Positions 1 through 64,000 of a stretch of DNA of 64,000 bases are shown in pieces. Source of the DNA: a virus. How positions within the stretch are numbered: the stretch's first letter is position 1; every line of letters begins with the position of its first letter. The stretch lies in the IMG/VR virus record IMGVR_UViG_3300042317_000390, positions 64,001 to 128,000 of that record, one strand, 5' to 3'. The position numbers and the translations under genes are program-made. The notes under the pieces were generated by a model. That model made no database searches. It was not told where the DNA came from and saw only the letters and a list, made by a program, of their open reading frames with translations.

Positions 1-699
1 CCAGTTCTAAACGCAGAAGCCTTTGAATTCTTCAACGAGTTCGTTATGGCTGGTGATATGGAAATGCACACAGCTGGTTCTCTTAAAGGCGGTCAGATCG
101 TCTGGGGATTAGCTAAGATTAAGGATTCGTTTGAACTCTTCAAAGGAGATCAGATTGATTCTTATCTGCTGTTTACAAACTTCCACAAGTATGGCTTTAG
201 TACAGACGTTCGTTTCACTCCGATTCGAGTTGTCTGCAATAACACCTTAACTCTATCTTTATCATCTACCGTTGAACGTATGGTAAAGATTTCTCACCGT
301 AAGCAGTTCGTAGCGGCTGACGTTAAGGATATGCTTGGTATCGCTACGGATAAGCTTCAAAAGTATAAGGAAATGGCGGCTTTCCTTGGTTCTAAGAAGG
401 CTAAGCAAGAAAGCGTCGTTGAATACTTTGAGAGAATCTTTCCTCTTACCACAACTAAAGAGGATAACAAAGAACTCTCAAGAAACGCTAAGATTGCTTT
501 GGATGTTCTGCATACTCAGCCTGGATCTGAATACGCAGAGGGTAGCTGGTGGCAACCTTTCAACGCCGTTACCTTCATGACCGATCACGTTATTGGTCGT
601 AATGCCGATAATCGTTTAGCGTCATCTTGGTATGGTCAAAACAAGAATCTAAAGACCAAGGCTCTTGAATTAGCAGTAGAAATGGCAGACGCTGCCTAA
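1..699 (+). CDS. DUF932/TIGR03299-type phage/plasmid protein, 5'-truncated by window edge
   Basis: Frame is open from base 1 (PVLNAEAFEFFNEFV...). Motifs TAGSLKGG..VW.LAK and FTPIRVVCNNTL are typical of this family. Confidence 0.8.
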   Translation, partial: PVLNAEAFEFFNEFVMAGDMEMHTAGSLKGGQIVWGLAKIKDSFELFKGDQIDSYLLFTNFHKYGFSTDVRFTPIRVVCNNTLTLSLSSTVERMVKISHRKQFVAADVKDMLGIATDKLQKYKEMAAFLGSKKAKQESVVEYFERIFPLTTTKEDNKELSRNAKIALDVLHTQPGSEYAEGSWWQPFNAVTFMTDHVIGRNADNRLASSWYGQNKNLKTKALELAVEMADAA

Positions 700-706
700 T
701 AAAAAT

Positions 707-736
707 AAGGGGGTGGTTAAATTCCACCCCTTTTTT
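707..736 (+). terminator. Rho-independent terminator
   Basis: GGGGTGG-ttaaatt-CCACCCC hairpin followed by TTTTTT, directly after the stop at 699. Confidence 0.85.
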
Positions 737-758
737 CTATGTTTTTTAGTATTCATAC

Positions 759-786
759 TTTACTTTGTAGAAATCTAAGTTATACT
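759..786 (+). promoter_or_regulatory. Putative early/sigma70-like promoter TTTACT-N16-TATACT
   Basis: Resembles the T4-like early consensus (GTTTAC...TAnnnT). The same TTTACTTT-N14-TAnAnT layout recurs at 4571-4598 before the tRNA. Confidence 0.45.
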
Positions 787-809
787 GGGAGTTATATTCG
801 GAGGATATA

Positions 810-1919
810 ATGGCACGCGGAACGAAAAAGAAAATCTCAACCCGCTCAGAAGAATACATTATCAATAAAAAGCATTTAGGCGAAGAACCAACGTTCACCA
901 AACCTTTAACTAGGATTGATTACGCCAATGCTTTGAATTGGTATAACTACATGTGTAACTCTAGCGATGCTAGAGAATACATTACAACTTATCTAAAGAA
1001 CATAGGAAGACCAGAGGATGCTAAGAGACTTAAAGCAGTCAGCGATACTTGGATTCCTAATACTGTTGCTTGGGTGTGTAGACTTATTACACGTGGTTAC
1101 GTGCTCCCTGTTGAACCTAGCGGATTTATTGACGGAAGAATACGAGAGACATTAGATAGAGCCACTGAGGTTAAAGAAGATACTGATACTCCTAAGATTT
1201 CCATTCAAGATAGAATGAAAGAGAAATCTCGTGAGATCATAGGCGAGATAGAAGAAATGATTGATGGTCATTTCGAGAATAACGATGAGTTCTCTCTTTA
1301 CAACTGGTTACAGACCAACAATATACCAGCAGCTTATGCTTCTTCTATTGTATCCAAGTTCAATCCTATCCTTATAGAATTGATCGAAGCCTTTAAAGGT
1401 ACAGACGATCAACTCAAAGAAGGTTATAGGAGATATAAGAAAAGCGAACTTGAGAAGCTTATCTATTTTTATAATGGAATATGCGAAGACGCTGAAAGAT
1501 ATGCGAATGTTTCGAAGAAAGTTAAAGCCACACGTAAGCCCAGAACGGTTAGTGTGGAAAAGAAAATTAAGAACCTTAAATGGCAAAAAGAAGATGCAAC
1601 TTACAAGATTGCGTCGATCCTTCCTGAGAAAATTATCAATAGCCAAGAGTTATGGACGTTTAATACCAAATACAAGACGATCACGGTCTTACGCGCACAA
1701 GATAGGGGCGGTCTACAGGTTAAGGGCACGTCGATTACAAACTTTGATCCACAGAATTCATATACCAGAGGAACTGGTAGGAAAACTGAAGATACCGTTA
1801 GGCGGGTATTGGATGGAGGGAAGATCGTCTTGCGTAAGATTATGGACGAACTCAAGACAGAAAAAGCTTTGGCATACCGTATTAATGAAAACACGATCTT
1901 ACTGAGAGTTACAACATAA
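810..1919 (+). CDS. Hypothetical protein, 369 aa, basic
   Basis: Long ORF with a strong GGAGGA RBS. No motif recognised with confidence. Confidence 0.75.
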   Translation: MARGTKKKISTRSEEYIINKKHLGEEPTFTKPLTRIDYANALNWYNYMCNSSDAREYITTYLKNIGRPEDAKRLKAVSDTWIPNTVAWVCRLITRGYVLPVEPSGFIDGRIRETLDRATEVKEDTDTPKISIQDRMKEKSREIIGEIEEMIDGHFENNDEFSLYNWLQTNNIPAAYASSIVSKFNPILIELIEAFKGTDDQLKEGYRRYKKSELEKLIYFYNGICEDAERYANVSKKVKATRKPRTVSVEKKIKNLKWQKEDATYKIASILPEKIINSQELWTFNTKYKTITVLRAQDRGGLQVKGTSITNFDPQNSYTRGTGRKTEDTVRRVLDGGKIVLRKIMDELKTEKALAYRINENTILLRVTT

Positions 1920-2140
1920 TGCTAGATTATCTAATAAAAATAATTATAGGGTTATCAGTCTTTATTTTAGGATTGACAGTCTATGCGGCTATCAAAGAAG
2001 GAGAACTGAAAGACGCCTTCGATCAAGTGTGTAGAGATTCAGGTGGAGTCCCACTAAGAGCTACATATCACTATGATCCAAAGGAAAATAAAATACATTA
2101 CGTTTGTTTAAAATACACTTCGATTATGAACGTTGAATAA
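1919..2140 (+). CDS. Small membrane-anchored protein
   Basis: N-terminal hydrophobic helix and two Cys. TAATG coupling to the upstream gene. Confidence 0.7.
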   Translation: MLDYLIKIIIGLSVFILGLTVYAAIKEGELKDAFDQVCRDSGGVPLRATYHYDPKENKIHYVCLKYTSIMNVE

Positions 2141-2150
2141 AGGATATATA

Positions 2151-2510
2151 ATGAATAAACTATTTACTACATGCGCATTAGCATCGATGATGTTTATCGG
2201 ATATAATATTGCTAATGCATCAGAGACAACGGAACTTAAGTGCTATCCTAATGATGTATTCATGAAGCTTATCGATGAAAAGGCTCTGGTAACTCTTTAC
2301 AACGGAGAAAAGAACGGTAAGATTAATGAAGTTATGATGACCAAGGATCGTCACCTATATATTGTAGAATACGATAGGGCAGCAGACGGTAACGCTCTAC
2401 AAGCAAAGCAATATTGCGTAATTGGTATTCTAAACGATGTGACATTTAACGATTCAGCTATTGAGTTTCTCTCAAAGCTACTTGACAAGTATAAAGGACA
2501 AAAGACATGA
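2151..2510 (+). CDS. Secreted/periplasmic hypothetical protein
   Basis: Likely start is ATG 2151 after AAGGA. Signal peptide ending ...ANA-SE, and a Cys pair in the mature part. Confidence 0.65.
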   Translation: MNKLFTTCALASMMFIGYNIANASETTELKCYPNDVFMKLIDEKALVTLYNGEKNGKINEVMMTKDRHLYIVEYDRAADGNALQAKQYCVIGILNDVTFNDSAIEFLSKLLDKYKGQKT

Positions 2511-2776
2511 GTATTCTAGGACCAGATGGCGCAATACCTTATAATAGTTTTACTACTGGTGGATTAGTTAAGAAGAATCCAATTAATGATATTCGTATGG
2601 TTATGTTTCCTAAGATGGTAGTACATCCAGAAACTAAGCAGATGGTAATGGTTCCAATGCAAGATCTTCAGTATAAGCGTGAAGGATCTGAAGAATGGTT
2701 CTCAGTGGGTATCCATGAGACTGAGAAGCACGAGTTTAATCCCGAAGACAAGACAGAGGTCACTAATGAAAATTGA
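2507..2776 (+). CDS. Hypothetical protein
   Basis: ATGA overlap with the previous gene and AAGGA RBS. Confidence 0.7.
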   Translation: MSILGPDGAIPYNSFTTGGLVKKNPINDIRMVMFPKMVVHPETKQMVMVPMQDLQYKREGSEEWFSVGIHETEKHEFNPEDKTEVTNEN

Positions 2777-3047
2777 GTTTAGTCGGTATTCATCAGACGC
2801 CTTAGATGAAATTCTTAACGCTCTTATCATTGAAGATTGGCAAAATGTTAGGGATGAAGTCAAGCGTCTTAAGAAGAGTTTGAAAAATAAAGACTCAAAT
2901 TCAAGTTACAAAAATGTGTTAGAAGAAGATCTGAAGTTCAATAAAAAGGTCAAGAAGGCATACGAAACTATTCTGCGTTATTGTCTTCCTTATGAACGAG
3001 CGAAGGAATTGTTAGGAGAAGAGAAGTGCAAGGAAAATGGTCAGTAG
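2766..3047 (+). CDS. Hypothetical protein (likely start ATG 2766, MKIEFSRY...)
   Basis: GAGG RBS before 2766. The upstream extension given in the ORF track overlaps the previous gene. Confidence 0.65.
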   Translation: MKIEFSRYSSDALDEILNALIIEDWQNVRDEVKRLKKSLKNKDSNSSYKNVLEEDLKFNKKVKKAYETILRYCLPYERAKELLGEEKCKENGQ

Positions 3048-3247
3048 TTGGTTCCGCTTGGAACGAAGAATCGGAAGTTATGGTAAAGTATATTTGGGAA
3101 AAGACTGGCGTTGAGCCAAAATACTTTGCTCTATATTCAACCATGATGGCGTTTATTCGTCACGCTGGAATTGATGAGAACCATCCTATTGCGTTTCGTA
3201 ACGGACACTTGATTGGTAATATCGAAAATGTCAGGAGGGTAATATGA
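3026..3247 (+). CDS. Hypothetical protein
   Basis: GTG start after AGGAGAAGAG. Tiles between neighbouring genes. Confidence 0.6.
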   Translation: MQGKWSVVGSAWNEESEVMVKYIWEKTGVEPKYFALYSTMMAFIRHAGIDENHPIAFRNGHLIGNIENVRRVI

Positions 3248-3363
3248 GAAAAGTATATCTTGGTATCGCACTGGTGTTTCTTAGTTTGGGTTTGTCTGGT
3301 TGCTTGGTGGCGACCATCGGTGAGTGCATTGTACGGGATTCAACTAACCGTCCCTGTAACTGA
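3244..3363 (+). CDS. 39-aa lipoprotein (not in ORF track): MRKVYLGIALVFLSLGLSG-CLVATIGECIVRDSTNRPCN
   Basis: AGGAGG RBS, ATGA overlap, basic N-terminus, hydrophobic core and LSGC lipobox. Confidence 0.7.
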   Translation: MRKVYLGIALVFLSLGLSGCLVATIGECIVRDSTNRPCN

Positions 3364-3402
3364 ACCAGTTATAGAAGACTTTGAAAACGAATTGGATACG
3401 CA

Positions 3403-3576
3403 ATGAAAGAATTAACTGATTCTAAAGCAATAGATATTGCTACTTTAGTAAAATATGTTGTTTGGAGCAAAGATAAGGTAGCTGGAGGAGTAAGTCAAGA
3501 AAACGCAATGCACGCTTTATCTAGACTTATTGATTATCCTATTGACTTAATGAACAAAATAGCAGCAAAAGAATGA
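3403..3576 (+). CDS. 57-aa hypothetical protein (not in ORF track)
   Basis: MKELTDSKAIDIATLVKY...KIAAKE. Its stop overlaps the ATG of the 3573 gene (ATGA). Confidence 0.6.
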   Translation: MKELTDSKAIDIATLVKYVVWSKDKVAGGVSQENAMHALSRLIDYPIDLMNKIAAKE

Positions 3577-3857
3577 AGAAATTATTGGTAATTTTTTCAT
3601 TCGTTCCTTCTTTAGCGTTCGCATCAGAAGATGTCGTATGTGAAAAGAAAGTAATGGATAGTCATATAGTCCACTGTAAATCAAAAAAGGTGATCGACGT
3701 TTCGTTGGTCAGCATTAATGGCGGTCAGTGTAATGCTCCTTCGTTTCACTGGCATGGTTCAGGAGGATTTTCAATCCCAGGCACCAAAGAATGTAGTTAC
3801 GTTGGAGCAGTCACTTTATCGATTAATGGACACACAAAAACATTTGCTCCTTTATAA
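3573..3857 (+). CDS. Small secreted Cys-rich protein
   Basis: Signal peptide MKKLLVIFSFVPSLAFA-S and four Cys in the mature part. Confidence 0.7.
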   Translation: MKKLLVIFSFVPSLAFASEDVVCEKKVMDSHIVHCKSKKVIDVSLVSINGGQCNAPSFHWHGSGGFSIPGTKECSYVGAVTLSINGHTKTFAPL

Positions 3858-3860
3858 ATA
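3853..3860 (+). promoter_or_regulatory. T4-type late promoter TATAAATA upstream of tmRNA
   Basis: Exact gp55 consensus a few nt before the tmRNA acceptor piece. Confidence 0.75.
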
Positions 3861-3865
3861 AGTTT

Positions 3866-4178
3866 GCCGAGGTCGTTGAGAGACGAAATATAGGTTTCTT
3901 GGACGTGGGGGCAGTTCCCACCGCCTCCACCATAGATACATAGATCGGAAGTGGATGAAAAAGGATACACACACCCGATTATGCAGTTGCCTTTTACCTG
4001 CAACTATGTATCTTTGATGGGGGCGATTCAGGTTCGACAGGATTCAGTAAGGTCGTAAGGAGATCGAAGGCGAAACGTAGATGCAAACGATAACGACGCA
4101 TCTTTTGGAGTTTATGCTCTAGTAGCATAATCCATTGGGCTGGCGACTTGCCTAGAAACAGAAAAGTCTGCTTTTTTT
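3866..4178 (+). ncRNA. ssrA: Circularly permuted (two-piece) tmRNA: acceptor piece ~3866-3932, intervening segment 3933-4018, coding piece 4019-~4171
   Basis: The T-arm GTGGG-GGCAGTT-CCCAC plus CGCCTCC-A-CCA (ends 3932) precedes the 5' strand GGGGGCG (4019). Together they give a 7-bp acceptor stem with G3.U70. Tag frame 4083-4130 encodes ANDNDASFGVYALVA*. A U-run follows at 4172-4179. Outer ends are approximate. Confidence 0.93.
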
Positions 4179-4194
4179 TATTTAAAGGATTGGT

Positions 4195-4566
4195 ATGGCT
4201 AATTGTATTGATTGTGGCGTTAAACTTACATCAAAAAACGCACATAAGAAAAAACAAGATTCTAAAGCTTTTGAATCGCGTTGTAAATCATGTACCAATA
4301 AAAAACGACATCAAGCTATTACTAAATTAAAACTGAAAGCCATTGATTATCTTGGTGGTAAGTGTAGTAATTGTGGGTATGATAAGTTTTATGGTGCTTT
4401 AGATTTTCATCATGTTAATCCATCAGAAAAAGAACATAGTTGGGGAACTTTGAGGAATCGTAATTGGGAATATATAAAAGAAGAATTGGATAAATGTATT
4501 TGTCTTTGTTCTAACTGTCATAGAGAATTACATCATCAATTACATCTAAATGGAACTAACGATTAA
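4195..4566 (+). CDS. HNH endonuclease with CxxC zinc sites
   Basis: CSNCGY...ALDFHHVNP...CICLCSNCHRELH motif plus N-terminal CxxC pairs. AAGGA RBS. Confidence 0.85.
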   Translation: MANCIDCGVKLTSKNAHKKKQDSKAFESRCKSCTNKKRHQAITKLKLKAIDYLGGKCSNCGYDKFYGALDFHHVNPSEKEHSWGTLRNRNWEYIKEELDKCICLCSNCHRELHHQLHLNGTND

Positions 4567-4570
4567 CAGG

Positions 4571-4598
4571 TTTACTTTTTTCTCTATCGTAGTAGATT
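4571..4598 (+). promoter_or_regulatory. Putative early-type promoter for the tRNA (GTTTACT-N16-TAGATT)
   Basis: Same spacing as the 759-786 element. It ends 9 nt before the tRNA 5' end. Confidence 0.45.
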
Positions 4599-4607
4599 AT
4601 ATCTAAC

Positions 4608-4684
4608 GATTCCGTAGCTCAGCTGGATAGAGCAACTGCCTTCTAAGCAGTAGGTCATTGGTTCGAATCCAATCGGAATCGCCA
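4608..4684 (+). tRNA. tRNA-Arg(UCU) with encoded CCA
   Basis: Full cloverleaf: GATTCCG/CGGAATC acceptor, GCTC/GAGC D-stem, ACTGC-CTTCTAA-GCAGT anticodon arm, ATTGG-TTCGAAT-CCAAT T-arm, GCCA end. Confidence 0.97.
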
Positions 4685-4692
4685 TATAAATA
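4685..4692 (+). promoter_or_regulatory. Late promoter TATAAATA
   Basis: Exact consensus immediately after the tRNA CCA, upstream of small ORFs and the L,D-transpeptidase. Confidence 0.65.
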
Positions 4693-4722
4693 TAAAAACC
4701 TATCATATTTGGGGAGAACAAA

Positions 4723-4833
4723 ATGTCAAGACATAATCATTGGCTTTGGAATAGTTCTTTCATCAATCAACTACATCAATCATTGTTAAAACTAACATCT
4801 TGGCTCTGGCGCAAGCAGAATCATAATCACTGA
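4723..4833 (+). CDS. 36-aa Trp/His-rich peptide (not in ORF track): MSRHNHWLWNSSFINQLHQSLLKLTSWLWRKQNHNH
   Basis: GGGGAG RBS at proper spacing, directly downstream of a late promoter. Confidence 0.55.
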   Translation: MSRHNHWLWNSSFINQLHQSLLKLTSWLWRKQNHNH

Positions 4834-4849
4834 TATTGGAGTATATATT

Positions 4850-5056
4850 ATGGCGCTTTATCATGGGCACAAAGAATATGGTGCTGTTTATTATCTTACA
4901 ATAATCGCAATCTGGCTCGTATTTGCTGTTGGTTGGGTTATGAATATTATTTCAATTTGGAACACGATGGATAATCCCTTAACGGCCAAGTTCATTCTTC
5001 GCTGTATCGGTGTTTTCGTTGGTCCAGTTGGCGCTATTCTAGGGTATCTTTCATGA
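4850..5056 (+). CDS. Small two-TM membrane protein
   Basis: Two hydrophobic segments and a GGAG RBS. Confidence 0.75.
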   Translation: MALYHGHKEYGAVYYLTIIAIWLVFAVGWVMNIISIWNTMDNPLTAKFILRCIGVFVGPVGAILGYLS

Positions 5057-5454
5057 ATAAACTATTAGTCGTTGCTGCTATTTTATTTTCTACTTCTGCT
5101 CTAGCTGATTTTGATATTGTAATCTCAAAACGTAAACAGACTATGAGCGTTTATGACGGTGGAGAGCTTATGGACGTATGGCCAGTCTCTACTGCTCGTA
5201 GAGGTTATTATACCCCTACTGGAACTTTCCATCCTTATGCCTATCAACCCATGCACTACTCAAAGAAATACGACAATGCGCCGATGCCCAATTCTATCTT
5301 TTTTAGCGGTGGTTATGCAATTCACGCTACTCCTCATGTTGGTGCTTTGGGTAGACCCGCTTCTCACGGCTGCGTTCGCCTTTCTCCAAGCAATGCTTCT
5401 ACTCTTTATAATATGACCAAAGGTGAATACACAACAATCACAATTAAGGAATAA
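5053..5454 (+). CDS. L,D-transpeptidase (YkuD family), secreted
   Basis: Signal peptide ending ...ALA-D. Motifs WPVSTA..GY.TPTG and catalytic AIHAT...LGRPASHGCVRL. Confidence 0.92.
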   Translation: MNKLLVVAAILFSTSALADFDIVISKRKQTMSVYDGGELMDVWPVSTARRGYYTPTGTFHPYAYQPMHYSKKYDNAPMPNSIFFSGGYAIHATPHVGALGRPASHGCVRLSPSNASTLYNMTKGEYTTITIKE

Positions 5455-5458
5455 TTCT

Positions 5459-5641
5459 ATGCAATCTAAAGAGTCTTATTCATATTCACATGCCAGCACT
5501 GTAATGTGGTCATTACAACAGGAATTGAATAGAAACAAGGCTCTTAGAACTAATGATTTGCACATACAGGAATATCTTGAAAGAAGAATTAAGGAATTGA
5601 AGGAATATGAAAAACAATGTTTAAAAATTCAAGCTTCGTAG
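5459..5641 (+). CDS. Hypothetical protein (likely start 5459)
   Basis: AAGGA RBS before ATG 5459. Helical, charged sequence. Confidence 0.55.
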   Translation: MQSKESYSYSHASTVMWSLQQELNRNKALRTNDLHIQEYLERRIKELKEYEKQCLKIQAS

Positions 5642-5835
5642 AAGAGATAGAATCTCTCTGCAAAGACAAAAACATAGAATATATTGATGCTGTTGTGTTT
5701 TGGTGCCAGAAGAACAATCTTGAGATTGAAACAGCTGCATACTGGATCAAGAAAGACCCAGTGATGAAATCCAAGATTCAGCTTGAGGCTGAAAATTTAA
5801 ATGTTTTGAAGCGGGGCGCACGCCTTCCAATATAA
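5617..5835 (+). CDS. 33: Late transcription co-activator gp33
   Basis: F..EIE...K.IEYIDA.V.WC.KN.LEIE...K.KI..EAE.LN.L pattern, and position upstream of gp59-gp32. Confidence 0.85.
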   Translation: MFKNSSFVEEIESLCKDKNIEYIDAVVFWCQKNNLEIETAAYWIKKDPVMKSKIQLEAENLNVLKRGARLPI

Positions 5836-5838
5836 ATA
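5831..5838 (+). promoter_or_regulatory. Late promoter TATAAATA embedded in an RBS-occluding hairpin
   Basis: Exact consensus. The flanks TCCAA (5826-5830) and TTGGA (5855-5859) pair over the SD. Confidence 0.7.
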
Positions 5839-5866
5839 AATGGTTAAACCATTGTTGGAGGCCAAT

Positions 5867-6373
5867 ATGCTTTTAAAAACAATTGGCAAGCCAGCACATG
5901 TACCGAATACCGTGATAAAAAAGGCAGTGGTTTTCTACGCAAAATATTTGTTAGGCGCTGGAAAGTTATATGAAAACATACAATTAACTGTGATTTTTGA
6001 AAAGTTTGCAGAAAACGACAATGATTACGGTTACTGTGACTGGGTTGACGATAACCATTGCAGCAGAGTATTCAATATAACCATTGACAGATCTCTCAGC
6101 AAGAAAGAAACACTTTTAGCCTTGGCGCATGAGATGGTGCATCTCAAGCAGTATGCCAAAGGCGAGTTGAAAGATATATTCAGACCCATGAGAATGGTGA
6201 AATGGCATGGTGACAGGTATCTACATGAGAAAATGGACTATTGGGAGCAGCCTTGGGAAATAGAGGCTTATGGTCGTGAGAAGGGATTATACTTCAAATT
6301 CCTTAATTATTTGAAAACTGGTGAATGTGAGATTATTAAATGTCCTCCTTTGAAGTCTATAAAGATTACATAG
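5867..6373 (+). CDS. Zn-dependent metallopeptidase (HEXXH)
   Basis: LAHEMVHLKQY plus downstream PWEIEAY. Likely start ATG 5867 after GGAGG. Confidence 0.8.
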   Translation: MLLKTIGKPAHVPNTVIKKAVVFYAKYLLGAGKLYENIQLTVIFEKFAENDNDYGYCDWVDDNHCSRVFNITIDRSLSKKETLLALAHEMVHLKQYAKGELKDIFRPMRMVKWHGDRYLHEKMDYWEQPWEIEAYGREKGLYFKFLNYLKTGECEIIKCPPLKSIKIT

Positions 6374-6918
6374 CTCTTAAAAACCATTTCACTAAGAAAG
6401 AATATGACTACATAAAGTATAATGGTAAGACTGGTGTAAAGGCAGCGTCGTTTGCCAAACGCAAGGATAAAATCTTCTTTGACAAACTTGCGAAAAATCA
6501 GGATTACCATGAGTTTCTTATTGCTAATCTTAGTGACAATCCGAAGCTTTGGATTCGTGATCTTGCATATTCAGATGATGCTCAACTAAAGTTTCAGACT
6601 TGGAAGAAACGTAACCAATCTCTTTCATATATCTTTAAACAAGAAACCAACGAACATCTTTGTAAACCGTTCAATTACAACTTTGTTTGTAAGGATGGTG
6701 AGCATCCTATTCTCTTGAAACTATATCTGAGAAATGCTATATGTTTAGAGACTTTCTGTGTAATTTTAGATTTAACAGAATCTATTCCGTTCTTTGATAG
6801 GAAAATGGAATACGATCCAGTGTGGGAGGAAATCAGTCTAAAGGCAAAGAAATACATTCCGTTCATAAAATATGATAAAGATAAATTCCGTAAAATATTA
6901 CTAGACTTTTACGGCTAA
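6340..6918 (+). CDS. 59: Helicase loader gp59
   Basis: Y..Y.ALKNHFT...YDY.KYNGK...F.KRKDK.FF.KL motif, and position immediately upstream of gp32. Confidence 0.92.
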   Translation: MSSFEVYKDYIALKNHFTKKEYDYIKYNGKTGVKAASFAKRKDKIFFDKLAKNQDYHEFLIANLSDNPKLWIRDLAYSDDAQLKFQTWKKRNQSLSYIFKQETNEHLCKPFNYNFVCKDGEHPILLKLYLRNAICLETFCVILDLTESIPFFDRKMEYDPVWEEISLKAKKYIPFIKYDKDKFRKILLDFYG

Positions 6919-6927
6919 TTGAAGTAG

Positions 6928-6935
6928 TATAAATA
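6928..6935 (+). promoter_or_regulatory. Late promoter TATAAATA for gene 32
   Basis: Exact consensus in the 59-32 intergenic region. Confidence 0.7.
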
Positions 6936-6989
6936 TATCGGGTGATACAAATGCCCGTTATACAAACATACGATCATACGGAGATTAAT

Positions 6990-7880
6990 ATGGTAGATTT
7001 TGCTAAACTAAAAGCCTCTTCTGGTAAGAAGTCCCTAGAGTCCCTCACTCAAGAACTCACTAAAGTTTCTGGTAACGAATCAAACAACAAAGACGACGAG
7101 CGTTTTTGGCAACCAACTGCTGATAAGGCAGGTAATGGTTATGCTGTTATTCGTTTCCTCCCCGCCCCTGGCGAAGAAGACGTTCCATTCATTCGTCTAT
7201 TTGAGCATGGTTTCAAGGGTCCAGGCGGTTGGTATATTGAGAACTCACTAACCACTCTTGGTAAGAACGATCCTGTTTCTGACTACAATACTAAGCTTTG
7301 GAATAGCGGTATTGAGTCTAACAAGGAAATCGCTCGTAAGCAGAAGCGCAAGCTTAACTTCATTTCCAATATCTACGTAGTCCATGATTCTGGTAATCCA
7401 GACAAGGAAGGCAAAGTCTATCTCTTCAAGTATGGAAAGAAGATCTTTGATAAGCTAAAGGAAGCTATGGAGCCTCAGTTTGAGGACGAAGAGGCAGTCA
7501 ATCCTTTCGATCTTTGGTCAGGTGCTAACTTCAAGCTAAAGATTCGTCAGGTGGAAGGTTATCGTAATTACGATAAGTCTGAGTTTGATAAGGCTGGCCC
7601 TCTGTTCGATGACGACAAGAAGCTAGAGGCAGTATGGAAGCAGGAGTATTCTCTACAAGAGTTTCTTGCGCCATCTAATTTTAAGTCTTACGAGGAATTA
7701 GAAGCCCGTTTATCCAAGGTTCTAGGCTCTCCTAGCGCCCCTAAAGCTTCTAAGGTAGAGGATAGCCTAGACGAAGATAGAGCGCCCTCCTTTAAGGCTA
7801 CTCACGCTCCTAGCTATTCTGGAGACGATGATGATAATGCAGAACTAGAAGAGTTTTTCAATAAACTAAAGGACAAGTAA
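6990..7880 (+). CDS. 32: ssDNA-binding protein gp32 (start ATG 6990)
   Basis: DERFW....DKAGNGYAVIRFLP, YGKKIFDK, NPFDLW.GANFKLK, acidic tail. GGAG RBS before 6990. Confidence 0.97.
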   Translation: MVDFAKLKASSGKKSLESLTQELTKVSGNESNNKDDERFWQPTADKAGNGYAVIRFLPAPGEEDVPFIRLFEHGFKGPGGWYIENSLTTLGKNDPVSDYNTKLWNSGIESNKEIARKQKRKLNFISNIYVVHDSGNPDKEGKVYLFKYGKKIFDKLKEAMEPQFEDEEAVNPFDLWSGANFKLKIRQVEGYRNYDKSEFDKAGPLFDDDKKLEAVWKQEYSLQEFLAPSNFKSYEELEARLSKVLGSPSAPKASKVEDSLDEDRAPSFKATHAPSYSGDDDDNAELEEFFNKLKDK

Positions 7881-7884
7881 AATT

Positions 7885-7907
7885 AGGGGGCATTAGCCCC
7901 CTTTTTT
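7885..7907 (+). terminator. Intrinsic terminator between convergent genes
   Basis: GGGGGC-atta-GCCCCC followed by a T-run. Confidence 0.8.
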
Positions 7908-9876
7908 ATGCACCCATGTGCTTTTTAATTTTCTTAGCTTCTTCCCAGTGATTGCCACCGATTAAAGATGCCCAATCTGGCCAACTAACATCAGCTGGAT
8001 GATTATAATTATATCCAGCCATATCTCCGATATATCCAGATTGACCGCCGTTGACTTGAATGTTATTTTGAGCAGGAGTTTCGTTAAATAAACTCTCTTG
8101 GAATGTTTCTTGATTAGCAGCAGATTGAACAGCAGTTTGTTTAACTATCTGACTATTCATTTCTGGTAAAGAAGTTCCACCTATTAATTGACCTGGACCA
8201 ATAGAAGGCATTAAGGCAGCTTGAGGCATAGGTGCGTTCATATTACCTAAAGCACTAGTTAGCATAGGTAAGAACGATCCTACTATTCCACCAAGACCAC
8301 CTGGCATAAAACTATTTAAAGCTCCTAATCCAATTTGCATAGGTAGATTAGATCCAGCAGGTTCCATTGGTCTAGAAATAGCAGTAGAACCAGATTCTGT
8401 TCTTTCAGCACTAGCAGAAGGCGGTGGAACAGTTTGTACTGTTGTCATTGGCGTTGAGCCGGGAGTTAACGTGGATTTATTATATGCTTCGCTATGTGCT
8501 TGATCGGGTGATGCTCCCATCAAACCACCGATAGCAGACGCACCACCTCTAATACCTTTACCGCCTATTTGAGCATGAATATGATTATCGTGATCTTTAA
8601 CTCTCCAAAGAACAGTATAACCAGCAGCTTGTAATTGTTTAGCTAACTTATCAAACTTTGGACCCCATACAGGATCTCTTGCTTCTACTATATTACCAGG
8701 AGCGTTAATATCCATAGCCATACCATCGTTATGCGCAGATCCAGGATGATGTTGCTCTGGATGAACGCCTCCGAAAGCTGGGTGCTCAGAAACTCTAATT
8801 CCCATACCTTGAAGAGCTTTTCCTAAAGCGACTAGATCGCCAGATGGTAAAGGAGAAGCGCCTTCCATTCTTTCTGAATCTTTACCAGAAGGAGTTACAG
8901 CAGCTGGTGTAGCATCAGATCTTGGAGTAGTAGCAGAAGCTGATTCTGATGGATTAGTAGAGGAACCAGCACTATACGATCTTTCAAATTTTGAAAGATA
9001 AGAACTTGGTGTTATATTATTTCTTTGTGCTTCTGCGGATATAGTATGTTTAGGACCAAGAAAGTGAGTTAATACGGCGTTTCTCAATCCTTCCTTTTTA
9101 ATTAGTTTTTGGAAGTAGTCATTAAATACCGCATCTTGAATTTCTGGTGGAGCATCTACTGCTCTTTTAAATTGAGTTCCAATACCAGCGCCAGCAGCTG
9201 CGCTTTGCCAAGTTGAGTCAATAAATTGATAAGCACCAGAAGCAGAACTGCCTGGGTTTTGTGCTTTATAACCGCCGCTACCTTTCGATTCAATCGATTT
9301 AATAGCATCGGCTGCGGCTTTCATATTAACGTTTTCTGGTCCAGACCCCCAATTAAAACTACTAGTATTAGAATCACCGCCGAGCATAGATGCGCCGCCT
9401 ACCACAGCACCGGCACCGATACCCATTTTAGTTAATTCCCAAAGACCGCTAGAAAGAGTACCAACACCAGAGGTAATTGCACCAAGTAATCCCTTTTCAC
9501 CTAGAGATTCTTTCATGTTCTCGTTTAGAGATTCGGTGCTATCGTTAAGGATAACGATGTTCTTTCCCATATCTCTAATAGAACCTAGAATGTTAGTTTC
9601 TACAGAGATAAGATCCTGCATGTAGACACCAAGTCTATCAATCTTTGACGACATTTCTTGAGTTTCAGATGCTACATCGTTTATAGAGTTTTCTAAATCA
9701 ACTACATCTTGTCTTTGGCTTTTAAATACAGTATAAATGTCTTTTACGACTCTACTGATATTAGCGTTTGACTGCATAGCAGCCTGACGGAATTCACCCA
9801 CGACTTGAGAAATTGAGAACTCCATAGAGTTTCTCATTTGATTTAGAATATAACTTAACTCTTCTGTGTCAGCCAT
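7906..9876 (-). CDS. Tape-measure/hub-like (gp29-position) virion protein with lysozyme-like and M15-like peptidase domains
   Basis: N-terminal helical coiled-coil. IKSIES...NPGSSASGAYQF..STW is a lysozyme-like/transglycosylase motif. H..GSAH..G.AMDI...H..HIH is a Zn peptidase M15/Hedgehog-like motif. Last gene of the tail operon. Confidence 0.7.
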   Translation of the reverse strand: MADTEELSYILNQMRNSMEFSISQVVGEFRQAAMQSNANISRVVKDIYTVFKSQRQDVVDLENSINDVASETQEMSSKIDRLGVYMQDLISVETNILGSIRDMGKNIVILNDSTESLNENMKESLGEKGLLGAITSGVGTLSSGLWELTKMGIGAGAVVGGASMLGGDSNTSSFNWGSGPENVNMKAAADAIKSIESKGSGGYKAQNPGSSASGAYQFIDSTWQSAAAGAGIGTQFKRAVDAPPEIQDAVFNDYFQKLIKKEGLRNAVLTHFLGPKHTISAEAQRNNITPSSYLSKFERSYSAGSSTNPSESASATTPRSDATPAAVTPSGKDSERMEGASPLPSGDLVALGKALQGMGIRVSEHPAFGGVHPEQHHPGSAHNDGMAMDINAPGNIVEARDPVWGPKFDKLAKQLQAAGYTVLWRVKDHDNHIHAQIGGKGIRGGASAIGGLMGASPDQAHSEAYNKSTLTPGSTPMTTVQTVPPPSASAERTESGSTAISRPMEPAGSNLPMQIGLGALNSFMPGGLGGIVGSFLPMLTSALGNMNAPMPQAALMPSIGPGQLIGGTSLPEMNSQIVKQTAVQSAANQETFQESLFNETPAQNNIQVNGGQSGYIGDMAGYNYNHPADVSWPDWASLIGGNHWEEAKKIKKHMGA

Positions 9877-9887
9877 GGTTTACCTTC

Positions 9888-10067
9888 TTATTTTTGTTTC
9901 TTGGCTTCTTCTACTTCCTTCAAATAATCAACTAACATCTGTACATAAATGTCTCTTTCGAATGGTATTAGCGCTTCAACTTCACTTATGGAATATTTAT
10001 GATGCTGAACCATTGAAAATATCGTTGAATAATAGTTAGACAACGATGTATGACTCAGCGCCAAGTA
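9888..10067 (-). CDS. 51: gp51-like segment (59 codons, not in ORF track), probably reached by -1 frameshift from the upstream gene
   Basis: YLALSHTSLSNYYSTIFSMVQHHKYSISEVEALIPFERDIYVQMLVDYLKEVEEAKKQK* matches the short gp51-type pattern NYY..F...QHHKYS..E.E...P.ERDIY. It has no ATG with an RBS ahead of the conserved part. Confidence 0.75.
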   Translation of the reverse strand, partial: YLALSHTSLSNYYSTIFSMVQHHKYSISEVEALIPFERDIYVQMLVDYLKEVEEAKKQK

Positions 10068-10765
10068 AAAAAATCATTTAACGAATTCAGAACGATCTTT
10101 CGTTCATTACCCAAAGAATTTTCATATGTGATAACGTATTCCATTTTAGGAACATTTAATAGAAACTTTTGAATCTGTTCGAATGCCTTGATATTAAGGT
10201 TTTCTATAAAATCATTAAGTTCTTGCTTCTTATAATCTTTACACTGATATACTTCATCTTCATAATAGATCGAATCAATACATCGAACGATTAATTCAAA
10301 CATATAATCCTTCTCTAAGGATAAGAAGTCTTTATCATCATATAGAGCAGCAGTTGGGTATTTCATAATGATTCCAGATTTTCCAGATAACTTGATGTTG
10401 TTATCGACATTCTCTGGATATACCATTTTAACATCATCTAGATTGATATCAAAATCATACTTCTTCTGATCTTCGTTATCTTTATATGTTACCTTGATCA
10501 CGTTATCTACCGATAAAGATCTCAGCTTCAAGAAGATGTATTCTAAATCAAATAGTGCCAGCTTATTAACATCTAAAGTTTTATCAAGAGAGCAGTTGTT
10601 GATAATCTGTTTAATAGCTGCTAGAATATCAGCAGTATTCTCGCTCTCTTTTGACATAAGCAACAGTTTTTCTTCTTTAACTAAAAATGGTCTAAATTGA
10701 AATTCCTTTTTCATCGATGGTATTTCAATTCTGTACATTGGATAGTCAATTTTCGGTAAAGCCAT
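10055..10765 (-). CDS. 26: Baseplate hub assembly protein (gp26/gp51-family as annotated in T4-like cyanophages)
   Basis: MALPKI..P.Y....PS....FRPFLVKEEK.LL, FDLEYIFL.LR..SV, C-terminal L.DFF. Confidence 0.85.
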   Translation of the reverse strand: MALPKIDYPMYRIEIPSMKKEFQFRPFLVKEEKLLLMSKESENTADILAAIKQIINNCSLDKTLDVNKLALFDLEYIFLKLRSLSVDNVIKVTYKDNEDQKKYDFDINLDDVKMVYPENVDNNIKLSGKSGIIMKYPTAALYDDKDFLSLEKDYMFELIVRCIDSIYYEDEVYQCKDYKKQELNDFIENLNIKAFEQIQKFLLNVPKMEYVITYENSLGNERKIVLNSLNDFFTWR

Positions 10766-10781
10766 ATTAAAACTCCATTAA

Positions 10782-11441
10782 TTAAGAACTTACAGTTTCC
10801 CTTTGTGTTCCTGTAAACATATTAGTTGGTTGTGGTCTAATAGTCTGCATACTTGAACCTTCGATAGAATACTCAGTGAATGCAATAGATACGTTGATCT
10901 TCATTAGATTGGTTGTATCAGCCCAAGATAAAGGAACTTCTCTAAGAGCCGTTGGAAAGGCTTCGAACAGATTTATCTTTTGAATGATATTACCAAACTG
11001 ATCGCAAATCATAATAACAATGGTTGAAGAGAATTGGTCTTTATATTCAGCTGTGTAGTTTGGAGCTTGGCCGTTAACACCATTATACTGAAATACTGCT
11101 CTTGTCCACTGATACCAATATTGCCAAAACTCGCAATAATGATCGCCTAGAATAGAGATGTTAATCTCTTGGAACTGTGCCGCTATAGGTTGCTTCTGGG
11201 TTGGACCAATACCGTATCTGTTAATATCAGCGGTCGATAATGAGATGCCAGGCGCTCTGACTTGATCGATACGGAAGCTCATATTTTGAGCTATGGAAGC
11301 AGTTGCTGTAGGATTGCCTTGATTGCTTAAATATGCGTTCGCAAGAACTGGTGGCGTTTGTACCATGACAACGAATGAGTTGTTATCAAGATAACCAAAG
11401 TCCCTGATATTTGTTGCGAATCTGTTTATATTAAAAGCCAT
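10782..11441 (-). CDS. 54: Tail tube initiator gp54-like (tube fold)
   Basis: MAFNIN.F start paralogous to gp19, and L.EAFP.....LSW....V.F motif. Confidence 0.7.
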   Translation of the reverse strand: MAFNINRFATNIRDFGYLDNNSFVVMVQTPPVLANAYLSNQGNPTATASIAQNMSFRIDQVRAPGISLSTADINRYGIGPTQKQPIAAQFQEINISILGDHYCEFWQYWYQWTRAVFQYNGVNGQAPNYTAEYKDQFSSTIVIMICDQFGNIIQKINLFEAFPTALREVPLSWADTTNLMKINVSIAFTEYSIEGSSMQTIRPQPTNMFTGTQRETVSS

Positions 11442-11449
11442 TTTGATTC

Positions 11450-11962
11450 CTATGGGTATTTGTTTACTTTGCTATTAATTTCCCATCTTGCCAACGGTAA
11501 CATAATAACCTTATCCCATTGACTTGGGTGAATAAGGAAGAATGAGCTTCTAACATGACCATAAAGGTATCTTTTTATACAAGCCTGATATTTATAGAAA
11601 TAATTACCATATTCTTTCAATACCATATATGATAAATTTTCTAACTTTGTTGTTGAATTATATTTGTCATTATTAAGTAGTAGGTTTTTCAATGAATCAA
11701 GAAGTTTCTTTCTTGCCAATGGTGTGAGATAATGCATGTTTAGACCTAGAAAACCGTCATCGTAAAATTCCATAGGAAATACTAGAGGGCAAGTGTCCCA
11801 TATTGGCAACTTGTCTTTGGTCTTTGGATCGTAGATGTAAAGGTACATACTACCAACTGAAGGTCTGACTCGTTTTTGATATGTATTTCTTCTGTCTTTG
11901 GTAACTTCATCCAAAGTGTCATTAAACCACTCAACAGACTCTTGATTTTCTTTACTGGCCAT
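11450..11962 (-). CDS. 2: DNA end protector gp2
   Basis: G.MY.Y.YDPKTK.KLP.WD..PL, GFLGLN.HYL, C.KRYL..HVRS. Confidence 0.92.
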   Translation of the reverse strand: MASKENQESVEWFNDTLDEVTKDRRNTYQKRVRPSVGSMYLYIYDPKTKDKLPIWDTCPLVFPMEFYDDGFLGLNMHYLTPLARKKLLDSLKNLLLNNDKYNSTTKLENLSYMVLKEYGNYFYKYQACIKRYLYGHVRSSFFLIHPSQWDKVIMLPLARWEINSKVNKYP

Positions 11963-12412
11963 TTAAAACTTTAATCCGAGTTCGTGTTCTGTCATGATAA
12001 TAAATTCATAACCTCTATCTTTGCAGTATTCTCTGGCTGCTTTCCACTTTGCAGAGTTTACACCCCAGCGCATGACTTCTTTGATGTATTTATTAGATTT
12101 CTTCTTACTTTCTTGAATCACTGGTGGTTTTGTTTGACTGGCAGGTTTGACTTCAATTAAAATAGTCTTAGTCTTGTTATCAACTGTGTTTATTCTTGCA
12201 GTGAAATCAACAAAATATCTGTGGACTCTGTTGTCTACAGGCGAACGATATGGAATTATGGTTTCCTCTGAGGACCACCATATTACGTTAGGATCTGCAT
12301 CGAAACGATTCATAACCAATAATTCCCATCTTGAACGGTAAATTATGTTAGTAGGATCGCCTTTATACTTACTAGGATTTTTTGGTTTAAAAATCCCTTT
12401 ATAGGTAGCCAT
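11963..12412 (-). CDS. 4: Head completion nuclease gp4
   Basis: YKG.F.PKNP.KYKGD...I.YRS.WE, WSSEE..IPY, HRYF.DF, EVKP, N.AKW.AA. Confidence 0.95.
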   Translation of the reverse strand: MATYKGIFKPKNPSKYKGDPTNIIYRSRWELLVMNRFDADPNVIWWSSEETIIPYRSPVDNRVHRYFVDFTARINTVDNKTKTILIEVKPASQTKPPVIQESKKKSNKYIKEVMRWGVNSAKWKAAREYCKDRGYEFIIMTEHELGLKF

Positions 12413-12425
12413 TGTTTGTAATCGG

Positions 12426-12453
12426 AATAAATATAATGAAAAAAGTATTTATA
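12426..12453. promoter_or_regulatory. Crossed divergent late promoters: AATAAATA (+, 12426-12433) and TATAAATA (-, 12446-12453)
   Basis: Both lie in the 50-nt gap between gp4 and gp48. Confidence 0.65.
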
Positions 12454-12462
12454 GGGGATTCT

Positions 12463-13188
12463 ATGCCAAACTTTCCACAACCACCTGGAAGATATAACAA
12501 AGACAATAATGCCTTTCCAAATGATTTGGTTCAAGGCACAAGACAGTTTTACACCAGAATTGGGTTTGGTTTGTATGACTTCTCTTTATCGGGCGGCGCT
12601 GGTGCATTATCACTAGGTGGGTCTATAAAGCTCCCAATGCCAAAAAGAATCAACGATATTGAGAACATTATATGGGAAGAGTGGTCTGCTACACAGGCAG
12701 CACAAGGTGCCGCAGAAGGCGTTGTAACTAGAACTTTGGGTCAAGTATTTGGAACATCATTAACAGCAGGTATTACAGCTGCTGCTCCAATGGCTGGTAT
12801 CGCTTCTGGTAGAGCTTTGAATCCTTTCCAATACATGATGTTCAAAAGACCAGGATTCAAGGAACACACATTAGAGTGGGTATTATCACCAAACACTCAA
12901 TCTGAATCTGATTCTTTACAAAGAATTATTAAACAGTGCAAGAGGGCTGCTCTTCCAACAAGAGAAAGCACATTCTTGATGAAATACCCACAAATAGCTT
13001 TAGTTAGTTTCGTCCCAAATCAATATTTGTTTACCTTAAAACCTTGTGCTATCACTTCTGTACAAGTTAACTTTACAGGTTCTGGTGGTCCATCTTTCTT
13101 CAAGAGCGGTGCGCCTACTGTGGTAACTCTATCTCTTAACTTAAAAGAAATCCAGCTTTGGGAATCAACAGACCCAGACCTAATGTAA
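12463..13188 (+). CDS. 48: Baseplate tail tube cap gp48 (likely start 12463)
   Basis: I.LPMP, NP....F..P.F..H...W.L.P....ES, C.ITS..VN.T, L.L.E motifs. AGGGGA RBS. Confidence 0.8.
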   Translation: MPNFPQPPGRYNKDNNAFPNDLVQGTRQFYTRIGFGLYDFSLSGGAGALSLGGSIKLPMPKRINDIENIIWEEWSATQAAQGAAEGVVTRTLGQVFGTSLTAGITAAAPMAGIASGRALNPFQYMMFKRPGFKEHTLEWVLSPNTQSESDSLQRIIKQCKRAALPTRESTFLMKYPQIALVSFVPNQYLFTLKPCAITSVQVNFTGSGGPSFFKSGAPTVVTLSLNLKEIQLWESTDPDLM

Positions 13189-13200
13189 CGGATAAAGTTT

Positions 13201-14106
13201 ATGGCACAAAGATATTTCGACAAGTTTCCATTAATAACATATAGTAACAATCAAGTTGTTGATATTACTAAGCGTGTTGCTATGCTCGACAAGGTTTCAG
13301 AGAATCCTTATGTTTTCTACCCATATGAAATTACATCAAACGAGAGAGCAGATCAGCTAAGCGCTAGATATTATGAGGATCAATATAAGAGTTGGATAAT
13401 ATATCTTGTTAATAATATCGTAGATCCATATTACGAATGGTACATGAGCGAAAGAGAATTTACAGATTTTCTAGTTAAGAAATATGGCAGCTTCTATGAC
13501 GCTCAAACCAAGATTAAGTATTATAGAAATAATTGGATTGGTCAAGATAATATAGACGTTAGTACATTTAACGCCATGTCTGCTGGTATGCAGAAATATT
13601 GGGAACCGACTCTAGGGACAAATAATAGAATTAATGGTTATACCAGAAAGAAAAATGATTGGACTCTAACTACTAACAAGATTATAACATATGGCGCTAA
13701 TACTACAACATTTTCTGTTTACACTGATAAAGGTTTAGGCTTCAAGGTCGATGAGATCTGTGATATTGTATTCGATGATTATAATTCGGGTAAAGGACAG
13801 TTTGTTGCGTCTAGTAATAGTGAAATATTAATACAGCATGTTAGTGGGAGTTATTATACTAGCAACTCAGTGTCTATTACTTCTAACAGCTATATCTATG
13901 GTACAGAAAGTAAGGTTAATACTAAATTCATCAGCGTATCAACCGCTGCTAATAATATACCAGACGATGAAGTTGTATACTGGAGTCCTATTACGTATTT
14001 TGAATACGAAACTGAAAGAAATGAATATAACAAGACTGTTAGAATCTTGGATAGTGACTATAAACAGAATATGGTAGAAAGTCTTAAACAGAAGATTAAG
14101 GAATAA
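13201..14106 (+). CDS. 53: Baseplate wedge subunit gp53 (extended)
   Basis: YF.KFP.I.Y, ERADQ....YY......W.I...N.I.DPYY.W, and C-terminal Y.EYE...NE....IL. Confidence 0.88.
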   Translation: MAQRYFDKFPLITYSNNQVVDITKRVAMLDKVSENPYVFYPYEITSNERADQLSARYYEDQYKSWIIYLVNNIVDPYYEWYMSEREFTDFLVKKYGSFYDAQTKIKYYRNNWIGQDNIDVSTFNAMSAGMQKYWEPTLGTNNRINGYTRKKNDWTLTTNKIITYGANTTTFSVYTDKGLGFKVDEICDIVFDDYNSGKGQFVASSNSEILIQHVSGSYYTSNSVSITSNSYIYGTESKVNTKFISVSTAANNIPDDEVVYWSPITYFEYETERNEYNKTVRILDSDYKQNMVESLKQKIKE

Positions 14107-14107
14107 A

Positions 14108-15367
14108 ATGCCTGCTGGTGATATAAAAATAACTTCAATTAAAGTTGGTAATATGGATCTAACCAGCACTGATAAAGTGTCTTTGGCTGGATTTAATGTT
14201 TATGAGGACATTCTCAACCCATATGGTCCAGTCGCTGAGATTAGAGTTGTAGATCCATCAGACGCTCTAGGTCAAAACAAAGTTAGCGGATCTTATGACC
14301 AAGATGTTGAGATCAAGTTCTCAGGAGATGATAACATCGGAAGTCTTGGTGGAGGTGGATCTACTCTTAAATTGAAGATGTATCAGAATAAGAACTTAAA
14401 CGACCAGTCTGTAACCAATACAGGTTCTGGTCATCATAAGCAATATGATATTCGTGCTGTATCTCCAGAGTTATTAAACGCACAAGGTAATCACGTCGAA
14501 AAGAGTTTTAATGGAAAGACTGGTGATGTTGTAAAGCACATTCTTGAAAAAGGATTTAAGACCAAGAGACAAATTGAGATAGCAAGTACAAAACAAAGAC
14601 GTATTGTTATTCCAAAGATGCATCCATTAGATGCTATTAAGAAGATGAACGGAGAACACGTTTCAGAAAAGTATGAGTCATCTTGCTTTGCTTTATTCCA
14701 ACAGGCAGATCAAGGCGGTGAGCATAAATATGTGTTCAAGACGTTTGAAGAGTTATTCGAGAAACAGCCTGTTGTTAAGTTAAAACAAACAACAAATCTT
14801 AACTTCAGTAGCGCTAATCAACAGGAAAGACAAAATTCTATTATTTGGTTCAAGCCATCCGATTCATTCTTTACAGGTTCTAGAGCTTTAAGTAAATCAA
14901 GTGAACATACTATAGACCTTACAACCCATAAAGTTGTTGCGACTAATACGAATAAAAGTAACAAGTTTAAGTTCGCAGACGATAGTAAGATTTACGAGCA
15001 AGCACCATCTTATGCTAATTCTGTTCCTATTAGATATATTCATGATAAGGTTAACAATAAGGATAAGCATCAGACATCAGAAGCAAAAACTAAAAGAGCT
15101 GACTTTCTAGCTCAATTAGCACAGACATCTGCCGAATTAGAAGTTTATTACAATCCTAAGATCACATTAGGTTCGGTTATTGAATTACAGATTCCAAAGA
15201 AAGCTAACGATAATACTGAAGAAGGTGAGAAGCAGTGGAATGGTAAGTGCTTAGTCGTTGCTATCAGAACAAAATATAGAGTGGCTAAAGAGCCACCAAA
15301 TTGCACCATGATATTACGAGTCGTGAAGGGTAATTCGTATAAAGAAGGCGGTGGAGGTAATGGATAA
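14108..15367 (+). CDS. Baseplate hub protein (gp27-like)
   Basis: Position between gp53 and gp5. F..YEDI..P pattern and C-terminal G.VI.L.IP...G..LV..I. Confidence 0.65.
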   Translation: MPAGDIKITSIKVGNMDLTSTDKVSLAGFNVYEDILNPYGPVAEIRVVDPSDALGQNKVSGSYDQDVEIKFSGDDNIGSLGGGGSTLKLKMYQNKNLNDQSVTNTGSGHHKQYDIRAVSPELLNAQGNHVEKSFNGKTGDVVKHILEKGFKTKRQIEIASTKQRRIVIPKMHPLDAIKKMNGEHVSEKYESSCFALFQQADQGGEHKYVFKTFEELFEKQPVVKLKQTTNLNFSSANQQERQNSIIWFKPSDSFFTGSRALSKSSEHTIDLTTHKVVATNTNKSNKFKFADDSKIYEQAPSYANSVPIRYIHDKVNNKDKHQTSEAKTKRADFLAQLAQTSAELEVYYNPKITLGSVIELQIPKKANDNTEEGEKQWNGKCLVVAIRTKYRVAKEPPNCTMILRVVKGNSYKEGGGGNG

Positions 15368-15777
15368 TGTTTGAGATTGGAGAGGTTAGAAACTTTGAAG
15401 ACGATCCAACCAAATCAGGTCGTGTAAAAGTTAGAATTTATAATAACCATAACGACGAACAAGGAGTAAAGGACGATGATCTTCCTTGGGCTATGGTCGT
15501 TCATCCTATTACTTCTCCTGCTACTGGTAGAATGGGTATTTCGCCATCTGGGCTTAAAGTTGGATCCAGAGTTCTAGTTACATATTTACCACATGATACT
15601 GCTAAACAATATCCAATTGTATTAGGCTCTCTTGCTCGTGGTGATATGCCAGAAGGTAACGATGATAGTAATGGTGGCGTTGGAACAGATACTCAAGACG
15701 CTCAGAAGAATTCAGGTGGTAAGATTAGAAAGCCAGGAATTGATAATCCAGCTTATACGAAGAAGGACAATAATTAA
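15367..15777 (+). CDS. 5: gp5 N-terminal OB-fold domain as a stand-alone gene
   Basis: G.V....DP...GRVKVRI...H......DDLPWA...P, G.RV...., P.VLGS. Confidence 0.85.
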   Translation: MFEIGEVRNFEDDPTKSGRVKVRIYNNHNDEQGVKDDDLPWAMVVHPITSPATGRMGISPSGLKVGSRVLVTYLPHDTAKQYPIVLGSLARGDMPEGNDDSNGGVGTDTQDAQKNSGGKIRKPGIDNPAYTKKDNN

Positions 15778-17261
15778 TGGCTAAAAGCGCTTTCGATCAA
15801 GGTAAAAGAGTAAGTCCTAATAATCAGACGATGGGCGGTAAAGCACCAAAGAAAGATCCAAAATATGCTGATCCACCAGCAGTTAAACCAGATGATTCTA
15901 AAAAGTTAACAGACGTTAGAGATAAGTTTGCTCCTAATGCCGATAAAGCAACTTCTGCTTCGGCTGATAAAGGTCAAACTGATCTTCCTTCTATTATGCA
16001 GATGGTAGATCCACAAGGTAACGCTCAGCAGTTTCCACAGATGTATCAGCAAGCCATGATGATGATTAGTATTCTTGGTATGGGCAGTGGAATGGGCGGT
16101 GGCGGCGGAGGTGGAGGTAACTTCGGTTCTGGCGTAGTTCCGTTTGTCCCATCAGGCATCATTAATGTTCTTGAAGATTCCTTTACTGGTGCTTTAGCCA
16201 TCTTAGTTAGAAGATATGGATTTGAAAGAGTTATTGAAATCCTAGTTATGATATTAAGCAACGGCGGAATTGATAAGATTGATAGCGGTTATAGAAACTT
16301 AGTGTTAAATTCTGTTGCCAATCTAATTAAGGTTGCTCTATATTATGGTCCAGATAATATTCCAGTATCGGTTTATAACGAAGCAATCTTCGGAGCAAAG
16401 ATACCAAACGCAGTTAATTTAATTACAGATGTTCCAGGCGATTGGGTCGAACAGTTTTATACGATAGAAGATGATCCATATCCCGGTTACAGAGAGTTTA
16501 AGCATATGCTACCAAGCTTAAATTCTACAGCTTATGAAAGAATGTGGGTAAAGAGAGAAGTAAAATCATACGTTTATGAATCTGCGCAAGAAGCAATCTA
16601 TTCATACTCTGAAACATCTATTGCTACTTTATTGGATCCATATTTTAAACCAGAAACCATTTATATATTAACGGCTTCTATATTAAATACTATTTTGATT
16701 GATGAGAGTTATAATGTTGAAACGAATACGTTAAATACTACTATGGGTAGTGGTGCAGCAAACCAAAACCAAGGCGGCGGTGGTGGCGGTGGTGGTAATC
16801 TAATGGGTATGATGGGAGGACAACTTCAACAGCTTATGGGATTAATTCAAGGAGAACAGTTACCACAATCTGTATTAAATCAGGGTGAAGTTGGAAAAGT
16901 TCTTCAGCAATATACTAAAGATATGGCACTCAATAATCAAATCTTTGAATTAGGTAAAGGTGCTTTAGGCGGTGGTACGGGAGGTGCTTTAGGTTCTCTT
17001 GGTAATATGGGAGGTCTTTCTAATATTATGGGAGGCTTCGGTTCTGGAGGTGGTGGTATCGGAGGCATATTGGGTAGTCTTGGTGGCGGTAGCTTATTGG
17101 GTAGTTTTGGTGGCTTCGGTGGAAACTCAGGAGGCGGCGGTGGTGGAGCAGGTAGCGGATTCCCTGGTGCTTCTGGTGGAGGTAGTTATTCTGGTGGCGG
17201 TATTAGTTCTGGTGGCTTGAAGAATGTTTCGCAATTATTGAAATTATTAGGAATAAGTTAA
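15777..17261 (+). CDS. Gly-rich 494-aa protein between the two gp5 parts
   Basis: TAATG-coupled on both sides. Poly-Gly/Met tracts. No recognised domain. Confidence 0.75.
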   Translation: MAKSAFDQGKRVSPNNQTMGGKAPKKDPKYADPPAVKPDDSKKLTDVRDKFAPNADKATSASADKGQTDLPSIMQMVDPQGNAQQFPQMYQQAMMMISILGMGSGMGGGGGGGGNFGSGVVPFVPSGIINVLEDSFTGALAILVRRYGFERVIEILVMILSNGGIDKIDSGYRNLVLNSVANLIKVALYYGPDNIPVSVYNEAIFGAKIPNAVNLITDVPGDWVEQFYTIEDDPYPGYREFKHMLPSLNSTAYERMWVKREVKSYVYESAQEAIYSYSETSIATLLDPYFKPETIYILTASILNTILIDESYNVETNTLNTTMGSGAANQNQGGGGGGGGNLMGMMGGQLQQLMGLIQGEQLPQSVLNQGEVGKVLQQYTKDMALNNQIFELGKGALGGGTGGALGSLGNMGGLSNIMGGFGSGGGGIGGILGSLGGGSLLGSFGGFGGNSGGGGGGAGSGFPGASGGGSYSGGGISSGGLKNVSQLLKLLGIS

Positions 17262-18103
17262 TGGCTGGAAAGAAACATAATAAGAAATTACCAAAGGATG
17301 CGGTAAGCGAACAGGACATAGAACCAAAATACGGTTATGTACACGGAGAGTGGGATGCTCTTGGTGGTCATCATATGACTTATGCTAATCCAGATGAACC
17401 TAAAAAGTTCTTCACTGAAAGATTAAAAGCCAGCGGTAGTTATGAGACCACACAACAAGACGATAACGATAAAGAGATTCATACTTCTATGTTTCCAGGT
17501 CAACATAGGGGTTATTATGCTGGAGGAAAGTCTACTCATACAGATGCTCACTTAGATATTAATGCTGAGAAGACTGGTAGATTAGAAGTCGGCGCTGACT
17601 TTGGACACGCTATTAAAAAGAATTATATCAGAGGCACAGGTGGTAAAGAAGTTAAGATTAAGGGCAATGAAGCTCATGTGACATCTCAAGCTTCTGGTGG
17701 TGTTTCCAGTGAAGGTTATAGCCAGACCAAGAGACAGAAGTTTGGCGGTGATCTATTCCAGCACGTAGAACAGAATCACGTTATTATGGGAGAAGGCGTA
17801 CAAGCATCCGTATTTAAAAAAGACGTATCGATGTACGCTGGACAGAACTATGATGTTTATGTAAAAGAAAAAGGAAAAATAGAAACCACCAGTACGTTCT
17901 TGTTACAGACTGGTAACGATGCATCGGTTAATTCTGCTGCTAAGGTTTTGATTACGGCATCAGATGTAGCGAATGTTAAGGCACAAGAAATAAACTTAAA
18001 GGCTGATAGTAAGATCACTCTAACAGTTGGTGGATCTAGTATTACGATTGAAAGTGGAACGATCACAATTAAGGGTTCACAAATTAAGTTCGAACAAGGA
18101 TAA
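17261..18103 (+). CDS. gp5 C-terminal spike (beta-helix) part
   Basis: P.Y..V......GH......P....ER...SGSY pattern, then short beta repeats ending ITLTVGGSSITI. Followed by PAAR. Confidence 0.7.
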   Translation: MAGKKHNKKLPKDAVSEQDIEPKYGYVHGEWDALGGHHMTYANPDEPKKFFTERLKASGSYETTQQDDNDKEIHTSMFPGQHRGYYAGGKSTHTDAHLDINAEKTGRLEVGADFGHAIKKNYIRGTGGKEVKIKGNEAHVTSQASGGVSSEGYSQTKRQKFGGDLFQHVEQNHVIMGEGVQASVFKKDVSMYAGQNYDVYVKEKGKIETTSTFLLQTGNDASVNSAAKVLITASDVANVKAQEINLKADSKITLTVGGSSITIESGTITIKGSQIKFEQG

Positions 18104-18107
18104 GTGA

Positions 18108-18389
18108 ATGCAAGCACATAGACACGGCGATCAAAGATCTTGTGGCGCTACAACGATTGCCACTCAAAGTTTTGTTACCATTGATGGAAAAGCTTGGGCA
18201 GTAGAAGGCGATCAGAATACGCACGGTGCTGGTGGATTAATCGCAAGTAAAACCTATCTTAAGATTGGTGGTAAGAGTGTGATTGTAGTAACAGATAACG
18301 CCAACCAAGATAATTTATGTCCGTCGCTTGGGGGAGAACACTGTAACCCCAAAGCATCTTCAGGCAGTAGTTTAGTAGACGTAGGATAA
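18108..18389 (+). CDS. PAAR-like spike tip (gp5.4 equivalent)
   Basis: HR.GD.R.CGA, V.I.GK..A..GD...HG, H/C metal ligands, GSS.V.VG. Confidence 0.85.
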   Translation: MQAHRHGDQRSCGATTIATQSFVTIDGKAWAVEGDQNTHGAGGLIASKTYLKIGGKSVIVVTDNANQDNLCPSLGGEHCNPKASSGSSLVDVG

Positions 18390-18390
18390 A

Positions 18391-18819
18391 ATGGCAATTA
18401 CAAGAGCAGACGCCCTAACAGGCACAAATAAACAGAAAGATTTCTTTTCTGATTTCACATCTAGCTTTGCTAAAACTCCTTTTGGTAATCAGTTAGCAAG
18501 GGTTACAAATGAGCAGTCAGTAAATCAATCTCTCAGAAATCTTATTAAAACTAATCTTGGTGAAAGACTATTTCAGCCATTGATTGGGTCTGATGTCTAT
18601 AATGCTTTGTTTGAACATAATACAGCAGAAAACGCTCATGAGATTGAATTATTGATCGAAAACACTATAAAAAACAATGAACCAAGAGCAAATCTAATAA
18701 AAACGACTGTAAGTATTGATCCTTCTGATGAAAATGCACTTGATATTACAATTCTTTATACTTTAATAAATAACCCAGAACCAATTACTCTTACCGTCCT
18801 ATTAAAAAGAGTCCGATAA
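18391..18819 (+). CDS. 25: Baseplate wedge gp25
   Basis: NE.SV.QS.RNL..TN.GER.FQP..GS, I.N.EPR, L.RVR. Confidence 0.93.
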   Translation: MAITRADALTGTNKQKDFFSDFTSSFAKTPFGNQLARVTNEQSVNQSLRNLIKTNLGERLFQPLIGSDVYNALFEHNTAENAHEIELLIENTIKNNEPRANLIKTTVSIDPSDENALDITILYTLINNPEPITLTVLLKRVR

Positions 18820-20642
18820 TGGCAAACAGCTCATTAGTTTTAAGTTCCCTTGATTTTGACACTCTCAAAGGCAACTTCAAAGAATACTTAAAATCACAAT
18901 CAGTTTTCAAAGACTACAATTTCGATGGGTCTAATATCAGCGTCCTGTTAGATGTCATGGCGTATAACTCATATTTGAATTCTTTCTATTTGAATATGGT
19001 TGCGTCAGAAATGTTTTTGGATTCAGCCCAAAAATACAATTCTGTCATTTCACACGCTAAAGAGTTAAACTATACCCCAAGAAGCTCTCATGCGTCTGTT
19101 GCTAATGTCTCTTTTACGGTATCAACTACAGGTATTGGCGCTAACAAGATTACAATTCCAAAGGGAACAAAATTCTCCGGTGTTAATTCTAATGGAACAT
19201 ATAATTTCGTAACCGATCAAACTACAACGTATGTGTCTAGTAATAATTATTACGTTATTGATAACCTTCAAATCAATCAAGGTATATATTTTCAAGATTC
19301 GTTTATAGTTGATTATAACATTGAAGATCAAAGATTCATTTTAACGAACGATGGCATTGATACATCATCTATTACTGTAACTATTTCTGATAGTTCAGGT
19401 GCAAATTCTGTTTCTTATTCTAAGGCTGACAGTTTATTCGGTCTTACAAGCACATCAACCGTTTTCTTTCTACAAGCCGTAGATGGTGGTAGATATCAAA
19501 TTGTTTTCGGTGACGGATTGTTTGGTAGAAAACCAGATAATCTTTCTTCTATAACTGTTAGTTATATTGTCACAGAGGGAACTGATGGTAACGGGGTAGA
19601 TAATTTCAGCATAACTGATAACTTAGGCGTCATCAACGGCGGTAGTGCTACTGTATCTGACATTAATGTTATAACAGCTTCAACCATCGGTGCTAATCAG
19701 GAATCTATTGAATCTATTAGATTCGCTGCTCCTAGAAAATATGCATCACAACAAAGAGCCGTTACTTCGGACGACTATGCATCTCTTGTTGTTAGTGAGT
19801 TCGGTGGACAGATCGATGACGTTATCATCTATGGTGGTCAAGAATTGGAGCCAAAGGAATATGGTAGAGTTGTTGTTTGTATTAAACCTTCATCTTCCAC
19901 TATCGCTCCTGATTATCTAAAAAATCAGATTAAGACGTATTTGAACGATTATATTGTATTACCAAACAGAGTTAAGATTTCAGATCCAGAATATTTCTAT
20001 ATCAAAGTTGATACGGTGGTTCAATATAATTCAAAATTAACTACAAAATATGCCAATGAAATACAAAGCAGTGTTTTGGATGAAATTCTAGCATTCAGTA
20101 AAGCTCATATTGAAAAATTCGGCAATGATTTTAGATATAGTAAGTTTGTAACTCATATTGATGAGACTGACACTAGTATCACCAGTAATGATACAAATAT
20201 CAAGATCGTTAAGAAAATTTCACCAAAATTAAACTTTCAAACATCTTACGATATTCGCTTTAATAATAAACCAGAACAAGAAGGCGTATATAATGGCATA
20301 GCGTATCCAGACGAAAGAGTGTTCACAAGTACAGCGTTTGATTATGTGGATTCATCTGATGTTATTTGGTCTAACTGCTATTTGGAAGACGATGCTATCG
20401 GCAATATCATTTTATATACGTATATAAATGGCGTTAAATACGTAGTAAACTCTGCAATAGGCACAATTGATTATGTAACAGGTCGTGTTATTATAACCAA
20501 CTTGAAAACATCGTCGTATATTAATTCGATAGCGTTGGAATTATCAACACAAAATAAAGATATTATTTCAACTAAGAATATGATCCTATTAATTGAGGCT
20601 GAAGATGTATCCATAGAAGTTATAGAGACGGTAGTAAATTAA
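18819..20642 (+). CDS. 6: Baseplate wedge gp6
   Basis: LDFD.LK..F..YL..Q..F.DY.F.GS..S.LLDV.AYN, FGDG.FG, Q.RAVT..DY. Confidence 0.95.
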   Translation: MANSSLVLSSLDFDTLKGNFKEYLKSQSVFKDYNFDGSNISVLLDVMAYNSYLNSFYLNMVASEMFLDSAQKYNSVISHAKELNYTPRSSHASVANVSFTVSTTGIGANKITIPKGTKFSGVNSNGTYNFVTDQTTTYVSSNNYYVIDNLQINQGIYFQDSFIVDYNIEDQRFILTNDGIDTSSITVTISDSSGANSVSYSKADSLFGLTSTSTVFFLQAVDGGRYQIVFGDGLFGRKPDNLSSITVSYIVTEGTDGNGVDNFSITDNLGVINGGSATVSDINVITASTIGANQESIESIRFAAPRKYASQQRAVTSDDYASLVVSEFGGQIDDVIIYGGQELEPKEYGRVVVCIKPSSSTIAPDYLKNQIKTYLNDYIVLPNRVKISDPEYFYIKVDTVVQYNSKLTTKYANEIQSSVLDEILAFSKAHIEKFGNDFRYSKFVTHIDETDTSITSNDTNIKIVKKISPKLNFQTSYDIRFNNKPEQEGVYNGIAYPDERVFTSTAFDYVDSSDVIWSNCYLEDDAIGNIILYTYINGVKYVVNSAIGTIDYVTGRVIITNLKTSSYINSIALELSTQNKDIISTKNMILLIEAEDVSIEVIETVVN

Positions 20643-20643
20643 G

Positions 20644-23553
20644 ATGGATTCTTATACAGAAAAGTTCATTTCTAATTTTATTGAAAGTCAGTTTCCTCAG
20701 TTCTACCAAGAGGAAGGTGAAACATTTATTCTATTCGTTAAAGCATATTACGAATGGATGGAATCCAGTGGTGATATTTCAGGAGACGCTCATGGCGGAC
20801 CAATTAGAGAATCACGTGAATTATTAGAATATAGAGATATTGATACTACAGTCGAAAAGTTTCTTGAATATTTTCAGAAGAAATATCTATATGGTATCCC
20901 ATTCAATGTTATCGTAAATAAAAGATTTCTATTAAAACACATTATCGACGTTTATAGTTCAAAGGGAACTATTCAGTGTTATAAACTTCTATTCAAGATG
21001 ATTTATAACGAAGACGTTGAAGTTTATCTCCCAGGCAGAGATGTTCTTAGAGTATCTGATGGTATTTGGATTGAACCAAGGTATTTGGAAGTATCTTTAA
21101 CTACCAATCTCTTGGATCTTATTGGTAAAAATATTATAGGTAGTGCATCTAAGACGACAGCTCTAGTTGAGTATATTAATACCGAATACGTCAATAACGA
21201 TGCTATTCAAAAAGTCTATATTTCTAATATATCACCAAAAGGCGGTGAGTTCGTAGTTGGTGAAAGAATCATAGATCAGCGTTACATATCTAATACAGAG
21301 ATTGCATCAGCTTCTCCGCTTATTCTTGGTTCTTTGGATAGTCTAGATGTTTTCAACAGTGGCGTTGACTTCCAAGTTGGTGATATTCTTAAGGTAGCAA
21401 GAAGAGATCCAGGCACTGGCGAACAGATGGCGTTCGGCGTTGATGCTTATGTTATGGTTAAATCTCTTTTTCGTGGTTATGGATCTCTAAACTTCACAAT
21501 TCTAAACGGTGGCTTTGGTTTTATGGCCAATGCTTCAGTGTTTATTTACAAGAACGTATTAGATACTACCGGTAGAGGCGCAGACTTTAACATTAAGCTT
21601 GCTGATACTCAAAATCTAGTATATAATACAGATCCTCTAGTTGGTTATTTGGATCTAACTCTAGATGCTACTGCATATGGATTTCCAAGTAACACTTCTG
21701 CTAATTTATCATCAACATTATCTGACGCTCTTGCGTTTTCGAATGGTCTTTTTGGAAGAATTGCAACTCTAACCAACGTTCAAGCTGGTAATGGATATAT
21801 TGCTCCCGCCAACGTTTTCGTTAGATCAACAATAACGTCTATCAACATACCAGGAAGAGTTACCTATTTTAGAGCAGATGATATTTTAAGTGCGTTTACA
21901 TCTACAATATATGCTAACACTACATCGGTTAACAACACAAGTCATGCTTTATTAATAGCAAACGCAAATACAAATTACGATGTAAACGATTTAGTATTAT
22001 ATCGTGTTCCAACTGGTAATGTTGCTATAACGAATCTTAACCCAAATACATTTTATTACGTTAAGACGACAAATACAACATCTGTGACTTTGAGTAAGAC
22101 GTTAGGTGGTAACGTTATTCAAATTTCAGCTAATACCAATGCTAGTGCCGAAACTCATTATCTACTAAACGATATTGTATATCCAACCACACCATCAGTT
22201 AATGGTTATTCGGTTAATGTTTATGCTAATACAACCAGCGTTAACAACGCAACATATGATATTAAGAGCGCCAGCGCTAATACATATCTAAAGGCAGACG
22301 ATTGGATTTATTACGAAGTCCCATCAGGAAATACTCCAATTGTTGGTCTAACTGGTAATAACATCTATTACATTTATGCCTCTAATAGTTCAGCATTTAG
22401 TCTTACTACAGAACCAGGTGGATCTCAGATTTTAATTACTGAGCCAATAACAACAGCCGGTGAGACGCATACATTCAAGACCACAAGATTTAAGAAGTAT
22501 TTCGCTAATGATGATATTGTTTACCTAACAGCCAATAACTCCAATACAGATACAACTGAATTAGCAGTCATTAGACAAGTTGTTGATGATACTAAGATCG
22601 TTTTATATGGCTATCCTAATAACACGTGCACTGATAGTTCTGTATATGGCGTTGCTCCCGTTATCATGCCAGCACAGTTCGCTATTACTGAAACTGTTAT
22701 GAAGCGTCTAGATAAGACGATTAATGGTATTAACGATAGAATTTTAGCTCTGAACTCAAGCGGTAACAATATTGTCGAGACAGTTAGGGCTATTAATTCT
22801 GGTAAAGCTTACGTTGAAGGCGAGACGGTTCACGCATATAGATATGGTATTCTAAACGTCCCAACTATTGCTAATTCTGGTATTGGTTATGCTAATGGTG
22901 ATACTCTTATTTTCTCTGGTGGTCTTACATCATCACCAGCAAGAGGATCAATTCTAACTAATTCATTGGGCCACATAACTTCAATCAATACAACTGCTGG
23001 CGCTTGGTATGCAGGTTCTGGATATAACTCAGTTCCTTCTGTTACAGTTAGATCTACAAACAGTTTAGCTTATGGCGCAGTTCTTTCAACAAGTATCATC
23101 GAATACGACACTGCTAGTGAGATTAGAGGTATTGTTAGAAAAACGGGTATCGGTAGAGGGTTTGGTTATTGGGGTGTAAATGACAGTGAGTTAAACTCAG
23201 ATAAGCGCATTCAGGATAGTTACTACTATCAAGATTATTCATATGAACTAAAGTCTTCTCTTGCATTAGATAAATATAAAGATATTTTATACACCACATT
23301 CCACCCATCTGGGGCTGAAATGTTTGGTAAATTTGAGCTACAGCCTTCTGTCTTACAAAGTCCAATTACTCTGGTTGAAAGTGGGCCAGCATCTTTCTAC
23401 AATTATACGACCTCGGATAGTACATATGTTACTGTTGATAGTGTAAATATATTAGTAAGTGATTATATTTACGCAAATACATGGTTGACCGTTGATTCAA
23501 CGACTATAAATACAAGTAATGCAACATTAACAGTAGATAGAATAGGCTCTTAA
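20644..23553 (+). CDS. 7: Baseplate wedge gp7-like with inserted repeated domains
   Basis: QFP.FY....F..F.KAYYEW, Y.SKGT......LF, IQDS.YYQD.SY, HP.G...FG. Position between gp6 and gp8. Confidence 0.75.
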   Translation: MDSYTEKFISNFIESQFPQFYQEEGETFILFVKAYYEWMESSGDISGDAHGGPIRESRELLEYRDIDTTVEKFLEYFQKKYLYGIPFNVIVNKRFLLKHIIDVYSSKGTIQCYKLLFKMIYNEDVEVYLPGRDVLRVSDGIWIEPRYLEVSLTTNLLDLIGKNIIGSASKTTALVEYINTEYVNNDAIQKVYISNISPKGGEFVVGERIIDQRYISNTEIASASPLILGSLDSLDVFNSGVDFQVGDILKVARRDPGTGEQMAFGVDAYVMVKSLFRGYGSLNFTILNGGFGFMANASVFIYKNVLDTTGRGADFNIKLADTQNLVYNTDPLVGYLDLTLDATAYGFPSNTSANLSSTLSDALAFSNGLFGRIATLTNVQAGNGYIAPANVFVRSTITSINIPGRVTYFRADDILSAFTSTIYANTTSVNNTSHALLIANANTNYDVNDLVLYRVPTGNVAITNLNPNTFYYVKTTNTTSVTLSKTLGGNVIQISANTNASAETHYLLNDIVYPTTPSVNGYSVNVYANTTSVNNATYDIKSASANTYLKADDWIYYEVPSGNTPIVGLTGNNIYYIYASNSSAFSLTTEPGGSQILITEPITTAGETHTFKTTRFKKYFANDDIVYLTANNSNTDTTELAVIRQVVDDTKIVLYGYPNNTCTDSSVYGVAPVIMPAQFAITETVMKRLDKTINGINDRILALNSSGNNIVETVRAINSGKAYVEGETVHAYRYGILNVPTIANSGIGYANGDTLIFSGGLTSSPARGSILTNSLGHITSINTTAGAWYAGSGYNSVPSVTVRSTNSLAYGAVLSTSIIEYDTASEIRGIVRKTGIGRGFGYWGVNDSELNSDKRIQDSYYYQDYSYELKSSLALDKYKDILYTTFHPSGAEMFGKFELQPSVLQSPITLVESGPASFYNYTTSDSTYVTVDSVNILVSDYIYANTWLTVDSTTINTSNATLTVDRIGS
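23505..23512 (+). promoter_or_regulatory. Late promoter TATAAATA (within gp7 3' end)
   Basis: Exact consensus about 64 nt upstream of the 23576 start. Confidence 0.55.
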
Positions 23554-23575
23554 CCGTTAAAATAGGGGATATAAG

Positions 23576-24055
23576 GTGGCTACTCAACAAATCACAATTA
23601 ACGTAGGAACTCCAAATGGTGGCGATGGCGATCCATTAAGAGACGCCATGGTTTCTGTAAATCAGAACTTTTCAAATCTATTCAGCACAGCTATCGTTAA
23701 TACAAACATCACAGTTGGTAACACGTCTGTAAATACTGTTATCAACTCTTCTTCGGTTTCAATTCAGTCCAATAATGGTTTGATTGTTGGCACTAGCACA
23801 AACGGCGCTAATGGCTATACATATCTACCAAATGGGTTTAAGATGAATTGGGGATGGATTTCAGCTAACAGCACTGATGGTAATGCTACGTTCACATCAG
23901 CTTTTACCACCAATGCTTATGTTGTAACGGCTACAAGTAACTCAACAGTAGACACATATCAGGCAGCTGTTGTAGGCACTAACAATACGGTAGCTCGGAT
24001 TAGAACAGCTAATGTTACATCTACAAATGTTTATTGGACAGCCATAGGGTATTAA
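23576..24055 (+). CDS. Short baseplate/fibre protein with gp9/gp10-like N-terminus
   Basis: INVGT.N.GDGDPLR.A....N.NF is the gp9/10 N-terminal motif. NGYTYLPNG..MNWG is a fibre-tip domain motif. Confidence 0.7.
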   Translation: MATQQITINVGTPNGGDGDPLRDAMVSVNQNFSNLFSTAIVNTNITVGNTSVNTVINSSSVSIQSNNGLIVGTSTNGANGYTYLPNGFKMNWGWISANSTDGNATFTSAFTTNAYVVTATSNSTVDTYQAAVVGTNNTVARIRTANVTSTNVYWTAIGY

Positions 24056-24060
24056 GAATA

Positions 24061-25590
24061 ATGGGTTTACTGTTACCATCTTATAAAAAAGCAATAATCG
24101 ATGAGTTGTTAGATAACGTATCTTCAAATACGTCATACTATTATGCTTTTGCAGCAAACCCAACACCTCATAACGGTATTATTCCAACTATCTCAAACGA
24201 TGATCAATTAGCCCTTTTTACTAACGATTGGGAAATGATTTTCGGTAAGAGATTATATCCTTCTAATTTTGCACCACTGATTAAAAACAATCAGTGGACT
24301 ATTAATTCTATATATGATAGATATGATAATACTGATAAAAATCTACTAGCAAATAATAATTATTATGTGATCTCTCCTCCAGAATATACCGGTGGTAGTT
24401 ATAACATTTATAAGTGCCTAGATAACGCTAATGGTGCTCCATCTACTATTAGACCAACAACGATTCAATCTTCAACTTTCCAAACTTCGGATGGATATAA
24501 GTGGAGATATTTGACTTCTATCACATACAAGCAGTATGTTACTTTCTCCACTGTTGATTATTGCCCTGTTTACGCTAATGCAGTTACAACTCTATATTCT
24601 AACACATATGCTGGTGTAGAAGTTGTCATGATTTCTAATTCAGGATCTGGATATTCGGCTTATCATAATGGTATCGTTAGATCTGCTAACTCAACGGTCA
24701 TTCAGATTGAAAATTCTGCCAGCGATCAGAACGATCTTTATAAAGGCTCTGCGATTTACGTCTACAATACAATAACGACAACTTCTCAGATTTTCCAAAT
24801 TTCAAGTTATGTTTCTAACAGCGTTGGTAACTGGGTTTACCTTTCAACTGAAGCTAATACAACAAGTATACTTCCAAATGCTACCCAATATAAGATTTCA
24901 CCAAGAGTTGTTTTTGATACTGACGGGTATAGACAACCAGTTGCTTATAGCGTTGTAGATTCTACATCTAATACTATATCTGATATCGTTGTTCTTGATG
25001 TTGGTGAAGATATTTCTAGAGCTTCTATTTCGTTGGATACAAATTCAGGTTCTGGTGCTAATCTTTATGCGATTACTCCCCCACCCGGAGGTCATGGATA
25101 TGATATTCTATCCGAATTAAACGTCCAAGGTATCTCAATTCAATTTACATTCTCTAATAACGAAAACTCAACGATTCCAACAGAAGCCAAGTATAATAAA
25201 GTTGGTATAGTCAAGAATCCACGCATTTTACTTGCTAATACTGATAGAGGTGGTCAATATACTGCTAACACATATAATCAGTTATTAGAAGCTACAGTTT
25301 CTTCGCCTATTGTTTTCACTGTTGGTGATACTGTTACTGGAGAATCCAGTAATGCAGTCGGAAGAGTTGCCTTTTCTAATACCACAGTCCTGTATTTGAC
25401 AGGAGATAAATATTTCATCGATGGTGAAACCGTAACATCTAGCGATGGCACACAAAGCGTAGATATTACAATAACTAACTTAGGCGATGTATACGCAAAG
25501 AATTTAAGACCAATATATATTGAAAACTTGAATAATGTTACAAGGTCTAATACGACAGCAGAATCATTTAAGTTGATAATTCAAGTTTAA
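24061..25590 (+). CDS. 8: Baseplate wedge gp8 (likely start 24061)
   Basis: W.....YD.YD, YN.YKCLDN..G.PST..P, DGYKW.YL, PP.GHG, R.....E..K.II. Confidence 0.85.
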   Translation: MGLLLPSYKKAIIDELLDNVSSNTSYYYAFAANPTPHNGIIPTISNDDQLALFTNDWEMIFGKRLYPSNFAPLIKNNQWTINSIYDRYDNTDKNLLANNNYYVISPPEYTGGSYNIYKCLDNANGAPSTIRPTTIQSSTFQTSDGYKWRYLTSITYKQYVTFSTVDYCPVYANAVTTLYSNTYAGVEVVMISNSGSGYSAYHNGIVRSANSTVIQIENSASDQNDLYKGSAIYVYNTITTTSQIFQISSYVSNSVGNWVYLSTEANTTSILPNATQYKISPRVVFDTDGYRQPVAYSVVDSTSNTISDIVVLDVGEDISRASISLDTNSGSGANLYAITPPPGGHGYDILSELNVQGISIQFTFSNNENSTIPTEAKYNKVGIVKNPRILLANTDRGGQYTANTYNQLLEATVSSPIVFTVGDTVTGESSNAVGRVAFSNTTVLYLTGDKYFIDGETVTSSDGTQSVDITITNLGDVYAKNLRPIYIENLNNVTRSNTTAESFKLIIQV

Positions 25591-25605
25591 AAATAGGGAC
25601 AGGAA

Positions 25606-28600
25606 ATGCCTTTTAAAACAGACTTCAATGTGGCTCCATATTTTGATGATTATAACGAGTTAAAGAATTATCATCGAATTATGTTCAGACCCTCTGTTGC
25701 GGTTCAAGCCAGAGAGTTAACACAATCACAAACAATTTTACAAAACCAGATCGAAAGATTTGGTAATTGGGCTTTTAAAAGCGGTGATATTGTTGAAGGT
25801 TGTATTATTACTGATATTCCTGTTTTACCATACGTTAGATTAGCAGACTTCGCTTCAAATGGTTCCGCTAATAGTGTTGCTTTAAACGTTGTTGATTTAA
25901 TCAATACTGTAGCCACTAGCGTAACTAGCAATCTAAAAGCTCAGGTTCTATTCGCCAATGCTGGATTCTCTACAAGCTATCCAGATAATAATATTCTCTA
26001 TCTAAAATATTTAAATACAGGCACAGGTGGAGAAGCATTATATTCTAATAGTGACCTATTAACATTTGAGCAAGTAACTACCTCTGGTAATGTTGCGATT
26101 GCTAACGTTTATACTTTCGCTAATACCACACCAGGTCAGAACACCACTGGCAATTCTCATGGTATTTCGGTTTCTGATGGAATTATCTTCATCAATGGTG
26201 CTTTCGTAAGAGTATCAAACTCAACATTTGGTCTTGTTAATAATTTCGGAACATATGCTGGTAATAATGTTGTTGCTTTCGATCTAAACGAAACTATTGT
26301 TACAGAAAACCAAGATACTTCACTATTAGATAACGCTCTTGGATATACTAACGAAAATGCACCAGGCGCTCATCGTCTAAAATGCGTTCCAACACTAATT
26401 TCCATAGACCCATCAGAAATCACTGGTAATAATACAATTAACCCTATCGCCATTTACAATTTTGGCGCATTGGTTAAGAAAGATACTCAGAATAAACTTT
26501 ATTCTACAATCGGTGATATTGTTGCTACCAGAACTTACGAAGAATCTGGTAACTATGTTGTTAATCCATTCGCAGTTGATACTATCAGCCTTCCACCCAC
26601 TGGTGGAGCAATTAGCTTCAATTCAAATAACGTATTTGGTAGAATCAATCCCGGTTCTGGTTATGCTCAAGGTTATAGAGTCAACTTAGATGCTACCACA
26701 TATATTAATATGCGTCGTGGTATCGATACAAAGACGAACCTAACGCAGCAGATTACATTTAATTACGGTGGTTACTTCATATTAAACGAAGTTGCCGGTA
26801 GCTTTGATTTCACTAAAGCACAGACTGTAACTCTATATGATACACCACAACAGGCTGTAACTACCAGAACATATTGCAATGTATCACCAACTGGCAATGC
26901 TATCGGTACAGCATCCGTTAGATGTTTCAATTACGCTGGTGGTGTATTAGGTTTAGCAGATACTTCATATTCTTTACACGTCTTTAATATTAAACTCAAT
27001 ACCGGTTATAATATTAATCAGATTAAATCTGTTTATTATGGAACAGGCACAAAGGCAGTCGGTGACGTTGTTTCGAATGGCATCGTTGGTTCTGCTTCCA
27101 AAGAACAATTGTATAGCTTTGGTCTAGGTGGAATAAAGACCGTAGAATATACAAGCACAAACTATGTTTATAGAAAGTTAATCACTGGTCAGAGCATGAA
27201 TACCAGTGGTGTTATTTCTGTAACTTTACCAACGTCTGCCCAAGGTGGTATTGACGAGTTACCATATAGCGCTTCTTTAGTTCCTTTGACAGATCTACAA
27301 GCATCTAACTTTATGTTAATATGCGCAGCAGACGTTGATAGTTCTAATAACCCAGCCGGTGGTACTGCTAGTATTTCTTCTACATCAACCACGGTAACTG
27401 GTAGCTCTACAACGTTTACGACGAAATTCTTCCCTGGTGATAATATTAAAGTTGGCGCTAATTATAGAAAAGTTGTTAGCGTATCGAATAATACGGTCAT
27501 GACCGTTGACGCTGTATGGCCATCCAGTCTATCTGGTCAAACATATAAAAAGAGCTACATTAAGGGTCAAATTCTACCAATCACACAGTATGGTGATAAT
27601 GTTACCTCTACAATTTTAATCAATGATTCAACAACATTCACTATTAATTCTGGACAAATCCCAAGCACTACGTTATCGGTTGATGTTATATTAAACGTTC
27701 TTAGAACTCAGGTAAAGCCTGCAACTAAGGACATTTATAAAGATCGATTCGTTAAGATTAAAGTTGCTAATAGCGTAGGCGGTCCAAATGGTCCATGGTG
27801 CCTTGGTGTTGGTGACGTTCATAAGATTTCGAAGATTTACTCTTCAACTGATGGCTCTTTCAGCACGTCCAACATTGACGCAACTGCGGATTTCATTTTA
27901 GACACAGGACAGAAAGATACCCACTACGATTACGGATATATCTATTCAAGATATGGTTCTTTAGATCCAAATACTTGTTTATTAGTACAAATGGATTATT
28001 TCAACGCTAATACTCAGCAGGGTATTGGATTCTTTACAGTTGATTCTTATCCAGTTGATGATGCTAATACAGCAAATACTAATGCTATTCAGACTAAAGA
28101 TATTCCTCTCTATGTCGATGAGGCTGGAACTAAGAGATATTTAAGAGATTATATCGATTATAGAACTCCAGCTAATAACACGGCTAATAATACTGGAACG
28201 TGTAATACAGCTAATGTTACACAGCTTACCGCTGCTCTTTCTTATGCTACAGTTAATCCATCTGCTACTCTAACTTTCAAGTATGATTCAACTTATGGAT
28301 TAGACGTTCCATCTTATGGTGAGAACTTCGAAGCAAACTATACCTATTATCTACCAAGAAAAGATTTGATCTATATTACGGCTGATAATAAGGTTAAGGT
28401 TAAGGAAGGTCTATCTTCAGCTAATCCTCAGAAGCCACTATATCCTGAGAACGCTATGGCGGTTGCTGTTCTTAACGTTCCTCCATATCCATCCTTATCT
28501 TCTGATGAAACCGATGGAATGAGAGCATTAAACGCATCAGCTAAAAATCTAATTAGAGATACCAACACCGCAATTTCATCAACGATTGTAACAAATCGTC

Positions 28601-29616
28601 GTTATACGATGAGAGACGTTGGTAAGCTAGACCAAAGAATTACCAATCTTGAATATTACACGCAGCTTTCTTTACTAGAGAAAAAGGCAACAGATCTAAC
28701 TGTTACAGATGCTAACGGCCTAGATCGTTTCAAGAATGGTATTTTCGTAGATCCATTCAGCAACTTCTCTCTATCTGATGTATCTAACCCAGAATTCAAT
28801 ATTGCTATCGATGCCCAGAAGGGTGTTGCTAGACCTGCTATCGTAAGAGAAGTTGTAAAAATTAAATTCAATGATGGTAGTACAACTGCTGTTACAAATA
28901 GCTCTGGAACTTTCTATGTTGACTATGTTAATAACGTCCAAAAAACGGGTCGTTCTATCACACTACCATACGATGAGATTTCATTCTTAAGACAACCTTA
29001 TGCAACTAAATATAGAAGTTCTGCTCTCGTAGCATTTGCTTGGAATGGAACTGTTATTCTGATCCCATCTTATGATAATCACGGCGACACTATCAATACT
29101 GGTTCTATGAATATTGTTATTGACAACGCTACACCATGGAGAGATTTCGCCCAAAGCCCATTCGGTCAGACGTGGGGTGATTGGAGAACATCAGTTTCTT
29201 CCGTTAGTAATAGCGTTATCCATCAGGTTACAAGAGACGTTAATCTTGGTTACGTCGCTGGTGGTACAAATGCAGGCGCAGTTGCCGCTAACATTTGGAC
29301 GTATCTTGGTCAGGCTGGTTATAACCCAACCGATTTCACTATCGGCAACCAGAATATCCAATGGACAGGATCTGATATTAGACTAAAACGTGAGATTAGA
29401 TTCTTGAAGAAACTGGTTAACGGAATTAATCTATATATCTTTAAGTATATCTGGAGTGACATTCTATACGTTGGCGTTATGGCTCAGGAAGTACAAAGAG
29501 TCATACCAGAAGCAGTTAGAGCAAATCAAAACGGATTGCTTTCTGTTAGTTATCCAGCTATTGGAATTAAGTTTGAGACATATGAAGATTGGAAAACCAA
29601 TAATTCTATGATTTAA
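25606..29616 (+). CDS. Large virion structural protein (DUF4815/VrlC-like), N-terminal part, ending in a peptidase S74-like chaperone domain
   Basis: N..PY.DDY...K.Y.R..FRP..AVQARELTQ.Q.ILQNQ, NRRYTMRD.G, RFKNG.FVD.F. C-terminal SDIRLKREI...GV.AQEV....P.AV......V.Y. Confidence 0.8.
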   Translation: MPFKTDFNVAPYFDDYNELKNYHRIMFRPSVAVQARELTQSQTILQNQIERFGNWAFKSGDIVEGCIITDIPVLPYVRLADFASNGSANSVALNVVDLINTVATSVTSNLKAQVLFANAGFSTSYPDNNILYLKYLNTGTGGEALYSNSDLLTFEQVTTSGNVAIANVYTFANTTPGQNTTGNSHGISVSDGIIFINGAFVRVSNSTFGLVNNFGTYAGNNVVAFDLNETIVTENQDTSLLDNALGYTNENAPGAHRLKCVPTLISIDPSEITGNNTINPIAIYNFGALVKKDTQNKLYSTIGDIVATRTYEESGNYVVNPFAVDTISLPPTGGAISFNSNNVFGRINPGSGYAQGYRVNLDATTYINMRRGIDTKTNLTQQITFNYGGYFILNEVAGSFDFTKAQTVTLYDTPQQAVTTRTYCNVSPTGNAIGTASVRCFNYAGGVLGLADTSYSLHVFNIKLNTGYNINQIKSVYYGTGTKAVGDVVSNGIVGSASKEQLYSFGLGGIKTVEYTSTNYVYRKLITGQSMNTSGVISVTLPTSAQGGIDELPYSASLVPLTDLQASNFMLICAADVDSSNNPAGGTASISSTSTTVTGSSTTFTTKFFPGDNIKVGANYRKVVSVSNNTVMTVDAVWPSSLSGQTYKKSYIKGQILPITQYGDNVTSTILINDSTTFTINSGQIPSTTLSVDVILNVLRTQVKPATKDIYKDRFVKIKVANSVGGPNGPWCLGVGDVHKISKIYSSTDGSFSTSNIDATADFILDTGQKDTHYDYGYIYSRYGSLDPNTCLLVQMDYFNANTQQGIGFFTVDSYPVDDANTANTNAIQTKDIPLYVDEAGTKRYLRDYIDYRTPANNTANNTGTCNTANVTQLTAALSYATVNPSATLTFKYDSTYGLDVPSYGENFEANYTYYLPRKDLIYITADNKVKVKEGLSSANPQKPLYPENAMAVAVLNVPPYPSLSSDETDGMRALNASAKNLIRDTNTAISSTIVTNRRYTMRDVGKLDQRITNLEYYTQLSLLEKKATDLTVTDANGLDRFKNGIFVDPFSNFSLSDVSNPEFNIAIDAQKGVARPAIVREVVKIKFNDGSTTAVTNSSGTFYVDYVNNVQKTGRSITLPYDEISFLRQPYATKYRSSALVAFAWNGTVILIPSYDNHGDTINTGSMNIVIDNATPWRDFAQSPFGQTWGDWRTSVSSVSNSVIHQVTRDVNLGYVAGGTNAGAVAANIWTYLGQAGYNPTDFTIGNQNIQWTGSDIRLKREIRFLKKLVNGINLYIFKYIWSDILYVGVMAQEVQRVIPEAVRANQNGLLSVSYPAIGIKFETYEDWKTNNSMI

Positions 29617-29627
29617 CGGAGATTAAA

Positions 29628-32597
29628 TTGGCAAGTTTATCTACAAATACTACAACTACGGTAACAACAACTACATCTGATAGATCTGGTTTTCAGTTAC
29701 AGGTAGACTCTCAGGCCAATACCATTTCGGTTGGTGATTACGTTACTGACGTTTCTATTCAGCCTTATATTGCTCCTAGAATTATTTCTTTTCTTGCTTA
29801 TAATATGCGTCCTAATCACAGAATGCATATCTTCTTTGATAGCATTAACGTTGACGATTTTTGCGCTCCAGCGGTCAGAACTGTATCTAACACCTATAAC
29901 ACAGCTATCACCAACACTTCTGATTATAATAGCATACCTAGAAACGGTAACTGGGGAACGGCTATTTACAGTGATGTTAACGGTGTAGTTGCAGGTCAGT
30001 TTGCTATTCCAGAAGCTACATTCAGAACTGGCGACAGAAACCTACAAATTTCAGACGTTGATAGCTTATCTTTAGGTAATACGGCTTTTACAACAATTTG
30101 TTCCGGTAGATTTACAGCATCAAATCTAAGCGTTTCAAAACGAGCTATCACACTAACGACAGTAAATCCACAACTTTCTTATCAACCCATTGAAGAAAGA
30201 GTTGTTACTACAAATACTAGTGTTACCGTTCAATCTATTCCTGATATTCTAAACGTAACAGCTTTCTATGAACCTATCGCTCAGTCCTTGACGATTAATA
30301 CATATGATGGTCAAGCTGGTATTTACGCTACAGCTCTAGATATTTACTTTAAACAGAAATCTCAAATTTCTACTAACGGCGTAACTGTTTATCTTTGCGA
30401 AGTTGATAACGGCTATCCAAATGGTAATGCCATTCTTCCATTCTCAACGGTTCACTTAAATAGCAGCCAGATTTCTGCCAGCAACGATGCAACTGTTCCT
30501 ACTACTTTCCGTTTTGAATCTCCAGTGTTCTTAGCTAACGGAAAACAATATGCTTTTATCGTTAAACCAGATGCCAATGACCCAGACTATTATGTTTATA
30601 GTGCTAATTTAGGTGACATTGATATCACAACTGGCGCACAGGTATTCAGTCAGCCAACAATAGGCACTGCGTTCTACGGCGCTACTATGAATCAGTGGAC
30701 TGCTCTACAGACAGAATATATTAAGTTTGAACTGAAGAGAGCAAGCTTTAATCAGAACTCAGGTAACGCATATTTCAATAATATTGATACAGATTTTATT
30801 GAAATATATAATCTATCTTATGTTAATACATCAGCTGGTGTATTGCCAGGCGATTATGTATTCGATTGCGACCAGAATAACTTTAATATTGTAGCTAACA
30901 CTACAGGATTTAATAATAGCACTGATGTTATTAAGATCACTAACGCTAATACATACATTAAATTATACGATAGAGTATACTATAGCGTTCCAGCGGCAAA
31001 TACTCCTATTGCCCCACTAACTGGCAATTCTTATTACTATGTAAGTTTCGTAAACACATCATCGGTTGCGCTTTCTTCTACGGTTGGTGGTGCTAATATT
31101 GATATTACCGATACTAGAACAACAGCTACAGCCGAAACACACGTTATTAAATCGTTGAAGGCTAATACTAGCATCTACGGTTCATTGAATTATTTTGATA
31201 CCGTTAAGAGCTTATTGTACGTAGATGATACAACTGGTAACTTTAAAGAAAATTCAAATATCCAGATTCATAGATTTGCTAATTCAACGGCTATCTCAAG
31301 CGTTGGACCTAGCCATAATACCATGGTTGGTTTCGCAAACTCTTCAACTTTACATAACGTCGTATTAGACGCATTAGTTCCTCAGTTTGCATATATTACT
31401 CCAGCCGGAACTACCTTATCCTTTAATTATAAGGGAATGGCTAATACATACGCTGACTATTCTTCTGATGTAGAACAACCAATCATACCTGGGTATGAAG
31501 TAGAGTTTTTAGATAAACAGAGAATGGTAGCTAGTAGAACTAACGAAATTACATCTGGTGGTAGTAAGAAGTCTATGCAGATTCGTGCTAATCTAACCAC
31601 GGATTCTGAATATATTTCTCCCTTGATTGATACTGTTAGAAATCAAGAACTCGTTATTGGTAACGATGTTGACCCAGTATCGTTCAGTTACGAAGAACTC
31701 TTAAATAATGGCACATCAAAGTCAAAGTATATTTCACAGATTGTAACTTTGGCTACAGGTCAAGACGCTCAGGATATTAATATATCTCTAACGGCATTTA
31801 GACCACCAGGATCTGATATCAAGGTTTGGGTTAAGTTCCTAAATGGCGATGATACTGATCCTATGTCTTCAAAAACTTGGACTCCTTTAATTAATCAAAA
31901 CGATTCTTTCTATAGCGATCCAAGTAACCCATCAAACTTCAGCGAGTTCGTGTATACAGTCCCAGCAGCTTTTGGTATGATCCCAGTCGTTGGTACTATA
32001 ACTGCTGCCAACAGCAGTGCAACTGTTACAGGGTCTGGAACATCTTTTACTACAGATCTAAGCCCCGGTTGGTTCATAAACGTAAGAGCTAATACGTCAT
32101 TCAACGAAACCACGAGACAGATTCTATCAATTCAGAGCGATACGCAATTAACTTTAGATTTACCGTTTAATGGTAATTATACAAGTAATGTGTTCTTCTT
32201 AGCGGTTCCTCCAACTACAGCTTGGTTATCATCAAATACAACTACGGCTATAACTGGAACGGTTTCCACCTATACGACCAATAATGCTATTATTGGTAGC
32301 GGCACTGCCTTTACAACAGAATTGAATAGAGGTTCTATTCTATTGGTCAATAACGACGAACAAGTTGTCGTTTCGATTGCTAATGATACTTTCTTAAGCG
32401 TTGGAACGCCATGGACTTCTAATAATTCTGGAGTTAGTGCTTATTCAGTAACGCCAGCTGGATTGACATACCTAAACAGCAATTTCAACTTATACTCTAC
32501 CTTTAAGAGATTCCAGATTAAGATTGTTCTTCAGTCAGATGATACCTCTAAAGTTCCAGTATTAGATGATCTAAGAGTCTTAGCGTTACAACTATAA
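29628..32597 (+). CDS. Large virion structural protein (DUF4815/VrlC-like), C-terminal part
   Basis: TTG start after GGAG. P.AQS, D.YF..K, T.F.F.SPV.L, F..FQIKIV.......P...DLR.LA. Confidence 0.75.
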   Translation: MASLSTNTTTTVTTTTSDRSGFQLQVDSQANTISVGDYVTDVSIQPYIAPRIISFLAYNMRPNHRMHIFFDSINVDDFCAPAVRTVSNTYNTAITNTSDYNSIPRNGNWGTAIYSDVNGVVAGQFAIPEATFRTGDRNLQISDVDSLSLGNTAFTTICSGRFTASNLSVSKRAITLTTVNPQLSYQPIEERVVTTNTSVTVQSIPDILNVTAFYEPIAQSLTINTYDGQAGIYATALDIYFKQKSQISTNGVTVYLCEVDNGYPNGNAILPFSTVHLNSSQISASNDATVPTTFRFESPVFLANGKQYAFIVKPDANDPDYYVYSANLGDIDITTGAQVFSQPTIGTAFYGATMNQWTALQTEYIKFELKRASFNQNSGNAYFNNIDTDFIEIYNLSYVNTSAGVLPGDYVFDCDQNNFNIVANTTGFNNSTDVIKITNANTYIKLYDRVYYSVPAANTPIAPLTGNSYYYVSFVNTSSVALSSTVGGANIDITDTRTTATAETHVIKSLKANTSIYGSLNYFDTVKSLLYVDDTTGNFKENSNIQIHRFANSTAISSVGPSHNTMVGFANSSTLHNVVLDALVPQFAYITPAGTTLSFNYKGMANTYADYSSDVEQPIIPGYEVEFLDKQRMVASRTNEITSGGSKKSMQIRANLTTDSEYISPLIDTVRNQELVIGNDVDPVSFSYEELLNNGTSKSKYISQIVTLATGQDAQDINISLTAFRPPGSDIKVWVKFLNGDDTDPMSSKTWTPLINQNDSFYSDPSNPSNFSEFVYTVPAAFGMIPVVGTITAANSSATVTGSGTSFTTDLSPGWFINVRANTSFNETTRQILSIQSDTQLTLDLPFNGNYTSNVFFLAVPPTTAWLSSNTTTAITGTVSTYTTNNAIIGSGTAFTTELNRGSILLVNNDEQVVVSIANDTFLSVGTPWTSNNSGVSAYSVTPAGLTYLNSNFNLYSTFKRFQIKIVLQSDDTSKVPVLDDLRVLALQL

Positions 32598-32600
32598 ATA
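32593..32600 (+). promoter_or_regulatory. Late promoter TATAAATA
   Basis: Exact consensus 19 nt before ATG 32620. Confidence 0.7.
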
Positions 32601-32619
32601 ATAGAGTCGGAGATATTAC

Positions 32620-32826
32620 ATGTATATCAAGACAGACGTAGAGGGTTTGGTAAAGGATTCGAAATCTGGCGCAATATTGAATGTAGATAATTCGAAATTA
32701 GAAGCTTATAAAAAGCAGAAGAATTTCATGGAAAACAATATGCGCAACAGTGACAGAATCAATAAAGTTGAGAGAGATCTCAATGAAATTAAAGAAATGC
32801 TAAGCCAATTATTACAGAGAAGTTAA
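32620..32826 (+). CDS. Small coiled-coil protein
   Basis: LV.D..SGAI.N...Y...K....EIK.ML pattern and GGAG RBS. Confidence 0.75.
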   Translation: MYIKTDVEGLVKDSKSGAILNVDNSKLEAYKKQKNFMENNMRNSDRINKVERDLNEIKEMLSQLLQRS

Positions 32827-32829
32827 TAA

Positions 32830-35091
32830 ATGACCGTAACAGTTGCAAATACCGCAAATAATAATACTTTCGATTATTGGCGCAATAGAACCAATGAAAT
32901 AGCATATGCTTTATCAACATATGCTGTTACTGCTGGTGGTTCTAACGCAGCTGTTGGCGATGCTACTATCACTGGAATCTTTACTTCCAATAACTTAACT
33001 ACGAATACAGCCAATATCGTTTCTTCGGTTGTAATTGGTAACTCTACGATATCAACAGCTAATACAACTAGAGTTAATTCTAGTTACATATCTGTTGGTA
33101 ACACTATTACCAATACGATCATCACACCATCTGCTGTTAATACGTCTGCTACATATATTGGATCTAATCTATCGACCAATACTACAACTTTCTGGGTTGG
33201 TCCAACTACATCCAATGCTTATCTTAACAAGACAAATCTTGTAATCAACAGCCCAACTTCTAATATCGTAGTTAACGCAGCTTCGATTTACCTATCAAAT
33301 AACGATTCTCAGGCTCTATTAACGCCTCTTGATCTGACGATTGGTAATAGTATTGTTAATACAACAATTATTACAACAGGCGCTGGTGGTTTAATCGCTA
33401 ATACAACTGCTGTAAAGGTAGGCTCCAATGTTTACGTTAATACTTCAACAGTATTCGTAAGTAACAGCCTAACTAACGTTGTAATTAATACAACATCGTT
33501 TGCTCTTGGTAATAGCGTAAACACGACGATTAACTCGTCATCTATGTCTTCTTATAACGTATATCTTGGCTCAAACGTCATTGCTAATACGTCTACGTTG
33601 TTTATCGGTAATAGCACTATCTATTCAGTAACGAACTCAACCGTTACTGCTATGGGTAATTCTAGCGTTAATACAACTATCAATTCTTCTTCTATTGCTA
33701 CAACTTGGGGCTTCTATGCTAACGATACTGGAATTATCGTTCCAGGTTTAATTACAGGTACGATTAACACTCCAGCTATCGCTTTTGGTACAGGCACAAC
33801 TAATACTGTAATTAATACCACATCGTTTGTAGCATCAAACTCTACTGCTAATACAACAGTAACAGCACTAACGATTTCAACAAGAGGCTCATTAAGCGTA
33901 GCCAACGCTATAATCGAACTTGGATTAGCAGGTAGTGGTTACGCTAACGTTAAGAATGATCTTTTTGTTAGAGGTAATCTAGTTGTTAATGGTAGTTTAA
34001 CGTATACGGGTAACGCAGTTGGTGATCTAATTCCATCAACCGATAGCGTTTACAGCCTTGGTAATACATCAAATAAATGGTTTAACATTGTTGCTAACAC
34101 TCTTTATATCTCTAATAACGCAACAGTTAATAATAACCTAACAGTTACAACGTCTTTAACAGTTGGTGGTGGTACAGGTAATTCGTTTGTTAATTCAACC
34201 GCTCTAAATGTTAACGGCTATCTAATTGCCAACTCAACCGGCGCTTATGGTATTGGTACAGTTAACGCTGTATCTTATACGATTGGTTCTTCTTCGGTTT
34301 CAAATAGTTCTGGTATCTTTATTGCTAATACTACAGGAACTGTTAATACCGCTACGTTCTCTGTTGGAACTGCATTTACGGCCAATTCAACTCTAGTTAA
34401 CGCTGTAGCCATTAACGTTGTTAATCAGGTTAATACTGCTACTCTATACGCTATAACATCAGCTAATATTGCTTCTGCATTCCTAGCTAATTCTACTGGT
34501 GCTTATCACACAGGTACAATTAATGCTGCGTCTTATACAGTAGGAACTACATTTGTAGCTAACTCAAGCTTCGTTAATGCTGTAGCCCTAAATGTTGTTA
34601 ATACATTAAATGTTGGCGGAACTGCTACAAACGTATCTGCTAATTCTACATCGATTAAAATTGCTAACTCTACAACTAGCATTACTATCGTAAACCCAAC
34701 CACTTCCCAGATAGCCCAAGGAAATACCTTCCTTAACGCTAATGGATCTTGGGCAGCTCTACCAACGATTCCAATTTATAACGCTGCTATCACCACAACC
34801 GGTACATCAACGCAGCTTATTGATAGTTATTCGGTCGTTACAGGTTTTGGTGCTGAATATGTTGTTCATGTATTCGATAATAACGCCAATAACAGAACTA
34901 TGTCTAAGCTATTAACTGTTCACGATAGAGGTAATGCTTACGTTACAGAATATGCTCAGCTTGTTACGAACAACGTATTGGGTATATTCTCTGCTAATAT
35001 TGCTGCTAACCTTACGCACGTTGTATTGAACTTTACACCAGCTGGTGCGTATACTAATACAACTGTAAGATTCTTTAGGACTGCTCTATAA
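32830..35091 (+). CDS. Tail fibre-like structural protein, Asn/Thr/Ser-rich
   Basis: TF..WR..TN.I N-terminal anchor motif, long beta-repeat shaft, C-terminal ID...AEY...H....AY.TEY domain. Confidence 0.75.
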   Translation: MTVTVANTANNNTFDYWRNRTNEIAYALSTYAVTAGGSNAAVGDATITGIFTSNNLTTNTANIVSSVVIGNSTISTANTTRVNSSYISVGNTITNTIITPSAVNTSATYIGSNLSTNTTTFWVGPTTSNAYLNKTNLVINSPTSNIVVNAASIYLSNNDSQALLTPLDLTIGNSIVNTTIITTGAGGLIANTTAVKVGSNVYVNTSTVFVSNSLTNVVINTTSFALGNSVNTTINSSSMSSYNVYLGSNVIANTSTLFIGNSTIYSVTNSTVTAMGNSSVNTTINSSSIATTWGFYANDTGIIVPGLITGTINTPAIAFGTGTTNTVINTTSFVASNSTANTTVTALTISTRGSLSVANAIIELGLAGSGYANVKNDLFVRGNLVVNGSLTYTGNAVGDLIPSTDSVYSLGNTSNKWFNIVANTLYISNNATVNNNLTVTTSLTVGGGTGNSFVNSTALNVNGYLIANSTGAYGIGTVNAVSYTIGSSSVSNSSGIFIANTTGTVNTATFSVGTAFTANSTLVNAVAINVVNQVNTATLYAITSANIASAFLANSTGAYHTGTINAASYTVGTTFVANSSFVNAVALNVVNTLNVGGTATNVSANSTSIKIANSTTSITIVNPTTSQIAQGNTFLNANGSWAALPTIPIYNAAITTTGTSTQLIDSYSVVTGFGAEYVVHVFDNNANNRTMSKLLTVHDRGNAYVTEYAQLVTNNVLGIFSANIAANLTHVVLNFTPAGAYTNTTVRFFRTAL

Positions 35092-35423
35092 TGGCAACAA
35101 AAGCTAATCTAGTAATAGATCAAGGAAGTACATTTTCAGTAGATTTGGATCTCACAGATGAAAACGGTGACATCTTAAGTCTTGATGGTTTTACGGCTAA
35201 TTCTCAGTTAAGAAAATGGTATACGTCTTCAAACTCTACAGCATTTTCAACTTCTGTTAACGCAGCTTCTGGTCAAGTAACTCTAACATTAACAGCCAAT
35301 CAAACTGGTTCTTTAACTGCTGGTAGATATGTATATGATGTTGAATTAACAGAAACATCAACTAATGCTATTTCTAGAGTTGTAGAGGGTATAGTAACAG
35401 TTACACCACAAGTTACGAGATAA
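35091..35423 (+). CDS. Small virion protein (fibre adaptor-like)
   Basis: NL.IDQG.TF...L..GRYVYDV....RV.EG..TV.P.VT pattern. Confidence 0.75.
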   Translation: MATKANLVIDQGSTFSVDLDLTDENGDILSLDGFTANSQLRKWYTSSNSTAFSTSVNAASGQVTLTLTANQTGSLTAGRYVYDVELTETSTNAISRVVEGIVTVTPQVTR

Positions 35424-35425
35424 TT

Positions 35426-35695
35426 ATGGTAAACGTAGTAGTATCTAGACGAAGAAATATAAAAGTTTCATCAAATTCCACTGCTGGGGTTATAGATACA
35501 ACTGTCCCTGTAACTCTAAAGAATGTACCGATAATAAGTAATGGTATCGATACCATAGACGAAATGCATGATGTTAATCTTACTCAAAGGAACGATGGCT
35601 CGACTTTAGTATATGATGAGCCTTCTGATACTTACGTTGTTAAGAAAATAGATTTTGGGGATATTGTGGGAGATCTTGATGGTGGAACCTTTTAA
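35426..35695 (+). CDS. Small virion protein ending LDGGTF
   Basis: C-terminal DGG.F motif shared with the next fibre gene. Confidence 0.7.
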   Translation: MVNVVVSRRRNIKVSSNSTAGVIDTTVPVTLKNVPIISNGIDTIDEMHDVNLTQRNDGSTLVYDEPSDTYVVKKIDFGDIVGDLDGGTF

Positions 35696-35735
35696 ATAAT
35701 AAATAGATTAAAAATCTAAGGGAGCCGAGCTTAAA

Positions 35736-38573
35736 ATGGCCAATAACAGAATTCAAATTAAAAGATCAACATCTAATTCAGTCGTTACTGGTTTAAGTAA
35801 CGGCGAATTTGCGTTTACACAAGCTTCAAATACACTCTGGATTGGCCTCCCAGACGGCTCAGGTGCTTTAAGAGTTGCTGGCGCTCAATACCCAGGTGTT
35901 CTTACAGCAAACCAGGCTATGGTCGTCAATGCCACTTCAGGTATTGATAAGGTCATCGTAGCTAACGCTGTAGTTTCTACTCTTTTTGCTAATGGCTCTC
36001 CCGGCTCAAACGGTCAAGTTCTAGTCACAAACGGAACCTCAATTTATTGGGGTACAGGCACATCAGGCTCTAATACCTATATCCAGTTTAACGACTCAGG
36101 CGTTGCTAACGGCGTTCCCGGCTTCACTTTTGATAAGACATCTAATACTCTTTATGTTGGCGATGTTATTACTATTGGTACAGAGTTTATTGCGAACGAT
36201 ACCGTAATCTTCCTTGGTAATACTACATCAAACACTACGCTTGGTGCTTATAACCAACCATATCAAATAGCTTTAAAGAGCGATACAAACGTTAATACCT
36301 TCATTCTTGCAGGTAACAGTAGCGTTAATACGACATCGTTTGTAAAGGCTAATTCTACTCAATATAGTGAAATTACAAAAACGTATAATGGTACGGTATT
36401 TGGACAGGCTCAAACTTATGTAACTAAAGATCTAAGCGGTCTATATCTACAGACAAGTAATAATTCCTTTGAATTCAGTGAGATCGATCTTAACAGCACA
36501 AATGGTTATTCTCAGGTTACTGGTAAGACTTTCAATCAGTCTACAAGTAATTCATATTCTTATGAAATCTCTTCAAATACGACTACTGCTTTCCTAAGAT
36601 TATTTGACGATACAGGCGTTAATGCTAATCTAGTGGCTAATCAGAGCCAGTTAACGATTGGTAACACTTCTGTAAATGCTGCTATTAACTCATCAGCCTT
36701 CTTCGTTGTTGGTAATACGACATCTTTAGGTTCTGCTGTTTATAATTCAAACGGCGTATCTCTAGGTAATAATACAAGTACAGCTACTCCAGTTGTAAGA
36801 ATGGCTAATACTACAGGTAATACCCTATTAGGTGTTACTTCGCTAGTATTTGGTGGTAACTCTACGACTCTTGCTCCTGTAACAATTAACGGCAATGGTG
36901 CGTCGTTTGGTGATAGCACTGGTACAGCTGCTCCTCAAGTTTATATTGCTAATACAGTAGGTAATACTACAGTTTCGGTTGCGTCTATCGTAATCGGCGG
37001 TAACTCAACTACATTAGCTCCAGTTTCAATTAGCGGCAATGGCGTTGTAATCGGTAATAATACTGGAACAGCTGCTCCATCTATTAACATTGCTAATGCT
37101 TACGGTAATAGCGTATTCAACGTTAATTCTTGGTCGCTTAGTAATTCAACCGCTAATATCTTAATTGCTAATAACGGCGGTGTTTTTGCTAATAACGGTA
37201 CAGTTGTATTCGTTGGTAATAGCACGATTAACGCTACGCATAATTCGTCTGCGTTCTTTATTACTGGTAATTCTACCACACTAGCAACCGCTACGTATTG
37301 GTCAAACGGCGTTGTAATCGGCAATAATACGGTTACTGCTTCACCAACCGTATACTTTGCTAATACGACTGGTAATTCAGAGATAACAGTTTCTTCGATT
37401 AACTTTGCTGGAAATACTACAACTCTAGCTAATGTAACATTAACTGGTAATGGACTAGTTATTGGTAATACAAGCGGAATGGCTTCGCCAGTCCTCTATA
37501 TGGCCAATACAACTGAATCAATTAACGTTGGTGTTAATTATATTCAGCTAACGGGTAATGCTACTACACTAGCTCCAGTTACGATTAATGGTAACGGTGC
37601 TGTATTCGGAACAACTTCTGGTTCAGCTTCTCCTGTAATCAGCGTTGCTAATACAACTGGTAACGTCCTAATTCAGACTTATCAGATTAAGGTAAGTAAC
37701 GCATCTGCTACAGTTCTAACCGCTAATACGACAAAGATCGTATTCACTGGTGCTAACGTTGATGCTCTAGCGGCAGATCTAAAAGTTAATAATGCTGTAA
37801 TTACTAATAATCTTAACGTAAACGCTAATACCACGCTTGGTGATTCTACAGCTGATAGATTAACAGTTCCTGCTCTAGTTAGCAGTAATTTGATTCCATC
37901 TTCTAATCAGATTTATCTACTTGGTAATAATAGCCTAAGATGGGCTGAAGGTCACTTCGCTAATCTACATTCTAATACTGGTTATTTCGACGGCGATGTT
38001 CAGATCGGTGGTAGCCTTGAGGTATTCGGTAACGTTACAACTACAAATGTAACATCGGTTATTGTTTCTGATCCAATGATCTATCTCGCTGGTAATAACT
38101 ACGCTGGCGATTTAGTAGATATTGGTTTTGCTGCTAACTATTTTGATGGTACAACACAACGACATACTGGTCTATTCCGTGACGCTTCTGATGGTGGTAT
38201 CTATAAGTTATTCACAAATTCAGAGCAAGAGCTATCTGGTAATAACCTAGTTAATACCGCTGCTAATGGATTTACTCTTGCTATTCTACAGACCTATATC
38301 GATTCAGCTGGTTTCACTTCAAACGCTACATCGGTATATATTACTGCTAATAGCTCACTTAACGTTCATATCGTAGCTAATACTCTTACGCTCTCAACTG
38401 CTCTAGCAGGAACAGAAGGTGGTACAGGATATAAGGACACGATTGATCAATCAATCCTAGTTGGTAACGTAACCAATGGTTATAACAGACTAACTCTAGG
38501 CGTAAGTGGCTACGTTCTACAATCGAACGGCTCTGCTCTAGTTTATGATATTCTGGACGGTGGTTCGTTCTAA
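35736..38573 (+). CDS. Tail fibre protein
   Basis: IQIKRS.....L..GE.A N-terminus, internal ~42-aa repeats, DP.I.L...DIG....Y...H.GLFRDASD module, DGGSF end. Confidence 0.8.
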   Translation: MANNRIQIKRSTSNSVVTGLSNGEFAFTQASNTLWIGLPDGSGALRVAGAQYPGVLTANQAMVVNATSGIDKVIVANAVVSTLFANGSPGSNGQVLVTNGTSIYWGTGTSGSNTYIQFNDSGVANGVPGFTFDKTSNTLYVGDVITIGTEFIANDTVIFLGNTTSNTTLGAYNQPYQIALKSDTNVNTFILAGNSSVNTTSFVKANSTQYSEITKTYNGTVFGQAQTYVTKDLSGLYLQTSNNSFEFSEIDLNSTNGYSQVTGKTFNQSTSNSYSYEISSNTTTAFLRLFDDTGVNANLVANQSQLTIGNTSVNAAINSSAFFVVGNTTSLGSAVYNSNGVSLGNNTSTATPVVRMANTTGNTLLGVTSLVFGGNSTTLAPVTINGNGASFGDSTGTAAPQVYIANTVGNTTVSVASIVIGGNSTTLAPVSISGNGVVIGNNTGTAAPSINIANAYGNSVFNVNSWSLSNSTANILIANNGGVFANNGTVVFVGNSTINATHNSSAFFITGNSTTLATATYWSNGVVIGNNTVTASPTVYFANTTGNSEITVSSINFAGNTTTLANVTLTGNGLVIGNTSGMASPVLYMANTTESINVGVNYIQLTGNATTLAPVTINGNGAVFGTTSGSASPVISVANTTGNVLIQTYQIKVSNASATVLTANTTKIVFTGANVDALAADLKVNNAVITNNLNVNANTTLGDSTADRLTVPALVSSNLIPSSNQIYLLGNNSLRWAEGHFANLHSNTGYFDGDVQIGGSLEVFGNVTTTNVTSVIVSDPMIYLAGNNYAGDLVDIGFAANYFDGTTQRHTGLFRDASDGGIYKLFTNSEQELSGNNLVNTAANGFTLAILQTYIDSAGFTSNATSVYITANSSLNVHIVANTLTLSTALAGTEGGTGYKDTIDQSILVGNVTNGYNRLTLGVSGYVLQSNGSALVYDILDGGSF
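36709..37670 (+). repeat. About six degenerate ~42-aa repeats in the fibre shaft
   Basis: Recurring GN(S/T/A)TTLA(P)V.(I)NGNG..(F/I)G..TG.A.P....ANTTGN. Boundaries approximate. Confidence 0.75.
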
Positions 38574-38589
38574 TAAGGATAGATATATT

Positions 38590-39117
38590 ATGGATAATGA
38601 TGAAAAGGTAGACAATAAAGAGAATCAATACTTAACCTTATACGTTCAAAAACAAGAACAGCTTATGCTGGAATATATAAGGAAAAGTATTGATCTCGAA
38701 ATTAGATCAATGATTCTTGGTAACGTAGTTAAAGATATTTCAACTAAATACGAAGAATCACAAGATCAGATTAAAGTTCTTAATGGAAGTATGGATCAAG
38801 CAGTTAAGGGGCTAGATGCGTTAACCGTTGATAAGAAAATGTTTGAAGAGAGAGTTTCTCAATATGAGAATCGAATCAAACAACTAGAAAAAGAACTTAG
38901 TGAGACGCTTGTTGAAAAGAATCAATTTGGTAATGAGCTTTCTACTGTAAAAGGTCAGATTGACGATTATAGAAGATCTTCTGAAGAATCTAGAAGAGAA
39001 CTACAACGTCAGACCGAAGAGTTGAATAGCATTCATAGAGAAATGGAAGAACTTAGATCTATGAAAGGCTCCGATACTAAAAAGGCAGCTAAAAAAGCAT
39101 CAATTGATGAATTTTAA
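38590..39117 (+). CDS. Coiled-coil protein (likely start 38590)
   Basis: Heptad-rich E/K/Q/L sequence and AAGGA RBS. Confidence 0.75.
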   Translation: MDNDEKVDNKENQYLTLYVQKQEQLMLEYIRKSIDLEIRSMILGNVVKDISTKYEESQDQIKVLNGSMDQAVKGLDALTVDKKMFEERVSQYENRIKQLEKELSETLVEKNQFGNELSTVKGQIDDYRRSSEESRRELQRQTEELNSIHREMEELRSMKGSDTKKAAKKASIDEF

Positions 39118-39154
39118 TATACTCAGTATATACTGAGCTTTAGGAGAGCCTAGA

Positions 39155-40459
39155 ATGGCTAATACGATTTTCAAACTGCGTCGTTCAAGCGTCGCAGGTA
39201 AAGTTCCTAATACAGCTTCGCTTTCAATTGGCGAACTTGCTATCAATTTATCCGATAAAAAACTATATTCTTCTGATGGTAGTCAGATTTTTGAAACTGG
39301 TGCCAATCTAAACTCCCTAAACGTTTCCACAAATACAACTCTTAACGTAGTTAACGTTGCTTCAAACGCTACGGTCAACAATATTATTTTTACGGGCGGT
39401 ATCTTCGCAAACGGCGAGTTTGGTACATCAGGACAAGTATTATCTACAAACGGTTCTGCTGTTTACTGGGGAACCGGTGGTGGTTCAGCGAATGGTATAT
39501 TGGATGTAAGACAACAATACGTAGGCGATGGCACGTCAAATACATACATCGTAACTGGTGGATATAGACCAAACGATATATCAGTATTCATAAACGGCGT
39601 TATGCTTCGTAATGGAGTTGACGTAGACGTTACCGATGGTGGTACGTTTAGTTTTACAACTGCTCCAGTTAATGGCGCTCTAATTGACGTTGTTGGTATT
39701 GGTACGCTCTACGCTAATGGTGTATCAACAACAACGTCGCAACAATTTACTGCGAATGGTACAGCAAATAGTTTTACGATTTCTGGTGGATACGTTCCAT
39801 ATCAGATTCAAGTATATCTAAATGGTGTTAAACAGATACCAGGAACAGACGTTATTATTTCTTCTGGTAGCACTGTAGATTTTACTTCAACTCCAGCAAA
39901 TAATTTCATAGTAGATATTTTTGGTTATCAAACTTCTTTATTATTATCTATTGATACTACAGCACAGTATACATGGACCAATACTCATACATTTACGCAG
40001 ACTATAATTGGAACAGTTAATAATTCTTTATACATAGGCGGAACGTCTGCTGCTAACGTTGTTTCTAATGCACAATTACAAGCTAACCTTTCGAACTATC
40101 AGACTTCTGCCGGATTAGCCAGTAACGTTGCAATTCTAACTGCTAATAATGCCAATAATCTTCTTGGATATACATGGGCATCACCTGGTGCAATAGGGTC
40201 GGTAACAGCTAACACTGGTGCATTTACGAACGTATCTGTTAATACCACTGTTAGCATTGGAAATTCAACAGTTAATTCAACTGTTAATACATCAGTATTA
40301 CAGATTTCTAATACTACAGGAACAGCAAATATAACACCAACATCTATTTTCTTAGGGAACTCTTCAGTGAATTGTGTTATAAATAGTACGTCAGTGTATG
40401 TTAATGGCGTAGATTATAACCCAACCACAGCCCTAGCAATAGCAGTCGCATTAAGTTAA
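39155..40459 (+). CDS. Tail fibre/scaffold protein
   Basis: KLRRS.V.GK.P....L..GELAIN..D.KLY N-terminus, two F...G....F...V..NGV repeats, AIAVALS end. Confidence 0.8.
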   Translation: MANTIFKLRRSSVAGKVPNTASLSIGELAINLSDKKLYSSDGSQIFETGANLNSLNVSTNTTLNVVNVASNATVNNIIFTGGIFANGEFGTSGQVLSTNGSAVYWGTGGGSANGILDVRQQYVGDGTSNTYIVTGGYRPNDISVFINGVMLRNGVDVDVTDGGTFSFTTAPVNGALIDVVGIGTLYANGVSTTTSQQFTANGTANSFTISGGYVPYQIQVYLNGVKQIPGTDVIISSGSTVDFTSTPANNFIVDIFGYQTSLLLSIDTTAQYTWTNTHTFTQTIIGTVNNSLYIGGTSAANVVSNAQLQANLSNYQTSAGLASNVAILTANNANNLLGYTWASPGAIGSVTANTGAFTNVSVNTTVSIGNSTVNSTVNTSVLQISNTTGTANITPTSIFLGNSSVNCVINSTSVYVNGVDYNPTTALAIAVALS

Positions 40460-40472
40460 GGAACTCTAGAAA

Positions 40473-40793
40473 ATGCCAGCAGCTTTTAAAAATTATCAAA
40501 GTAGGGCAGTGGGAACATCCAACACTCAGGTTGGTTCTTATTCAGTTCCTTCGTCAACAAATGCTATGATGTTGACCCTATCATTATCAAACATTACTAC
40601 ATCCCCAGTTACTGCCAATGTTTATCATAACAATGGCGCCAATAATACTTCTATTGTATCATTGGCGCCAATTCCTGTTGGTGGTTCTTTGGAAATTAAT
40701 AAAATTGCCCTTCAAACCGGTCACTCAATATATGTTGTTTCAAACACTGCGAGTAGTGTTGATGCAGTGATGAGTGTGATGGAGCTCACATGA
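40473..40793 (+). CDS. Small virion-associated beta protein
   Basis: Y.VP.......L...N.....P.G.SL.....L......S......D...S..E pattern of fibre-cluster genes. Confidence 0.7.
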   Translation: MPAAFKNYQSRAVGTSNTQVGSYSVPSSTNAMMLTLSLSNITTSPVTANVYHNNGANNTSIVSLAPIPVGGSLEINKIALQTGHSIYVVSNTASSVDAVMSVMELT

Positions 40794-42019
40794 GCGGATA
40801 TATCGGTCCAAAAACAGCAGACGTTCCAGTAGGAACAATTAGCACTAAAGGAACTATTAGCGGTAACAACATTGTTATTGGTGGTGCTACTGTTAACTCC
40901 ACTGTGTTTACGGGTACTGCTAATAATTCAACTTACGCTTTTGGTAAAACAGAAGGTAATTTAAACGTAAACTCTGCTGTTTACGCTAATGGATCATATA
41001 CTAATACGTTCACGGTTGGTAATTCAAATTATTTTGTTGCTAATGGTAATGTTGGACTTAGTACAGCTACCCCTAATTTTAAATTAGACTTAAGAAATGG
41101 CAGAGCACAGTTTGCTTGTGCTAACGAAGCATTCTCTATAGGTTTAAGATATAACGAAAACACTAATGGTGTTTGGTTAGGTTCTCCATCGGCCAACGCA
41201 TTTCAAATTTCTAATGCTGGTGGTGGTGCTTTATTTAATATTACTGGTAATGGTAATGTTCTTATTCCTGCAGGTAATTTAGGAGTTGGAGTTTCTTCGC
41301 CAAATCATAGTATTGCTACTACTGTTTCGATGGCTATTACTGCTTCTGGTGGTGCTCAATATTTGCTCATGGGTAATCAAGATTCTGGTGGAGTTAATAA
41401 ACCAGGTATAATAAGAAGTTTTAATGGTGGGCAGTTTGAAATCGGTTTTGGTGATTCTTGGACAAATTCTACTGGTGGTAATTTTACTAATGTATTTGCT
41501 GTATATAGTCCCGCCGGAACAGTATGTTTAAAAGGTGGAAATACTTCTGCTGGTGGTACTGGTATTACTTTTCCTACTACACAATCTGCAAGTTCTGACG
41601 CCAATACTCTTGATGATTATGAAGAAGGTTCATGGACACCAGTATTTACTGCCGACACACCACCAACCGGTGTTACATACAGTTCTAGAATTGGTACATA
41701 TACTAAGATAGGCGATCTAGTCTATGTCAGATGTACCATTCTACTTTCAAGTAAAGGTACAGGTGGTTCAGGAACAGTCTTTATAACCGGATTACCATTC
41801 TCCGCTGCTGGTTTAGCCAACGGATATGCCTATCAAACTTTAGGTGGTTATTGTTATCCATCTTCGGGTGACACATTTACAGCCATGTATGGATGTGTTT
41901 ATGATAGTGGCTCAGCTATTATAACGTCATCGGCACCAGGCGCACTTTCTACAATAGCTTGGTCATCTTATGGCAACATTTCAAAAATTAGTTTTTCAGG
42001 CACTTATAAGATAAGTTAA
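40790..42019 (+). CDS. Tail fibre/receptor-binding protein (LDDYEEG-type C-terminal domain)
   Basis: GYIG N-terminus, ANGNVG repeats, DANTLDDYEEGSWTP...YTKIG..V...GLPF. Confidence 0.8.
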   Translation: MSGYIGPKTADVPVGTISTKGTISGNNIVIGGATVNSTVFTGTANNSTYAFGKTEGNLNVNSAVYANGSYTNTFTVGNSNYFVANGNVGLSTATPNFKLDLRNGRAQFACANEAFSIGLRYNENTNGVWLGSPSANAFQISNAGGGALFNITGNGNVLIPAGNLGVGVSSPNHSIATTVSMAITASGGAQYLLMGNQDSGGVNKPGIIRSFNGGQFEIGFGDSWTNSTGGNFTNVFAVYSPAGTVCLKGGNTSAGGTGITFPTTQSASSDANTLDDYEEGSWTPVFTADTPPTGVTYSSRIGTYTKIGDLVYVRCTILLSSKGTGGSGTVFITGLPFSAAGLANGYAYQTLGGYCYPSSGDTFTAMYGCVYDSGSAIITSSAPGALSTIAWSSYGNISKISFSGTYKIS

Positions 42020-42071
42020 CCCTAATTAACTACGCCGGATTAGCGTAGTCGGACACAGAAAGGTAAATAAA

Positions 42072-42338
42072 ATGGCACTAACAGAAACTAAAGTAATCGA
42101 TCAAATCACAGTCACAGAGAACGGCACCCTTCTTGTAAGAGAAGCAACAAGAGTCCTTCGTGACGGCGAACAAATCGCACAGACCTATCACCGTTGGTCT
42201 TTTGCTCCCGGTTCAGACATTTCAGAGATGCCTCAGAATGTTCAGGATATTGCTGATGTAACATGGACTCCAGAAGTCATTGCTGCTTATGAAGCACAGA
42301 TAGCAGCCAGCGTTGCAACCCCACCAGTAGCAGAGTAA
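42072..42338 (+). CDS. Small fibre partner/chaperone-like protein
   Basis: MALTE..VID.I.V.ENG...VRE.T....DG......HR.....WT..V..AY. Lies between two LDDYEEG fibres. Confidence 0.75.
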   Translation: MALTETKVIDQITVTENGTLLVREATRVLRDGEQIAQTYHRWSFAPGSDISEMPQNVQDIADVTWTPEVIAAYEAQIAASVATPPVAE

Positions 42339-42341
42339 TCG

Positions 42342-43763
42342 ATGCCAATATCAAAGTCATTAACAACAGCACTAATTGATGGTACTGGAGCTATAACTCC
42401 AGCCAACGTCACTGTGTCAACCAATACTATGACTGTTGGCACAGCAATGTATGTTGTTGCTAATGGCAATGTTGGTATTGGAACTAATGCCCCTGTTGGT
42501 TATCCAAATTATACGACATTAGAAGTAAGAAATACTGGTGGTGGATTGTTACGACTAGGTAATAGCGCCACCAGCGCTGGTTATATTTACAATGACGGTA
42601 ATAATATGGGTATGTATAATCTAACATCTACTGGTTTGTTAGATTTTGGCGCCAATGGTCAATTACAAATGAGAATAACTCCCAGCGGCAACGTTGGTAT
42701 TGGTCTTACTAATCCATCATACAAACTTGATGTCACAGGAACATTTAGAGCAACAGGCTATACCCATGCCGGTGGTCTTGTTGCAGGTGCAAATCTTGTA
42801 GCTAACGACTTAACATCAACAGCAGCACTTCGAATTGGTAATAGTGGCGGCGACAGTCTTTTTATCGGGCAGTTTGCAAACTCTCATATATGGATGCAGG
42901 GAGCTTATTTTAATTCTACTCTTGCTACATATGCTCTGATATTACAACCATTAGGTAATGGTGTTACTATTGGTTCTAATAATGTACCCCAGAATTCCAG
43001 ACTTATGGTTATGGGTATTGGTCAAACTTCTAATAATATTTCTGATTCTGGATATCATGATGCTTCTATAATGATAGCTGCCAAAGATGGTTATTATGGC
43101 GGCGGCGGGGCTTTGTATTTTTCTACCAAAAATGATAATGGAACATATCTGCCTGTTTGGGCTATGAAGTTGTTTTATACAAACGGCATTGCCAATGGTG
43201 TTGGTGATTTGGTATTTTCAGGCAGAGCAAGTGGCTTGGCCACAGGCACCACAGAACGTATGAGATTGAATTCTGACGGTGTATTAGGTTTGACTGGTGG
43301 TAGAATACAGTTTCCTGCCACACAAGTTGCAAGCACTGACGCCAACACCCTTGATGATTATGAGGAAGGAACTTGGACACCAACACTAGAATGTTCAACA
43401 ACAAACCCAACTTTAACTTATAGCTTACAGGCAGGAAGATATACAAAAATTGGTAATGTGGTATTTCTCAATTTTGATTTAAGATGGTCTTCTTTAACAA
43501 ATATTGGTTCTGGTAACCTATGGATAGGAGGATTACCATTTGGTTCACAATCTCAATACGAAGCTGGTGTAGTAAGCGAAAAGTTTGGAGTTTCAAATCC
43601 TGCTGGTAGTTATGGAGTTAATGTGGAAACATTCGCGGGAACATCCAGATTATATTTAACAGGTAATAGAACAGACAATGGTGGTTCTCCTGCATTTGGC
43701 GCAGGAACATTAGCAACAGGCCAATCAGGTTATCTAATAGGCGCTATAACATATAAAATTTAA
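42342..43763 (+). CDS. Tail fibre/receptor-binding protein (LDDYEEG-type C-terminal domain)
   Basis: GNVGIG repeats, ERMR, DANTLDDYEEGTWTP...YTKIGN.V...GLPF. Confidence 0.8.
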   Translation: MPISKSLTTALIDGTGAITPANVTVSTNTMTVGTAMYVVANGNVGIGTNAPVGYPNYTTLEVRNTGGGLLRLGNSATSAGYIYNDGNNMGMYNLTSTGLLDFGANGQLQMRITPSGNVGIGLTNPSYKLDVTGTFRATGYTHAGGLVAGANLVANDLTSTAALRIGNSGGDSLFIGQFANSHIWMQGAYFNSTLATYALILQPLGNGVTIGSNNVPQNSRLMVMGIGQTSNNISDSGYHDASIMIAAKDGYYGGGGALYFSTKNDNGTYLPVWAMKLFYTNGIANGVGDLVFSGRASGLATGTTERMRLNSDGVLGLTGGRIQFPATQVASTDANTLDDYEEGTWTPTLECSTTNPTLTYSLQAGRYTKIGNVVFLNFDLRWSSLTNIGSGNLWIGGLPFGSQSQYEAGVVSEKFGVSNPAGSYGVNVETFAGTSRLYLTGNRTDNGGSPAFGAGTLATGQSGYLIGAITYKI

Positions 43764-43773
43764 GGAACAATAA

Positions 43774-46071
43774 ATGGCAGGATATATCGGTCAGACTCCG
43801 GGTCAAGGTCAGATTCAATACTTTACGTTCACATCAACGAATGGTCAGACCACATTTACTGGCGTTGACGATAACAAATATGTATTAAACTATTCTGTTG
43901 GCTTCTGCGATGTGTTCCTCAACGGTCGCCGTCTAACTCCAACATCTGACTATACTGCCATCGATGGTTCAACTATCGTTCTACAATCAGCAGCATCCCT
44001 TAATGACGTTCTATTTGTTGCTTCTGCTTCTACTTTTGATACAGCAGACTGGGTTACTAATGCTGTAAACTATGTTTATACTGCATCATCAGGCCAAACA
44101 ACCTTTACTGGTGTTGATGATAATTCTAATACTCTTTCTTATGTTAATGGAACTATTCTGGTATCTGTTAATGGTATCAACATTCCACAATCAGACTATA
44201 CAGCAACTAACGGAACGTCAGTTGTATTGGATATTGGTGTTAATGCTGGTGATATTGTTCAGATTTTCTCTTTAAGAACTATGGCTGTTGTGAACTTCTT
44301 ACCGCTAACTGGTGGGACAATTTCAGGTAATGTTACTGTTGGTAATAGCACTGTTAACACTCAGATTTCTGCTGGTAATATCGCTCTGAATGGTTCGTCA
44401 TTAATTATTGGAAATTCCACTGTTAATGTTGTTGTTACAGAAACTAGCTTGAAGATTTCTAATAGTTCTTCTAATGTTACTTTTGGTTCTGGGCCAGCAA
44501 CTATCAATGCTATTGCTTCTAATACGTTTACTATTGGAACAGCCGCCTATGTTGTTGCTAACGGTAATGTTGGTATTGGTACAGCAACACCAGACTATAA
44601 GCTAACCGTTCCCGGTGTAATCGCAACAAACAGTTCTTTAAGAGTTTTTGGTGGGTCCAACCCATTCGTATCACTGGCAGATAACAGCGGTATTGGTACA
44701 GCTTATCTACAGGTTGCTTCAAGTATCTTGAATCTATATTATGTTAATTCTGTTTCTGTTTCTGCTGGTGGTTCTACTAGGGCCATCTTTGCTGCTAATG
44801 GTAATTTTGGAATTGGTAACACAAATCCAGTCACAAAGTTACACATTACTAGCAACGATCAAGGCGGCGATCTGATAAGACTCACATCAAGTAACAATAA
44901 TGGAACTTCTATGAGTTTCATAAGTTCTTCTACAAACGGAAGAACCTATAGAATTGGATCTAATTATTCTTCCGGTGCTGGTGAGTTTTCTATATACGAT
45001 TCTACTGCTTCATCTACAAGACTTTTGATATCAAATACAGGTCTTATACAGACTTATGCTAATAATATAATTCGTACTGGATTAACAACTGGTGCTTTAC
45101 AAGTATTAGGCACAACTTACGATCAAAGATTAGCGAGTTATGATATTGCTATTTTTCAAAATGATGATGCTGCTGCTATTAGAATTGTTGAAGCTAATTC
45201 TTCTGCTTCTATATCAGAATTAAGTTTGTGTTCTGGTGATGGGCCATCTTCTAATGTTTCAGTCATAGGATCAACTGGATCAATAGCTTTTGCCACTGCT
45301 AGATCAGCAGGAACTCCTGGTTACGTGCTAACAAATGAGCGTATGCGTATTGAAACAACAGGAAATATTGGTATTGGTACCAACGCTCCAACTGCTTCTA
45401 GAAGAGTCCATATTGTTGATGGTTCTCTTAGAGTAAAGATGGAAGCAACTACTAACAATGGTTATTGTTCTTTAGACATGACCAGTAAAGATGGTTCTGG
45501 CGTTTCTACAAATATATATGCTGGTATGGGTATATCTAGCGCCTCTTCTTGGGAAATTTTTGATCAAACAAATAATCATTTAGCCCACAGATATATGACT
45601 GGAGCATCTGGTTTTCATGACTTCAGAACTCAAGGTCTACAAAGATTATTAATAGACGCTAACGGTCAGGTAAGAAAACCATACCAACATGCATGGTTTT
45701 ATTCTGGCGGTACTACCCTTGCAACAACAACATGGGTGGTTTCCAAACCATCATCAGCAGTTATTTCTAATGCTAATTATAATACTTCTACTGGATTGTT
45801 CACTGCCCCTGTTGCTGGAAAATATATGATAGGATGTTATGGATTATTTTATCCTCATACAGGAGTATTTACATCTTCTATTTGGAAAAATGGTGCATCT
45901 TATGGTCAACAAGTCCAATCTGGTTATGATTCTTCTCAACACACATTAGTTAATATTACAGTAATAGTAGATATGGCAGTAAATGACACTATCGGTTTTG
46001 CTTTTTATAGAACCGATAGCGCTAACCTCTATGGTGGTCAGTGGAACCAGTGGGGTTATTTCTTAGGATAA
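43774..46071 (+). CDS. Tail fibre with C1q/TNF-like C-terminal domain
   Basis: Two GQTTFTGVDDN repeats, GNVGIG repeats, YNTSTGLFTAPVAGKY. Confidence 0.8.
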   Translation: MAGYIGQTPGQGQIQYFTFTSTNGQTTFTGVDDNKYVLNYSVGFCDVFLNGRRLTPTSDYTAIDGSTIVLQSAASLNDVLFVASASTFDTADWVTNAVNYVYTASSGQTTFTGVDDNSNTLSYVNGTILVSVNGINIPQSDYTATNGTSVVLDIGVNAGDIVQIFSLRTMAVVNFLPLTGGTISGNVTVGNSTVNTQISAGNIALNGSSLIIGNSTVNVVVTETSLKISNSSSNVTFGSGPATINAIASNTFTIGTAAYVVANGNVGIGTATPDYKLTVPGVIATNSSLRVFGGSNPFVSLADNSGIGTAYLQVASSILNLYYVNSVSVSAGGSTRAIFAANGNFGIGNTNPVTKLHITSNDQGGDLIRLTSSNNNGTSMSFISSSTNGRTYRIGSNYSSGAGEFSIYDSTASSTRLLISNTGLIQTYANNIIRTGLTTGALQVLGTTYDQRLASYDIAIFQNDDAAAIRIVEANSSASISELSLCSGDGPSSNVSVIGSTGSIAFATARSAGTPGYVLTNERMRIETTGNIGIGTNAPTASRRVHIVDGSLRVKMEATTNNGYCSLDMTSKDGSGVSTNIYAGMGISSASSWEIFDQTNNHLAHRYMTGASGFHDFRTQGLQRLLIDANGQVRKPYQHAWFYSGGTTLATTTWVVSKPSSAVISNANYNTSTGLFTAPVAGKYMIGCYGLFYPHTGVFTSSIWKNGASYGQQVQSGYDSSQHTLVNITVIVDMAVNDTIGFAFYRTDSANLYGGQWNQWGYFLG

Positions 46072-46096
46072 TAAATAATATCAAAAAGGCAGTTAA

Positions 46097-47719
46097 ATGA
46101 CAAGTAAATTACTAAGTCAAGCAATAGGTCTAAGCGGAACCACAGGAAATAGTACTAACATTACTCTTTCCTCGAACGGTTCATTGCAACTTGCTGCCAA
46201 TGGTGGAACTGATATTTTCATTTCAGCCAACGATAATATTGGTTTTGGTAATACTGCTCCTGTCCATAAAGTTTCTATAAATGGCACTACATTTATCAGC
46301 AATAATGCTATAATCAATGCCAATTTATATTTCGGTACAACTACATCAAATACATCCAGATTGTTTCTGTCTACTCCTTCTGGAGACGGAACAGTAACGC
46401 TTTCTGGCGACGGGACTAATTTTGGTGTTTATAGAGCTGTTGGTGGTAGCTATTTTCAGCTTGGTACTACGACTGCAGTTCCTTTATATATTATTTCAAA
46501 CAATTCAAACAGAGTGATGATAGCAGCGAATGGTAATATTGGTATTGGAAATAGTAATCCAGCATATCCACTATATGTAGCTGCAGCAGCCGACGGAGCT
46601 ATTGTTGGGTTTGAATCAACTTCTTCAAACGGTTTCTATTCTACATATTTCAATGGATCTTCGATAACAGGCTATATTGGGACTGCTAATCGTGTTGCTT
46701 CCGGTAGTAATACAGATTTTGGTATTGGCACTCCAGGCGCTGCTGGCGTATTTTTATCAACAAACAATTCAGTTAAATTTTATGTTTCTGCAAACGGCAA
46801 CGTTGGTATAGGGACCACGCCTAGTTCTAAACTGCACGTATATGGAGATGCTAATTCTTCTGTAATAAAAATAACCGACGCTACTTTAGGATCCACTTAT
46901 GGGTCTTATGTCAAAGGTTATGGCGTTGGTGGTGTTGGGGGTTTTACTGAAATTGGAGTTGTTGATTCTGATAATTATTCAAAAGGAATAACAATATCGC
47001 AACAAGCTAATTATGTAGCTTTCAACACTGGTTATGCTGGTTCTAATTCAAACGTAGAACGTATGAGAATTGCCGCTAATGGCAACATCGGTATTGGGAC
47101 TGCATCCCCAACTCAAAAACTGCATGTCGTAGGTCTTATCAATTCTAGTGATGGTAGTTCAGATAGATCATATATTGGATGGAAAGCTGGTTCAACATAC
47201 GGATATAGCGGTCTTCATCTAATTAATATAGATAATTCATCTCTTGTTCTGGGAACTAACAATACTGCCAGAACAATTATTGATGTGAACGGTAATGTTA
47301 TTAGTCCGAATCAACCTTATTGTAGAGCAGTTTCCAGCGCTGGTAATGTCACTGTAGTTAATGGAAACCAAGTAATTCCATATAATAGTGCACTATCTAA
47401 TATTGGCAGCCATTTTAATACTTCAACATACAGATTCACGATGCCAGTGGCAGGTAAATATCTGGTAACAGCTTCTATTCAGTTAAATGGAGGTTCGGCT
47501 CAATATTATAATTTGTATATTAGAGTAAATGGTTCAGGGCAATTTGGCACCTTCCAAACAGGTTCTGGTCTAGCATATCAACAATTCAGTACAACTGGCG
47601 TCGTCAATGGAAGCGCCACAGATTATATAGACGTCGCTCTTTTTGCAGTTTCTGGTAGTGGAACTTTAGAATGTTCAGGCGATACTAGATGCTCGCTATC
47701 AATCACTTTATTAAGTTAA
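46097..47719 (+). CDS. Tail fibre with C1q/TNF-like C-terminal domain
   Basis: ANGN(I/V)GIG repeats and FNTSTYRFT.PVAGKY. AATAAATA lies upstream at 46070. Confidence 0.8.
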   Translation: MTSKLLSQAIGLSGTTGNSTNITLSSNGSLQLAANGGTDIFISANDNIGFGNTAPVHKVSINGTTFISNNAIINANLYFGTTTSNTSRLFLSTPSGDGTVTLSGDGTNFGVYRAVGGSYFQLGTTTAVPLYIISNNSNRVMIAANGNIGIGNSNPAYPLYVAAAADGAIVGFESTSSNGFYSTYFNGSSITGYIGTANRVASGSNTDFGIGTPGAAGVFLSTNNSVKFYVSANGNVGIGTTPSSKLHVYGDANSSVIKITDATLGSTYGSYVKGYGVGGVGGFTEIGVVDSDNYSKGITISQQANYVAFNTGYAGSNSNVERMRIAANGNIGIGTASPTQKLHVVGLINSSDGSSDRSYIGWKAGSTYGYSGLHLINIDNSSLVLGTNNTARTIIDVNGNVISPNQPYCRAVSSAGNVTVVNGNQVIPYNSALSNIGSHFNTSTYRFTMPVAGKYLVTASIQLNGGSAQYYNLYIRVNGSGQFGTFQTGSGLAYQQFSTTGVVNGSATDYIDVALFAVSGSGTLECSGDTRCSLSITLLS

Positions 47720-47742
47720 TTATGTCAATCAAGGAGTAAACA

Positions 47743-48024
47743 ATGGCAAATTATACAATTACTTACACAGCAACTGAAGATCTAGCTATGCAGTATGCCG
47801 CAGCTTCTGTTGATGATTGGATTCAGAACGCAGCACACGAAAGAGCAAGAATTGCTATTGATGAAATCGTAGCAGTTGCTGTTCAAAAGTTTCTAGAAGC
47901 TGGTCAATCAATTCCCGGTTCTAAGGATGAAATCGTAGCAGCAGCTTTTGATAATGGTTGGGTAAAAACAGCCGCTCAGAGAAATGAAGAGGCACTAGCC
48001 ACTATTCCAGTAGCAAATACCTAA
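47743..48024 (+). CDS. Small fibre partner protein
   Basis: AAGGAG RBS. WI.NA...RARIA.DEI...G.VKTA motif. Confidence 0.75.
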   Translation: MANYTITYTATEDLAMQYAAASVDDWIQNAAHERARIAIDEIVAVAVQKFLEAGQSIPGSKDEIVAAAFDNGWVKTAAQRNEEALATIPVANT

Positions 48025-48045
48025 ATACCAATAAAAAGGTAAAAC

Positions 48046-51000
48046 ATGTCAGTAACCAATGACTTATCCAGACTAGCTAATAACGCAAATGTTATCATTA
48101 ATTCAATCACAGTAAACTCTACTGCGATCACTTCTGTTAACGTTGCGGGTATTACTATTAACTCTTCTGGATATACTGGTGATGCTAATAATGCTGCTTA
48201 TCTAGGTGGGTCTAGTTTATCGACTATTCAAGGACAAATTACCTCTAACGCATCTTCTGCGTATAGTAATTCAGTAACATACACTGATACAAAGATAGGA
48301 ACTGCGAACAGTGCTATTATAGCTAATGCTAGTGCTGCCTATAGTAATGCTACTTCATATACAGATACTAAAATTGGTACAGCTAATAGCGCTATTGTGG
48401 CCAATGCTTCAGCGGCTTATAGTAATTCTGTTTCTTATGTTGATACCAAGATTGGTACAGCTAATTCTGCAATTACTGGAAACGCTGCTACTGCATATAC
48501 TAATGCTGTCAGCTACACAGATACGAAAATAGGAACTGCTAACTCGGCAATAGTCGCTAATGCATCTGCTGCATATACTAACGCTACAGTATTCGCTTCC
48601 AATGCTACAAACGTTAATACTGGTACACTAGCAGAAGCTAGATTACCATACCGTATGAATCAGAATGTTCGTAATACAGATACGGTAGAATTTGGCGGAA
48701 TGACTCTTACTGGAAATCTAGTAGTTTCTGGTAACGTCAATATTATCGGCGCTAATAACTTATCAGTGTCTGATAATATGATTTATCTTAATTCTAATAA
48801 TGACGTTAGTAATCCAGATATTGGTATTGCTGGTAATTATAACGATGGTACTTATGCTCATACTGGTATCTTTAGAGATGCAACCGATGGTATATGGAAA
48901 GTATTTGACAACTATGGTCCAGAACCAGATGCTAGTCCATACATTGATACAAGTAACACTAGTTTTCGTTTAGCTAACTTCCAAGCAAATAACTTTTATG
49001 GTGGTAATACTACTGCTAATTGGTTTGTTGCTAATACTTCTGGCGCATATACTACGTTATTAAGCGGTAATGTATCTTCATCTTCATATGTATCTGTAGG
49101 TAATTCTACTGTTAATGTTGTAGCTAACTCATCATCTATAACGTTTAATTCTTCTGTTGCGGCTTATGCTAGTTTTTATAAACCTTCAGCTAATGGTTCT
49201 GCTTATGTTGCGGTTGTAGGTTCTAATAACGCATCTAATCCTTATTGGAATGGTTGGCAATTTGTTGCGCCGGGGGTGTTCGCAAACTCATCTGCTGGTA
49301 ATGCGTTTCCTAGAACTTCTCATTTTTATTCTTTTACTAGCACCTCAAATCCATCAGATTTGTATTATAATATTCAAGCCGGTAATGATAGTGGAATTGG
49401 TACTGGTATAAAAATTTATGCAGTTAGTACAACTAATTCAAGAACTGGTATTGATATTTCAGCTAATGGTAATGTTGGTATTGGAACTACATCACCATCA
49501 AGCAAATTAAACATTAACAGTAGCACTAATGATGGTTTAAAAGTCACAGATGGTACAGTAACGTCTATTCTTTATAACACCTCTAGTTCTTCTGGTTCTA
49601 TTGGCACCGTATCTAATCATACATTTAATATTTACTCAAACAATACAATTCGTGCATCTTTTACAAATAACGGTGATCTTCAAGTTGGAAATCAATCTGC
49701 TGCAGCTAATACTTTAAGATATTTTGATCTGCAAAATACGGATACTGGTGTAAGTGCTGGTGCTATTATGCGTTTTATTACTGCTAATAGTTCTGGTGGT
49801 GCTGCTACTACTGTTGATATGGTTAAGTATAAAAATGGTTCATTCTATATTAACAATAATGACGGTTCTGGTTCTACAAGTTTTGGAACTGCCGGGACAC
49901 AACGTTTATATATTGGGGCGAATGGTAACGTTGGTGTTTCTACAACATCGCCAGCATATGCATTAGATGTTAATGGAATAATAAATTCACAAGATCAATT
50001 CAGAGCTTACGGCGGCGGTGGTGATGTTCGTCTAAACGGTAATTATGCTGGAAATACAGCAGTTGTTGGTACTGTAGGTTCAACCGGTTTTGGTATCATG
50101 ACCAGTAACGATCCTTCTCGTTTATGGATTGCTTCTGGAGGTAATGTTGGTATTAATACTAAATCACCACTAGGTAAATTTACAGTCAGACCATCGACCG
50201 ACAATACAGCTATTACATTAAGCGATGGTGATCCATCAACAGGAGCTTGGATTCGTAATGATGGCTCTAATATGGTCATTTCAACCAATGTTGGTGAAAT
50301 GTATTATGGATATAGCGGTTCGTCTAAAAATCTATATTTTATGCCTGGCGGCGGATCTTCTGGACTTACAATAGGAACAGATAGAGTTGTTTACGCACCA
50401 GTTCAATTTAGATCGCCTGTAATATATGATTACGATGATACAACTTATTATATTGATCCTAATTCATCATCAAAAATATCAGGTCTTATAACCTTTAATA
50501 CAGCTTATGGATCTTCTGTTTTACAAGATGGCCAAGGATTTGTTATTAATGGTAACTATACTAATGGTTATTATAGTCACAGATTTAGAAAATGGGACGA
50601 TGGAAATGGCGTTCCATTATATGTTCAATATACAACAGGAACTATCGGAAGCTGGTCAAATATAGCAAAATTCGGACCAGGTGGAAATGGTGAAACTGCA
50701 CAGTTTTCTGTATTTGGTTATGGGTATGCATCTGGTTCTTGGAGAGCGCCAGTATTTTATGATTCTGACGATACTGGCTACTACATAGATCCAAACTCTA
50801 CATCAGACCAAGCACTAAGAATTAGAGGTGGTGCTTATTTTGGTCCAAATGCGTCTTGGAATAGATATCTATGGGTAGGTACAAACGGTCGTCCGTCTGA
50901 TGAAGCGTCTGTTTGTGCGACCGATGGTAATTTGCATATTGATTGCAAATCAGGAAATATGATCTATTTAAATTATTATAGTAATGCAAATGTGTATCAA

Positions 51001-51888
51001 GGTGGTTCTGGTTTCTTCTATTCAGGAACTTCAATTAGAGCACCTATATTTTATGATACTGACGATACAGCCTATTATGCCAATCTTGCTGGTGCTTCTA
51101 GACTTTCTGGCATTCAAAGCACAGGACGTTCTGGTAACTGGGATTCAGATTTCCAAAACACACCCGCCGACTCTTTCCGTTATGGTGGTGACTTAAACTC
51201 TGGTACAAACTGTCCTACTGGCGGTGGTTGGTGGGTTCAACAAAACTTCAGACACTCTAATTCTTCTAACTATTGGGGTGTTCAAGTTGCATGGGGTTGG
51301 GAAGATAAAGCACATGAACTATATACCAGAAACATCACTGGTAATAGTTTCAGTAGCTGGATTAGATATTCTAACTCTAATAACGGCGGTTCAATTCTTA
51401 TTGCTGATCTTTCAGCATCTGGTGCATCTACTATTGAATCGACAACATGCTTTAATGATAGCACATATAAAGCATATGAAATTCAATTCCAAGTTGTTCC
51501 CGGTTCAATGAGTGCTGGTATCTATATGCAGTTCTATGTTGGTGGCGCATGGAGAACGGCGGCTGGTGACTATAGAACATACTCTGCCATCTGGAATGCT
51601 GGTGGTTCACAAGGTTATGGACCAAACAGCTATATTGATATAGGTTGTGGTGGTCGTATTCGTAACTATGCCGGTATTACAGGTATTGCTTCTATTGTAT
51701 ATCCATCAAGAACAGATACTATGCCAATTATGACTGGTATTGCTGGTGCATGGGATTCTACGATTGATGGTGGTAACAAGATAAACTTTACTGGTTTGCT
51801 ATCATTTAACTCTGCGATTTCTGGTTTCAGAATTTATGCCTCTTCTGGCACAATATCTGGTTACGTTAAGGTATATGGAAGAAAATAA
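48046..51888 (+). CDS. Long tail fibre protein (1280 aa)
   Basis: 26-aa helical repeats, GIFRDATD module, GNVG repeats, three (A/S)P.(F/I)YD.DDT.YY repeats, C-terminal V.VYG domain. Confidence 0.8.
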   Translation: MSVTNDLSRLANNANVIINSITVNSTAITSVNVAGITINSSGYTGDANNAAYLGGSSLSTIQGQITSNASSAYSNSVTYTDTKIGTANSAIIANASAAYSNATSYTDTKIGTANSAIVANASAAYSNSVSYVDTKIGTANSAITGNAATAYTNAVSYTDTKIGTANSAIVANASAAYTNATVFASNATNVNTGTLAEARLPYRMNQNVRNTDTVEFGGMTLTGNLVVSGNVNIIGANNLSVSDNMIYLNSNNDVSNPDIGIAGNYNDGTYAHTGIFRDATDGIWKVFDNYGPEPDASPYIDTSNTSFRLANFQANNFYGGNTTANWFVANTSGAYTTLLSGNVSSSSYVSVGNSTVNVVANSSSITFNSSVAAYASFYKPSANGSAYVAVVGSNNASNPYWNGWQFVAPGVFANSSAGNAFPRTSHFYSFTSTSNPSDLYYNIQAGNDSGIGTGIKIYAVSTTNSRTGIDISANGNVGIGTTSPSSKLNINSSTNDGLKVTDGTVTSILYNTSSSSGSIGTVSNHTFNIYSNNTIRASFTNNGDLQVGNQSAAANTLRYFDLQNTDTGVSAGAIMRFITANSSGGAATTVDMVKYKNGSFYINNNDGSGSTSFGTAGTQRLYIGANGNVGVSTTSPAYALDVNGIINSQDQFRAYGGGGDVRLNGNYAGNTAVVGTVGSTGFGIMTSNDPSRLWIASGGNVGINTKSPLGKFTVRPSTDNTAITLSDGDPSTGAWIRNDGSNMVISTNVGEMYYGYSGSSKNLYFMPGGGSSGLTIGTDRVVYAPVQFRSPVIYDYDDTTYYIDPNSSSKISGLITFNTAYGSSVLQDGQGFVINGNYTNGYYSHRFRKWDDGNGVPLYVQYTTGTIGSWSNIAKFGPGGNGETAQFSVFGYGYASGSWRAPVFYDSDDTGYYIDPNSTSDQALRIRGGAYFGPNASWNRYLWVGTNGRPSDEASVCATDGNLHIDCKSGNMIYLNYYSNANVYQGGSGFFYSGTSIRAPIFYDTDDTAYYANLAGASRLSGIQSTGRSGNWDSDFQNTPADSFRYGGDLNSGTNCPTGGGWWVQQNFRHSNSSNYWGVQVAWGWEDKAHELYTRNITGNSFSSWIRYSNSNNGGSILIADLSASGASTIESTTCFNDSTYKAYEIQFQVVPGSMSAGIYMQFYVGGAWRTAAGDYRTYSAIWNAGGSQGYGPNSYIDIGCGGRIRNYAGITGIASIVYPSRTDTMPIMTGIAGAWDSTIDGGNKINFTGLLSFNSAISGFRIYASSGTISGYVKVYGRK
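48244..48591 (+). repeat. About 4.5 tandem 78-nt (26-aa) repeats
   Basis: (A/S/G)NA(S/A).AY(S/T)N..SY(T/V)DTKIGTANSAI(I/V/T) repeated. Confidence 0.9.
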
Positions 51889-52340
51889 TGAAGCTATATA
51901 AGAAAAGACATAAAGATGATACTGAAACATTCTGGCGCACTTCTGATTGGGAAATCATCGGTCAGGATAAGACAGAAGCATGGGCTGAATTTCAGCTTTG
52001 GTTGGCGCAAGGTAATACACCAGACCCTGCCGATGACGAAGATGATACTCGTATCATTACTTTTATATCTGACCGTCAGTTCTTTCAACAGGCGGCTATT
52101 CAGGGTTTCATTTCACAAGAGGATGCTCTACAGGCAGTTAAGACAGGTTTTATTCCTGCTCCACTACAGGCTATTGTTGATACAATCACAGACCCCACAG
52201 ACAAGTTCAATGCAGAAATGCTTTTGTCTGGAGCAACAGAGTTTCAAAGAAACCATCCACTAACAAGTGTGATTGGCACAGCATTTGGGATGACAGAAGA
52301 AGATATAAATACTTTTTTTAGATCAGCATCAAATTTATAA
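51888..52340 (+). CDS. Fibre-associated (assembly/chaperone-like) protein
   Basis: W.EFQ.WLA.GNTP.PAD plus IS.RQF...F.R.HPL...F..A..L motifs. Confidence 0.7.
   Translation: MKLYKKRHKDDTETFWRTSDWEIIGQDKTEAWAEFQLWLAQGNTPDPADDEDDTRIITFISDRQFFQQAAIQGFISQEDALQAVKTGFIPAPLQAIVDTITDPTDKFNAEMLLSGATEFQRNHPLTSVIGTAFGMTEEDINTFFRSASNL
52304..52311 (+). promoter_or_regulatory. Late promoter TATAAATA
   Basis: Exact consensus about 42 nt before ATG 52354. Confidence 0.6.
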
Positions 52341-52353
52341 GAGGCAAACTAAA

Positions 52354-52716
52354 ATGGCAGTAACATATACATGGGAAGTCACCGGTCTAAAGACTACAAC
52401 AGTCGGTTCTGCTGACGATGTTGTAGTTCAGACATATTGGAAAAAGATTGGCAACGATGGTAATGGAAACGAAGGAACTTTCTCTGGAGCCACTCCATTT
52501 ACTGCCAATACGATGCCAGCAAATACATCCTTTATTCCATTTAATCAGCTAACAGAAGCTGATGTTCTTACATGGATTAAGGCAGTAGTTGTTGGTTCAT
52601 ACGAAGAACACGTCAATACACAGATTCAGAAGCAAATTGACGATAAAAAGAATCCTGTAGTAGAAGCAAATCTACCATGGGCACCAGCGCCAAATACGGC
52701 AACTAGCAATACATAA
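52354..52716 (+). CDS. Fibre-associated protein
   Basis: YTW.V..L......DVV....W...FIPF..LTE..V..W....LPW. Confidence 0.75.
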   Translation: MAVTYTWEVTGLKTTTVGSADDVVVQTYWKKIGNDGNGNEGTFSGATPFTANTMPANTSFIPFNQLTEADVLTWIKAVVVGSYEEHVNTQIQKQIDDKKNPVVEANLPWAPAPNTATSNT

Positions 52717-52733
52717 TTAGGAGATAGTAAATT

Positions 52734-52913
52734 ATGGATAAGACTGTAAAACTTGAGTTGACGATTGAACAGCTAAACGTTGTTATGGGTGGCCTTGTTA
52801 AGCTACCAATCGAAACAGCAATGGGAACTTTTAATGCCGTTCAGATGCAGGCTGACGCTCAGCTGAGATCGCCACCACCTGAAGGGCCATTATCGGACAA
52901 GGTTATCAACTAA
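52734..52913 (+). CDS. 59-aa hypothetical protein (not in ORF track)
   Basis: AGGAG RBS. MDKTVKLELTIEQLNVVMGGLVKLP...DKVIN*, followed by a terminator. Confidence 0.75.
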   Translation: MDKTVKLELTIEQLNVVMGGLVKLPIETAMGTFNAVQMQADAQLRSPPPEGPLSDKVIN

Positions 52914-52917
52914 AATT

Positions 52918-52943
52918 AAAGGGACCATTTCGGTCCCTTTTTT
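52918..52943 (+). terminator. Rho-independent terminator
   Basis: AAAGGGACC-atttc-GGTCCCTTT followed by TTT. Confidence 0.85.
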
Positions 52944-52947
52944 ATTA

Positions 52948-52955
52948 TATAAATA
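52948..52955 (+). promoter_or_regulatory. Late promoter TATAAATA
   Basis: Exact consensus right after the terminator and before the 52991 gene. Confidence 0.75.
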
Positions 52956-52990
52956 AAGATAAAAACACTAACCAGAGGGGAAAGTGAACC

Positions 52991-54265
52991 ATGGCAGATA
53001 AAGATTTTATCGTTAAGAACGGTATAGTAGCCGGGGCAAATAATCTAACATTAGGAACTGCTTCTTATTTCGCTTCTAACGGTAACGTTGGCTTTGGTGA
53101 CGCAAATCCTTCCTACAAACTTTCAGTCACAGGCACATTCAACGCATCAGGTAATATCACACAGGGTGGAACAAGAGCTGTTCTTAACGATAGTGGTACA
53201 TGGTCTATTAGCGTTACTGGTAATGCTGGAACCTCTACAAAAGCATCTACTTTAGCACAGAGCGGTGGTTCTGGTGCAGCTATGACATTTAACTGGTCTG
53301 GTCAGTCAGGTCAGCCATCATGGCTTTGGGGTTCAAATGATGGTACAAATATTTACGTTTATAATCCATCAAACTTTAATGTAAATTCTGCTTCATATTC
53401 AACATCGTCCGGCAGTGCTAGTAGTGCTACAAATGCTACAAACCTAACTGGTGGAACTCTTACCGCATCTTCTGGAACAATTAACGGAAATCTAACTGTA
53501 GCAGCTGGTGATTTATATTGCTATCGTTCTGGTGGAGCTTCCGGTGTATTGTTTTTAAATAGTGCCGGTAATAGATATGTTTATTATGATGGTACTAGTT
53601 ATTATATGCCAGGAGCTGAACTATATGTTAATGGAACACAAGTTGTTAAAAACAGTGGTACGTGGTCTATTAGCGTTACTGGTACATCAGGTGGCGTAGC
53701 TTGGACTAATGTATCTGGAAGACCAACAAACCTTTCCTCTTTCACTAACGATCTTGGTAACTACGGTAGCTGGATTACAGCTTCTGGTACATTAACTGGT
53801 CCAGTTAGTAGCGGTTCTTTCTGTTATACGACTCAGGGTCTTGGTGTTGGTACTTCTTATAACCAAGGTGCAGGTTATATTAACGCTACACAGAATATTA
53901 CCGCTTTCTATTCTGACGAAAGATTGAAAGAAAATATTACAGTAATTAAAGACGCACTAGCTAAGATTAAACAAATTTCAGGTGTTTTATACAACAGTAA
54001 CGATCTTGCCGCATCTTTTGGTTACACAGATAAAAGCGAACAGGTTGGTGTTCTTGCCGGACAAATCAAGAAAGTTCTTCCACAAGTCGTTAAGCCAGCA
54101 CCATTTGACTTAGCAAACGATAAAGATGGTAATACTATTTCTAAGACCGGTGAACATTATATGACAGTTCAATACGAGAAAATCGTTCCTCTGTTAATTG
54201 AAGGTATCAAAGAATTAACAGCTAAAGTTGAAGAATTAGAATCTAAACTAACAGAGGGCAAGTAA
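52991..54265 (+). CDS. Tail fibre with C-terminal peptidase S74 intramolecular chaperone
   Basis: DF.VKNG N-terminus, SDERLKENI...V.YEK.VPLLIE.IKEL coiled-coil end. Confidence 0.85.
   Translation: MADKDFIVKNGIVAGANNLTLGTASYFASNGNVGFGDANPSYKLSVTGTFNASGNITQGGTRAVLNDSGTWSISVTGNAGTSTKASTLAQSGGSGAAMTFNWSGQSGQPSWLWGSNDGTNIYVYNPSNFNVNSASYSTSSGSASSATNATNLTGGTLTASSGTINGNLTVAAGDLYCYRSGGASGVLFLNSAGNRYVYYDGTSYYMPGAELYVNGTQVVKNSGTWSISVTGTSGGVAWTNVSGRPTNLSSFTNDLGNYGSWITASGTLTGPVSSGSFCYTTQGLGVGTSYNQGAGYINATQNITAFYSDERLKENITVIKDALAKIKQISGVLYNSNDLAASFGYTDKSEQVGVLAGQIKKVLPQVVKPAPFDLANDKDGNTISKTGEHYMTVQYEKIVPLLIEGIKELTAKVEELESKLTEGK
53192..53684 (+). repeat. 31-nt direct repeat (53192-53222 and 53654-53684, one mismatch) in the fibre gene
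   Basis: AGTGGTAC(A/G)TGGTCTATTAGCGTTACTGGTA, encoding SGTWSISVTG twice. Confidence 0.85.
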
Positions 54266-54266
54266 T

Positions 54267-55007
54267 ATGTCAGTGCCAACTTCTAGATCTGAATTCGCAG
54301 AGTATTGCCTAAGAAAATTAGGTAAACCAGTTATTGAAATTAACGTAGACGATGATCAGGTTTCTGATCGTATTGATGAAGCATTACGTTACTACTGGGA
54401 TTATCACTTTGATGGTTCAGAGAAAACCTATTATAAAAAGATAGTTGACTCCACCGATATATCAAACAGATATATCACTATGCCAGATAATATTATTGGC
54501 GTTGTTAATATATTCGATCTAGGATCAGCTTTAGGTCTTAATAACCTATTCAATATTCGTTATCAGATCGCATTAAACGATCTTTATACCCTAACATCAG
54601 TCTCTATGGTTCCATATTATATGGCTATGAGTCATGTTCAATTCCTTGAGCAGATGTTAATTGGCAAGCAACCACTAAGATATAACCGTCATATGAATAA
54701 GCTTTATATTGATATGTCATGGGATCAGATTTCTCCCGGTAACTATATTATAGTAGAAGCATATCAAGTTGTTGATCCAGACGTTTATACGAAGGCTTGG
54801 GGAGATCGTTGGTTACAGCGTTATGCTTCTTGCCTAATTAAACAACAGTGGGGTCAAAATCTTAAAAAGTTCGAAGGTATGAAAATGCCAGGTGGACTAA
54901 CCTTTAACGGTCAAAAGATTTATGACGAAGCTACCACCGAAAGAGCTGATCTTGAGAGAGAAATGATTTACACATACAGCTTGCCTGCAACCGATATGAT
55001 AGGTTAG
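54267..55007 (+). CDS. 13: Neck protein gp13
   Basis: YCLRKLG.PVIEINV..DQ..DRIDEA, K.QWG.NL.KF.G..MPGG.T.NG. Confidence 0.95.
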   Translation: MSVPTSRSEFAEYCLRKLGKPVIEINVDDDQVSDRIDEALRYYWDYHFDGSEKTYYKKIVDSTDISNRYITMPDNIIGVVNIFDLGSALGLNNLFNIRYQIALNDLYTLTSVSMVPYYMAMSHVQFLEQMLIGKQPLRYNRHMNKLYIDMSWDQISPGNYIIVEAYQVVDPDVYTKAWGDRWLQRYASCLIKQQWGQNLKKFEGMKMPGGLTFNGQKIYDEATTERADLEREMIYTYSLPATDMIG

Positions 55008-55017
55008 GACGGACTCG

Positions 55018-55605
55018 ATGGAAGCTTTCGTTTATTGTTGGACGGATAAAAAAACAAATATGTTATATGTTGGTTCTCATAAAGGATCAACTGATGATGG
55101 ATATATTTGTTCCAGCAAGTATATGATGGAAGAGTATAACAAACGTCCTAAAGATTTTAGTAGACAGATTATCGCTGAAGGTGATTTGTCTGATATGAGA
55201 AAGTTTGAAACTAAAATACTTCAAGCTGTGAACGCCAGACTTGATGAACAGTTTTATAACATGCACAATAACAATGGTTGTTATATTTTAAAACGTCACA
55301 CAGAGTCAACAAAAAGAAAAATCAGCGAAAGCGAAAAGGGTAAAGTTGTATCCCAAAAATCAAGACTTAAAATGAAAAATAGTAAAATTGGTTTCAAAAA
55401 CAATAGATGGGGAACACCCCATAACGAAGAAACTAAAAGAAAAATGTCGTTATCGGCGCAAGGAAGAAAGTTCAAAGAAGAACATAAATATAAACTATCG
55501 CAAGCTAAATTAGGGAAAAGTTGGTTCCATAATCCTAACAATAACTCAAGCGGTTTATATTTTCCAGGAACGGAACCAGAAGGCTGGATTAAAGGAAGAA
55601 AATAA
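55018..55605 (+). mobile_element. Free-standing GIY-YIG homing endonuclease (Seg-like) with NUMOD3-type repeats
   Basis: FVY.W......YVGSHKG..DDGY..SS, FYN, HTE.TKRKIS / HNEETKRKMS repeats, GW.KGR end. Inserted between gp13 and gp14. Confidence 0.88.
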
Positions 55606-56333
55606 TGTCAGGCAGTACCAATTTTTTCTTTAATAATTTCCAAGCCAGCCAAGAACAGTTTCTTTTAGAAAATTTGATTATAGAGTCAATTTCTATTTAC
55701 GGCCATGACGTTCAATATATACCCAGAAAACTGAACAATTATGACGATGTATACGGAGCAGATGACCAATCTTCGTATGATGTTGCATATCCTATAGCAA
55801 TGTATATTGAGTCCGTAGATGGGTTTACCGGAGATGGTGATTTTTTATCTAAGTTCGGCGTTGAGATTAGAAATCAAGTTACTTTTTCTGTTGCTCAGAG
55901 AATATTTGCTGAAGAGGTAGGAAATAACACAACACAAGTAAGACCCAACGAAGGAGATTTAATTTATTTTCCTCTTAATGGTAAATGCTTTCAGATCAAA
56001 TATGTTGAAAAATTCCAGATGTTTTATCCTCTGGGTAAATTGTATACTTGGAAAATGGTTTGTGAACTATTCGAGTATTCAGGCGAAAGAATGAATACTG
56101 GTATACCTGAAATAGATAGTCTTGAGAAGAAACTAAGCACTAATATTCTAGATTGGTTAATTGAAACCGAAACGTCTGATGGTATCTTAACAGAAGACGA
56201 TGAATATCTAGTTCTTGAAAATTCATCTATGTCAGATCTAGTTCCAGCAGCTGATAACGATGAGATTCAAAGGGAGTCTGATTTATTCGTTGATTTCTCT
56301 TCAATAGATCCATTTAGCGAAGGGAACATTTAA
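55605..56333 (+). CDS. 14: Neck protein gp14
   Basis: EQ.L.E.L..ESI...G....Y.PR, SKFG....., RP.EGDLIYFP, CELF.YS.E. Confidence 0.95.
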   Translation: MSGSTNFFFNNFQASQEQFLLENLIIESISIYGHDVQYIPRKLNNYDDVYGADDQSSYDVAYPIAMYIESVDGFTGDGDFLSKFGVEIRNQVTFSVAQRIFAEEVGNNTTQVRPNEGDLIYFPLNGKCFQIKYVEKFQMFYPLGKLYTWKMVCELFEYSGERMNTGIPEIDSLEKKLSTNILDWLIETETSDGILTEDDEYLVLENSSMSDLVPAADNDEIQRESDLFVDFSSIDPFSEGNI

Positions 56334-57193
56334 TGTTTAATCAAACATTCTATTTCAGTCTTATTCGTAAATATGTTATTCTTATGGGAACGCTACTGAA
56401 TAATATCCGTATCACTAGAACGGATAAAGATGGCAATGTTACATCGTTATTAAGAGTTCCTGTAACGTATGCGGCTAAAGATAAGATGCTTGCTCGTGTT
56501 ATGCAAGATCCTGGAATTGATAGACCATCAGCGACAACACCACTTCCTATGATCTCATTCGAAATGGGAAAGATGTCATATGATGGTTCTAGAAAGTTAA
56601 ACACAGTCGGTAAAAGTTCATATAGAAGCGATACCGATGCTAGTAAATTTAAATACCAATATAATCCAGTCCCATATAATATAAATTTCAAGGCGTTCGT
56701 TTACGCTAAGAATGTTGAGGATGGAACTAAGATCATAGAACAAATTCTACCTTATTTCACTCCAGACTGGACTACAACCGTAAATCTAATTCCAGAAGTT
56801 GAAGTTAAGATTGACATCCCAATCGTTCTAAATAATATTGGTTATAGTGATAACTATGACGGTGAATTTAAGGATAGAAGGGCTATTATTTGGGAATTAG
56901 ATTTCACACTGAAAGGATACATCTATGGTCCAGTTAAGTCTTCTGGTATTATTAAGTTTGTTAAAACTAACTTCTACATTCCAGCAACAAACACAGCCGT
57001 TGAAGGTAGAGGTATCACGCCGATTGCAGAGAGAGTCACGGTACAACCAGGATTAGACGCTAACGGTAATCCAATAAATTACTATGGCGCTCCTAATACG
57101 AGTATAGATACTTTACCATATGTAGAAATAGACGCTGAAGATGATTATGGCTTTATTACTATGATATATGAAGAAGATGAGGTAAATGACTGA
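56333..57193 (+). CDS. 15: Tail sheath stabiliser/terminator gp15
   Basis: FY...IRKY...G.L, VP..Y..K.K, LP..SFE, PVPY, I.EQILPYF.P. Confidence 0.95.
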   Translation: MFNQTFYFSLIRKYVILMGTLLNNIRITRTDKDGNVTSLLRVPVTYAAKDKMLARVMQDPGIDRPSATTPLPMISFEMGKMSYDGSRKLNTVGKSSYRSDTDASKFKYQYNPVPYNINFKAFVYAKNVEDGTKIIEQILPYFTPDWTTTVNLIPEVEVKIDIPIVLNNIGYSDNYDGEFKDRRAIIWELDFTLKGYIYGPVKSSGIIKFVKTNFYIPATNTAVEGRGITPIAERVTVQPGLDANGNPINYYGAPNTSIDTLPYVEIDAEDDYGFITMIYEEDEVND

Positions 57194-57605
57194 AAAAGAT
57201 AATGACCCTATGGGTAAAGCTCTAGGGCTACCTGCTCTAGAGTTTGAAAAAACTATAGATAACATGTTAGCGAAAGCTCATGACGATAGTGCTAGAAACG
57301 ATTTCGAGGCAGCTAGATCCAATTTGTATGAAGTAATACAAAGTGGTAAAGAGGCCATGGATAAGTTAGGTCAAATAGCTGCATCTTCCCAACATCCACG
57401 AGCGTTTGAAGTTCTATCTAAAATGATGGAAACTATGATTCAAGCTAACAAAGATCTGTTGGAACTTCAAACTAAAATAAGAGAAATAGATGTAGCTGAT
57501 GCACCAACCAATGAAAAGGCTAAGACTATTAACAATAATCTTTTCGTTGGCTCAACTGCTGAATTACAAAAAATGATCAAGGATATGAATACTAAGAATG
57601 ACTAA
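57186..57605 (+). CDS. 16: Terminase small subunit gp16
   Basis: D.E.AR.NL, HPRA.EV, NNLFVGST.ELQK. Confidence 0.95.
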   Translation: MTEKDNDPMGKALGLPALEFEKTIDNMLAKAHDDSARNDFEAARSNLYEVIQSGKEAMDKLGQIAASSQHPRAFEVLSKMMETMIQANKDLLELQTKIREIDVADAPTNEKAKTINNNLFVGSTAELQKMIKDMNTKND

Positions 57606-59244
57606 TAGCGATGCTGGTTATAAGGGTAATGTTAATCTAAAGAGATCAAATCAAAATATAGAATGGACTCCTGATCTCGTTCAAGAATACGTCAAGTGTT
57701 CTCAAGACCCCGTATACTTCACAGAAACCTATATGAAAATCATCAACGTCGATGAAGGTCTAACGAGCTTCAAGTTGTATGATTACCAGAAGAATATGGT
57801 TAAATCCTTCAAGGACAATCGTTATAGTATTGTAACTACCGCTCGACAGGCTGGTAAATCTACCACGACTTGTGCTTTTATTCTTTGGTATATTATTTTC
57901 AATCCAGATAAAGTTGTTGCTCTACTAGCCAACAAGGGTGATACGGCCAGAGAAATTCTAGGTCGTGTTCAGCTTGCATATCAGCATCTGCCTAAATGGT
58001 TACAACAGGGCGTTGTTGAATGGAACAAAGGATCGTTCGTTCTCGAAAATAACAGCCGTGTTATCGCTGCTGCTACTTCTGCCAGCGCCATCCGTGGTTT
58101 CTCTATTAACCTACTATTCATCGATGAGGCAGCGTTTATTGAAAACTGGGATGAATTCTTTACATCAGTTTATCCTACAATTTCATCAGGCACAGAATCA
58201 AAGATTATTCTAGTTTCTACCCCGAATGGGTTGAATCACTTCTATGCCACTTGGATTAACGCTATTGAAAATAAGAATGGTTACAGCCCTATTCTAGTTA
58301 ACTGGAAAGAGGTTCCAGGCAGAGACGAAGAATGGAGGAAAAGTACCATTGCAGGTATGAACTTCGATGTTGAGAAGTTCGATCAGGAATATAACTGTGA
58401 GTTTCTAGGATCTTCTGGTACACTGATTGCTGGTTGGAAACTCAAAGAATTAGTTCACCAAGCACCAATGGTCGAACGTGATGGCATGATTCAATATATT
58501 AAGCCAGAAGAAGGTCATGTGTATATTATGGTATGTGACGTTTCTCGTGGTAAGGGTCTGGACTATTCGGCATTTCAGTTATTAGATGTGACCAAGATGC
58601 CATACAATCAAGTTTGTGTATTCAGAAATAATGCTGTTGCACCGGTAGATTATGCTGATATTATTCACAGAACAGCTAAAGCATATAACAATGCATCAGT
58701 TCTTGTTGAAGTGAATGATATTGGTGAGCAGGTAGCTCACACTCTACAATATGATTTTTCTTATGAAAACGTTCTATTCACAGAGAACGCAGGTAGATCA
58801 GGTAAAAGAATTACAGGTGGTTTTGCATCAGGCGGTAAGATCGACAAGGGTATTAGAACCACAAAGATTGTGAAGTCTGTTGGTTGTTCAATTTTGAAAC
58901 TTCTTGTTGAACAGAACCAACTAGTGTTAAACGACTTCCACACAATAAATGAGCTTTCGACGTTTTCTAAGAAGGGAACTTCTTATGAGGCTGAACCAGG
59001 CAAGCACGACGATATGGTAATGTGTCTCGTTTTGTTTGCTTGGCTTTCAGACCAGCAATACTTCAAAGACTACACTGACATTAATACTTTGATGTCTCTA
59101 AGGGAAAAAACAGAGGAAGATATGGAGCAGGACATGGCTCCTTTCGGATTCGTGGATAATGGAAGAGACGATGAATTTGTAGAAGAAGACTATGAAAAGT
59201 ATGTAGCTGACAGCTGGATTTGGAGCAATCCTCAAGATTTCTAA
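57598..59244 (+). CDS. 17: Terminase large subunit gp17
   Basis: Walker A RQAGKST, Walker B FIDEAAF, STPNG.N.F, nuclease DVSRG..DYS and HDD.VM. Confidence 0.98.
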   Translation: MTNSDAGYKGNVNLKRSNQNIEWTPDLVQEYVKCSQDPVYFTETYMKIINVDEGLTSFKLYDYQKNMVKSFKDNRYSIVTTARQAGKSTTTCAFILWYIIFNPDKVVALLANKGDTAREILGRVQLAYQHLPKWLQQGVVEWNKGSFVLENNSRVIAAATSASAIRGFSINLLFIDEAAFIENWDEFFTSVYPTISSGTESKIILVSTPNGLNHFYATWINAIENKNGYSPILVNWKEVPGRDEEWRKSTIAGMNFDVEKFDQEYNCEFLGSSGTLIAGWKLKELVHQAPMVERDGMIQYIKPEEGHVYIMVCDVSRGKGLDYSAFQLLDVTKMPYNQVCVFRNNAVAPVDYADIIHRTAKAYNNASVLVEVNDIGEQVAHTLQYDFSYENVLFTENAGRSGKRITGGFASGGKIDKGIRTTKIVKSVGCSILKLLVEQNQLVLNDFHTINELSTFSKKGTSYEAEPGKHDDMVMCLVLFAWLSDQQYFKDYTDINTLMSLREKTEEDMEQDMAPFGFVDNGRDDEFVEEDYEKYVADSWIWSNPQDF

Positions 59245-59256
59245 GAAAGCCTATTT

Positions 59257-59264
59257 TATAAATA
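59257..59264 (+). promoter_or_regulatory. Late promoter TATAAATA for the sheath gene
   Basis: Exact consensus in the 17-18 intergenic region. Confidence 0.8.
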
Positions 59265-59312
59265 TAAAAAATGTTTAAAACATAAGTTCTCGCATAAAGG
59301 GAGATAATAAAA

Positions 59313-61850
59313 ATGGCTTTTCAACTATCACCAGGGGTTAATGTATCAGAAATCGATCTAACAACGGTCGTTCCTGCTGTAGCCACTTCAGACGGTGCCT
59401 TTGCTGGCGTATTCCGTTGGGGTCCAGTAGGAGAGAGAGTTCTCGTTGATTCTGAGAATACTCTAGTTTCAAGATTTGCTAAACCTTCAAATTTTAATGC
59501 TGAAACGTTCTTCACGGCAGCTAACTTCTTATCATATTCAAACCGTCTATATATTTCACGTGCTGCTGACACAACTGGTGCAACTCCAGTAGCTTCAGGC
59601 AACACTTCTGGCGCCAACAGCATCATCCAGATTGGTGATACTTCAGCCATTTCTGTTGGCATGTATCTAGTTACAGTTAGCAACACTGCAGCTATGAATC
59701 TTGTTTCAACGGTTTCTGTTCTAACAAAGAATTCAACTCACGTTACTCTTTCACAGAACACCACTGCTACATCAGCAAACGTAAGCTATTATTTTGCTCG
59801 TCCAGAAACAGCATATACCGCAGTTGGCTTCGATCCATCAAGCGCCTCCGCTTATGTTGCAAATCTAGTTAATCAGATCGTAAAGAACGAAAACGACTAT
59901 ACTGCAAAGGATGGTAATTTCGATTCTGACCTCATGTATGTTGCAAAGTATCCAGGTGATCTTGGTAACTCACTAAGAATCGGTGTTTGCGATACAGCTA
60001 ATAGCTATTCTTCAAACCTAGCAGCCACTGGCACAAAGGTTGAATTTAGAGTTGGTGCTAATTCTGCAACAGTTAAGTTCGTAGGTACAACCAACGCTGC
60101 AGCCGCTACTCTTGCTTCAGGTATTACTGTAGGCGATCAGATCCTAGCTGGTAACAGCACGATTGGTCTTCAGTATCTACAGGTAATAAGCGTAGAAGTT
60201 GGTTCAAATAGCTCATTCGTTAACACAGCCAGTCTAACGTTCGATGGTAATACAGCCATTAACAGCAACCTAAACTTCATCACACTTACAGGTAATCCAT
60301 ATACCAACGGTGACGTTATCGTTTATGCCAATACAACAGCACCAGCCGTTTCTGGTCTAGTTGGTGGTACAAACTATCACGTAGTTCAGGCTAACTCAAT
60401 TGGCTTCAAACTAGCCACTACTGCATTCGGTGACGAACTAGATATTGCTGCAACCCCAGGTTCACTTGGTTCTTTCGCAGCTAATACTAACGTCCTAAGA
60501 ATTAACTTTGAAGATCCATTCAGACTTCGTACCAATTATACATCAGATACAGTTGATCGTAATTGGGAGTTCTTCAACGTTGTTGATTCTGCTCCAGGTC
60601 AGTCTGATTACGTTCTCTATAACGGTAATACAGCTGCTCAGGACGAAGTACACGTAGTAGTCGTTGATAACGATGGTGGTTTCAGTGGTACACCAGGCAC
60701 CATTCTTGAAGTCTATAAGGGTCTTTCAAGAGCTACAGACGCTAAGAACAACGATGGTACAGGCAATTACTATAAAGACGTTATCAATCAGTCATCAAAG
60801 TATGTCTGGTGGGCTAACGACCGTAGCGTTGCTCCATCTGCAACTGCTCTAAATGTTGCTTCTTCAACCGCTACAGCACCAGCTGATATCAATCTAGTAT
60901 ATGGTACAGACGGTCTAAGCGAAAACGATGCAACTCTAGCAGTTCTAGGTTCTGCTTACGATCTATTCACATCAGCAGAAGATATTGATATTTCTCTAGT
61001 TCTACAGGGTAAGCCAATCGGTGGAACCACAGTAGTTAACGGAACAACAGTATCTAACTTCATGCTAGCAAACTATATCATTGATAATATCTGCGAAACA
61101 AGAAGAGATTGTATTGCTCTACTATCACCAGATAAGTCAACTGTTATCAATAACTCTGGTGCAGAAGCTCTAACCGTTAAGGCTTGGAGAGGCGCTGTCC
61201 ATAGTTCATCCTATGCAGTTCTTGACTCTGGTTATAAGTATCAGTATGATAAGTATAACGATCTTTACCGTTGGGTTCCACTAAACGGCGATATTGCCGG
61301 TCTATGTGTTAGAACAGATAGCACAAACGACGCTTGGTGGTCACCAGCTGGTTTCAACCGTGGTCAGATCAAGAATCTCGTTAAGCTTGCTTGGAATCCA
61401 CGCAAGTCTGAAAGAGACGTTCTATTCAGCAACGGTATTAACCCAGTTGTAACATTCCCAGGTCAGGGAACGGTTCTTTATGGCGATAAGACTCTACAGG
61501 CAAAACCATCTGCATTCGATCATATCAATGTTCGCAGATTGTTCATTGTCCTAGAGAAAGCTATCTCCACAGCTGCTAAGTATCAGTTATTCGACTTCAA
61601 CGATGCTTTCACAAGAGCACAGTTCAGAAATCTAGTAACTCCATATCTACGCACGATCAAGGGTCGTCGTGGTATCACAGACTTCTATGTTGTCTGCGAT
61701 GATACTAATAATACACCTGCGATTGTTGATAGCAATCAGTTCGTCGGTGATATCTATATTAAACCTTCGAGAAGTATTAACTTCATCCAGCTAAACTTCA
61801 TTGCTGTACCCACCGGTGTACAATTCTCTGAAGTAGTTGGTAAGTTCTAA
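59313..61850 (+). CDS. 18: Tail sheath protein gp18 (enlarged, 845 aa)
   Basis: LSPGV.V.E.DLT, F.WGP, W.SPAGFNRG, INVRRLF, KP.RSINFI.LNF.A. Confidence 0.97.
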   Translation: MAFQLSPGVNVSEIDLTTVVPAVATSDGAFAGVFRWGPVGERVLVDSENTLVSRFAKPSNFNAETFFTAANFLSYSNRLYISRAADTTGATPVASGNTSGANSIIQIGDTSAISVGMYLVTVSNTAAMNLVSTVSVLTKNSTHVTLSQNTTATSANVSYYFARPETAYTAVGFDPSSASAYVANLVNQIVKNENDYTAKDGNFDSDLMYVAKYPGDLGNSLRIGVCDTANSYSSNLAATGTKVEFRVGANSATVKFVGTTNAAAATLASGITVGDQILAGNSTIGLQYLQVISVEVGSNSSFVNTASLTFDGNTAINSNLNFITLTGNPYTNGDVIVYANTTAPAVSGLVGGTNYHVVQANSIGFKLATTAFGDELDIAATPGSLGSFAANTNVLRINFEDPFRLRTNYTSDTVDRNWEFFNVVDSAPGQSDYVLYNGNTAAQDEVHVVVVDNDGGFSGTPGTILEVYKGLSRATDAKNNDGTGNYYKDVINQSSKYVWWANDRSVAPSATALNVASSTATAPADINLVYGTDGLSENDATLAVLGSAYDLFTSAEDIDISLVLQGKPIGGTTVVNGTTVSNFMLANYIIDNICETRRDCIALLSPDKSTVINNSGAEALTVKAWRGAVHSSSYAVLDSGYKYQYDKYNDLYRWVPLNGDIAGLCVRTDSTNDAWWSPAGFNRGQIKNLVKLAWNPRKSERDVLFSNGINPVVTFPGQGTVLYGDKTLQAKPSAFDHINVRRLFIVLEKAISTAAKYQLFDFNDAFTRAQFRNLVTPYLRTIKGRRGITDFYVVCDDTNNTPAIVDSNQFVGDIYIKPSRSINFIQLNFIAVPTGVQFSEVVGKF

Positions 61851-61885
61851 TAAATAAGAATAAAAACTCAAAAGGAGTAATATAG

Positions 61886-62497
61886 ATGCCCTTTAATATT
61901 AATAGTTTCAAAGCAAATGGTCTGACATATGGAGGTGCCAGACCATCCCTATTCCAAGTAGTCGTAACTCCTCCACCAGCGATTCCTGTTAACCCAATCG
62001 CTCTTAGCAAGTTTGTATTTACTTGTAAGGCAGCTGAGTTACCAGAATCAACGATTTCTAATATCGAAGTTCCATATTTCGGTAGAAAGATCAAGGTTGC
62101 TGGTGAAAGAAGCTACGCTGATTGGTCAATCACAGTAATGAACGATGAGGACTTCTCAGTTCGTTCAATGTTCGAAGCTTGGATGAACGGTATTAACACT
62201 GTTCAGTCAAACATTCGTCTACCAGAAGCATCAGCTGAAGGCTATAAGGCTCTCGCAGTTGACGTTACGCAGTTTGGTAAAGACGGTGCTATTCTTCGTA
62301 CATGTCAGTTAGTTGGTGCATTCCCAACTCAGGTTAGCGGTATTTCACTAGGTTGGGATACAGCTAATGCAGTTGAAGAGTTCACAGTTAACTTCTCATA
62401 CGATTATTGGCTACCAATCATTGAAGACGCTTCACTCCAGACAGCTGGTAAGGTTACACCATACCTTGGCGAAACTGAAGTTGGCCCAGTATTCTAA
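61886..62497 (+). CDS. 19: Tail tube protein gp19
   Basis: GGARP.LF.V, CKAA.LP, V.YFGR.IK.AG.R, W..TV.NDEDF, EEF.V.F.YDYW. AATAAATA lies upstream at 61849. Confidence 0.97.
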   Translation: MPFNINSFKANGLTYGGARPSLFQVVVTPPPAIPVNPIALSKFVFTCKAAELPESTISNIEVPYFGRKIKVAGERSYADWSITVMNDEDFSVRSMFEAWMNGINTVQSNIRLPEASAEGYKALAVDVTQFGKDGAILRTCQLVGAFPTQVSGISLGWDTANAVEEFTVNFSYDYWLPIIEDASLQTAGKVTPYLGETEVGPVF

Positions 62498-62558
62498 TAC
62501 TAAGTATTATATAATTGTGGGGGGAGAGTTTTTCTCCCTCCAATATTTGGAGATTTAA

Positions 62559-64000
62559 ATGGCAGAGTTTTTCGGTTTCGAATTCAGAAAAAAGAAGCAG
62601 GACGTAGAGTTACCATCATTTGCTCCACCAAAGGACTCAGATGATGGGGCTGTTGTCGTTTCTGCTGGTGGTGCTTTTGGTACATACGTAGACTTAGATG
62701 GCACAGTAAGATCTGAAGCAGAATTAGTTACAAAGTATAGAGAAATGTCTCTTCAGCCTGAGTGTGACTCAGCAGTTGATGAGATTGTAAACGAATCAAT
62801 CGCTATCGATGAAGATAAAGTCGTAGAAATTAATCTTGAAGATGTTAAGATTAACGATAACATTAAGAAGATTATTCGTGAAGAGTTTGATAATTGTTTA
62901 AAGATTCTAGAATTTAATCGTTTTGCTTATGAGATTTATCGTCGTTGGTATATTGATGGTCGTTTATACTATCATGTAGTAATTGACGAGAGAGCGCCAC
63001 AAGAAGGCATCAAAGAACTTAGATATATCGATCCTCGCAAGATACGTAAGGTCAGAGAAGTTCAGAAGAAAAAAGTTCAAGCTAATAACCCAGGCGATGC
63101 AGTAGTAACAAAAACTGTTAACGAATATTTTATTTTTAATGATAAGGGATTTAATTTTGGCAATAAGGCAGTTGGACCATCAACCACCGGTCTAAAGATT
63201 GCTAAGGACTCTATTCTTCATGTTGTTTCTGGTCTAACGGACAACCAAGGAACGATGGTTCTTTCATATCTTCATAAAGCGATAAAACCACTAAACCAGT
63301 TGCGCACACTGGAAGATGCCTTGGTAATTTATCGTCTTGCTCGTGCGCCCGAACGCCGTATTTGGTACATTGACGTTGGTAATCTACCTAAGATGAAGGC
63401 AGAACAATACGTCCGTGACATTATGGTTAAGCATAAGAACAGATTAATATATGACGCCCAGACAGGCGACATTAGAGACGACCGTAAATTCATGACGATG
63501 CTTGAAGACTATTGGCTTCCTCGTCGTGAAGGTGGTAGAGGTACGGAGGTTACTACCCTACCAGGCGGTCAGACACTAGGACAGATGGATGACGTTCTTT
63601 ACTTCCAGAAGAAGTTTTTGAACGCTCTAAACGTCCCAGTGTCACGACTTAATTCAGATGCTCTATTCTCACTAGGTAGAGCAACAGAAATTACCAGAGA
63701 CGAATTGAAGTTCGTTAGATTCATTACAAGACTAAGAAATAGATTTTCTCAGTTATTCTTAAAGATGCTAGAGAAGCAACTAGTTCTAAAGGGTGTCACG
63801 ACTCTTGATGACTGGAAAATATTCTCTAATGACATCAAGTTCGATTACGAAAAAGATAATTACTTCACCGAACTTAAAGATGCAGAAATTGCTCAGGGTC
63901 GTATTCAGCTTGCCGATGCGTTCCAGAATATTGCGGGTAAGTATTATTCACACACTTGGATTCGTAAGAATATCCTACATCAATCAGATGAAGATATTGA
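62559..64000 (+). CDS. 20: Portal protein gp20, 3'-truncated by window edge (not in ORF track)
   Basis: MAEFFGFEF..., WYIDGRLYY, YRLARAPERRIWYIDVGNLPK.KAEQY, EDYWLPRREGGRGTE.TTLPGG. Confidence 0.97.
   Translation, partial: MAEFFGFEFRKKKQDVELPSFAPPKDSDDGAVVVSAGGAFGTYVDLDGTVRSEAELVTKYREMSLQPECDSAVDEIVNESIAIDEDKVVEINLEDVKINDNIKKIIREEFDNCLKILEFNRFAYEIYRRWYIDGRLYYHVVIDERAPQEGIKELRYIDPRKIRKVREVQKKKVQANNPGDAVVTKTVNEYFIFNDKGFNFGNKAVGPSTTGLKIAKDSILHVVSGLTDNQGTMVLSYLHKAIKPLNQLRTLEDALVIYRLARAPERRIWYIDVGNLPKMKAEQYVRDIMVKHKNRLIYDAQTGDIRDDRKFMTMLEDYWLPRREGGRGTEVTTLPGGQTLGQMDDVLYFQKKFLNALNVPVSRLNSDALFSLGRATEITRDELKFVRFITRLRNRFSQLFLKMLEKQLVLKGVTTLDDWKIFSNDIKFDYEKDNYFTELKDAEIAQGRIQLADAFQNIAGKYYSHTWIRKNILHQSDEDI

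Follow-up and report, generated by a model that had tools for sequence, protein, structure and literature searches.

We find that the gp26-like gene of an uncultured freshwater T4-like phage is likely decoded in two ways, in that a programmed −1 ribosomal frameshift close to its 3′ end would yield a chaperone pair resembling lambda G and GT. The locus lies on the minus strand of the window, by which we mean the whole stretch of viral DNA that was analysed, 64,000 nucleotides in length. The features to which we refer below are the following.

10782..11441, minus strand: tube-fold protein, 219 aa, directly upstream of the gp26-like gene (phrog_45 tail tube, 2.1e-20; PF23849)
10055..10765, minus strand: short product, TAC-N, gp26-like, 236 aa, zero frame (PF12322, phrog_150, AlphaFold model)
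10067..10073, minus strand: slippery heptamer and candidate −1 shift site, in phase as T_TTT_TTT (T7 run 10073-10067)
10000..10063, minus strand: candidate stimulatory stem-loop, 10-bp main stem 10059-10050 / 10013-10004
9888..10073, minus strand: gp51-like extension, FF followed by 59 residues and the stop codon (phrog_634, 1.5e-24)
join(10765..10067, 10067..9888), minus strand: long product, predicted 292 aa
7906..9876, minus strand: tape-measure-like protein, 656 aa, at the gp29 position (phrog_13339 tail length tape measure, 2.7e-14)

Read as an open reading frame of the window, the gp26-like gene occupies positions 10765-10055, encodes 236 aa and ends with AAT GAT TTT TTT ACT TGG CGC TGA, so that the T7 run is found three codons 5′ of the zero-frame stop (TGA, 10057-10055). 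In the −1 frame a TGA directly abuts the run on its 5′ side, and from the run onward this frame reads FF-YLALSHTSLSNYY...KKQK, with FF-YLALSHTS... at its beginning, 59 residues after FF and a stop codon at 9890-9888. The predicted products are a short form of 236 aa and a long form of 233+59 = 292 aa, and the gap from the extension stop to the ATG at 9876 of the 656-aa gene measures 11 nt. An earlier inspection of the letters, which we call the sequence-only reading, had described exactly this anatomy, namely an in-frame heptamer three codons before the stop, a 59-codon −1 frame and an 11-nt gap, and we were able to reproduce all of its coordinates. The same is true for the lambda V-G-T-H-like gene order that it had proposed, with the tube-fold gene at 11441-10782, the chaperone gene at 10765-10055 and the tape-measure-like gene at 9876-7906. 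Short and long forms are encoded here at a single locus with a −1 extension and not by two separate genes as in T4.

The assignments of the individual genes rest on profile matches and synteny. The gp26-like protein matches PF12322 T4_baseplate with 194.9 bits (cut-off 24.5) and phrog_150 at 1e-63. The gp51-like −1 peptide matches phrog_634, "baseplate hub assembly catalyst", at 1.5e-24 and, in addition, reaches into the final 50 positions of the profile of phrog_150. The tube-fold protein gives 29.2 bits against PF23849 Phage_TTP_2 (cut-off 27), and in phiM12, AS-szw and LG08 the syntenic gene carries a tail tube or tube initiator annotation; the gene occupies the position of lambda V and of the T4 gp54/gp19-like tube initiator. 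On the other side, a downstream ORF of 496-767 aa begins −8 to +8 nt from the extension stop in 26 of 26 readable loci. The tape-measure-like proteins of the relatives have a mean column identity of 15% and lengths of 496-767 aa, and we presume that this protein is the client of the chaperone. The order tube-fold, gp26-like, gp51-like extension, tape-measure-like is retained in the relatives. Other T4-type genes in the window are gp2, gp4, gp48, gp53, gp13-15, terminase and sheath.

Some further observations concern these genes. The tape-measure-like protein (7906-9876, minus strand) contains a transglycosylase-like stretch (PF06737, 23 bits, under the cut-off of 27) and has weak matches to phrog_4067 (1e-4) and phrog_10475 endolysin (0.0075). 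The gp4-like head completion protein (11963-12412, minus strand) matches the Pfam family Tn7_TnsA-like_N, PF08722, an endonuclease-type fold, at 1.2e-20. Between the gp13-like and gp14-like neck genes we find an ORF (55018-55605, plus strand) with a match to the homing endonuclease family phrog_314 (5.5e-22).

The best GenBank protein match of the phage comes from a cyanophage and is 42% identical, and a megablast search of the locus against GenBank phages gave nothing beyond one 56-nt match. The stretch 9700-10900 is present almost word for word in lake-water and freshwater metagenomes of 24 studies (2016-2024), and the phage seems to occur widely and to persist in lakes. Homopolymers are error-prone, and the sequence-only reading had itself named an assembly error in the length of the T run as a danger to its proposal. 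In contigs of four runs from four studies (2016-2024), the T7 run is present without insertion or deletion. The view that the run length is such an error, with only one real ORF, or that the extension is a dead remnant, can draw on the database proteins P0025, P0060 and P0008, which read through the junction. Against it stand, besides the four assemblies, the same frame relation in 80 independent metagenomic contigs and in cultured phages, and the clear protein-level conservation of the extension, which speaks against decay. We give artefact or decay practically no chance of being right. In total, four database proteins (P0008, P0025, P0031 and P0060) read the gp26-like part into the gp51-like tail in one frame; they are probably indel errors or rare fused variants. 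P0025 was considered as a natural fusion and rejected: it is an outlier, because its nearest DNA relatives, at 90-98% identity, have the −1 arrangement.

The comparison of frame and heptamer was carried out on 80 IMG/VR loci with relatives at 35-75% identity, which comprise 62 distinct junctions. All 79 usable loci (of 80) carry the gp51-like segment in the −1 frame, and a second clade has this arrangement in 59 of 60 further distinct junctions. One locus, L112, had come up as a frame-0 exception; we take this as a mis-scored HSP, and the heptamer is visible in its printed junction. The T run, T6 to T8 in length, begins at codon position 3 in 80 of 80 loci, window included, and gives T_TTT_TTN. 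As a check, the sequence-only reading had proposed to look in T4-like phages for a conserved slippery heptamer at the FF codons and for a second ORF that never leaves the −1 frame; both are seen, with the phase locked at 80/80 loci and the frame constant at 79/79. Since the arrangement is present in all 80 relatives examined, we set a chance origin aside.

Over the 80 loci the run is T7 in 68, T6 in 11 and T8 in one, and among the 62 distinct junctions the heptamer is TTTTTTT (51), TTTTTTC (10) or TTTTTTA (1). The codon before the run is GAT in 40 of these junctions, followed by AGT (10), AAT (7), ACT (3), GGT (1) and TCT (1). It ends in T throughout, across six codons and five amino acids, and this compares with a background use of T-ending codons of 0.29-0.74 in these genes. 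Likewise, the first Phe codon is TTT in 62 of 62 junctions versus a background of 0.70. The zero-frame stop follows 0-3 codons 3′ of the run, which, together with the −1 stop that abuts the run in many loci, confines the shift to 7-16 nt. Because the wobble T is kept at the 5′ side, while the 3′ end can be T, C or A, the run is anchored 5′ at a synonymous site and loose at its 3′ end, and this is the pattern needed if the tRNAs in the P and A sites are to re-pair in tandem. As a protein motif FF is conserved too, even in T4 gp26, and the conservation of the run is therefore in part conservation at the protein level.

The RNA 3′ of the heptamer is structured in addition. In the window, the main stem of the candidate stem-loop begins 7 nt after the heptamer; the 75 nt that follow the heptamer have an MFE of −17.1 kcal/mol (z −3.64), and 0 of 200 dinucleotide shuffles were as stable. 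Over the 62 junctions the mean z-score is −2.5 versus −0.4 to −0.7 in three control windows of the same genes, with mononucleotide shuffles used for junctions and controls. RNAalifold over the 62 junctions gave no consensus structure; the hairpins vary between clades. In 22 members of the window's clade, 82% of the cells of the main stem are paired; covariation is modest, with one compensatory pair and a score that was reached by 16 of 500 shuffles, the structure itself being derived from the window sequence. For a role of the 3′ stem-loop as a stimulator these data are suggestive, not proof.

A different process, in which RNA polymerase adds one U and a U8 fraction of the mRNA codes for the fusion in one frame, would lead to the same protein. 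Such transcriptional slippage fits with the fact that the signal is invariably a T homopolymer (T7 in 68 loci, T8 in one) and no other heptamer type, and a single added U yields exactly the observed frame. Efficient polymerase slippage takes place on runs of about 9 or more. The eleven loci with T6 only (TTTTTTC) are shorter. In all 80 of 80 loci the 5′ end of the run is fixed at a wobble position, and the 3′ end is variable; such an invariant, 5′-anchored phase is predicted by tandem tRNA re-pairing and not by a pure length requirement, and hence argues against the polymerase. The enrichment of structure on the 3′ side is a feature of ribosomal stimulators as well. We consider transcriptional slippage improbable and continue with the ribosomal frameshift.

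If the extension is reached by a frameshift, it should have no start of its own, and the sequence-only reading had indeed claimed that no SD-led start precedes its conserved region. This was confirmed: among the loci compared, we found no Shine-Dalgarno sequence before any −1 start candidate and no conserved start position for the −1 ORF. The start candidates of the window, TTG at +9, TTG at +30 and ATG at +60 from the run, are without a Shine-Dalgarno match, and in four loci (L040, L053, L055 and L068) no ATG, GTG or TTG was found up to +75 nt. Additionally, conservation of the −1 peptide begins right at the heptamer (FFYLxLSHxxLxNYY...QHHKYS...PFERD in 50 aligned relatives), and all candidate start codons have conserved residues on their 5′ side. 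Searched with a profile, 1.84 billion representatives yielded 2061 protein matches; among the best 150 of these, 140 are short ORFs, and their called starts are spread over profile positions 1 to 22. Such scattered starts are how gene callers behave where a real start is missing.

These data bear on the assumption of two independent proteins, with the gp51-like ORF translated either by reinitiation once gp26 has terminated or from a start that is weak or non-canonical. The records of S-RIM44 and phiM12, which annotate a separate ORF of ~55-60 aa, speak for it, as do the TTG codons of the window at +9 and +30 and the Vibrio phage K476, which has a TAATG overlap start and no heptamer. The absence of Shine-Dalgarno sequences and of a conserved start, with four loci lacking ATG, GTG and TTG up to +75 nt, speaks against it, and so do the conserved residues 5′ of all candidate starts and the scatter of the annotated ones. 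Two proteins would also leave unexplained why the wobble T is constrained and why this constraint is lost in lineages that have a separate long gene 51, and T4 gp51 is contiguous over the junction (see below). For these reasons we regard independent initiation as very improbable, even more so than polymerase slippage, and the frameshift as the preferred explanation.

Annotation of the extension differs between phages. The short "gp51" ORFs (~55-60 aa) of S-RIM44 and phiM12 carry arbitrary starts. In AS-szw (MF498773; L084:2100-2273), the −1 extension after AGT TTT TTC is unannotated and the gap to the next gene is empty. The gp26-like gene of K476 (L083:2180-2405) ends ACG CTT TTT GCG TAA, without an in-phase T6; its next ORF has its own ATG at the TAATG overlap and a faint resemblance to the extension (E 0.012). 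K476 may follow a third strategy by translational coupling, or the small gene may be unrelated.

A comparison with T4 itself, of which the sequence-only reading had said that it is not known to use such a frameshift, provided a further line of evidence. The T4 genes 26 and 51 are divergently transcribed, so that no frameshift could join them, and the FF codons of gene 26 read GAG TTC TTT with no T run. The profile of the predicted fusion aligns T4 gp51 (249 aa) unbroken across the junction (profile positions 140-277, E 4e-11), with gp51 residues ~205-245 aligned to the extension. T4 gp26 (208 aa) matches the same profile at 5e-17 and terminates with ...KEFF plus 3 residues; gp26 and gp51 are weak paralogues of each other (E 2e-6). 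As gp51 is contiguous over the junction and gp26 ends three residues after FF, T4 codes the short and long forms as two genes. T4 gp51 is then the natural in-frame equivalent of the predicted fusion, which agrees with the earlier suggestion that the short "gp51" of such phages is in reality the T extension of a G/GT pair of 236 and 292 aa.

This correspondence extends to other cultured phages (hosts: DP45 Acinetobacter, B614 and AS-szw Aeromonas, Moon Citrobacter, LPCS28 Cronobacter, LG08 Rhizobium). The run is missing in seven lineages with a separate gene 51, namely T4, Moon, KIT01, DP45, RB49-like, Acj9 and B614, where this gene measures ~250 aa and is divergently transcribed. The in-phase heptamer and the −1 extension are retained in LPCS28, LG08, AS-szw, phiM12 and cyanophage S-RIM44, all of them without an annotated long gene 51 within the stretch fetched. 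Every sampled lineage with a separate gene 51 has lost the run, and this comparison argues cleanly for the run as a recoding signal. Judged from these genomes, the T run appears to follow the need for recoding rather than the FF motif. Citrobacter phage Moon (NC_027331, 116606-118244) carries, as a separate matter, a two-piece joined CDS annotated "GT-like fusion protein; T4 gp28-like". This CDS overlaps gp27, and the annotators of the record thereby put a G/GT-type frameshift at genes 27/28 and not at 26/51. In T4, genes 27 and 28 overlap by 56 nt (L081:5349-5404).

We also compared the fold of the short form with tail assembly chaperones (TACs), a comparison that the sequence-only reading had named as a check. 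The AlphaFold model of the short form has a pLDDT of 88. A VIA-align search of the model against 48,161 chains placed 3fgx (an uncharacterised Bacillus protein, Z 8.4), 2ob9 (the HK97 tail assembly chaperone, Z 6.7) and 3klu (YqbN, Z 6.5) on ranks 1-3, all of them on residues 1-95, with values within the tool's grey zone, a range that is common for unrelated models and can be fortuitous. Phage p2 ORF12 (3d8l) stands lower in the list with Z 3.0. Foldseek of the model against the PDB gave no match at E <= 0.001, the sequence-profile search of the PDB returned no phage protein and no TAC, and hhalign of the family alignment against lambda gpG gave a probability of 0.3% and hence no sequence-profile link. 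TAC families are too divergent for a sequence-profile comparison to rule out membership. Two of the top three matches, 2ob9 and 3klu, are tail assembly chaperones; the resemblance of the modelled N-terminal domain to known TACs is supportive, not decisive.

From all this we infer slippage by the ribosome rather than by RNA polymerase, its efficiency, the chaperone function and the partners as follows. The gp26-like gene would be a tail (hub/tube) assembly chaperone gene that is decoded in two ways. Most ribosomes would stop at the TGA 10057-10055 and release the 236-aa short form, and a minority would slip back by one base with two Phe-tRNAs on T_TTT_TTT (10073-10067). The slipped tRNAs would re-pair on TTT TTT, read TAC as the next codon and add in all 59 more codons, which gives the 292-aa long form with its gp51-like tail. 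The stem-loop 7 nt downstream probably pauses the ribosome and boosts the slip frequency. By analogy with lambda G/GT and T4 gp26/gp51, both forms may act jointly on the tape-measure-like protein; they would initiate tube assembly on the hub, in a ratio set by the slip frequency.

The concept has precedents. According to PMC12846349, which cites Vladimirov, Gautam and Davidson 2022, T4-like phages have poly-T sequences in their TAC-N genes that serve as frameshift signals, and PMC10274946, citing the same work, mentions that some T4-like phages have one short and one long fused gene and no frameshifting. Papers citing Vladimirov et al. (Virology 2022, 566:9-15) also describe gp26/gp51 as the chaperones of T4-like phages. 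Going by this account in the citing papers, the concept is already published. Of the central proposal that a T4-like phage has a frameshifted G/GT pair, the reading itself is supported by our comparison, and its novelty is not, as far as the citing papers convey the content of Vladimirov et al. 2022. A search of full-text literature from 2021 onward for gp51 as a frameshifted tail assembly chaperone gave no result, and we found in the literature no experimental demonstration of the frameshift in any T4-like phage. The correlation of run loss with a separate gene 51 and the enrichment of RNA structure on the 3′ side were worked out in the present analysis. As far as the citing papers describe them, the T4-like TAC genes of Vladimirov et al. 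2022 belong to the same gene family, gp26/gp51, at the same position, and nothing essential differs. The window differs from them in representing an uncultured freshwater lineage with at most 42% identity to GenBank phage proteins.

The value of the present case lies, since the concept is not new, in its confirmation in a distant freshwater lineage. The T4-like phages would be brought under the near-universal rule of tail-chaperone frameshifting, and T4 gp51 would be identified as the long chaperone form. For annotation, a joined, frameshifted CDS is due in hundreds of records of cyanophages and other T4-like phages, which at present give a short "gp51" ORF or nothing at all. One may speculate, tentatively and with the odds rather against it, that clade-specific stem-loops set a lineage-specific ratio of short to long form, that the U_UUU_UUN frameshift is ancestral to the T4 superfamily, and that gene duplication replaced it in the Tevenvirinae, the Twarogvirinae and the Krischvirus group, where two promoters would govern the ratio. 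If this were true, the superfamily would serve as a natural experiment on the need of tail chaperones for a fixed ratio.

Finally, we compare the locus with the systems to which it is most closely related in sequence, fold or organisation. Leiman et al. 2010 (PMC3004832) place gp26 and gp51 of T4 among the hub assembly chaperones; gp51 does not occur in the virion and is listed there as a hub assembly protein that is essential but has no known function. Both proteins are homologous to the window proteins, with T4 gp51 as the long form including the C-terminal tail. The difference is in the expression strategy, in that T4 uses separate, divergent paralogous genes. On the HK97 gp10 TAC (2ob9) and B. 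subtilis YqbN (3klu), residues 1-90 of the model superpose, at a sequence identity of 11-12%. An additional C-terminal domain of the gp26-like protein (residues ~95-230) has no clear match and is absent from 2ob9 and 3klu.

The conserved −1 frameshift of tail assembly chaperone genes, with lambda G/GT as its example, was reportedly described by Levin et al. in 1993 and by Xu, Hendrix and Duda in 2004, and Xu et al. are said to have found in 2014 that the G part binds the tape measure and the T part the tube protein. As it is G and not T that binds the tape measure, the extension should not be presumed to be the tape-measure contact. The window shares with lambda the order of tube, chaperone, −1 extension and tape measure (lambda V-G-T-H), an X_XXY_YYZ heptamer that is in phase and lies a few codons ahead of the zero-frame stop, and two products, here predicted, with a common N-terminus. 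It differs in the heptamer, which is U_UUU_UUU here and G_GGA_AAG in lambda, and in the short form, which has 236 aa and a second domain here compared with 140 aa in lambda. Moreover, the phage of the window is contractile-tailed and has a complex baseplate hub.
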